A stretch of DNA of 64,000 nucleotides from Bugula neritina (Eukaryota; Animalia; Bryozoa). The stretch's first letter is position 1, and the number at the start of each line of letters is the position of its first letter. The notes under the pieces were generated by a model. That model ran no database searches, had not been told where the DNA came from, and worked only from the letters and a program-made list of their open reading frames with translations. Made by a program: the position numbers and the translations under genes. The stretch is from positions 34,161,504 to 34,225,503 of the forward strand of contig OZ037765.1 in assembly GCA_964035545.1 (NCBI GenBank), given 5' to 3'. Positions 1-64,000 of the stretch are shown here, one piece after another.

Positions 1-3000
1 CGTTCTCTAAACTCTGCAGGTAAAACCCCCGACAAGACACCCCGCCCACTCTCCTCCGTGAAAAGGAAGTCAACTGACACTAAGACTGAGAGTGTGGAGC
101 AGAGAAGCCAGGTGTTGTCTGCCCTTGCTAAGGAGAATCAGCAACTCAGCGAGTATCGTAGAATTTCAGAGAAGGTCTGTTATATATTGTAATATATTCA
201 CAGTAATATAGTAATACTGTGTGTTATGTATTGTAATATATTCACAGTAATATAGTAATACTGTGTGTTATATATAGTAATATATTCACAGTAATATAGT
301 AATACTATGTGTTATATATAGTAATATATTAACAGTAATATAGTAATACTGTGTGTTATATATAGTAATATATTAACAGTAATATAGTAATACTGTGTGT
401 TATATATAGTAATATATTCACAGTAATATAGTAATACTATATGTTATATATAGTAATATAGTAATACTGTGTGTTATATATAGTAATATATTCACTGTAA
501 TATAGTAATACTATGTGTTATATATAGTAATATACTCACAGTAATATAGTAATACTATGTGTTATGTATTGTAATATATTCACAGTGATATAGTAATACT
601 GTGTGTTATGTATTGTAATATATTCACAGTGATATAGTAATACTATGTGTTATATATAGTAATATACTCACAGTAATATAGTAATACTATGTGTTATGTA
701 TTGTAATATATTCACAGTGATATAGTAATACTGTATGTTGTATATAGTAATACAATCACAGTAATATAGTAATACTATGTCGGCAGGGAGGAAACTCAGG
801 GCCACTCATCAACAGCTTCATGCTGAGTACAGATGAAGACATCAAGGAGGTGGAGGGAAGAGTCCTGCAGATGGAGCCACGGCAGCAACGGCAGCTCATC
901 AAAACTCTCTACCAGCTGGAGAAGACGGTACGACCTTCTAGCACGGCGGTCACCACCAGAGGAAGCAAACATGGCCGTTCAAAGGTAACATAACCACAGC
1001 CGCATTGTCTATAAATGTATTGTTACCTGTACACTTACGGTAGTCATGTAGACTAAGCTGCTCAACTGTTAGTTTCTCCTCCATTGTGATGATGTGACTC
1101 TTGTGATGATGTGACCCTTGTGATCATGTGACTCTTGTGATCATGTGACCTTTGTGATGATGTGACCCTTGTGATCATGTGACTCTTGTGATCATGTGAC
1201 CTTTGTGATCATGTGACCCTTGTGATCATGTGACTCTTGTGATCATGTGACCTTTGTGATCATGTGACCTTTGTGATCATGTGACCTTTGTGATCATGTG
1301 ACCTTTGTGATGATGTGACCCTTGTGATCTTGTGACCCTTGTGATCATGTGACCCTTGTGATCATGTGACCCTTGTGATCATGTGACTCTCATGTCCAGA
1401 GTAAAGACACGGAAGTACACAAGGTGGTGTTGGAGTTGGTGTCTAACTGGGGACACAATAAGCTGATTGGATTGACTGAGATCATGCTGCTAGACGAGTG
1501 CAATAGACGGTTGGAGGTGAACACCTCCTTCCTCAGGGTTGACGGAGCAAAGAACTTTGTTGGTGCTGAGGCTAACTTATTCAACAACAAATATCGGGTA
1601 TTTAGTTACTTTATTTTCTGATTTCAATTGTTTTATTCTTTTATCAACTGATTTGTGGAAGTTGTTTTATATATTCTGCTGACACGCTACTGGATGTATT
1701 TTGCTATCACGCTATTGGGTGTATTATGCTATCACGCTATTGGCTGTATTATGCCGACACGCTATTGGCTGTATTCTGTAGACTGTGAAGGATAGGAACA
1801 TGTTTTGCTGCCAGAGGTCGGGTCAACGTCCTGTCAGCCTCTCTTTCAGAATAGAAATTCCTCTCGGGTCACAGATTAGTAAAGTTAGGATATGGAACTA
1901 CAACAAAAGTCTAAATGCAAGTACTATAACTTAGAAGTCATTTTATAGAATTTTGATGATGAAATTTGAGACTGAAAGTTTTGTTTGTGTTGTGGAACTT
2001 GGGGGATATTGTACTAGATTTCTGATTGTTATGGAGGAATTCTTTCCATCAACTATCTGTAAGATCTATTGTGTCCCAATATGTTATACATTACTCCATT
2101 ATTAGAAATATAAGATGTTTTAAAGGAGCAAGTGATAATATAATTATTTCAATTGTTGTGCGGTTTCTCACAGGATCTGAATATTGGAGTGCGAAGATTA
2201 CGTATCAGCATAGACGATGACATTCTATATGACGGAGAGTTGGAGAAGGGGTGTGGCAATCAGGTGTTTGACTACGGTCACTCCATCGTCATTGGCTCTG
2301 TCAAATCAGACAGTGATGCGGAGGAAGATAGTGGTAAACGTATGCTTGAGATGATTCTATTAATAGTAGGAAACTTAAGGTGTGGTTTTATTTCTTTTCT
2401 ACAATTGTTTAGTCGGTGAATAAAAGAGTAACCATTTTTTATGTTTGGAGAGCTAATGTGACACTCATCTACTGAATTCTGGTGATGTCATCAGTTCTTG
2501 TGATGTCATCATTTCTGGTGATCATCAGTTCTGGTGGTCATCAGTTCTGGTGCGGACCAGTCTTTAGCTTGTATGAAACTACTGAACATCAGTCAGAGAT
2601 TCCATTAAAACACGAGTTTTAGTAACTGGAGATAACTAGTTGAGGAGCTTCCAAGACATTAGATTTGTTTAGCTGAGTTGAAACTCTTCTTCACTGCTTA
2701 TGATACACAGACTTTAACTTGTGTCTACTTGCAGTTTCAGTTATTTTAGATGTTAGTTTTGTTTCATCTCTGAAAGCACAACAACTGCTGCATTGTTTCA
2801 ATATTTTACAACATTTAGTGGGCAGCTCTATTTCTGCTGCAAAATTGACGTCTGCAGCCGATCAGAAGTCAGCCGCTGTCACCTCACCCCAGCACCGTCT
2901 GCACCACCCTGACCACAACTCAGTGCGTAAATGTACACACAACTCATCAGAGATGTGGATACCCCTGAGTAACACCCCGGAGCCAGTTGAGAGATCTCAG

Positions 3001-6000
3001 ACTAGGATACTGGTGAGGTCTACTGATGGGGTCCAAGTGCCGACCATAGAGTCTAGTGAGTCTGATAATGGTGAGTCATTCTGATAACGGTGAGTCATTC
3101 TAATAATGGTGAGTCATTCTGATAATGGTGAGTCATTCTGATAGTGGTGAGTCATTCTGATAATGGTGAGTCATTCTGATACGGTCTTGTTGAGTCATTC
3201 TAGATCTTTCTATATAAACATCATTATTATACATTTGTCTGATTAGTTCTGTTAGATGAACAGAATATGTTGATACATACATGCTGGGTAAAACATAAAA
3301 CATTGCAAAGCTTATTAATTATAGCAAGTGTTATTTTGATTTTGCTATTACTATCCGTTGACGATATGTATATGAAGGCATCAGTATTAGTTGATGGAGA
3401 CCACTCTAAGGAGTTTCCTGTGAACACAGGAGTAAAACAGGGATGTGTGATAGCACCTACTTTGTTCTCGATTTTCCTCACTGCTGTACTTCAACTAGTG
3501 AGTGAATGTATGCCATCTGGAGTAAGAATCAGATATAGATTTAATGATATTTTCAATGTCAGACGTCTCAGAGCTAAGACGAAGACAGCTACCGAGGCTA
3601 TCCATGAACTGCAGTATGCTGATGATAACATGATCCTGGCTCATTCCGAGGAGGAACTTCAACTTGCTCTCACAGCATTCAATACAGCATACACCTCTCT
3701 TGGTCTAACACTCAATGCCAAGAAGACGCAAGTAATGTACCAACCACACCCGAATACTGAAAGACATGAGGATTTTTCCCTCAAGGTGGGAGACCAAGTA
3801 TTAGACCAAGTCACTACCTTCAACTATTTAGGTAGCTGCCTATCCTCTAAAGCAAACATTGATGCTGAAATAAACCGAAGACTCCAGGCCGCCAGCTCCG
3901 CATTTGGGAGGCTGCAAACACGCATTTTCAACAACAAGGATATATACAGACAGACCAAACTAAAAGTATACAAAGCCATTGTTCTCCCGACACTACTTTA
4001 TGCCTCTGAAACTTGGGTAACCTACAGCCACAACCTGCTGTCCCTCGAGAGATTTCACAACCGCAGTCTCAGGCGAATCCTCGGAGTCAAATGGCAAGAT
4101 AGGCAGACTACTAACAGTGTCCTCGATAAAGCTCAAACTACAAGTATTACTACCATGATTGTGAAGAGACAACTGAAGTGGTCTGGCCATGTGGTAAGAA
4201 TGGATGATAACCGGCTACCAAAAAAGATCATGTACTCTGAGCTGAACACTGGAAATCGCTCACAGGGTGGTCAGAGGAAAAGGTATAAAGACACTCTACA
4301 CGAGAGCCTTAAGCAGTGTTTCATTCGACCACAGACCTGGGAAGTTCAGGCCTTGGACAGAAAAAATTGGAGAACTGTTGTGCATCAAGGGACAGCGATT
4401 TTTGAACAACAACAACGCCAAAAACGAGAGCACAAACGGTTGTTAAGGAAAAGCAGGGAGTTATGCTCTGTTACACACCCACCAGTGACTGACTCTAGTA
4501 ACATTTGTCCTCACTGTGGCAAATTATGCCGATCTCGAATTGGGCTTGTGAGTCACCTCAGAACTCACAACCTCTAGTAGGATTTTACGGATTTTTGAAC
4601 TGGAACGGATTACGGATCACGGCACAGACTAGGGCTTGCAAGCAGACATCATACTCGTCACACGAGGGATTGCTGACACTATATACTATTGTTACTATTA
4701 CTATATGTTGTTATGTATGTATATATTATTACTATTACTATATCATGCTGATATGTATGTATATACTATTGTTACTATTACTATCTGTTGATATGTATGT
4801 GTATATTATTATTACTATTACTATATTATGCTGGTATGTATGTATACTATTATTACTATTACTATATGCTGATATGTATGTATACAGATACAGAGACTTA
4901 CAATGACACATCCTCTACTAAAGCTCATGACACTAAAACCTCATTGAGAGGAGAGAAAGAGAGATCTACTGTATCCATGAAGCCTCCTTTACCAGTGAAC
5001 GGCGCCATCAGGTTTGTTAGTTAACTTACCATAGCATTGCTGCACCTTTAGTCCATGTGTTCTGAAGCTAATGGATAGAGTATTTTATACAGTAACATAT
5101 ATTTAATTACAGAGTGAATTGGGTTTATACTTCAAAGGAACATTGATTCTAACCCTAATTCCATGCACTTTATTCTACAGTAAGGGGAGTGCAATGGGGA
5201 AACCTGTGAGACAGAGCACCCAGTCTAAGTTACCGTGGATGGACAAGTCACTGGAACCAGTGTCTGCTGTAACTCCGCCTACTAAACAGATCTCGTCTGC
5301 TGCACCACACTGGTTGGACAACTCCAAGTCTAACCCTCTCCGGTCTTCTTTAGACGACATGTTGGAGGCTCTGGACAAGTGGGAGCCTGCAGACGTAGGG
5401 CAAGTATTTCAGTAATTTCTCGTTTCTGCTCTCAGTCTAACTTGAAATATATGATGGTTGTTGATTTGATGCACGAGTAATGCTCTGGTGTGTGTCACTC
5501 AGTCACTCAGTTACTACTCTGTTGTGTGCCACTCAGTGACTCAGTTACTACTCTGTTGTCACTCAGTGACTCAGTTACTACTCTGTTGTCACTCAGTGAC
5601 TCAGTTACTACTCTGTTGTGTGTCACTCAGTGACTCAGTTACTACTCTGTTGTCACTCAGTGACTCAGACACTACTCTGTTGTGTGTCACTCAGTGACTC
5701 AGTTACTACTCTGTTTTGTGTCACCCAGCTACTACTCTGTTGTGTGTCACTCACTCATCTCCAACTCCCATCCCGAACCCTAATTTTAAAATTGTGCCAT
5801 TTTTACCTTCTTTGCCACTTATTCCATTATTACCTGTGCCATTTTTACTGGACACCGTTTACCATAGTCTCGGCTACCAGCTATTGCTGACATCTATCTT
5901 CTTTTAGATAATCTATTTTATTGTAAACATGAAACCGTAGCTTGCTTACCATTTATGGAGACATTCTAAATCTTTTCAATGTAGAGCAGTAGAATTTTTT

Positions 6001-9000
6001 ATTTAATGTTAATAATTTAGTAAATTTTGTAGAAAAGATAAACTAAAAACTATATTTGATGAAACTGTGGGACATGATATAACACCCCAACCATCTCAAG
6101 GTGTTCCTGATAAAGGTGAGTTCAGATTGTTCCTATTAATAGAAGTGGCACATGTTGTACTACGAACTATATGTCTGTTTAATACTAAAGTCTGGCAGTA
6201 TGTATGTACATCACAACAATGTCACATTGTGTAATGACACGTGTATAAATTACAAATTATGAGTCATAATAATTTGAATGAGACACAAGGCAAGCAACAA
6301 ACATCTAATAAAATATGTTGAAATTTTAACCTTTTTTACACACATTATTATCAGTGTGCATGCAGGCTTTATTTAGCTTGGGTTCCTATTTGTTCTTATA
6401 CAAATTTTTATGGAGGCGCTAGCATTTTACAGCCCAAATTTTACTGAAAGAAAGCAAAAATATTCAATAAATTAGAATTCTTTTTGCATTTACGCTTTTT
6501 ATGTTTAAAATATTTCTATGCTTGAAATATCAAAGCCTAGCCTAAAGCAGTCTCGCAGTAAATGCAGTAGTGATGTAGTTATAAGATAATGTAACAATAC
6601 TCTCCCCAGTTGCTACGGAGATGGAAGACTCTGTGTACATACGGGCTGCTAGTCGGGAAATGATGGCCAAATCCAACAGCTCCGTCACCACGACGTCTCG
6701 CAGGAAGAAGTGGCAGCAGCCCTCAGCTGACCTGGAGGCCTCTTGGACGTCTCTGGATATATTTGCTAAATCTCATAAAGGCAGACTTTCTATGGAGGGT
6801 GAGTGTGTGTGTGCGTGTGTGTGTGTGCGTACGTGTGTAAGTGAGTGTGTGAGTGAGTGTGTGTGTGTGTGTGTCTGTAGCTATGTGTGCATCTGCGTAC
6901 ATGAGTGCGTATATAATGCAGTGTTATTGCGTTACAGGGGATACACTGGATGAATATCTGCGTACCGTCAGCACCCCTGGAACAGGCATCACTGTGGATG
7001 GCTCCTCCCAGAAACCGGCTGTCACCAAAGTCCCGACAGCTCCCTTGCAGACGATCTCCGAGGAGTAGGTTTAGAGTTGTGGTCTCATGTTACTAGTAAC
7101 TTCTTACTAGGAGTTAGTTGGCAAGAAAGTAGTTCTCAGTGTCGTGAAGAGTATTTCTAAGGCTGTTGTGTTTCTTGTCATGCAGAGCCCCGTTTATCAT
7201 CCCAGAGTTGCCTCACGGCCAGAACATGATAATCAACATAAAGTCAACATGGGGAGATAAATACTATGTCGGGCTCAACGGCATCGAGTTGTTTGCTGAC
7301 AACGGGGAACCCATCTCCATATCAAAGGTAGAGAGATCTGGCTATTGCCATTAATCATGTGATGAGAGTTGAGTTATAATATATTGGAACACTGTTACTA
7401 ATTAATAGATAGTTGGAGAAAGTGGAAGACACTTCTATACCATATTATTTTATTTATACCAGAATTTTGCAATAAAGATTAACATTAAATATCGTAGTAA
7501 CTTATTCTAATACTTCCTGTGATTTATTCTAGTACTTCCTGTGTTTAGTCATAGCCAGACGGTGCTTGAAGAGGGGTTGTTTGAAGACCCCCTCACCTCT
7601 TCTGTCTCGCACTAGTCCCGGGAATAGAGACTTCACTCAGTCTCATTGGTCTCTTCAACTACACACTATGTTATACATATATGTAGATACAAGCTGACCC
7701 GAGAGACATCAATGTCCTTCCAGACTACAAGAATGACCCCCGAGTGGTGACCAACTTGACCGACGGCGTCAACAAAACCCGAGACGACATCCACATGTGG
7801 CTGGCTCCTTTCACAGACGGCGGCAACCATTTTATATGCGTGACCTTCAGCCAACCTTGTCATGTGGCTCTGCTGCGAGTCTGGGTGAGAGAAATGTAGA
7901 AATATTAGACATCATTGAGTGATCGGAGAGCTCAAAGGAGTTGATGTTATATCATAGGTTCACGGTCTCCTGTTTGTATAAAGCTAGGTTTAGTACTGTA
8001 CTCTGTGCGCTACAGAAGTAGTTTGAAATTTGAAAAATTAAAATATTTTTGAAACGTACGAAGATGAAATATTAGCAAGAATTACTGCATAACCCATTCT
8101 TAGGTTAGTTTAGCCCTTTCTTTATCACATGACACACTTTGTAATGGTTGAAGCATGATTGGTAAGTTTTCCAGCTTTCCAGTGATACAGAAGGGTAGGC
8201 AACTTCTGACAGTGTGGGCTAAATATTATATTTTCTATTACCATTAAATGATTAACGTGGAGTCATCCCACAATGCAATGCATGAATTTTCCGCCTTTTA
8301 TAATCACATTACGTATAATATTATATTATATTGAGTCGTTTGAAAGCGTGTTTTTATGTTTAAATATATAATTAAATGTTGAATAATATTGCCCATGGAT
8401 ATGAATTTCATACAAAGCGTCACAAACAGCATACAGGAACTAGTGGTTAGCACTATGAAAATACTGAATAATCAGATTCATTGATGTTGTAGAATTACAA
8501 CAAGTCTCGGATTCACTCATACAGAGGAGCTAAGGATGTAGAAATATCACTGGACGGGACGTACATCTTCAAAGGAGAGATAGCTCGTGCTTGTGGCGGC
8601 ACTCAGGGTGGTACTGAGGCTTTTGGTGATGTAAGTATTCAGTCTGACTTTTTAGAAGTTTAGCTTAAGGTTAAACAAGCTAAGCTTTTGGGGTTCTTTC
8701 TTCAAACGAAAGAATTTTAAATTTGTCTCTAGACAGACAATTAGACGTGTGTAACTGTTGATAGAAGGAGGTTGTCTTTCATTAAACTGGCGAAAATTCA
8801 AGCAAATTAAACATTTTATGAGAAATTTCTCTCTAATAGTATATCATTACATAATGTATTCAGCTGGTTTTATCTATTATTATGCAATATATATAATATG
8901 TATAAAACTTTTGCCTCCTCTGGGATTCGAACCCGAGACCTTCGCTGGGTAAACTCATCACTACAATATGTTCATTATATTAAGATAAATATAATATATA

Positions 9001-12000
9001 TTATATTTATCCTAATATATATTAGAGTAAATACAATATGTGTTATAATATAAATATAATATACATTATAATACATCTAGCTAACACACACAAAGTACAA
9101 GATATTAACTAGTTTCACACACTGCGTATTTTAGACGATATTATTCACCATGTCTGATGAAATACTGGACGCTGTGTCGCGACACGACGGGCAGTACGAG
9201 GGAGGCAACTTCTCGGATGAGTGGGAGGATGACGTGCCGTACGATGCCAGACCTGCTACGGCAGACAAAGGAGACTCGGTGAGTTTAGTAGACTGTGAAC
9301 TTAGAGAATAGCCAGCGGTCCTAGCATCCACTGCACTCTATTAGTATCAGTGGCAGTGACTTGATATTGAGTCACATTCAAATATATAAATACCTGGGCT
9401 GAAGCAAGAGCTAATAGCTAACTTATAAATACAGTTAATATAAAAATATGTAAAGGTTGTAACCTACAGGCTGCTGTGGCTGTTCAAACAAAACACTTTT
9501 TAGAAAAAATCGATTCTTTTTAGGCTCAAATTTACAATGTGATTCCCAAATATGATATTTTTCTTTAATGGCTGAATATGGTGAATTATACAATCAATAT
9601 AAAAGATGGTATGATATAATATGATATGATGCTAACATTGTACTTCTAATTCATTTCCAGATAAATTCACCCAATCAGGTAGTTCCCAGTCTATCTTTTC
9701 AGTTTCTGGTTTTTCCTGTCCATCTGCATACATCTGCATACATCTGTATTACTCTATCTGCATACATCTGTATTACTCTATCTGCATACATCTGTATTAC
9801 TCTATCTGCATACATCTGTATTACTCTATCTGCATACATCTGTATTACTCTATCTGCATACATCTGTATTACTCTATCTGCATACATCTGTATTACTCTA
9901 TCTGCATACATCTGCATTACTCTATCTGCATTACTCTATCTGCATTACTCTATCTGCATACATCTGCATTACTCTATCTGCATTACTCTATCTGCATTAC
10001 TCTATCTGCATACATCTGTATTACTCTATCTGCATACATCTGCATTACTCCATCTGCATACATCTGTATTACTCTATCTGCATACATCTGTATTACTCTA
10101 TCTGCATACATCTGTATTACTCTATCTGCATACATCTGTATTACTCCATCTGCATACATCTGTATTACTCTATCTGCATACATCTGTATTACTCTATCTG
10201 CATACATCTGTATTACTCCATCTGCATACATCTGTATTACTCTATCTGCATACATCTGTATTACTCTATCTGCATACATCTGTATTACTCTATCTGCATA
10301 CATCTGTATTACTCCATCTGCATACATCTGTATTACTCTATCTGCATACATCTGTATTACTCTATCTGCATACATCTGTATTACTCTATCTGTATTACTC
10401 TATCTGCATACATCTGTATTACTCTATCTGCATACAGCTGTAATATTTCAATTGTTTGATTTTGATATTCTCAACTTTCACTATGTTATGTAATTCTGTC
10501 CTTTCTGTGTTTAGAGTTAACATATTTCCTGACGTAGCGATATATAATATATAGCAATGACTTTTAACATGTAGCACTAGATTCCCCAGCTAAGCTTTAG
10601 TGGAGAAATTTCATCAATATAACTTATTCATTTCAATATCCAGTCTAAGATTTTATCTGAAATATTCTGCTATAAAGTTATTCCATGTTCTAAATTCTAC
10701 TCTATGATACATTATATACAATAAATACAGTCTTTCTCAATGAGGACACTCAGTTACTAGTCACTTGTATGTGGAGGCAATAAATTAGCTCTCTAGTATG
10801 TTTACATGGATAAGTCTAGTCTTTGTTTCACTCAACATGTCTGCATGTAACCTTTACAGGATAGACCTAGGACCAGTGTGGAAATGAAGAGTCAGAGGAA
10901 GCCCCCAGTACACCACTCGATAGTGACACCAGCCAAGACGTCAGTTGTAAACCCTGATGTGTCGGCACCAGTGCCGGTGGCTGTAGACGGGAGTACCCTA
11001 GTCTACCAAACTAGTAGTAAGTACTTCCTTCTCTCCCTGACTTACTCTCTATCACACAGATACTCTGTATAGCCTGTGTTTCAGCTCTCCAACTGGTCTT
11101 TACGGAGACGTGGGGTGACCCACACTACCTCGGACTAACCGGGTTTGAAGTCGTGGGTAAGGATGGCGAGGCACTTCCTCTCACAATGAGTATGTTACAC
11201 GCCGAGCCCCGTGACCTTCACATTCTTCCTGGCTATGAGACCGATGATCGTACCTTCGACAAGTAAGAGTTTTGTTTATAATCTTTAGATGCTTTGCTTA
11301 GAGATAAAACGTTTTACTCCTGTGTGTGTATATATACACAGACAAGGGGTAGTAACACCTGTATGTGTAGACAAGGGGTAGTAACTACTGTATGTATGGA
11401 CAGGGGGTAGTAACTCCTATATGTATAGACAAGGGGTAGTAACTATTGTATTTACAGACAAGGGGTAGTAACTACTGTATGTAAAGACAAGGGGTAGTAA
11501 TTCTCGTATTGACAGGGTGATTGACGGAGTAAACATCACCGTCTCTGACGAACACATGTGGCTGATCCCATACACGGCCGGAGCCAACCACACTGTCACC
11601 ATTTCCTTCTCCAAACCAGAAGAGATTGTCGGACTTCGGTTCTGGAATTACAACAAGTCAACAGAAGATACGTACAGAGGTGTAAGTGTGTTACTCTCTC
11701 CTTGATACTTACCTCTGTACAGAGGTGTAAGTGTGCTACTCTCTTCTTGATACTTACCTCTGTACAGAGATGTAAGTGCGTTACTCTCTCCTTAATAATT
11801 ACCTCTGTACAGAGGTGTAAGTGTGTTACTCTCTCTCTATCTTACTTACCTCTGTACAGAGGTGTAAGTGTGTTACTCTCTCCTTGTTACTTACCTCTGT
11901 ACAGAGGTGTAAGTGTGCTACTCTCTCTATCTTACTTACCTCTGTACAGAGGTGTAAGTGTGTTATTCTCTCCTTGTTACTTACCTCTGTATAGAGGTGT

Positions 12001-15000
12001 AAGTGTGCTACTCTCTCTATCTTACTTACCTCTGTACAGAGGTGTAAGTGTGTTATTCTCTCCTTGTTACTTACCTCTGTACAGAGGTGTAAGTGTGTTA
12101 CTCTCTCTATGTTACTTACCTCTGTACTGACAGTATTTTCCCGCAGGCTAAAACAGTACATGTAATGTTGGACAACTCCCCGATATCACCACCTCAAGGT
12201 TTTCTCATCAGGAAAGGTCCTGGAAACTGCTTCTACGACTTCGCGCAGGAGTTGCTCTTCTCCGATATTCTCAGACACATCCAACTGGACTCACAACTCC
12301 CCGAACTCAACAAGTCAGTTACTACATGCATTATACCTGTATACTACTCACCTGTATACTATATACCTGTATACTGTATACCTATATACTACTCACCTGT
12401 ATACTATATACTTGTATACTACTCACCTGTATACTGTATACCTGCATACTGTATACCTGTATACTATATACCTGTATACTATATACCTGTATACTATATA
12501 CCTGTATACTGTATACCTGTATACTGTATACCTGTATACTATATATACCTGTCTACCAGTGCTTTTATTAAATTTCCGTATTTACTCAATTTTGTAGCAA
12601 TGACACAAGTGCAGACGACTCTGAAGATTATGTTATCTCTGGGAATATGCCCAATGGCTGTATCTTTTGCCTCACCACAGCTAGTTTGTTTTGTAAGATA
12701 CAAGTATTAACATGCTGTTTGGAATTGTGTTAATTGAAATGGAAACCCAAAGACATTATAATTCAATTACCATTTATGAATTAATTTGTGGTTTTTGTAA
12801 AGCTACTTTTCTAATGCTATAACATGTCACCATATTTGATATTGTCCTTAATATTTGCAATCAGTTGTTTATCAGTTCCATTTGCTGTCCACTCAATCTG
12901 ACTTGTATTATGTTGGACTAAATGCCATCGAGTTCTTTAACTCTGAAGGAAAGAAAATAGAGTTGGATGAAAATAGTAAGTGCTCTATGATGAATATAGG
13001 TCAACATATAAGTCTGTTACTACACTACTAGTGCTGTGATATATGCAGTAGGCTATACACAGATATTCTATTGTATCTTACGTTGTGTTCCTACTTGTTT
13101 GTGTAGAAATTGAATATAAAACTATTGTTTCCCATAATGGGTGGAAAATTACTTGCTGAAACTTAAGTTTTTTTAAACCGGAACTGATTGGTCAGTTTTT
13201 AGTGTCAGTGTTGCTGACTCATCACTAGATGAGTAATACAAGTGTTCTCTCTCTGTCATTGCAGACATCGCTGCTTACCCAGAGAGCGTGAACGTCTTGG
13301 ATGGTATTGAAGGTGACGTGAGAACACCCGATAAACTAGTCAACGGCATGAATGATACCAACAATGGAGACCACATGTGGCTGGCCCCCATACTCCCTGC
13401 CATCGTACGTTGAGATTCTAGTTGTTTTTGTTTGAATCGGAGTTCCCAAACTATTTCCTCTCCCCTTTTGAGCTGTGCTGTCTCCCCCTAAACCACTTGC
13501 TAATGTGATTCTACTCTGTAGTAATTATGGCCAGCATTACATTGCCAAAGTTATTTTGTTCTGCTCATCATGTCTAGGCCGTTCCATTCCTACAAGCAGT
13601 GTCACTATTTAATAATAATAAACTGAGCAATAGTGTTAATTTCAAACCTTCGGTACTTATTATATAGAGTAAACAGTGAAACTGATAAGTGGTTTTACAC
13701 AATTGAATGATTCTATTACAGGAACACTTACTGTAGTATGAAGGGCAGATTACTCCAAGTAAACTTAATTTGTATTTCATGGGCTAAGATTTGTTACTCT
13801 AGGAAGAACTGTGGGATATATTAAGTTTAGGCTAGCTTACTCATGTGTATAACATAAAATATGAACATATAATTCTTATATAACTGTTTGATTTGTTAGT
13901 TAATTGGCTGATATTTCCTGGTTGTCGCATTCATGTACACCGTACTGAATTAATATCTATTTTCAGACTAATCGTCTTTTTGTCATCTTTGATTACCCGC
14001 AAACTGTGTCTATGATAAAGATATGGAACTACAGCAAAACACCAAGTAGAGGTGTCAAGGATTTTGCGGTGAGTTATCTCCTCTTCTCAATACTTGCTAT
14101 ATCATATACTAGGGAGTTGTGTCCACACTACACCCTAAACTAGGGAGTTGTGTCCACACTATACCCTATACTAGGGAGTTGTGTCCACACTATATCCTAA
14201 ACTAGGGAGTTGTGTCCACACTATATACTATACTGGGGAGTTGTGTCCACACTATATACTATACTAGGGAGTTGTGTCCACACTATATCCTATACTAGGA
14301 AGTTGCGTCCACATTATACCCTAAACTAGGGCTTAGCTTTCTCTACTAGACGCAATGTATCAAGCATATTATGTCAGTTAAATCAGCTGTGAACCAATCT
14401 CATTGGTTGCCTATCTCAGTGTTGATTGGCTGAGTTGTTCCACTTGTACTGGGCTGTATATTATCATTAGTAGTAAGAAATACTGTGATGTCAATTCCAC
14501 CTCATGACATGAGTTGAGTCACTGTGCTACGGACTGACCTGTAATCTTAGTGCATTGACTTCTAGTTTGCATAACTATGAATTAGTATCTTACATCGTGA
14601 ACAGTATGGAGAGGTTATTGCTGTCACAGGCATCTTCAGCTTTAAATAATTTCTATTCAACATGTTTAGTATTTGTATAGCTAGCAAGTTGGCTCATAAA
14701 TTTCTATATTGTTTGACTATATACAGCTCCTAGTAGATGACTTACTTGTCTACAACGGAATGCTGGGTCCAGTGAGGTACGGCAAAGGGATATTACCCAA
14801 TAGTTTAGGACCACAGTCTTTTCAAACTGTCCTCTTCACCAACAACAGGAAGATTAAAGACAAAGTCAAACACACCATAGTCAGGTATTTCACAAGAGTC
14901 ATAGATTGTCAATAGCAAACGCTTTTAGCTGATGAGTCTATTTTGAAAGCTTCAAGAGTTATCATAGAACCTCACAAGCTACCAATATGCTGATACTTAG

Positions 15001-15473
15001 TCAGGGGATAAATTTCAACCTTTTGCATTTCTTAGTATTTTTTCTCTTTTGCAGTAACAAAACTGAAAACTTGGAGGTTCAACTAACTAATGACAATCAG
15101 GTTGTTTCTAAACCTTCTCAGAGTAAACTGCAGAAATCTGCAGATCAAGGTGGGGCTTCAGTAACTTTTCCACATATTATACTTGTTTTTTGATACTCAA
15201 CACGACACACTTTTATGACTGGAAGAATTCAACTACAATGCAACACTTAGAAACAGCATTCAACTAATTTGTTGTTTAAGTTGCAGTGTTAGCTGCTCCA
15301 CTATGGCAATCATATCAAATATTATGTATTGCAAGGCACTATTATGTCAGGTTATTAAAACATATCAAAGAAATTTGTTGAATCATTTTTGCTTATATAA
15401 AACTTGTTTGTATTTCACAGCTCTCCGTCCCAAGACTAGTGTACAGAAGAGACCTTTGGGGAAAAGGAGGTGA
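1..15473 (+). CDS. KATNIP: Katanin-interacting protein (KIAA0556), multi-exon, 5' end outside the window
   Basis: Repeated DUF4457-type motifs in spliced exons: LVSNWGHNKLIGLTEI (~1400-1598), WNYNKSLN/DLNIG, IKSTWGDKYYVGLNGIELF (~7186-7327), DDIHMWLAPF, NYNKSRIHSYRGAKDV, ETWGDPHYLGLTG, WNYNKSTEDTYRG, MPNGFVYQF, DHMWLAPILP, WNYSKTPSRGVKDF. Last exon 15421-15473 reads ALRPKTSV...RR*, followed by AATAAA at 15651. Confidence 0.93.
175..780. repeat. Intronic minisatellite, ~40-bp unit
   Basis: tgtgttatatatagtaatatattcacagtaatatagtaatac repeats fill the intron. Confidence 0.9.
1085..1390. repeat. Intronic minisatellite, 17-bp unit
   Basis: (tgtgatcatgtgaccct)n runs up to the acceptor. Confidence 0.9.
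3370..4680 (+). mobile_element. 5'-truncated RTE-clade LINE in a KATNIP intron
   Basis: Uninterrupted frame with RT motifs GVKQGCVIAPTLF, LQYADD, FNYLGS, LPTLLYASETW and a C-terminal CPHC..HLRTH zinc finger (stop 4577). Short 3' UTR with stem-loop CTCGT-CAC-ACGAG. No endonuclease domain. It sits in a host minisatellite, so the TSD is ambiguous. Confidence 0.92.
8911..8946 (-). repeat. tRNA/SINE-derived fragment
   Basis: AGGTCTCGGGTTCGAATCCCAGAGGAGGCA: B-box/T-arm only, no full cloverleaf. Confidence 0.55.
9720..10435. repeat. Intronic minisatellite, 24-bp unit
   Basis: (ctgcatacatctgtattactctat)n; source of the MYADRVIQ ORF artefacts. Confidence 0.92.
11670..12125. repeat. Intronic minisatellite, ~44-bp unit containing the exon end and donor
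   Basis: (acttacctctgtacagaggtgtaagtgtgttactctct...)n, about 10 copies. Confidence 0.92.
12660..12864 (+). other. U12-type (minor spliceosome) GT-AG intron of KATNIP
   Basis: 5' site GTATCTTTT; branch box TCCTTAAT at 12845-12852, about 12 nt before the AG, with no long pyrimidine tract. Splicing restores MPNG-F-VYQFHLLST. Confidence 0.8.
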
Positions 15474-15741
15474 CCCTCTACCCCCCCCCCCCCCACTAGA
15501 ATATGTCCTTCACTACTGCATATATAGCCTCTGTATTCACACTTATTAGTTTTGTACAGTTTTAATTACCATGAAGATTTTTCAACACCGTCCAGCTATT
15601 ACATAATAGAATGTATCATTTGTTACACAAAATTTATTTGTTATAAGTGAAATAAAATGATCTAATCTTAGCCTCAGATTTCAGCACATATAAATACAAC
15701 ACGTAGTATACTTTTAATAAACTAACTCCACAAAAATATGT

Positions 15742-18700
15742 TCATCCTTTAAGATTTCCAGCAAATGTTCCGGCTTCTATCTGCTCATCCCACTTGGTGT
15801 ACTACAATACAGATATCCAATGGGGATAGTTATAACAACAGAGATATCCAATGGGGATAGTTATAACAACAGAGATATCCAATGGGGATAGTTATAACAG
15901 CAGAGATATCCAATGGGGATAGTTATAACAACAGAGATATCCAATGGGGATAGTTATAACAACAGAGATATCCAATGGGGATAGCCAAAACTAGTTGAAG
16001 GCACAACCTACCCACTGAGGTGGACAGAGGTTCTTGTAGGCCCATTTGAAGTATTCACAGGGGGCGTGGTCTTCTCCATACTTCACATGACATCTGTGGT
16101 AGTCTACGAAGTTCTGGTAGCAGTTTCTATAACAGCATTAGTATATCAACATAATAGTTAGTATTAGTATATCAACATAATAGTTAGTATTAATATATCA
16201 ACATACTAGTTAGTATTAGTATATCAACATACTAGTTAGTATTAGTATATCAACATAATAGTTAGTATTAGTATATGGACATAATAGTTAGTATTAGTAT
16301 ATTAATTCATGCATACAATATACAGCCATTTTATTAGTATATATTATATATAAATTTAGTAGTATAGTCTGGCAGAAAAATGCCAATTTTTTACTTAGGT
16401 TCGCAATCCCGGATAAAGTTTTTTTCTCTCCTGATTATTTAAATATAGGGTCTAGGTAAATGTTTCCAGGTGGGTGTGGACTTCTCACCCTTGAGCATTT
16501 CGAAAAATTCAAGATGGCCGCCAGGCACCAGACAATTTTTTATAATTCAAATGTACCTACCCATCGGGGCTAAATTTAAGGTTCTAATGCTTTGAAATCT
16601 TTAGAAATTAATATAATGAAGATACATGTGCCTTTATCATGTGCATTATTGAGTGATAGGCAAATGATACCCAAAGGTAACTAAGCAAAGCCTTAATCAT
16701 TCATTTTTAAAGTTTAATCTAGCTTTGCTGTGTTTATAATTTCCTTGAATCTCTGCATCAGTTTGTTCTAAATTCATGAAAATTTACTGTACGGGGCAAT
16801 TTTTTATGCTGATTACAAATATGTCCACCAAATAAAGCTAAAAGGGGTTCTGCAAAATTAAAATGCAACGTCATTGTCATATGAGCTAAATGGCAATTTA
16901 TTTCAAACTAGCATGCCGATCAAAAAGGTTTGTTGAGCTGCCAATTTAATTGTTATTTTCAGTTTTAAAACCTTAGCTATGTTTTTTAGAGTTAGAAAAA
17001 GGAGTCAACAACCTTAATAACACCACACCATTTCTTCTTAACATAATTTAATTGCTTTATTATTGACACATAATTTATCTAAATATTGACACTTTTGCTT
17101 TCGAAAACTACTTATACAATCAGCACATTTGACTTTTCCTTCAAAAGCACCTGAAAACAGTTTTTTTATGAATAAGAATCTATTTCATGCTGAGGAAGTA
17201 ATACATCTATTAGAACAGTGGTTCCCTACGTTTTTCATACCAATTCCCTTTCATGAAAGTTTACTATTAATTTCTCCTCTTTTAATGACCTATTTTGAGT
17301 GCACTGGAACACTAATAGCTGAAACTGATTTGATAGAAGTAGTTAATTCTACTTTTGGTGGTTCCCCAAAATGCTAAATAGAAAAAGTTTCCCCAGAATG
17401 TACGAGGTCTGAGAATAGTGGTGGGAGAGCTGTTAAAGCCAGTCTTCGATGAAAGTGTAATCATTAGCATGTAGGACCTGGAAAATATGTTGACTAAGAT
17501 TTTAGAGAGCTCAAGAACAGCAAAACTGTGGGTCATGTGCTTTATTGGACCAATTTTTACCATCAACACCCACATCATAGCTGATAGAGGAGACTGGGCC
17601 TTGCACCTAGCAATGGAAGAGGAAATGCACTATCTGCATAGCATGAAGGTCATGCCACAAGATGTAAGGATTGAATTAGCGGCTGGTAACCACACAATGC
17701 ATCATGAACACGGCCAGCTTGATGGCATCTGGTCAGACATGACCATTGAGGTGACTTTCGTGAGATTTGGTCACAGCAAGGGGAATCATTGGCATCACCA
17801 CTAAGCCTGAAACTCAACGTGTGGGTGTACAGCACTTCTGCATGCAACAAGATACTGTAAGGCCCCAGTGACATCAGAGATGAGTCTGAAATAAATGCTT
17901 CCACTACTCAAAAGGATGAGATGCAATCAAGAATCCAATGTGATTCAAAGGACAGGGAGTCTGTCAAAAGGAAGATTGAACTCTGCAAAGACCCACTCAA
18001 AGAATGTTGTTCTTGTCAATATTGAAAGTCATCAGTTATTCAGCAGTTATTATTGAAAAATATTTTTGCTATATGTAAAGCATCTAGACAAGAATTTAAA
18101 GTGAACTGGTCAGAGGGGTTAAATACATCCCTGTCATCTAAAGTGAAGACAATGGTATCATCTCAAAAGCATATTAAGGTTTCTAATACATCTGTGTATG
18201 ATACTGCAGTCATATATGCCCTTGCCATTGCACTTAAGCAGACCAAGAATTTGGACGCGTACTCTTTAATGGCTCATAAACTTGCAACATTGTCACCTTC
18301 TACATTCAAGGAAGCAGAGGAAATAAGAGAAGCTAAGACCAAGTCAATTCTCAAAAAATCTGTGGAAATTGAGTTTTCAGAACAATCCTGGATAAGAAGA
18401 TAAGAAAATTCTCACCAATCTAGAGGTTCTGTTATACAAGACAGCAATAAAAACTACATTGGCGTATGGATATCAGATATGGCCACTGACTCAAAGACAA
18501 GAGGACAAGATAAGTGCAACTGAGATGAGGATGCTTCGACACGTTTACAATATAAATTGGAAGACCATGTAACAAATGATAATGTAAATGAAGAGGCCAA
18601 AATAGAAGCCATCGCAATAGGCATGAGGAAGAGACCTTCTCAATGATATAGACATGTGCGCAAAAGAGATAGGGAGAAGGATATTATAATGGTGGCTGAG

Positions 18701-20573
18701 ATGAAGTTACAGAGAAATAGAGGGAGACGGTTGATGGATACAGTGAAGAATGGCATACTGAAATGTGGTCTCTCAGATGAAGATGTTGACGACAAAATCA
18801 GATGACACTCTCTGATAGCACTTGGTGCCCTGCAAAACCGCCACCCATCCTGGACCACAGCGTATTACATAGGTGAGAAAGTCCGAGACAAAGCCCTATA
18901 ATGAGAAGTTTGCTGCTTTCCCATGGCCTCTCAAGTGTGATACAGTGGCAACAATGTAAAATATTAGAAAGGGAGTCATACTAAATGTCTTGGTAGAAGG
19001 AAAGTGTGATTTGGTGACACTAGCGCTTCTTTTCAGGATGACTATTCATACAAGCTACCAAGTTTATGCAATGTTGCTACAACTATGCAAAGTGCTCCTC
19101 GATGACATCTACAAGACAAAAGGCTTGGGAAACCAAAGTCAGCAATGCTATTTGTGATGTGTCTTTAACTTATGTACTTTGCCTCCTACAGATGAAGCTA
19201 TTGGAAAATGTCACCAGAGCATACCTCCAGGTAGCCATATGAAACTGCGGCATTAAACCCACTAGAACATTGGTGGGTGAAAGGGGATCTAACAGAATCT
19301 CTTTTCCCAAAAGGAGTAGGAAATGATGTTGTGCTTACACCAGAGAGTGTTATGAAATGGATCATTTTACTTAATTTGGTGTACACTCGATGACTCTAGT
19401 TTTTGGCAATTTTTTTACAATTTAGCTGCTATTGTATATAGATTTTTGCTTCAAACTACTAAGATTTTAACAAATAAAACTGAATAATTAAGGCTTTTCC
19501 AATTATGCATGATTTTCTATGTCTTTTCCTAATTTATTAGTACATCGAGATATTTTATGGGCCGTGATGGTTCATAAATTTATATATTTAGCTTGTATGC
19601 GCCGCGCTTAAATGTTGCAGGACTTCTTCCCAGTCTTTTTTTGCTATGCATAGATAGAATCGGCAAATTCTATTACCCCATATATAGTAAGTTTTCATGA
19701 ATTTTGAACAAACTGTAAAATTTTTGATCATAATCCGCTGATGTGTACTAAATAAAATAAAATGGTCCAAATTCATTAAATACTCCAGTGGAAGCCAACA
19801 ATCATGCAAAACAACGACATATGGCTGTTCTAGTACATCTATCCCATGCACAGAGCTCTGCCCTTGTGAAGCAGTAACAGGAGTGTGCTGCAATGAGCTA
19901 ACATTTCTAACAAATGCTAATGATGAAAAAATGAGAAAGTTGTTTAATATGAACATGAGCGAAAGTTTGTCGCATCTGTATGATTATATTATATATATTC
20001 CATTTTAAGTTTAGCTGAGCAATATGCCTCTGTATCTTTTTTCAATTTCTATTCACTGACAATAAGCCATGTTTTTCTTTATATATCTGTCCTGTGTCCA
20101 AACAATTATTCAAAATCCATGTATCATTTCTCTGTATCATATGTGATGTTTTATTGAAGCAATTCCGAGTTTTGAGCTGAGCAACATGTCTCTTGGCTCT
20201 TTACTTTGATTTCTTTTTTACTGGCATGGCACATATTCATTCCAAAAATGCACATCTATTTGAATCATCAAAAAATTTTTATTTTTGCAACATAATATAG
20301 ACTTTATGCCTACTAGATTACGATTTTTTCATAATTGGCGGCCATCTTGGATTTCTCGAAATGCTCAAGAGTGGCAGGTCCACACCCACCTGAAAACATT
20401 TACCTGGACCCTCAAGATAAATAATCAAGAGAGAAAAAAACTTTATCCGAGAATGCGAACCTAACCCCCAATTCTGCCAGACTAGTAGCTAACCTTGTTT
20501 GATTCTGGTTAGGAAATCTTGCATCAAATGGGGGAGTCCCCTTCCAGTTCTCTTCTGTTAGTTGTTCTGACAT
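15742..20573 (-). CDS. COX6B1: Cytochrome c oxidase subunit 6B (84 aa; exons 20573-20494, 16126-16012, 15801-15742)
   Basis: Manual translation [84 protein letters not shown], with the CX9C/CX10C pattern and phase-consistent GT-AG junctions. Absent from the ORF track. Confidence 0.96.
16365..20484 (+). mobile_element. Decayed Academ (AcademX-like) DNA transposon
   Basis: Termini TAGTCTGGCAGAA...TTCTGCCAGACTA; imperfect TIRs of about 150-160 bp (16365-~16523 and ~20336-20484); 3-bp TSD GTA. Broken coding relics: [23 protein letters not shown]-like HGLS/CDTV..K (~18920), LPPTDEA...AYLQV (~19180). Confidence 0.8.
18420..18880 (+). mobile_element. Decayed 3' fragment of an RTE-like LINE nested in the Academ element
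   Basis: [26 protein letters not shown] and [16 protein letters not shown] resemble RTE C-terminal motifs; contains stops and frameshifts. Confidence 0.7.
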
Positions 20574-23228
20574 TTTGTAGAACTCTGGCTAAATGAAAGC
20601 AAGTCCACAATAATCACGCTGTAAATTATACTCGTACTGTATTGCTGTACACAGATTAAATTTTCAGTGATTACTTGATAGCTCAAAACATGTGAAAATT
20701 TAGGACTTGAAAATTAAGGAAGAAAAACATCTGGGTGGAGTATTGTGAGAAAAAACTCTACATTCACATCACATATCTCAGTAGTGGTGCTATCCATCAT
20801 AACTATAACTATAGAATTATGTAACATTAACACACTTTGCCATAATTAACTTAATTTTATTATCAGATGGTGATGAGACAATCAGATTCTTTGCTCAAAA
20901 AATGCATATTATAATCATGTATTAGTATTACTATTACTTTAAAATTTCGTTCTACTAGTACTACTTGAAATTTATTAATATGAGAGTTATACTTGGAGTT
21001 GTTGTTAACTATTAGTGTTAATAAGTAATAACAGCTACACTTTGACTTACAGATGCTATAAGTATAAGCATAACAGTCATTTTACTTAATATCATAGTCA
21101 TACCCGTACTTGAACTTATACTTATAGTGATAAACTAATAGTTATACAGTTACACTTAATCTTATAGTATTAGTATTACTATAAGTTAATGTTATACTAA
21201 TAGTAATAGTAATACTTTTAGTTTAAGTTATGGGATCTAATGAGTAAATGACTAGGAATAACTTCAAGTTATTCCTAGTCAAGTTATTAACTTGTAAATT
21301 TAACAGTAACACTAACAGCAACAGTATAATACTAACTCTAACAACTAACAAGTAACTTTAAGTGTCACAGTACTGAGCTTAACTGAAACTCTAGCCATAT
21401 GCCGAAGCCAATTTAAGACTTTAAGTTTAACCCATTACTCAAATTTTAATTCAAATCTTTCAAGTCTAACTTTGAAATTTAAGGTTAACTTCAAGTTCAA
21501 CTTTAAGAATAACATTAACTAAAAGTATAACTAAATCAAAGACTAATGCTATAACCATAAGTATGGGATTAAGTGACCACACTAACACTCTCAGTCTCAC
21601 TCTGACTTTGAATTTCACTTCGACTTACAAATAAACTTCAACTTCATAATATTCAGTGCATATGACCCATTTACCAAATCATAAAATAAAACCAGTGCCC
21701 AAGGCAAAGAAATGACTTCAATAAATGTTATTACGGCACCTACAGGTGTGTGAGAGACAGAATCAAAGTGGAGATGAGGATTAAGAATTCTACTGGAAGT
21801 AGATCGTCTGGTTGGTTTGTGACGATAGCCAGGAGCCGGTGGTGCAGTTTTGTGTCTCCGGAACAAAAGCGTTATCAAGCCTCGAATTTGCTCCTACTTT
21901 GCAAAAAAGATAATTATACTGATAGCTTTAACAAACTACTGCACGCAACTTTTCTGATGAAAACCTACGATAAAATTTGTGAGTTAAACACATGTCAATA
22001 TTTATGCGCTTGGTTATATATTTAAGCATGGCTGCGTTTTTCGTTGAAGCATAATTGGCCTTGACACTACGTTTCTTTTCGAAGGAAAATCAAAGTCGTT
22101 ACTAATTTTCAAGGCGAAGGGAAAGAAAATTAGAAATATAAATAATAATTTAAATAATTTTACTATGTAGCAAATGTAATAATTATTATATTAGTTTTTA
22201 AACCATAAAAATAATTATGCGCAAATGAAATGTGTACCGCTACACGTGCTAATGCTTATAGTTATTCAGTTATTGTGGTTATGACACTCTGACTCTCACT
22301 CTGACTCTCACTCTGACATTCACATTGACAATCACCATGATGATGATAGTGACAATGTCAATTGAATTGTGAATTCAGAATTGACTGTTCACTCTATTGA
22401 CTTTCACTCAAACTTTGCGTCTCTCAGTCTGACTGCGGCAGCCCTTGAAATTGAACCTGAAGTTCAAGTTGATCATCATGATGATGATCATAATGATAAT
22501 ATTAAATTTAATGATAATGAGTTGACTCATGAACCCATGACTGATGACTGAGATGCCGCTTGTTTCGGGTTACACAGAATAACTATAAGAATGACAATCA
22601 GAATTTGAATGATAAATAATATAAAGTTGAATATCATTAACTGTACTATTAACTTTAGGTTGAGTATGACTTCACTGAATCACAATATTTAATTTTATTA
22701 ATGTGATAAAGAATATGATTAATAATATTAATCATGCTAATAATCATAATTTGATAATATAATAAATATTATTAATATAATTAAATATTAAATTTAACTA
22801 TAATCATAATGTGATAAAACTAAATCCATTGTATACATGTACACTTTACACTACAGTGTTATACTTTATTTTGAAAGAAAACAAGCTCTATTTTCAAATT
22901 CATAAATTTAACTTGAAGCTGTTTTAGATACAATTCAATCAAGAATTGATATAAGTTGAATGTCCAACATAGTACAAACTATACCTCATTTTCTTCTAAA
23001 GCTGCTTCACTGTTAAAAACTGTATATGTAAAGATATATCACATGCTTTCAGAATAATAATTTATCTGTGTAAGTTGAGTTTTCTCAAATGATAAGATCA
23101 GTTTTTAATCACATTCAATGTGTTTGAATGAAGTGACATTGGTGCTTGTCTTATGTAGGTAGCATTTCTTTGATATTTACAGATTCTCAGACCTGCCATA
23201 TTAACAATTTCGCTGAAACAGACCTGCC

Positions 23229-39932
<16,704 letters not shown>

Positions 39933-40099
39933 ACGTCAGCGTGTTGTGGGGAGAAACCAGACTAACTCTTGCATAGCAAACGTGTAGCTATATTGTATAT
40001 ATACACACACATTATAAACATTAACTCAACATGTTTTAGTTGTAGAAATTGAAAAAGTGTAAAATATGTTAATATACTAATAACTGCAAAAAATGAAAA

Positions 40100-40702
40100 T
40101 CAGTCTTTTAGTTTACCAAATATATGATGAAACTGGTCCACGTTGTGTACACCGCCAAATCTGATTGGTAGATACAAGTTGACAGAACCATTGTAAGTCT
40201 TAATGTCGGTGTAGACATCCTTGTAGGATACATTGATCTCTGACAACGGCACTATATTTTCAACGGGCTCAATAATATTCCTACGATTGCCCCAAAAAGT
40301 CAGTCTACCTAACCGTACCAACTGTTTTTCTTCGTCTATTGAAATGATACACACTAGTTTTCTGCTGATGTTGCTCAAACAGAAAAGAGTTGCGAGTGCC
40401 AGGCAGCTGGCCGTTAGTACTGTCGTACCAACCTCGCTGTCTAGCTCGCCCTGACTCACGGCTGCTTGTATCAGTGGAGCGCAAGCTACAGTCACTAATG
40501 TTTGGTAAATTTTGAGCCGAGCCAAGAAGCGAGTTGGGCGGATATATGGAAATCTGTATACAAGTTGGTAGTTTGGTTCCGGGTCGTTATTGGTTGGCGC
40601 ATCATTTCCCTGGGTGGAGCTGAAGACTTGCTTGCTGAGATGTTTGAGGGCTACAGATGTTGATGGCAGGGTGCTGACTCTCTGCCTTGTCAATGTCAGC
40701 AT
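40100..40702 (-). CDS. TMEM186: Transmembrane protein 186 (mitochondrial complex I assembly factor), ~200 aa
   Basis: YQLVYRFPYIR..RLKIYQT, two hydrophobic helices, VRLGRLTFWGNRRN. Likely start is ATG 40702, just after a TTCCAG acceptor; the ORF-track start at 40822 is probably intronic. Confidence 0.85.
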   Translation of the reverse strand: MLTLTRQRVSTLPSTSVALKHLSKQVFSSTQGNDAPTNNDPEPNYQLVYRFPYIRPTRFLARLKIYQTLVTVACAPLIQAAVSQGELDSEVGTTVLTASCLALATLFCLSNISRKLVCIISIDEEKQLVRLGRLTFWGNRRNIIEPVENIVPLSEINVSYKDVYTDIKTYNGSVNLYLPIRFGGVHNVDQFHHIFGKLKD

Positions 40703-43700
40703 CTTTAAATATCTGGAAATCATGGATATTGAGTCAATGTAACAGCTCCACTTGTTTGAAACATTTTTTTGTGAAATCATGCATTTGCTTATAGCTCTTG
40801 ACAATATATAGATATAATGCAATTAAAGAAACAAAGGCGAATACATTTAGCTAAATTATTATTAGGCTCACAACAGCTCTTCACGAGAGCTGAAACACTA
40901 AGCAGTTGATATAAATTTATTAAAGGAAAAGCCTGAAACTATCGGCAATAAGTTTACCTGGTGAAGTCAACAGCACTGATAATGGCCTCAGATCTTAGAA
41001 CATGGTTGGCACCAACTGATCTAAAAGTAAGTCAGTGCTTGTGAAAGAACAACTCTGATATATTCTGTTACAACATAATGGGCTAATGGCATACGGACTG
41101 TATTACTGACTCGATTTACAATTTGAATTAGTATTATAAATAGACGTACGAGTAGCTACAGAAAACCTCCACAGCTAGGTTTAAACCAATGTTATTACAA
41201 ACTCACCATTCAATAGAGAGTCAAGCTGCAGCACTAGTAACTGATTTCATTATGATTGTATCATCATTATGATTATGACAATTATTATCGAAAAAAAAAA
41301 CTTTTTTATTTTAGGTTTTAATTAACAATAAATCAATAAGTATAACATTAACTAAGGTTTAGGTTTATTCCTGCGAACTAATCAGCTGTACTTGTACTTG
41401 TAGCCGTATGATATTATCATTATTATTATTAATATTATAACTATTAATATTTATATTAATAATAATATTTATTTATATATATTTTAGTTTTACTATTAGA
41501 CTTAGAGTACTACTATCACTATTACTATTAATATTACTATTACTAATAGCAATAGTAATACTAATAGTAATACTAATATTAATAGTATTAGTATCACTAA
41601 TCAGTATCACATTCACTGCAATCATCATCATGCAATGCAATATTTTTTTAGAATTTAATGATCAAATTTAATCATAATTATTATTATTCGTTGTTATTAC
41701 TGTGACAATAATACTAATTCAGTAATTGTCATTTAAAACTGTTACGACCACTAGTTATTTAATTTAAATAGTGATATTCATATTGATATTGATATTGCAG
41801 CCTTACAACTTTTTCCTAAGTCTAGTTTGAAAAAAGACACATGGAAATCGCTAGAGGCAACACCGAGTTGGGGTGACTAAGTACACTACTATTTTCATCA
41901 AGTCGTGCAATACTTGCTCACCATAGGTGAGACTCTCGAGCATCAGTGCTGCTTTACGCGATTTTCATGAAAACCCAATTGGCAAAAGCACTCCAGCAAA
42001 CGTTCAGAGTTGTCTCCTCTAAACCGTATGACCATTGTTATCTTTTATAGTCCTCTACGAGTTCCACAACACTACAGTGTTACTATACGTATTCATTAGA
42101 ATATTATATGCATTTATCACCTACAAAACTATTTCACGTATGCATTATAATGCAATGATTTTATACATGCATGTCTAATACATCAATACCCTACTGCTTG
42201 CAATATTATTTCTTTTTCATGAGATTGCTCAGATCAAAGCCAGAACCTCGTAAGCAACACACACACACGCACACATGCGCGCGCACACATGCGGACACAC
42301 ACACACATGCACGCACACACGCGCACACACTCACACACACACTCACACACATGCACACGCACACACACATGCAAGCACACAATGAGCTGTCAAAAAAGTA
42401 GATGACTTCAGAATAGAAAAGAAGATTTTACTGAATGTTCTTCGAAATGTCATCAATAGCCAATGATGTTCTAGTATTCAAACTATCAGCCTATCACAAC
42501 ATTGGGGGCATCAAACAAGCACCTCCATCTACCCACAGGACCCCAGCTATTTCCTCTTAACAAATGAAGCCTTCTCAAAGTTATTAAACGTGATTGGTTT
42601 TTAATAAACAACAAAATGCAAATTATATCAATTTTACAAAAACATTAAAGCACTCTGGGACTGCTACACGACAATCAGAGGTTAAGATTATGTAAATTGG
42701 TTATATGAATAAATTTTATGTTAAATTAAAATATATTTGTTTACATGTTTGTTGCATCTGTTTGAGTAACTTTAAATTGCTGCTCCCTTGTTGGCAATTG
42801 TCAGTGAGATGTTGATTAGTATAATAATATGTCACAGTTATACTCTCTCAGTATGTCACAGTTACTGTGTCACTATGTCACAGTTACACCCTCACTATGT
42901 CACAGTTACACTCTCTCAGTACGTGTCACAGTTACTGTGTCACTATGTCACAGTTACACTCTCTCAGTACGTGTCACAGTTACTGTGTCACATACTGCTG
43001 GTGTAATATCAGTATACATTAGGGTTAAGTTGTTTATTATCTAAGTCATGGCACTAAACATCACGTGACAGATGTATCCCATGCAGTGAGATGACAAGCC
43101 ACTACAAGTACATCCATTATGACACCCACCCCATGTTCCCTAAGTGACCCTGGCTCCCTTTACATGTCAACAAAATATTATTTTTAATATCATATTTTCT
43201 ATCTAAGAAGGTTTCCTCTACTGTGTCAGACTACATCATTCAAATAGGATATTAATCAGATCTGGAAGGCTTCGTGTTACTGTAAAAGTTCTTCAAAACA
43301 GGGAGAATTTGACCAATGAGCAATGAATATTTAAGTTCACATTGCCACAGTTTTGGGAGGCGAAAGTGTAAACAAGACAAATTTTCTCACGTCAGGAGTG
43401 GAAATGAAGTAATCGGAGAGGTAATCCAATTAGCGGAGTAATAAACAAGATGAAGCTCTTCACCTGTAAGGAGATACTACACAACGTGTTGTGAAATCCT
43501 CCAACCAGCTGCCAGAAGCATAACAGTTCAGCTGCTGAGGCAGGAACCGTGAATACAGCTAGATAAAAACTGTAGCAAAAGAGGTGACATTCTACGGAGG
43601 TGTCAAGCTGCACCCGAGCTAAAAGTTGTTAAAATAATCAAAGAACTGAGGCTATTGAAGTTTCTCTGTTGCTGTACACACGCACGCACGCACGCACGCA

Positions 43701-45357
43701 CGCACACACAGCACCTCTTTCACTCACAGTATCCTCATTGAATGATCCAACATTTTAGTGTAAATGTATAAGCAGAATGGTAGAATGTTTTATAAGTTCT
43801 TCTCAGGTAGATTACTTTTACCTGGAGGTAGTTTGCAGAAGGGGGGAGGTAATGTCAGCTTAGCTACACGAGTGCCGTGCAATACAAGGAGAGGGCTGAG
43901 GAAGGGTGAGGGAGGGGTTCAAGTCTCCATTTGTAATTAGTTTTCACTTTATTTGTATTTTGCAGCACAATAATATCCCTTCACCCAGTGTTGCTGAATT
44001 CACTCAAATGGGTCCTCTGTATTGAGGTCAAAGGTCAAACTCACTCTGCTACACATTGGATGGTCTACCTTCAGACACCATATTTAAGTTTCTTTTCAAA
44101 ACAGCCTATTTTACTAAGAACTTGTAGCTGAGCTGAGTACAGCATATGATTAGTGATAAAGTAGTTAGATCTTGTTGTGTGGTGATATGGTTGGAGGTTG
44201 AATAATAATTAAACTATCATCTCCTGCAGAATATCTTTGTCTGCTGTTGATTCACTCTTGTCTTGACTATCACTTGGTGAATACCCCTTTCATGGCCATA
44301 AAAGAAATAAACAACCAACTGAACTTTTTTGTTTAGCTAGAGGCTAAAATATGATAAGGAGGTCAAACAGGGGTCAACCTCTGAATTATATAACTAGATA
44401 TTAATATTAGAGCCACTGAGGCTATATTTAAAGTTTATCAAACACCTAAAAATAGCTCAGCTATACTAAAAAGATTCCACTTCATTTGATATTCACATCA
44501 ACTACAACTAGATAATTATATATTCCAGTATTTTAATTCCACACAGCTGTTTATCTAGTTGCATGACATGATGAGCAACTGTGACAGTCAGGAATGCTGG
44601 ATCAAGACTAAAAGCTCAATGAATAATTTTAGTTCACTACAGAAAAACAATTTTTTGGTAGTAAAACTTGTTTTTCAGAGAGAATTGACACAATGTTTGG
44701 CAACAGGAAGCCCCGAGACAATCATCAGGTAGATAGGAGAGTAAATAACACCCATAGTTTAATTATGATTATGTGGTGATGTCAGAGACTCCTTGCCTGA
44801 AGCTATGAACTTCTGACAGACCAGTAACTGTATTACTATAATACATTATATGGTAATATATATTACTATAGTATATTATATGGTAATATATATTACTATA
44901 TAATATATTATATGATAATATATATTACTATATAATATATTATATGATAATGTATATTACTATATAATATATTATATGATAATATATATTACTATATAAT
45001 AATTATATTATATGATAATGTATATAATATCATGTATAAGATATTTATGATGTGGGAATGAGACTGCAGAGAAATAATATAATGACAAATTTCAGCAACA
45101 CATTTCTATTTTCATAAATGTAATATAATCTGAAACAAAGGCTGTGTGTTGTATAACCATGCAGTATATATTCACTAAGGGGAGATAAATTCTCACATCA
45201 CATCAACTGAAGAAATAAAAACAATGCAAAAATATATACAAACTACAAATCTTAGATTCATTAAAAAAATAAAAGTAAATACCACTCGAGGCCAGTATAC
45301 CTGTATTTCCTATATTACCTATATCTCTAATATATTTCTAGTATATTTCTTGTGTAT

Positions 45358-48300
45358 TTATGGTGTCGGAATCACAATGTCCTCTGATTCTGTTCCGTCG
45401 TATATTTTCAACTTCACTTCCTGTTTGGAGACCGAAACTAGCGCCCATGCTTTCTCACCAGGGGGCGTTTCAATAACTCCCCGTAAACCAATGTGATGTT
45501 GACCACTAGGGCTAATATTGTGAGAGTATTGATGTGTGTGGCCATGCAATATCAAGATGACAGAGGGGGATGATTCCAACATGGCTAACACCTCTTCATA
45601 GTTCCAGAGGAGAGACTTAGAGGTGGAAGCTGATGGGAGTATGGCGCAGTGGTCTACAATAATACATAATATAATATAATGTAATATTGTGCAAGATAAT
45701 ATAATATAATGTAATATAATATAATGTAATATAATATAGTGTAAGTTAATATAATGTAACAGAATATAATGTAATATAATATAATATAATGTAATATAAT
45801 ACATAATATAGTGTAAGATAATATAATATGGTATAATATAATAACATAATATAATAACTATAATATAGTATCATGTAATATAATATAATACAGTGCAATA
45901 TAATATAATGTAGCATAACATAATATAATTAGTGTATTATACGGAACAAATTATCTTGCTGCCCACAGACCATTATTGCGCAATATGCTGAAATGTCTAG
46001 CCTACGTTACCAGTTCAACAGAAATCTGGGTCACTTTATTTTACACCTCAAGTTACCAGCTTTAATGTCAGCTTAAAGTCTTGTGAAAGACTCAATAGCT
46101 GTCTGGTAGGAAAGTTGAGTGACTGTAGAGAATAAACCAGTGCTATAGGAGTTGAGTTATTACATAATGAGCTAGACAGGTAGAGATTCTGTAGCCAGGT
46201 AACTAAGGGATAATAAATCACCTTGGCCTGAGAAATTAATCAAATAATTACCAGAATTAAGTAATGAATCATTATTAGACTGGATACTGAAGCAATGACA
46301 ACGCATGGCCCAATCAACCAATCACAGTTGAGGAAATGAAGTGACTGTTTTTTGTGGACTATAAATGGGGAGTCCAGACCACAAGTATGACAGAAACACA
46401 CTGAAACAAGTCACAGTGCCAACACTTGGAGATAGAAATTGGTGAGTAGTTAATTACTTGGCTAACTGAGCTTTGGAATAAAGTGCACTTGATTAGTATT
46501 ATACTAAAGATATTGTATATAGTTGTAGGGGTGTACCCTCCTAGAGGTGTACCCTCCTGGAGGTGTACCCTCCTGGAGGTGTACCCTCCTAGGGGATACC
46601 CTCCTAGGGGTGTACCCTCCTAGAGGTGTACCCTCCTAGGGGATACCCTCCTAGAGGTGTACCCTCCTGGAGGTGTACCCTCCTAGGGGATACCCTCCTA
46701 GGGGTGTACCCTCCTAGAGGTGTACCCTCCTAGGGGATACCCTCCTAGGGGTGTACCCTCCTAGAGGTGTACCCTCCTAGAGGTGTACCCTCCTAGGGGT
46801 GTATTCTTCTAGGGATGTACCCTCCTAGAGGTGTAACCTCCTAGGGGTGTATTCTTCTAGAGGTGTACCCTCCTAGAGGTGTACCCTCCTAGGGGTGTAT
46901 TCTTCTAGGGGTGTACCCTCCTGGAGGTGTACCCTCCTAGAGGTGTACCCTCCTAGGGGTGTATTCTTCTAGGGATGTACCCTCCTAGAGGTGTACCCTC
47001 CTAGGGGTGTATTCTTCTAGGGGTGTACCCTCCTGGAGGTGTACCCTCCTAGAGGTACTGGTGTTATGAGGATTAAAACTCTTTTTTTAGCACCACCCAT
47101 TTTGCATAAATTTTCTTCAACTATTTGGAAATAAAGAAGTGTCAGAAATAAAAACTGATTTAAAGGTTTGGTGAGAAATAAGCAGGTCATGTTCAAATTA
47201 CACATGAATTAGGAAATGGAGTGAGAATAGTAAATCTAGTAGTATTAGTATTACTCATTTCTGTGACAGACTTATTAAGAGATGGAAATGTAGAAACTTG
47301 TGCAGTTGCTATCCAGAAGTTAACTTTGTGTTACAGTACCAATTATTTGCTTATTTACAGAATAATTAAAGATGGCTTCCACAAAAGTACAGCTTATAGT
47401 GCTAGCAGTAATAATGGCAGTGTTGGCTAGTCAATGCAATGCTTTTCCGTCCTGCAAACCAGACTACACTCCTGTAAGTATATCTGTTACACCCCTGTAA
47501 ACATAACTGTTACACCCCTGTAAGTATATCTGCTACACTCCTGTAAGTATATCTGCTACACTCCTGTAAACAACTGTTACACTCCTGTAAGCATAACTGT
47601 TACATCCCTGTAAGTAAGTATGCTACACCCCTGTAAGTATATCTGCTACACCCCTTCAAGTATATCTGTTACACCCCTGTAAACATATCTGTTACACTCC
47701 TGTAAGTATATCTGCTACACTCCTGTAAGTATATCTGCTACACCCCTGTAGTAAGTACAATATATTATTTAGACTTAATAATGCTGGTTTCTCACACAAA
47801 GTATAAATGGCGTCACAGGAAATGCCAACTTGGACACATGATGGTAGCTACCTTCATGTGTCCAGCAAAAATAGATATCAAGTTGGATGTCATGACGAGG
47901 GACCGTCAGTTTTGTGATTTTGTGAAATCAAAACCTTTCATCATCAAATTGAAAAACTTCCACCAGTTTAGTGTAGGTCCTAAGCAGTTGAAGATAGGAC
48001 TAGGAGGGGGGGGGGGGTTAACTTCTCAAATAGTTTAAAAACTAATTTAAGACAAACATTTGTTGATATTATGCTAGAGAGTGGGCTAGCTATCAAATAA
48101 TTAATAAAGTAACACATAGGGATATTATGTTCTCCATTGTATATGCTGTCATGACGTATCACACTGCTATAACTGGTCATTCATTCAATTACTGCGTGTA
48201 GATACCACAATGATGTAATAGTTATATTACATTCTACGGTGTATTAGATGACTGGTGGAGGCGCTGCCTCATTTCCCAGTAATTATGTAACAATTAGATG

Positions 48301-51300
48301 AGTCAGCGTGTAGCCATTGTTGTCAGCCAGGGAGGAGGTGTAATTGACACCAATAGGCTGAGAGTAACAAACCAATAGATTGTATATAAACATGCTAAGA
48401 CGTGACTAGGTGTGTGCGTGACATATTGAGTTGTAGTTCTACATATTTGTATAAACCTTACCACATGCATAGTATTATTGCATATGTGTTATATGACCCA
48501 TATATAACACATAATATGTATAAATATTATGTATAAATCATGTAATATATAAACAAGAAGATTGGGTATATTAGTATGGCTATTTCAACTAAACATCTTG
48601 TATTCAATCAATGAATTTATTTTCTATCGCAACTATTGTATACTGCAACGAATTACAGCATATTTCATTCTATTGCAATTTGCATTATGTTAGTGTATTG
48701 CATTCTATTGCATTGTGTTATTGCATTGTATTTTGTTGTATTGCAGTGCACTACACACGCCAGCTGCTGTAACGGAGCGTGTCTAACAGACGCCTTCTCT
48801 CCAAACACTAAAGTGTGCAGATTTGTCCCCTCAGTGCCTCCCCAGGCTGCCTGTAGAGCTAATGGAGTGCGAGTGAGTATATACTTTACTAATAGACTGG
48901 CAGCTAGGCAGCGTCTTAGGTTAGATGTGGCAGCATCAGGAAAGATTAGATGCGGTTAACCACAGAAATGTGTTCTCATAACAACTTGACATGTGGTTAG
49001 AGAGAGAGAGAGAGAGAGAGAGATAGGTTACAAATATAGTAGTAGTAGTTGTGTTGAAGAATGTAGCACAGATTATGGCAGGGAAGAGATACACAACTAA
49101 GAGCTATAGAGTATAGGATGATGTTAGAGTACTACTTGCAGTGCACTGTAGCCTTAGTGCCTACATAGTGTATCAGTACTGGTGGAGCCCCACACTTTGT
49201 GGCTAGCTCTAAGGCAAAGGAAGGAAAAGCACTCTAGTTTTCATCATTTAAATATCAATGATTTCACAAATTTTCCTGGTATTACAAGAAATTCATTAAA
49301 ATATTATTTCAAAAATGCACAAAAGCAGTTTTGAGTGAAATGTCTGCAATATTTGCATAGCAAAGAGGTTATTCAATGTACTGTCAATGGCGTGTTTCAT
49401 GTGGGCACATCCACTCATCATAAGTAAATAGTTGGGTACAGGAAGCTGGGTATATCATGTCATTTCCTTGTTTATATTATGTAGTCAGTATACACATGTA
49501 GTATACTGTAGTATATACATGTAGTATACTGTAGTATACACATGTAGTAGTATACTGTAGTATATACATGTGTATACTGTAGTATATACATGTAGTAGTA
49601 TACTGTAGTATACACATGTAGTATATACTGTAGTATACACATGTAGTATACTGTAGTATATACATGTAGTATACTGTAGTATATACATGTAGTAGTATAC
49701 TGTAGTATACACATGTAGTATATACTGTAGTATACACATGTAGTATACTGTAGTATATACATGTAGTAGTATACTACAGTATACACATGTAGTAGTATAC
49801 TGTAGTATACACATGTAGTACACTGTAGTATATACATGTGTATACTGTAGTATACACATGTAGTAGTATACTACAGTATACACATGTAGTAGTATACTGT
49901 AGTATACACATGTAGTAGTACACTGTAGTATATACATGTAGTAGTATACTACAGTATACACATGTAGTAGTATACTGTAGTATACACATGTAGTATACTG
50001 TAGTAGACTGTAGTATACACATGTAGTATACTGTAGTATATACATGTACTATGCTGTAGTATATACATGTACTATGCTGTAGTATATACATGTAGTAGTA
50101 TACTGTAGTATACACATGTAGTATACTGTAGTATATACATGTAGTATACTGTAGTATACACATGTAGTAGTATACTGTAGTATATACATGTAGTAGTATA
50201 CTGTAGTATACACATGTAGTAGTATACTGTAGTATATACATGTACTATGCTGTAGTATACACATGTAGTATATACTGTACACTCGAATTATATTACATAT
50301 TGTGTATTATTTATTTCAGTGTTCTAAGGATCGGGATTGTTGCTCCGCATACTGTGTATACAGTACAGGAAAGTGTGCATAGGCAATAGTAACACTAACT
50401 CATTCACCAAGAAGCCTTCAATGAATCTCTAGTTTAGAAGGAAGAATTACTAGTTCCCCTAACGCCATGGTTACTGATATTCACAACCACTATCTATTAT
50501 TTATAAATGGAGATACGTCACTCCCTTTACACCGTTAGCATGCCACGATCTCTACACTATTGGAAGTTGTCTCTCCACCCCACTTGTAATCATTTTGCCA
50601 AAGTTGTTATGCATTCTGATTTCTACTGTTACTATAATTTATTTCTGTTTTTGCATAATATTGCTGTAGCTTCAGATATCGCTATTTATAATTATTTTCA
50701 TCATATCAATACCTATTTTATATACTTTAGTCTATTCTTTTGTATGATTGCTCTTTGCGTATACAAATCAGATAATAAATTATAACACTCACTGAAAACC
50801 ACAACTCGTTGCTGACTTGAATCTGCCTCTTCCAGTTGCCGAGACAGCCACGCCAGCTGCTGTCGGCAGACACCACCGTTGTACTTGACCAGCTGCTGGG
50901 CTCCTTCCTCCAGCCCCTCTGAGCTGTTCTGGTCAGGGTTGGAGTTGGCCGCCATGTACTGTTGGCCTGCGAGGTACGCACTTTCATCCTCGGACCTGCC
51001 CAGCACCGAGACGTCGTACGAGTCGAGACATACGAGTCTTATGTTCCGGTATATTCTAGAATAATATCCAATGTCGGGAGATTCCCCGCCACTGGGCAGA
51101 ATGAACTGCTGGACGACCTGACGGTGGGAGAAGTTGTAGAGGTCATGGTTACCTAGCGTGTGATAGACAGGCACACCTGCCTTCGATATCTCCTCCAACA
51201 CCGTCTCCATGGCAACCTCACACTCGTCTTTACACTTGCCGTCAATAAAGTCACCTAGTTGAAGCACAAACTCGGCCTTAAAGTCCTTGAACTCTGCTAG

Positions 51301-51438
51301 AGCGTCTTTGATATGTTGGATGGAGTGACGGTAGAACCTCGGCGTCCCGGAGTACGACTTCGCGTCATCGTGATCAGCATACTGGATGTCCGAAATAACT
51401 CCAAATCGAAACACACTACTTTCAGTATGAGAGGTCAT
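45358..51438 (-). CDS. ADPRM: Mn-dependent ADP-ribose/CDP-alcohol diphosphatase (313 aa; exons 51438-50793, 45653-45358)
   Basis: Metallophosphoesterase motifs DIQYAD, QLGDFIDG, LGNHD, YNGG, H (VVFNH) and GHTH, plus GVIETP. A phase-1 GT-AG junction gives 942 nt. Confidence 0.93.
46310..46441 (+). promoter_or_regulatory. Candidate promoter and non-coding exon 1 of the nested knottin gene
   Basis: CCAAT boxes at 46310 and 46318, TATAAA at 46360-46365, donor G|GTGAGT at 46442, matching acceptor TTACAG| before 47361. Confidence 0.65.
46528..47055. repeat. Minisatellite, ~16-bp unit, in intron 1 of the knottin gene
   Basis: (aggtgtaccctcctag)n. Confidence 0.9.
47372..50382 (+). CDS. Nested secreted double-knottin / conotoxin-like peptide (96 aa; coding exons 47372-47473, 48747-48872, 50320-50382)
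   Basis: MASTKVQLIVLAVIMAVLASQCNA|FPSCKPDYTP^CTTHASCCNGACLTDAFSPNTKVCRFVPSVPPQAACRANGVR^CSKDRDCCSAYCVYSTGKCA*. Both junctions are phase-0 GT-AG (GTAAGT and GTGAGT; TTGCAG and TTTCAG). Confidence 0.88.
49490..50280. repeat. Minisatellite in the last intron of the knottin gene
   Basis: (tacacatgtagtatactgtagta)-like repeats. Confidence 0.9.
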
Positions 51439-52748
51439 TGCAAGCAGGGAATGTCTGCAATATCACACAGATGTTTACAAAATATAAGTGAGCAAAGTGC
51501 TAAATTTTGTTAGACATTTGTTCTAAAAACTGATTTTCAATAAAGTAATCAAATAAATAAAACATCGAATTAAGTTTTACTGAACTATATGATGCATAGA
51601 ATGATATGCAAAGTATTTGAGAGTTGAATTCCCTTGCTTTTAGAGGAGACTACTCCGAAATTATCAGATAATAGCCATGAAAAATATATACCAGCCTAAA
51701 TATTATACACTATACTATACACTACATATACTATATATTATACTATACACTATATACTATATATACTATATATTATACTCTACACTATATATACTATATA
51801 TTATACTATACACTACATACACTACATATACTATATATTATAATATACACTATATGCTACATATACTATATATTATATTATTCACTAATTCACTGATTAG
51901 GTGTAACCTAAAACTATAAAGTACAAGTTACACTCAAACACACTTTCAAATGGTATAAAATGAAGTATAATTATAACATTAACTGAACGAAAATAACTAT
52001 AAAATTAAATCCGCCACACTATCATTATGACTATTAGTGTTACTAAATGTAAATTATAAGAATAAGTATTTGACTTAGAGCTAGTATAGCTTTATTAAAC
52101 TTATACTAACGTTACAGCTATGACTTATAACTATAACTAATTAAGAGTATCAGTATAACTATTACTATGAGTCTGACAATGAGTATGACTATGAGTATCA
52201 GTATGATCATGTGTCAGTATGACATTCAGACTGAGTATAAGAATAACTATAAGTATAAATACTAGTGTTACTATTAGTATAACTATAAGTATAACTTATG
52301 TTCTTATAACTTACAACTTATAGTTTTAGTTATAAGATAATTAAGTATAGGCCTACTGTAGAAATCTAACTCTTACACTTGGAGTTATTGTTAATCGTAC
52401 AGTTACTGTTAGTGTTACACTTACAGTTACTGTTTTAATCTATCTCTAAAAATAACTACAAGTAAAAGCTAGTATAACTATTAGTATTACTTTAACTATA
52501 GTCTTAGCCTATAACTAAAAGTAATACTTATACTATAACTATAAAACAAAGAATAAGAGTCAATAATATTAATTGTAAACTCGAGTTTAAAGTATTACTA
52601 TTAGTATTACTATTAGTACTAGTAGTACAGTAGTAGTAGTACTATTAGTACTAATAGTGATACACTTACAGTTACAGTAAATGTAATACTAAGTCTAATA
52701 CTAATAGTAATAGTAATAGTAATACTGATAGTACTACTAGTAGTATAT

Positions 52749-53055
52749 TGTTATGTTTTTCAGATTTAGGGTTGATATGCTATCCAGAGAGTCTATTTAT
52801 CTAGTATAGAACTGCACCAGGCTAAGTCGAGTGAACGAGTATATTTTATACACAACTATACATTATAAAAACACGATACATTATTTCCAAACAAGTTACA
52901 CATCTAATCTATCTCACACTCTAGCTTCGACTGCGTTAGCAGCGGGAAACTACAATTGCTGCTAACTATCAACTACGCTAATTGGCTATCCATTGTTCCG
53001 GGTCAATTACGCGACCCTACATGTTGTGCTGCTGGTAGTTCCACGAACCACCACA
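52749..53055 (-). repeat. 3' LTR
   Basis: 307-bp direct repeat of 59950-60256, preceded on the minus strand by TGGTGGGGGCGG (PPT-like). Confidence 0.97.
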
Positions 53056-53342
53056 CCGCCCCCACCAGCAGAAAGCCATCTTTCTGATATATATATAAAA
53101 AAAACATTCAATAGTAATTGCATACATCAGTGGACAAATAATACATAATATACAGGAAGAGACATAATAATAGACAGAGTCATTATAACGATCCGTTGCA
53201 TACAATTGGCCAGCTGTAGATAGACGAGGAATACTAGCTAGCTGTGGTGTTAGACAGGGGATAACCTGTTAAGCAGTCAAACATTTACATGACATCTGGG
53301 CTTCTCCCGAGAGGCAGAGTTGGAGTACTCCGAGTAGTCTAA

Positions 53343-54419
53343 CTAGAGTCCTTGTTGGGCACGCCGGTGCTTGGCTTGGCATGTACGCAGTTTCCGTTTC
53401 ATACGGCATACGGATCCCTTGAGCTGGAAGAGTCCTGTTGTAGTGTTAAGTAGGTCTGGTGCCAGCTGGGTGAACTCTTCTTGTAATCGTAGGAGGCGTT
53501 CTTCTACTGTGGCTAGTCGTACCGGGTCGGGGGACGGTGTCCGTCTGCGGCGTAAGGGTGGACTGGGGGACCTGGTCCGTCTCTTCGCCATAGTAGGGGA
53601 GATCTCTCCTTCTTCTGGATACGTAGTCTCCTCGGGGGTGTATGTAATTTGAGGGCGGTCAGACACCAACGGGGATTGTTGGCGGGCGTTGTCTAACACA
53701 CGTTGGAACCCCGAGGATAGAACGGCTAGTAGCATGGCCTTCTTTACCAGAAGTCGTATATGTGTGAGGAACTCCGGGTACAGCTTAGCGTCGACCACAT
53801 AGTTTTCTCCAGGGAAACAGCCCGCCGCTCTGTGTCTGGTGACGGGGTAGGGATACACATCATTGTACCCGCAGGGGCAGAAGGTCAGTAGGAGATGAGC
53901 ATTGACGTGTAGTTTAAGGGAGCGGTGTGAGGCGCAATCTTCACCACAGATCTGGCATCTCGTCCGTCCTCTGGACCCCCAGGCTGTTTCTATTTCTTCT
54001 TCGGTTTGTGGAGACACCCACCGCCAACGGCGGCGTAGTGGCTCAGGCCGATCACCACTAGCATAGTCCTCCGGATACGGAGCGGGAAGTGTTCTATCCC
54101 GTACCCTGGTTGTAGCGGGTCGAGTGTAATCTGAAAAAGTTTCAACAGTGTTAGTACATTACACTGCTGTGTTGTCAGCTTGAACAGCTTGGCAACTCCT
54201 AATTCAGTTACCTCGTAGAGATTAATGATAGTGAATAGTCAGATAGAACCGTATTGCAACGAGATTATAAAAATCTCTAAGTCAAACTGAGTTCTTACTA
54301 CGGTATTTCACTAACCTATCTCCAGCTCGATTGACTCAGTGAGTCAGAGCTGAGCGATGCAATCTAGTTTCGTATTAAGATATAGTTAACTCACCCCACG
54401 ATCTGTTGTCGTAAGACAT
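53343..54419 (-). CDS. Spliced accessory ORF3 of the Gypsy element: zinc fingers, RS/SP-rich tract and coiled coil (~270 aa)
   Basis: Frame is open from the acceptor at 54130 (TACTAAC branch 54156-54150; TTTTTCAG) to TAG at 53343. Phase-compatible donors at 54394 (after ATG 54419) and at 59875 (in gag). Confidence 0.72.
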
Positions 54420-54443
54420 ACTGAATATGTGAAATGGTTTGAA

Positions 54444-57400
54444 CTACTGCTTAGAAACACGTCTACTCTTGACTGCATCAGCGTATGAAAAGATCGAGCA
54501 ACGTGGTTGGGGTGCGTGATTAAGACTTTGTGCACCCGGCGGATGGATTTTGTTTCTACTTCCGCCGATACAAAAGTTGATATTTCTGTGGTGTTGACAA
54601 CTCCCACATTTGCTCGATTCTTTTCTCGTACGGTTTTCCCCTAGACTTTCATGTGTGCCGCTTTTAACGCAGTCACATACGAAGTCCTTCAAGTATGCGG
54701 GGGGTTGCCTCGTACGCTGTCCCCTTTCTAGGGGGGGTGACACGCTTGCCGGTTCGTTAGTAGGGGCCTCTAATGGCGTCTCTACTTCACCGTCAGCAGT
54801 CACCTCTTCTTGTTCTCCGGATGGAGCCCCTCCCTCCGTGAGGGTTTGCACTTCCGGAACCGGCTCGGTTTCTGGAAGTGATGGAATTAGACTTGGCGGT
54901 GGCGGACACGCTTCTGTTGGTAGAAGCTGCCGCTCCTCTCTCACCAAGTTTTCTTCCCGCGGTATGACCACTTCGTATTCAGGTCCATGCCGCCGTCGCC
55001 CGCGCGTTGTTGTCTGCCTTCTGGGCTCTAACAACGGGGGGGCTTCTCCCACTCCGCCGGGGCTAGCCCAATATGGTTTCAAGCGAGACTCATTCTGGAT
55101 AGATACCTGTCCTGAGCGCTCGATCTTGTACGTATGATTGGGCATAGCCTCGACGACCACGTAGGGGCCTACGAACTTAGGCTTCAGCTTATCAGCCTGT
55201 CCGCGGCGCCTACGGTAATTGACCATCCACACCTTATCTCCTCTTTGATAGAGGGGTGGTTCATCGGAATCTTCGTGCCGCACCTTCCACTGCTGTTGAC
55301 GCAGTATCTCGTGTGCGGCCTTCATCCGTTCCACTAGTTCACTGGCATACTCATGGACTGAGTTATCCTGCTCTGGAACGTGATATGTGAGATGGTCAGG
55401 GACACGAGTCTCTCTCCCGAGCATCAAGAGGTTTGGGGTCTCACCAGTACTGGTGTGTGGGGTGCTACGGTATGCACGCATGACTTGCGGCAACACCGTA
55501 TCCCATTCCTCTTGACCTCGTCCAAGGAGGAGACTCCGGAGCGCATCACCTAGCATCCGGTTGTTGCGCTCCACCACCCCGTTACCTTGAGGGTGGTAGG
55601 GGGTGGTCCTGCTCTGATTTACTCCCCAGAGGTGGCAAAGGTCGCTCATCAGTTGAGACTGGAATTGAGCGCCTTGATCAGAGTGTATCTGTTCGGGAAG
55701 CCCAAAATAACAGAATACATGTTGGTCTAGTGCCCTGGCCACTGTTGGAGCTGATGTATCTGGGATAGCCAGAGCATCCGCCCACCTAGTAAAGTGGTCG
55801 GTTAGTACTAGGATCCAATTATTGCCTCTGGGGGTCAGGGGCATGGGTCCGACTAGGTCTACAGCGACTACTTGCCAGGGCCTACCAGCATATAGCCTCC
55901 GCCGTCCTGCTTCACCAGGGGGGCGGCTATGCTTACTGGCCTGGCAGATCTCACACTGTTTGACTCTGAGCCGGACATCACGCTCCATCTGCGGCCAATA
56001 CCACCGGAGTCGTAGTTTGGATATCACTCGCTTGACCCCTGCGTGGGCCTGCTTGTGAGTATCCCAAATCAACTCACGGCGGATGGCTGTGGGGCAGACT
56101 ACCCTCTTCCTTTCCGGGTGTCTGCCGCTGGCAGCTAGAGAGATGGTTAGCAACCCATCCTGCCCGATCCGCAGCGAGTCCCAACGCTGACAGTATAGCC
56201 GGAACTCGGCGCATCCCTGTCGTATGCGTTCCTCACTGGGTCGTCGCCCTTCCCTTTTGGCCCGGTAGATGTCTGCCACGACTCCAGGCAGCTCTTCTTG
56301 GAGCTTCTTCAGCTCTCGAACATTACCGGCCAGTACAGGGTTGGCGCGGAGGTTTTGTACATCCTCCGGGGACTCATCAACCCTTTGCCTGAGTTGACCT
56401 TGATCCCAGTCAAACGGCGCTCCGTGATGAGCCAGCGTCTCCAACTCACATCGTGGGGGACCTCCATCCCTCCTCTCGATGTTGAGACACTGTTTGCAAC
56501 CTCCGTCAGGTCGGCGACTCAACCCATCCGCATTGCTGTGTCTCTTGCCCGGCCGGTGTTCGATCCGGTACGAGAATTCAGCTAGGATTTCGAGCCACCG
56601 GGCGACCTGACTAGAGGGCTCTGCTCTCCTGCACAACCAGATCAGCGAGGCATGATCCGTACGCAGCCGGAACTTCCTGCCATACAGGTATGGTCTGAAG
56701 TGCTTCACTGACTTGATTACTGCCAGCAGTTCCTTGCGGGTAGTGCAGTAATTTCGTTCAGCGGGAGAGAGAGACTTGCTGTAGTAGGCTACTACTACTT
56801 CTCGGCCTTCCTGCACTTGTGACAGCACAGCGCCAACATTCTGGTCACTGGCGTCCGTGTCTAGGATGTACTCCAGAGTGGGGTCTGGGTAGGCCAAGAT
56901 GGGCGCCGTTAGGAGGCAGCCCTTGAGGCGGTCGAACGCTTCTTGTTCGACTGGGGTCCACTGCCACGTCACTCCCTTTGCGGTAAGCCGGTTTAAAGGC
57001 TGGGCTATGCCCGCAAAGTCTGGTATGTATTGTCTGTAATACCCTACCAGCCCCAAGAAAGCCCGGAGTCCGGTCAAGTCTTGGGGGGTGACCCAGTCTT
57101 CTACTGCCCGTACCTTTTCGGGATCCGTTGCCACGCCGTTCCGACCGACAACGTGCCCCAGGTACTTACTTGACCTCCGGCTGCAACAGAGCGCACTTGG
57201 AAGGCTTGAGCTTAAGACCGGCACCTCGGAGTCTCTCGAAAACCTCCTGCAGACGACTGACATGTGTCTCGAAGTCTGGAGAGATTACGATGACATCATC
57301 GAGGTAGACCAGCAGTGTCTTCCAATGGAGTCCGCTAAGGACTTGTTCCATCAGCCTCTGGAAGGTGGCTGGGGCGGAGGTTAACCCGAAGGGCAGCACC

Positions 57401-59016
57401 TTCCACTTCCACAGACCGTCCCGTGTGATAAACGCCGCTTTCTCTTGGGCGTCGGGACTCAGAGGAACCTGCCAATAGCCGCTTAGCAAGTCTAACGTAC
57501 TGAAGTACTTGCTGCCGGCTAGGGCGTCCAATGACTCGTCAATACGAGGTAGAGGGTAGGCGTCCTGTATGGTTACGCTATTGAGTTTGCGGTAGTCCAC
57601 ACAGAACCGCCAACTGCCGTCTTTCTTCCGGACCAGTACGACTGGCGAGCTCCACGCACTATGGGCGGGCTCTATCAGTCCCCGGTCCAGAAGATCCCGT
57701 ACTTGTCGGCTAACCTCCTTCTCTTTCTCCGGCCCCAGCCTGCGTGTGGGCTGCCGGACAGGGACTGTCCCTGCAGTCAGCGGTATTTCGTGTCTGACAA
57801 TTCCAGTCAGTCCCACGTCATGCTCTCCGCTGCTGAACACATCACCGTAGTCGCGTAGTAACTTAGCCATAGCTTGGCGCTCTCTGTTACTCGCGCAGCC
57901 ACCACTGGCTGTTTCGTATAACTCCCGGAGATGTGTTGGGACTGCCCCTCGTCCCTGAATAGGGTGTCGAGGGAGTGCCTCTGTCGCATCACCCAGCGAC
58001 GGGCCTACGTCTCCCTCTTGAACAGAGTGGAAACGGCCCAGCATCGACCCAGCCGGGAGCTTGATAGGCTCGGTAAAGGGGTTGACGCACTGCACTAAGA
58101 TCTCCCCTTGCTCAGTCAGCTGATTCAGACTGCTGGCAAGTTGGATCTTTTCGTGCGCGCCTTCAACCACCCCGAGTCCAGAGATCCGGCTACTGTTCAC
58201 CCTGCAGTGAATGGTAGCCCGGGAGCGGCCTGGTATGGTACGGTTGCGTACCACTTGCACACCTCCCACTAAAGGGCAGCCGAACTTGTCGACGCAGGCG
58301 AGTTCCCGCCCGGACATCATCATTGCAGATCTGCTAAAATCTATGTGACATCCGTGCCGTTTAAGGAACGGCATCCCGAGGATAGCATCCTCCTTGAGCT
58401 GACTGACGATGAACGTCTCTTGGATCGTTTGATCGCGGACTCGTCCCGTCAGCTCAATTATACCATAGAAGGGAAGGCACGACCCGTCAGCTAGGGTGCC
58501 GTATTCCCCTTCGTATGCTTCCATCTCGCCCCTGACCCTAGCACTGAGGGTGTCGAAGAGTTGGCGGCTTAAGAGGTTTGTGGTACAGCCCGAATCAATG
58601 AGAAAAGTAACAGCTTTGCCTTCCAGTTTACCGGGCAAGAAATAGCTGTTCCCATGGGGCTGCACCTGAACTCTCCCTTCAGGCCTTACTCTCGCAGGGA
58701 GTACCTCCCTCGCTTTGGGTCGCGAAGGAGGTCTCTTGGGGCGGTGATAGGTAGGCCTCGGGGGTGCCGAGGCTGGATTCTCAGCTACCTTTGTGTGCTC
58801 CCATCCAGATTCTTGGACTTGTAGCCCTGTGAATCTGTTGTGAAGGGGCATAGAAAAGGTAGCCGCGGGGCGAAGCCCCTTGCTGGTCCGTCGCGGCTGT
58901 TGCCACTGTTGGTTGCCAGTACGCGGTACCCGTCTGGGTGACCTGCGTTTCTTCTTCCCTAGAGGTTTCGTCGGCCCGCGGAAGGTGGGAACATCTGCGG
59001 GCCGCGGTAGTTTAAC
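54444..59016 (-). pseudogene. pol: Pol (protease-RT-RNase H-integrase), broken by one 4-bp duplication at 57164-57171
   Basis: FLIDSG, YLDD, DTDAS, H-H-C-C zinc domain, DLVGP/HSDQG/ERNNR and GPY motifs, split over ORFs 57166-59076 and 54444-57263. Confidence 0.93.
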
Positions 59017-59918
59017 CCCTGATTTAGGAAGGGACAATATCGGCGGAAATGTCCTTGATTTCCGCACTCCCAGCAAAAACTGACTGTTTCTCCCTGTGGC
59101 GGCGCCGATGGCCGCATGGGCTCAGGGGCGGTACTCACTGGGTTTTGTGGTGTCAGTGTTGCTATCAGGTTGGCTAGCATGTCCGTCAGTTGAGTGACTT
59201 TTGATGCCGTCGCCAACTGGGACACGGCAGCCGCGGCGGGGGTTTCCTCCCCTTGTCCCGCGGCCGTGTCTGCGCGGTCTATCTCCACTTGGCGGGAGCT
59301 TCCGCGACTTTTATGCATTTGGTTAGCTAGGAGGTAAGCTTCCCCCTCAGTCAGAGCATCTTCAACGGTGGTGACTCCCCTAGCTAGAAACTGGTGGTGG
59401 AGACCCAGATCGTCGACAGATGCTATGAAAGCGTCGAGGGTGTACCTCTCGCGGTTGACTGGGGGCAAGTCGCTGTACGCGATCTGTGCCAGCTTCATGA
59501 CCGCGGCGGCATGCTCCCGCAGCGGGGTGCGGGGATCACGCCGCAACCTCTGTAATCGGGCCCTGGCATCTGTAGCCGAGAGGCCAAAGCGGGCCCGCAG
59601 AGAAGCAAAGATATTATCAATGTCTACGCCCAGCCCATAGGGCTTTGCTTTGTCCATCAATGCCATTCTAAGCTTCAGCAGGGCCACCCTAGGGGGCCAC
59701 TGAGCGACGTCCATTACGTCGCTAAACTCTTGAATAAATTGTTCCACCTCCTCTTCACCCGTGAAGGTGGGCGCCTTTAACCTGTAGCGGTCTTCAGCTA
59801 GTTCTCGCGGAACCCTTCGCTCTTCTACTACATGGTTAACAGGCATTGTCTCTACAGCATTGTCTCTACGCTCACCTTCGATTGCCGGTGGTTGAGTTTC
59901 AGCATTTTCAGTCTCCAT
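58959..59918 (-). CDS. gag: Gag (319 aa)
   Basis: ATG 12 nt after the PBS; capsid-like APTFTG..VEQFI; zinc knuckle CWECGNQGHFRRYC. Confidence 0.92.
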   Translation of the reverse strand: METENAETQPPAIEGERRDNAVETMPVNHVVEERRVPRELAEDRYRLKAPTFTGEEEVEQFIQEFSDVMDVAQWPPRVALLKLRMALMDKAKPYGLGVDIDNIFASLRARFGLSATDARARLQRLRRDPRTPLREHAAAVMKLAQIAYSDLPPVNRERYTLDAFIASVDDLGLHHQFLARGVTTVEDALTEGEAYLLANQMHKSRGSSRQVEIDRADTAAGQGEETPAAAAVSQLATASKVTQLTDMLANLIATLTPQNPVSTAPEPMRPSAPPQGETVSFCWECGNQGHFRRYCPFLNQGLNYRGPQMFPPSAGRRNL

Positions 59919-59930
59919 CTTGGATGCACT

Positions 59931-59948
59931 ATCCCACCGCTGCCACCA
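59931..59948 (-). promoter_or_regulatory. Primer-binding site, tRNA-Leu type
   Basis: TGGTGGCAGCGGTGGGAT lies 1 nt after the 5' LTR and is complementary to the tRNA-Leu 3' end ...ATCCCACCGCTGCCACCA. Confidence 0.85.
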
Positions 59949-59949
59949 C

Positions 59950-60256
59950 TGTTATGTTTTTCAGATTTAGGGTTGATATGCTATCCAGAGAGTCTATTTA
60001 TCTAGTATAGAACTGCACCAGGCTAAGTCGAGTGAACGAGTATATTTTATACACAACTATACATTATAAAAACACGATACATTATTTCCAAACAAGTTAC
60101 ACATCTAATCTATCTCACACTCTAGCTTCGACTGCGTTAGCAGCGGGAAACTACAATTGCTGCTAACTATCAACTACGCTAATTGGCTATCCATTGTTCC
60201 GGGTCAATTACGCGACCCTACATGTTGTGCTGCTGGTAGTTCCACGAACCACCACA
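59950..60256 (-). repeat. 5' LTR
   Basis: 307 bp; no difference from 52749-53055 found on manual comparison. Confidence 0.97.
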
Positions 60257-63200
60257 ATATAAATATTTCAATGATAAATGTAGAGATGATCAGCTAAGTT
60301 TGAAAGCTAGGTTTCAGATGATAACAAATTAACAATCACAATCACAATGAGTATCAGTATGACTATCACTATGAGTATCAGTATGACTATGACTATGAGT
60401 ATGAGCTACCATGAATTTGAAAGGCCGAGCCTGATAACCAATTTATGAGCTTTGCGACATTACTTTGACTTTTAGCTACATAATTATTAATAATATTACT
60501 ATTAGCATTACTATTACAGTATTAGTATTACTATTAGATTCATACTCATATTCATATTGAACTTGAAGTACAATAATAATAATATAATTGCAGAAAATAA
60601 CTGAATTGCGAGACATTGCCTAGGTTTCTAAAATTAAAAAAGATTCAACTCACTGAATTGGAAAATGATATTCTGAGTTTATCGACTCAAACTATTGCAC
60701 ACCCGAAGAATATAGTCAAGAATATTTAGCCAACTCCTTCAACGATTCAACATTGCTAAATTTTTCGCTTTCGCTTATAGGTTTGCTAAATGCAGCACAG
60801 AATCGGAGACTGATTCGTGCAGCATTTGAATTTATCACATTATTCGAACTTTAAAACCGATAATCATCGCGTTCAGCGACCTTCCACACTCTGTGCTGCA
60901 TTAAGCGATCTCTCTTTACGATGATAAAAGGATTAATAGTTGTCACTACAGTGATCCCTCTTTATCTCACGAAGATACAGATCCTCAAAACCTCAATTCG
61001 AGAAGTAGCAAAACACCCGATTTAACTTGCAGGTCGTTAAATTCGACTATTTTGTTTTTGTACACACATACATCAGCATGTACACACACATATACACGTA
61101 CAGTAAGCCAAGGTCCAAATTCTTCTCGAGACCCATGGAATTTTGTGAGAAAGGATCCGTGAAATACGGAGGGAGGACTTGTTCAAGACTAAAATTTGTG
61201 TATTTGACACATCACTACATTCATTATGAAGTGCAGCCTCTTTCTAGTAGAGTAATAGCCTTTGTTTCATTCACAATTTGCAGTATATATGAACCTCAAC
61301 TATATTCAAGTGGTTAGCACATTATATATTCTATATACGGTACTCTTTCTTGTACACTGTGGACATGTAGGCATATGATGATGGGGCAGCCCCACAACCA
61401 TGTCAAACTGTCACAAGAGAAATCTTTAAGGAACTGAAGCTATCACAACACAACATAAATTGTGAAATACAGAAGTAAGAATGATAACATAGACCGAACA
61501 TTTCTCACTGTGGCACTTTTCTGCAACTTTATAGTATTTGAATATTATCTGTATAGCACAGAATACAAACATCTGTAGCCTATGTATCTTGCTAAAATAA
61601 CTCGGCCATTTTCTAGCAAGCTCTCTCATCCTAGCTAGAACTTCTTGACTCAACCCCAGAATAAATCTCTAGATCTGCCGTCTGAACTGAAGCCCAGTTG
61701 TAAGACTTACAGTCACTTCAGATTCAACTTACATACACTATACGTACATACATGATACGTACATACATACATGATACGTACTTACATACATGATATGTAC
61801 ATACATACATGATACGTACATACATACATGATACGTACATACATACATGATACGTACATACATACATGATACGTACATACATACATGATACGTACAGTGA
61901 GATATTTTGTTCCACAAAGACACCGATGATGAGACATGAGACATGAGACGCTTAGTACCAGCATGTCTTGTGTGATAGTAAGCGTGACTAGATCCAGATG
62001 GCACGCTGTACGACATTTTGCTCTGAAATATACAGACACCATGAGTCACCTTTAATACCAGCAAGTGTCCACTGTAGATATACGATGTTGCTGTTAGTAT
62101 TTAAGTGTTACTGTGCAATATCTACTCTACAAAAAGTAAAATATTTAGGCTATGTATTTTGTGATCTGGCACTATTACTATTAGTATTAGACTACTGGTG
62201 TTACTGTAACTATAAGTGTGTAACTATTACTATATTACTATTTCTAATAGTAATAGTAATACTCAAACTAAATATAATACTAATAGTAACTTATTATACT
62301 TCAATGTAATTAACCCAAGAGTTATAATTCACTGCGAGTATAATTTACTGCGAGTATAATTCACTGCGAGTATAATTCACTGCGAGTATATAAGGTCAAG
62401 ATGCCATCTTGCAGTTGCAAATTTTTCATCATATTATATCTATTCATTGATAGGAGCAATTTTCAGTCAGTTATGACTGGATAATGAGTCAGTATTCTGT
62501 AATAACTACACAATACTGTAATACAGTACTCTCTCCATAGTACTCTCTCCATAGGTCATGATCCATTCTCACAAGATTCCATATAGATCATGAAAAGGGC
62601 TTGGACCTTGTGTTATGTCTTTTTTCGTATGTTTACTTGTTTATGCATGTGTGTTTAGGGACAAAAATGGTAAATTCAAATATTAGGAATTATATTACAA
62701 ACAAGTTGAGCATAACTTGTGTATCACAGCTACAAAACTCTCACCATACGCTTATTCATCTATCCCTTATATAGCCATCGTCATATCAGCTAACAAAGCT
62801 TTGCATTATACCAGCATTTTCACATATCTTCACATTTCTCACTGGTTATAGGCAGTATAGCTAATTTGTCAACTGCAAAGGTACTATATAAACTAGAACT
62901 AATACCAAAGAGTATACATAGCTTGGGTGAATATCATTATTATAAAGGTGATGATAGCCAATACCAAAGAGCATACATTTCAACAACCTATCATATTATC
63001 ATATAAACACTATTACTTGCAGTGCAGCACTAACTAGCACACACTAAAAGGGAAGTCACTTATCCCTTCCTAGTCATAGTGAGAAGATAATCAAGTTAGT
63101 TTATGGAAGATATTATGTAACATATGCAGATAGTGAAGAGTATCTCAACTCACCTGCTGACTTCATTTTAATTCACTGTAAGTATAATTTATTTATTATA

Positions 63201-64000
63201 TACATGTAAGTGACTGAAAAGTTCCCTTTGGTATGTGTTAACATGGCAATGGGTGTTTAGGTTGACAATGAACACACCTAAAAGTGTCATTTTTACCTAA
63301 AATCCTATAAGTACATCACCTACCATAACAGGTGTTACTTGATTTTACATCCTTTCCAGAGTATATTATATGATATAACTATATGGCTGGCACATGGTAC
63401 CAGTAGAGATATGTTACAGAAATGTCAAAAGCTAGATTTAGTTTCTAGTACTCTACCATGTATATAGTTGTTACAGATGAGAATGAAGACTATTGAATAC
63501 AACGTTAGAGCTGTAACCAGTGACTACAGGATGGGTCAAAGTGAATCAAGTTAGTAAATCATATAAATACTACGTAACCATGGTAACTACAGGAATTTCA
63601 TACTTTATTTTTATGTGTTATGACATTCAGGTGCAGTAGTGATGAAGTTGAGATAGCCTAAGTCTTTATTGTTCATAACAAACTATACGTTGGTGTGCAG
63701 GTTTACATTCTCACGAGAACATAACTTCTTTTGCTACATTTCTGATCTAGAAACACATGTGATTTTCTTTTGTCATTGCATTGCACTATTTGGACCACAA
63801 CTGAGTAATATATTTCTCGTGTTTATTATATAATGTTATATATTATATAATATTACATACTGATTGTTAGTTATATAATGATTTAGTCTCACCCATTTAT
63901 TTCTATATACAGTGTTGAGTGAGATCTCTTCATTGAAATTCTCATGAGAACATAACTTCTTCTCTTACATTTCTAAACTACAGTCTCATTACTTTGCACC

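Follow-up and report, generated by a model that had tools for sequence, protein, structure and literature searches.

In the window, the whole 64-kb stretch of Bugula neritina DNA that was analyzed, the forward strand carries a small knottin-type gene with one non-coding and three coding exons, and the reverse strand carries a gene for an ADPRM-like metallophosphoesterase (table 1). The entire knottin gene is nested antisense in a spliced intron of the latter, hereafter the host gene. The named homologs of the host are ADPRM proteins, the best named relative coming from a bryozoan, and in RNA contigs the loose end before 50793 corresponds to 45627-45656 (X1, X2, and X9; three studies). This nesting, along with the 5′ non-coding exon and the purifying selection presented below, goes beyond the sequence-only reading from which this analysis departed.

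Table 1. Features of the two-knot gene and of its host (positions within the window)
Feature	Position	Strand	Evidence and remarks
TATAAA box	46360..46365	+	5′ of the non-coding first exon; from the sequence, putative function
5′ non-coding exon	46390..46441	+	3′ end shown by RNA contigs; 5′ end approximate
5′ UTR intron	46442..47360	+	Contains a 16-nt minisatellite, 46526-47056
Coding exon 1	47361..47473	+	RNA contigs X9, X11, X13; ATG at 47372
Minisatellite, 23 nt x 12.6	47464..47750	+	Intron 1 donor sits in its unit
Intron 1	47474..48746	+	1273 nt, GTAAGT...TTGCAG, phase 0, adjoins Cys II of knot 1
Coding exon 2	48747..48872	+	126 nt, phase 0-0, 42 codons; RNA contigs
Intron 2	48873..50319	+	1447 nt, GTGAGT...TTTCAG, phase 0, adjoins Cys II of knot 2
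Coding exon 3	50320..50621	+	Stop 50380-50382; Cys II-VI of knot 2; X9 contigs
AATAAA	50774..50779	+	Sole copy in 50380-51000; putative poly(A) signal
Host gene, last coding exon	45358..45656	-	Sequence and RNA contigs
Host intron	45657..50792	-	5136 nt, phase 1; splice sites and RNA contigs
Host gene (ADPRM-like metallophosphoesterase), first coding exon	50793..51438	-	PF00149, E 4.8e-9; RNA contigs X1, X2, X9

Contigs of 7 of the 21 listed sequencing runs were compared with the locus, with the stretch 48991-50284 of intron 2 left out. RNA contigs on exons 1 and 2 come from three runs of two studies (X9, X11, and X13); contigs drop rare forms, and the joints and loose ends reported here are those among the records listed. 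The non-coding exon has its donor, GTGAGT, at 46442, and its end letters form the loose end before 47368 in X9 and X13. The coding part of exon 1 (47372-47473) spans 102 nt, a multiple of three, and encodes a predicted signal peptide of about 24 residues followed by Cys I of knot 1 and the adjoining loop 1. Exon 2 encodes Cys II-VI of knot 1, a linker, and Cys I with loop 1 of knot 2, whereas the coding part of exon 3 (50320-50382) comprises 63 nt with the stop and is followed by a 3′ UTR reaching at least 50621. The joint 47473>48747 (GT..AG) was found in X9 and X11, and in X13 the one loose end listed at 47473 consists of exon 2 letters. Exon 3 letters directly follow exon 2 in all three runs (in X13 over 9 letters only), and exon 2 letters precede 50320 in X9. 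A 294-nt contig of X9 runs through the UTR exon, exon 1, a single exon 2, and exon 3 in this order, and a 519-nt contig of X11 passes unbroken from exon 1 through exon 2 to exon 3. Gene model and RNA joints thereby bear out the earlier claim that both coding introns are phase 0 and occupy the same position, directly before Cys II. Both are GT-AG introns followed immediately by a cysteine codon, and neither of the borders, CCT/TGC and CGA/TGT, offers a proto-splice context. Within the minisatellite of intron 1 there are 8 donor-like copies farther downstream; their use was considered and rejected, as an in-frame stop precedes all 8 and no such joint occurs among the records listed. Intron 2 includes a long low-complexity array (approximately 49497-50279). 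In the DNA run X20, contig depth was about 45 on exon 1, 50 on the intron, and 45 on exon 2, a depth that is no copy count.

The main product is predicted to be a single chain of 72 residues with 12 cysteines. In the precursor, the first 24 residues include a hydrophobic core, where the Kyte-Doolittle mean over 9 residues reaches 3.4, and are followed by a putative cleavage site. The two motifs read C-x6-^C-x5-CC-x3-C-x11-C and C-x6-^C-x5-CC-x3-C-x6-C (the caret marks the intron), both agreeing with the knottin-type C-C-CC-C-C six-cysteine spacing, and are separated by a Pro-rich linker of 11 residues. Judging from this spacing, the predicted secreted peptide likely contains two cystine knots, and because there is neither a propeptide nor a dibasic site in the linker, it likely remains two-headed. 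The cysteine array alone does not prove the disulfide connectivity of a knottin (I-IV, II-V, and III-VI, with the third bond threading the ring), because synthetic mussel peptides with the same array are reported to show a differing disulfide pattern, according to the portion of PMC4558851 consulted. Knot 2 also agrees with the opening part of the ICK consensus of scorpions, C-x6-C-x4-D-CC-x2-4, as excerpted from PMC5308243. When the exons were scanned singly, so that each query was only part of a knot, the Pfam matches PF08116 (E 0.12) and PF08093 (E 0.18) stayed below the cut-off, and exon 3, likewise a part-knot query, had as its best match among PDB sequences the ICK structure 1hp3 (E 0.62). 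A single-sequence model of exon 2 alone, a fragment without Cys I, reached a pLDDT of 81.7 and a pTM of 0.43 and has two strands, 11-14 around Cys 12 and 22-25 around Cys 24; in a knottin, a C-terminal beta-hairpin bears Cys V and Cys VI. Foldseek with this model returned 0 of 24 rows at E <= 0.001. By analogy with tachystatin-type knottins, the most likely role of the peptide would be surface or immune defense, to which we give an even chance.

Searches for relatives yielded no homolog of the product in the protein collections covered and no single-knot paralog. A word search with exon 2 among proteins of 47-151 aa and a search with exon 1 among proteins as long as a single-knot product would be (23-74 aa) were both blank. 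The only match of exon 2 by phmmer against 1.84 billion representatives (E 9.4e-4) was to a repetitive alpaca protein and was discarded as chance. None of 597 pattern matches in the JGI metagenome scan was confirmed, PHROGs gave 0 families for all three exons, sequence searches of the PDB with exon 2 or with the exon 2/3 alignment produced chance matches only, and the best ESM Atlas score (0.85) is a lead only. In the literature, our search on knottins found no bryozoan paper among those listed, and that on bryozoan antimicrobial peptides listed unrelated papers only.

Between two lineages that differ by about 5%, the gene is under purifying selection. Over exons 2 and 3, we counted 6 synonymous and 2 non-synonymous differences on 43.6 and 142.4 sites, respectively (pN/pS = 0.10, p 0.003), and the cysteines are unchanged among these differences. 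DNA contigs of the second lineage (X20) span two of the exon-intron borders, exon 1/intron 1 and exon 2/intron 2, and these lie at unchanged positions. Contigs of the host exon are present and exon 3 contigs absent in X1 and X2, and X19 has none; the absence of exon 3 contigs from these three runs may reflect stage- or tissue-limited expression. The contigs of X9 have depths of 216-231 for the knottin gene and 18-39 for the host, depth being no measure of expression rank.

The chance that a second intron would fall on the same codon border ranges from 1/290 to 1/81 (0.3-1.2%), depending on the null, and as a shared site is thus improbable by chance, the proposal that the intron positions record a knottin duplication is likely correct. 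The companion view of the 126-nt middle exon as a symmetric module stands as to its symmetry but not as to its being a module. Examined as a candidate for exon shuffling, the exon was found to have its borders inside the domain and to hold six cysteines, five belonging to knot 1 and one to knot 2. Since it opens at Cys II of knot 1 and reaches Cys I of knot 2, it straddles the knots, is no domain module, and is not a copied exon of a single-knot gene; it is likely the product of the duplication rather than the copied unit.

The account that we prefer, with moderate confidence, is that a single-knot gene that already had a phase-0 intron before Cys II was doubled through a join of coding sequence, each knot keeping its copy of the intron. 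In the ancestor, Cys I and loop 1 would have closed one exon and Cys II would have opened the next; the present middle exon would combine the head of that next exon with the tail of the preceding one, which would place the join within the linker. This arrangement could stem from unequal crossing-over between exons or from a tandem duplication of the gene and a later deletion that fused the copies, and the frame symmetry of the middle exon would then be a by-product of the join. The required type of ancestor does exist: the wasp naickins and bee amickin-1 are single-knot ICK genes in which a phase-0 intron precedes Cys II, as described in the part of PMC2853521 available to us. Outside the cysteines, the two knots share 0 of 14 identities at residues of the fixed-length loops (shuffle p 0.36), the linker shares 0 of 11 with the residues before Cys I, and intron 1 and intron 2 give no significant match (best E 0.23). 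At the DNA level, a match of exon 2 to exon 3 (16/36, p 0.007) was rejected, as four cysteine codons account for it. Because neither the knots nor the two introns have any detectable likeness left, the duplication is likely old; and because there is no sequence trace beyond the cysteines and the intron position, a fusion of two already different knottin genes fits equally well.

Other histories would explain parts of this architecture. The sequence-only reading had suggested that the symmetric middle exon, by being skipped or by varying in copy number, could yield peptides with one, two, or more knots. As sequence arithmetic this is sound, though not as a transcript: leaving out the 126 nt (0-0) keeps the frame and gives a form with six cysteines in knottin spacing. 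X-tox genes are reportedly alternatively spliced, which would speak for such a switch. They are also described, within the passages of PMC4558851 at hand, as placing their defensin-like motifs on separate exons. The RNA on exons 1-2 amounts to three runs, all contigs, from which rare forms are dropped. Against a switch, exon 2 is present in the assembled form of all 3 RNA runs, in single copy in X9 and X11, which span it, and no exon 1-to-exon 3 record, that is, the 47473/50320 junction, was found among those listed for X9, X11, and X13. The one X13 record listed at 47473 leads to exon 2, even though this run retains 60-nt side records at depth 5-9 next to main paths in the thousands, and the predecessors of exon 3 listed for X9 are only exon 2 or unspliced intron 2. 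All donors of the gene are canonical GTRAGT, and the lack of likeness between the two introns makes homologous recombination between them improbable today. The idea that valency is set by splicing or exon copy number is therefore unsupported, and we consider it unlikely, though a minor skipped form may exist. A gene shortened from a multi-knot form, whose middle exon was once a true repeat multiplied by intronic recombination and of which this species would have kept just two knots, seems to us unlikely as well: an existing middle exon could be multiplied without a change of frame, but tblastn across the 64-kb window found no extra copy or relic of any of these exons, the messages of the second lineage have one copy of it, and the first middle exon would still require a join of coding sequence.

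It is improbable, too, that the 3′ exon (Cys II-VI) with its acceptor alone was duplicated, the upstream copy losing its stop and gaining, out of what had been 3′ sequence, a new Cys I and a donor. One breakpoint on the intron side would account for the acceptors that precede Cys II in both knots, exon 1 is unlike the linker (0/11 identities) and loop 1 of knot 2 (0/6), and short duplications at splice donors are frequent in this genome (11 of 42 arrays vs. 3.2 expected); the difficulty lies in the need for a cysteine to arise de novo at precisely six codons upstream of a new phase-0 donor, as in exon 1. Duplication of an intronless knot within one exon has precedents in the intra-exon duplication reported for Hc1a-type spider toxins (excerpts of PMC13172734) and in the mussel multi-CRP-I modules, which share one exon (excerpts of PMC10138031 and PMC4558851). 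Here, both introns would have to be gained later at the same place, and given the low chance of a common border computed above and the lack of proto-splice likeness at either site, we regard this course as very improbable.

Viewed against known systems, the gene has the naickins and amickin among its closest counterparts, and a literature search combining phase-0 intron and knottin returned PMC2853521 alone, with nothing closer found. In the portion of that source consulted, naickin-1 to -3 and amickin-1 are described as single-knot, whereas the present gene has two knots with an intron in each; a phase-0 intron preceding Cys II, as that paper words it, occurs in both knots here, and the likeness concerns this description of the intron. 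Among spider toxins, excerpts of PMC13172734 present Hi1a/Hc1a and DkTx as similar in having two ICK-type domains with a short linker in one secreted chain, the domains of DkTx being unlike each other, as here; members of the Hc1a family encode the two domains in a single exon, downstream of a propeptide and of introns of phases 1 and 2. The present gene differs from Hc1a and DkTx in having no propeptide, an intron inside each knot, purifying selection, and no known venom context. The multi-CRP-I genes of Mytilus, as portrayed in parts of PMC4558851 and PMC10138031, are likewise lophotrochozoan, secreted, and built of tandem C-C-CC-C-C modules behind a non-coding first exon, with 2-4 modules set 2-4 residues apart, all in the last exon (exon 4), and CRP-I forms a large family with a conserved pre-pro region under positive selection. 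Our gene departs from these in its 11-residue linker, in introns that split the modules over three exons, and in having neither a propeptide nor any paralog found. According to the sections of PMC13172734, PMC10138031, and PMC4558851 consulted, the mature region of the spider and mussel double knots has no intron. Lepidopteran X-tox and Nasonia nasonin-6 resemble the present gene in their tandem disulfide-rich modules with one intron each, but, so far as PMC4558851 and PMC2853521 were available, are of the defensin-type fold with a whole domain per exon and true exon duplication. In the bryozoan gene, by comparison, the exon borders fall within the domain.

As the doubling is legible from the introns, this gene offers a clean test case for the origin of two-headed disulfide peptides, in which a symmetric exon need not be the copied unit. 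It is conceivable, if doubtful, that the phase-0 intron before Cys II marks an old knottin lineage common to bryozoans and insects, and that bryozoans have in it a two-headed knottin with an intron-recorded duplication, whose frame-neutral cassette might vary the number of knots across species or stages. Knottin sequences retain too little for deep phylogeny, which is what makes an intron marker valuable; if confirmed, the intron position in common with the insect naickins would be one of the few usable signs of shared ancestry.

The three coding exons that the sequence-only reading had assigned to the putative knottin gene proved to be real, and the two introns between them (1273 and 1447 nt, GT-AG) are both in phase 0, each with a cysteine codon immediately on its 3' side. 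The cysteine spacing is C-x6-C-x5-CC-x3-C-x11-C in motif 1 and C-x6-C-x5-CC-x3-C-x6-C in motif 2. The chance that a randomly placed second intron would fall on the same codon border is 1/290 with the whole reading frame as the null, 1/192 when phase-0 bias is allowed for, and 1/81 when placement is restricted to knot 2. A TATAAA at 46360 together with a donor at 46442 indicated a non-coding first exon upstream of coding exon 1, and its end was joined to exon 1 in RNA contigs of the runs X9 and X13. In the 3' UTR, an X9 contig passes through 50551-50621 and then returns to 50551, which suggests a 71-nt tandem repeat in the X9 allele or an assembly loop. The whole gene sits within the intron (5136 nt, 45657-50792) of a metallophosphoesterase gene, and this host intron is absent, spliced out, from contigs of X1, X2 and X9, which belong to three studies. 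Among 23 matches of the host protein, the best named relative, at 47% identity, was that of the bryozoan Watersipora subatra, ahead of one from Lingula (41%). Judged by this single gene, the window is likely of bryozoan origin.

Features of the knottin locus and of its surroundings
Feature	Position	Strand	Remarks
Coding exon 1	47372-47473	+	hydrophobic leader of ~24 residues, Cys I, six-residue loop
Coding exon 2	48747-48872	+	Cys II-VI of motif 1, 11-residue proline-rich linker, Cys I and six-residue loop of motif 2
Coding exon 3	50320-50382	+	Cys II-VI of motif 2; stop one residue after
ADPRM-like host gene	45358-51438	-	one coding intron, 5.1 kb, knottin gene inside in antisense
Many exons of a putative helicase gene	about 25300-38500	+	minisatellite in most introns
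TMEM70/TMEM186/TMEM223-family single-exon gene	40100-40822	-	E 0.003, under Pfam cut-off
GC-rich putative retrotransposon	53343-59951	-	frames in separate ORFs
Reverse-transcriptase ORF	3243-4577	+	ends in C2H2-like motif

From their ORF text, we take the helicase gene to be Brr2/SNRNP200-like; the retrotransposon is presumably Ty3/gypsy-like, with gag-, protease/RT- and RNase H/integrase-like frames, and the reverse-transcriptase ORF presumably belongs to a LINE-like element. Minisatellites with a splice-donor motif in their unit occur throughout the window (e.g., 2477-2552, 3061-3181, 33271-33715, and 47464-47750). The motif was present in the unit of 11 of the 42 arrays, a count reached in 0 of 5000 shuffles, against 3.2 expected, and the Bugula neritina genome seems prone to short duplications where exon meets intron.

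Splicing was checked in the assembled contigs of seven runs, out of 21 matching runs of eight studies; contigs drop rare forms and the filter omits records, and all statements on splicing rest on the records listed. The joint 47473>48747 was found in X9 and X11 (region 47060-48990) and exon 2 letters come after 47473 in X13, this evidence for exon 1-exon 2 splicing coming from two studies. Exon 2 is followed by exon 3 letters in all three of these runs. A 294-nt X9 contig strings together the non-coding exon, exon 1 and a single exon 2 and reaches exon 3; in X11, a contig of 519 nt connects exons 1, 2 and 3 without a break. The sequence-only reading had also proposed that the number of knots could be set by skipping of the middle exon or by exon copy number. 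Among the records listed for any run examined, no exon 1-to-exon 3 joint was present, in contigs that lose rare forms, and the data analysed do not support such a switch. The X9 records listed for region 50285-51450 gave exon 3 two predecessors, namely exon 2 and unspliced intron 2, and X13, which retains 60-nt side records at a depth of 5-9 next to paths thousands deep, had one loose-end record at 47473 among those listed. The two-knot message is best taken as the predominant form in the sampled runs; a minor skipped form, not seen among the listed contig records, may exist. DNA contigs of X20 cross the two donor borders where the window has them, so the gene structure is common to a second lineage. 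Unspliced intron contigs also occur in X9 and may represent pre-mRNA, host pre-mRNA or DNA; intron 2 can be read in frame for 28 codons (48873-48959), one of them for cysteine, so an intron-retaining message would encode an intact first knot plus a tail.

The proposal that the intron positions record a duplication of the knot is supported, with its mechanism corrected: the positions likely do record the event, and the symmetric middle exon is likely its product rather than the copied unit. This exon would combine the head of the ancestral second exon with the tail of the ancestral first one. The presumed ancestor would be a single-knot gene in which exon 1 ended past Cys I and loop 1 and exon 2 began at Cys II. 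Such a gene has no equivalent of the middle exon, and copying of whole exons through intron breakpoints cannot produce one; judging from this anatomy, the first doubling was likely joined within coding sequence, at the present linker, and the intron would have been carried along inside the copied knot. Knots 1 and 2 share none of the 14 residues in their fixed-length loops, the linker shares none of 11 with the residues preceding Cys I, and intron 1 gave no alignment with intron 2. This lack of likeness suggests that the event is likely old, and the duplication of one gene would be indistinguishable from the fusion of two related genes.

The modules of the bivalent spider toxin Hc1a (Hadronyche; PMC13172734) and of the mussel multi-CRP-I peptides (PMC10138031, PMC4558851) are described as lying in one exon, whereas the knots of the Bugula neritina gene are spread over three; intron-driven repeats are stated there (PMC13172734) to be unreported for bivalent toxins. 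Nasonin-6 and X-tox are arrays of one domain per exon with borders between domains (PMC2853521, PMC4558851), and in scorpion ICK genes the mature peptide is preceded by introns of phase 1 and phase 2 (PMC5308243). The closest intron precedent is that of the insect naickins, tachystatin-type peptides whose genes are reported to have a phase-0 intron preceding Cys II (PMC2853521). Protein and metagenome sequence searches returned no homologue of the double-knottin peptide, and no bryozoan knottin appeared in the literature searched, a search mostly outside subscription journals.

The runs compared diverge by ~5% from the window (30 of 658 letters in the X1 host exon). Exons 2 and 3 carry eight nucleotide differences from it, six synonymous and two in one codon (Ala to Glu); exon 3 in X9 has none. 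For four of the eight, the source was the consensus of loose ends in X9 and X13 and not the difference table. Scaled to 43.6 synonymous and 142.4 non-synonymous sites, the differences give a ratio of 0.10 (binomial p 0.003), and these counts, though small, show a working gene under constraint, in contrast to the mussel CRP-I family, for which positive selection is reported (PMC4558851). The mature peptide is predicted to be a chain of 72 residues with 12 cysteines; as it lacks a propeptide and its linker contains no dibasic site, it likely remains a single molecule with two dissimilar heads, knot 1 being neutral and knot 2 carrying a net +3 by computed charge. A predicted model of exon 2 alone places Cys V and VI in a beta-hairpin but gave no structural match, and family scans with the exons taken singly touched only ICK toxin families, all below threshold. 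Going by what secreted knottins are known to do (summary in PMC2853521), the chances are about even that the peptide serves in defence, where it may be antimicrobial, chitin-binding or deterrent.

Follow-up and report, generated by a model that had tools for sequence, protein, structure and literature searches.

The third open reading frame (ORF3) of a Ty3/gypsy element is in our reading expressed from a singly spliced subgenomic RNA (59876 to 54130), and would yield a predicted basic protein of 276 residues which acts on the element's own RNA; we estimate the probability of this reading as a whole at about 0.5. The RNA would join gag codon 14 (59876) to the acceptor before 54130 and would be translated from the gag AUG. 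Complex retroviruses are distinguished by accessory proteins made from spliced RNAs. For LTR retrotransposons the only case we found to be worked out, as far as the sources consulted describe such proteins, is CERV of Cer1 (2023).

The element and the position of ORF3

The element spans approximately 7.5 kb (52749-60256, minus strand) of the window, by which we mean the whole 64-kb stretch of DNA that was analysed. It is bounded by direct LTRs of 307 bp each that are 100% identical, and since the LTRs are identical the insertion is regarded as young. The Pfam domains of pol (PF13650, PF00078, PF17919/PF17917, PF17921, PF00665) follow each other in the order protease, reverse transcriptase, then RNase H, with integrase last, and because of this order the element is assigned to Ty3/gypsy. 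Domain order and LTRs together confirm the classification as a gypsy element that had been given in the sequence-only reading, an earlier annotation of this DNA. The gag protein has 129 homologues at E <= 0.001. As pol is split over two frames, this copy is frameshifted and therefore non-autonomous. The ATAT found on both flanks is possibly a 4-bp target duplication, which is uncertain in the AT-rich surroundings. The coordinates of all features are collected in Table 1.

Table 1. Features of the element and of its ORF3, with positions in the 64-kb window.
Feature	Position	Strand	Description
5' LTR	59950..60256	-	307 bp, TGTGG...TAACA, 100% identical to 3' LTR
Primer-binding-site-like TGGTGGCAGCGGTGGGA	59932..59948	-	TGG-initiated, one base after 5' LTR
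gag	58959..59918	-	319 aa, CCHC knuckle CWECGNQGHFRRYC, ATG 59918-59916
Favoured donor in gag	59874..59879	-	GAA G/GT, follows gag codon 14, exon ends with base 59876
pol, first frame	57166..59121	-	protease and reverse transcriptase; stop 57166-57168
pol, second frame	54444..57284	-	RNase H, integrase (H2C2, core, SH3); stop 54446-54444; ORF3 in same frame
Mini-exon of the sequence-only reading	54393..54419	-	ATG 54419-54417, MSYDNRSW, 8 codons + G, donor GGG/GTGAGT
pol-ORF3 spacer	54131..54443	-	313 nt, only in unspliced RNA
Branch site and acceptor	54131..54156	-	TACTAAC 54156-54150, T-rich tract, CAG ending at 54131
ORF3 exon 2	53343..54130	-	2 bases + 261 codons + stop 53343-53345
Globular zinc-finger module	53664..54047	-	P0001 residues 38-165, AF2 pLDDT 94.6, pTM 0.86
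Two zinc motifs	53817..53957	-	ligands C68, C71, H84, H88; C94, C96, H109, C114
Arg/Ser-Pro tract KRRTRSPSPPLRRRRTPSP	53529..53585	-	residues 192-210, variable linker, subfamily-specific
C-terminal heptad (leucine-zipper-like) helix	53379..53516	-	residues 215-260, basic tail after, most conserved part
Polypurine-like tract GGTGGGGGCGG	53056..53066	-	abuts 3' LTR
3' LTR	52749..53055	-	ATAT on both element flanks

The DNA around the element has a GC content of about 36% and contains simple repeats. The 64-kb window also holds an exon of SNRNP200 which closely resembles the human protein (E 5e-70), so that the host must be an animal.

From stop to stop the ORF3 frame runs from 54158 to 53346 on the minus strand and comprises 271 codons, followed by the stop codon at 53345-53343. 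The first Met is found only at residue 142, and the "224 aa" reported previously are the portion starting from a GTG codon at residue 48. That the frame lacks an early ATG and stays open back to the acceptor, as had been noticed, is correct.

ORF3 as a gene of the element

A word-indexed search yielded 57 homologues of ORF3 with identities of 44-99%, mostly open frames of 220-250 aa and all of them unnamed. The profile search over 1.84 billion representatives returned 124 matches at E <= 0.001, of which 63 reach E <= 1e-10. Conservation is highest in residues 211-260, which form the C-terminal helix, and in residues 81-110, where the fingers lie; it is lowest in the linker (161-200).

Among the variants between near copies that are listed for four sequencing runs, 17 sites fall into exon 2, 12 of them synonymous and five non-synonymous, which corresponds to a pN/pS of approximately 0.14 for the listed variants (about 201 synonymous vs about 585 non-synonymous sites in the exon). 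In the sequencing run X1 the listed variants are less dense in the exon (16 in 785 nt) than in the 264-nt intron that ends at the same acceptor (19; Fisher p = 2e-4), and all three indels among the variants listed are located in this intron. ORF3 is under purifying selection, and we regard it as almost certain that it is a real gene of the element. The check on conservation and selection that the sequence-only reading had suggested gives the same picture with its purifying pN/pS and the 57 close homologues, and these two results also rule out a chance ORF.

The idea that ORF3 is a passenger with no role for the element, be it a frame open by chance or a gene captured from the host, is very hard to maintain. 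It could draw on the named distant members of the family; these come from two bryozoans, Watersipora subatra and Bugula neritina, and are annotated as ordinary proteins ("uncharacterized" or "hypothetical"), but these annotated "genes" may themselves be ORFs of elements. The purifying selection between copies argues against it as well, and so does the fact that the frame is open in dozens of lineages whose identity is around 50%.

A further argument against a passenger is the link to pol, which holds in a lineage that is 50% diverged. P0310 is an ORF of 1460 aa with RNase H, integrase and SH3 domains whose pol part is 50% identical to the pol of this element over 727 residues. In a comparison by hhalign its residues 1077-1174 correspond to the zinc module (probability 95.5, E 1.6e-8), which is followed by an Arg/Ser-Pro tract and then by a C-terminal helix. 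The presence of the module in such a diverged pol lineage indicates a long association with that lineage and no recent capture of a host exon, an event that the earlier annotation had named as one that would speak against its reading. A dedicated search returned no longer forms of ORF3, which is weak evidence; P0310 represents the fused form in a distant lineage.

Splice signals and the two candidate donors

The acceptor described in the sequence-only reading, with a perfect TACTAAC in front of 54130, was found again: TACTAAC lies 19 nt upstream of TTTTTCAG and no AG occurs in between. The intron would thus end with the G at 54131, and 54130 would be the first base of exon 2. Two donors had been proposed to restore the frame with an Asp codon, and both do so at the given places. 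Each leaves a single G, which together with the AT of exon 2 forms GAT (Asp). The gag donor leads to a product of 276 aa, and the mini-exon, with its last base at 54395 and an intron of 264 nt, leads to a product of 270 aa.

The two donors differ in strength. The gag donor AAG/GTGAGC agrees with MAG/GTRAGT in 8/9 positions, compared to 7/9 for the donor of the mini-exon, and the gag ATG has an A at -3 and a G at +4. Only two sites on the whole sense strand match MAG/GTRAGT at >= 8/9. One is the gag donor and the other sits on the frameshift in pol, so that the gag donor is the sole donor of this quality in phase behind an ATG.

Indirect support for the use of the gag donor arises from a homologue, P0026. 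It begins with MAEEGTELPIPRNE, which is identical to the first 14 residues of the gag homologue P0114. After these 14 residues P0114 continues as gag (MAEEGTELPIPRNEGEKDN...), whereas P0026 continues with D-HTRLT..., i.e. with the ORF3 text from the acceptor onward. The unspliced relative P0030 reads ..TLL-DHTRLT at the same place. The joint in P0026 coincides with the positions homologous to 59876 and 54130. P0026 comes from a contig of 5320 nt and is one of 22 homologues which reach the acceptor; in the other 21 the junction Asp is preceded by [FL][SL] and further text of the intron type. On this reading of the protein texts P0026 is a joined gag-leader/ORF3 form, its source being an RNA contig or else spliced RNA that was retro-copied, and it shows the splice in both cases.

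The conservation of the donor region in gag fits to this. Among the gag homologues whose N-terminus is complete (64 sequences), the residues E-G-E encoded at the donor are kept as E14 in 53/64, G15 in 57/64 (plus four with Ser) and E16 in 64/64 sequences. Nowhere else is the N-terminus of gag conserved so well, and the neighbouring residues vary, also in length. The conservation of GT, AG and branch site in the relatives is deduced here from protein text. Scans of metagenome contigs with the ORF3 alignment (A1) and the gag alignment (A2), as well as a scan of viral contigs, confirmed no DNA of relatives.

The Met codons inside exon 2 differ in their place among the subfamilies. Many relatives possess a Met in exon 2 (MDDG.., MT..) that might be sufficient to start translation; the subfamily of the present copy has no usable ATG there. 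Because exon 2 lacks an ATG before residue 142, the same splice as in P0026 may be assumed for this copy. Read-through from pol into ORF3 was considered as another route and is ruled out by the stops in the spacer. Taken from the protein and signal texts, it is likely that ORF3 is reached by splicing and that the gag-donor splice is the one used.

ORF3 could instead be reached via the mini-exon, starting at ATG 54419 and removing the 264-nt intron to give the 270-aa product, with the message arising from an internal promoter or as a doubly spliced RNA. We consider this improbable. The perfect GTGAGT, an intron length that is a multiple of three and an ATG with A at -3 speak for this route, but the match of its donor is 7/9 against 8/9, its leader is absent from all 22 homologues extending to the acceptor, the GT of the donor reads AT in a variant from two X1 contigs, and on the full-length RNA the ATG is located behind gag and pol. 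From the proposal of two donors the gag donor is supported by the P0026 joint, the E-G-E motif and the 8/9 match, and it is favoured over the mini-exon donor.

The sequencing runs X1, X2, X4 and X5 were compared with the whole element and with 53300-54460. They consist of contigs, mostly pieces of about 100 nt, and one run is RNA. Neither the joint 59876/54130 nor the joint 54395/54130 is among those listed for these four runs, and no loose end at 54130 was seen in them; the runs are uninformative on splicing, and the lack of the 54395/54130 joint among the contigs counts weakly against the mini-exon.

Domain organization of the ORF3 protein

ORF3 was described before as carrying two zinc fingers, and both ligand patterns are found where they had been placed: C68-x2-C71-x12-H84-x3-H88 and C94-x-C96-x12-H109-x4-C114. 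The first motif is intact in 31/40 and the second in 35/38 close homologues. In A3, an alignment of 75 rows that includes distant relatives with identities down to 21%, C68, C71, H84, H88, C94, C96 and H109 vary little or not at all; C114 is not among these positions. The C2H2 family PF00096 scores 13.5 bits on ORF3 compared to a gathering cut-off of 25.2, and only 3/35 members list it at E <= 1. ORF3 reached the cut-off of no Pfam family and matched no sequence in the PDB. The best result in the protein atlas (0.89, to C2H2 clusters) is not significant.

The AF2 model of the whole protein is poor (pLDDT 53) and a Foldseek search with it was empty. If residues 38-165 are modelled on their own (128 residues, 75-sequence alignment), AF2 predicts a single compact domain. 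With this domain model the best Foldseek matches had E 0.57 against the PDB and E 1.2 against BFVD, and VIA found no Z >= 5 in 48,161 chains. In the VIA comparison the model residues ~25-80 align to double C2H2 fingers over 50-58 residues with Z 3.0-3.7 and rmsd 2.6-3.5. Such two-finger segments, from proteins such as Kaiso, SALL4, ZBTB38 and CTCF, are the only coherent fold matches. The fold check proposed earlier thus gave no significant match for the 128-residue domain, and the likeness of low score is confined to a two-finger core. According to the model the domain is probably a double zinc finger inside a larger fold for which no solved match was found.

C-terminal of this module the protein contains the basic tract that had been likened to SR-phosphorylated or hepadnaviral core tails. 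The tract exists in this copy. As a feature of the family it fails, being missing in 32/35 rows of A1. In distant relatives Arg/Ser-Pro-rich tracts recur before the coiled coil. The C-terminal coiled coil itself, also noticed earlier, is substantiated by heptads at residues 215-260, where 13/14 of the a/d positions retain their residue in 25-35 rows out of about 35. A prediction of a two-copy complex of residues 205-271, made without alignment and without controls, scored 0.02. Distant relatives keep the layout of module, Pro/Ser/Arg-rich linker and C-terminal coiled coil, and two of them carry the module twice. The ORF3 protein has a pI of 9.7 and eight S/T-P sites, and it possesses a conserved LRRRxRWVS as well as a conserved RLKRRLRARQARHR tail.

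The sequence-only reading saw no signal peptide or Env hallmarks, and we agree. Neither a signal peptide nor a membrane segment was found in the ORF3 protein by Kyte-Doolittle means over 19 residues; the highest mean is 1.42 and lies in an amphipathic helix bearing Lys, and the leader is acidic. Homology to fusion glycoproteins was found neither by Pfam nor in the PDB sequences nor by the fold searches. A reading of ORF3 as Env is ruled out by the absence of hydrophobic segments.

Spacer RNA and potential function

A hint towards a function comes from the RNA between pol and ORF3. In a single-sequence prediction the spacer folds with z = -3.19, and 0/100 shuffles were equally stable; the 3' UTR as a control has z = 0.02. 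A predicted hairpin of 9 bp in the spacer contains the branch site.

We propose that the ORF3 protein would enter the nucleus, oligomerise via its zipper and bind nucleic acid with the fingers and Arg-rich stretches. There it might keep the unspliced RNA of the element from splicing or retention, as CERV does for Cer1 and Rev for HIV. As the donor, the branch site and also the acceptor come close to the consensus, the genomic RNA would need protection from splicing or nuclear retention. These splice signals and the stable spacer, which is present only in unspliced RNA, are the reason why a role on the element's own RNA is favoured here. A role in RNA export or in the splicing balance is possible and is suggested tentatively by analogy. 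One must keep in mind that in structure the domain resembles only tandem C2H2 fingers that bind DNA and that nothing ties the protein to RNA over DNA.

It is conceivable, if somewhat unlikely, that the protein is expressed by the same route and acts as a DNA-binding factor, either as a transactivator of the LTR in a role like that of Tat, Tax or Bel1, or as a tether for integration; in the latter variant ORF3 would descend from a C-terminal extension of integrase. The two-finger segments of DNA-binding C2H2 proteins as only structural matches (Z 3.0-3.7) favour this, but Z < 4 falls into the stated noise of the tool, and the fingers are packed inside a larger globular domain. A single finger pair is seldom enough for sequence-specific DNA binding, which also counts against such a factor. 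The P0310 module sharing one ORF with integrase, the location of ORF3 in the pol frame in this copy and the insertion within AT-rich simple repeats could be taken as marks of a DNA-binding protein or tether. In this element, however, stops and a strong acceptor lie between the module and pol, which counts against the DNA-binding reading.

Counteraction of host silencing, i.e. of repression by small RNAs or chromatin, which the sequence-only reading had brought up, is quite unlikely as the function of ORF3. The element family is very abundant in the sequencing runs, the identical LTRs mark a young insertion and the gene is kept across diverged lineages, all of which would suit such a role. Yet Pfam detects no enzymatic or known suppressor domain, and no sequence feature favours a role in silencing over others.

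ORF3 might also be a component of the particle or RNP, a nucleic-acid chaperone that coats the RNA of the element in the manner of LINE ORF1 proteins, which consist of a coiled coil plus a nucleic-acid-binding domain. The combination of coiled coil, zinc motifs and basic tracts and the N-terminus in common with Gag are compatible with it. This function appears improbable to us: Gag already has a CCHC knuckle, and LTR elements seldom use spliced messages for structural proteins apart from Env.

Comparison with known systems

The preferred reading, a spliced gag-leader protein acting on the element's RNA, can be compared with CERV of Cer1, a Ty3/gypsy element of C. elegans, which by its published description and by analogy is the closest known case in layout and logic. 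CERV is described as the product of a spliced mRNA with an N-terminus in common with Gag and an ORF at the env position in the frame of the polyprotein; a leucine zipper and a putative zinc motif rich in Cys are present in it, as well as a proline-directed phosphoserine that is essential (PMC10309623). It is nuclear, and export of the genomic RNA requires CERV according to the genetics given there (PMC10309623). Its 517 aa are encoded by five exons, three of them from gag and one in its own frame, and H, M and G domains are described, together with a C4 loop; for its globular domains the PDB holds no match (PMC10309623).

On the basis of this description ORF3 resembles CERV in its env position, its location in the pol frame and the lack of Env features or of homologues with a known function. 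The splice from a gag leader is a likeness too; it is seen in the relative P0026, and in the present copy it is represented by the signals. Both proteins have zinc motifs, a leucine zipper and proline-directed Ser sites, and in neither case does the PDB offer a match for the whole domain. There are also differences to CERV as described. ORF3 would need one splice and 14 codons of gag, CERV uses five exons; the 128-residue domain of ORF3 carries C2H2 and C2HC motifs in contrast to the C4 loop of CERV; and the nuclear role of ORF3 is a prediction whereas that of CERV was shown genetically.

A start of the subgenomic message within gag has a parallel in retroviruses. In avian sarcoma/leukosis viruses the env message shares six codons with gag, the gag AUG being at nt 380. 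The major donor of RSV is reported at nt 397, just inside gag (PMC7291142). The subgenomic message of ORF3 would likewise start with the gag AUG. The downstream gene of these viruses is a membrane glycoprotein, unlike ORF3 with its predicted soluble, basic zinc protein.

The ORF3s of LTR elements are stated to come typically from spliced messages (PMC5408684). In the respect covered by that statement the present ORF3 is like the third ORF of the errantiviruses (gypsy, ZAM), as it follows pol in a Ty3/gypsy element and would be reached via splicing; this expression of errantiviral env was the premise of the sequence-only reading. It differs from errantiviral env by having no signal peptide and no membrane anchor, and no homology to fusion proteins was found. 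ORF3s other than env are described from LTR elements of bdelloid rotifers (PMC5408684) and plants (PMC7264820), some of them with coiled coils and with an unknown role. Those presented in the relevant passages of the two reports are GDSL lipases, DEDDy exonucleases and TM or CC proteins, and none is reported there with the zinc module of ORF3.

With HIV-1 Rev, as characterized in the account of CERV (PMC10309623), the likeness is one of working only: both would be small basic proteins from spliced RNA with Arg-rich stretches, one of them with a Trp. By the same account a further resemblance may be seen in the predicted oligomerising helix and in structured RNA that is retained only in the unspliced genome. 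Unlike these features, the sequence of Rev has no relation to ORF3.

Novelty and significance

The ORF3 family is not described in the literature that we searched on ORF3s of LTR elements, on spliced accessory proteins and on bryozoan LTR elements, supplements being outside of this search. ORF3 would be a second, unrelated-looking case of an accessory protein, in another animal phylum than that of Cer1, and it brings along a large and diverse sequence family together with a confidently modelled domain that has no known fold match. The preservation of genomic RNA despite strong internal splice sites becomes testable outside nematodes with this element.

A more far-reaching idea, which we consider rather unlikely at present, is that of an entire clade of "complex" Ty3/gypsy elements in marine invertebrates, bryozoans among them, in which a zinc-finger and leucine-zipper protein similar to Rev or CERV, made from a spliced mRNA with a gag leader, would bind structured RNA in the spacer and balance the spliced message against export of the genome. 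If this were true, the protein would have a fold not described so far, and post-transcriptional control of the retroviral kind would have been invented independently. The nameless proteins of this family, "uncharacterized" in bryozoan genomes, are likely to originate from mobile elements.

State of the pol reading frame

The two pol frames of the element overlap at window positions 57163-57284 on the minus strand, and a frameshift, with a stop at 57166-57168, lies downstream of the RT palm. A GTAAGT resembling the donor consensus (8/9) sits on this stop. If the depth over the frameshift is considered in X1, X4 and X5, three sequencing runs stored as contigs, the majority corresponds to the form found in the window and a minority to a short length variant. 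It thus appears that a lineage whose pol is defective and whose LTRs are identical has spread. Among the gag homologues in the protein database, P0064 also contains an RNase H and P0178 an integrase core; both may derive from family copies with internal deletions.

Spacer between pol and ORF3

The non-coding spacer between pol and ORF3 (54131-54443, minus strand) has a predicted fold that is more stable than its own shuffled versions (z = −3.19), unlike the 3′ UTR of the element (z = 0.02). Within the predicted fold the TACTAAC branch site is located in the loop and 3′ arm of a 9-bp hairpin, which could damp splicing.

Relatives of the ORF3 zinc module

In P0310, a single ORF of 1460 amino acids from a lineage with 50% pol identity to the element, the pol modules and the ORF3 module are fused in the order RNase H, integrase, spacer, zinc module, Arg/Ser-Pro tract and C-terminal helix. 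The P0310 spacer, approximately 380 residues between the integrase and the zinc module, is without a Pfam match. This layout is that of the polyprotein of the C. elegans element Cer1, which bears the C-terminal part of the accessory protein CERV. Distant relatives of the zinc module include P0195 and P0241, as well as P0297, P0301 and P0307. Such relatives bear the annotation "uncharacterized protein" in two bryozoans, Watersipora subatra and Bugula neritina, and in two of the observed forms the module is doubled ahead of one C-terminal coiled coil.

Surroundings of the element

The simple-repeat DNA around the insertion has a GC content of approximately 36%, compared to 52-57% in the element. 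Host exons of an SNRNP200/Brr2 helicase elsewhere in the window identify the source as an animal.

Features surrounding the element in the window
Feature	Position	Strand	Remark
Further reverse-transcriptase fragment	3243-4577	+	
DUF4457 piece	12093-12710	+	
SNRNP200/Brr2 helicase exons	31870-38424	+	very close to human protein, E 5e-70
AT-rich tandem repeat flanking element	50020-50272		unit ~23-26 bases
Metallophosphatase piece	50713-51462	−	
AT-rich tandem repeat flanking element	51682-51887		unit ~9-35 bases
AT-rich tandem repeat flanking element	61703-61930		unit ~19 bases
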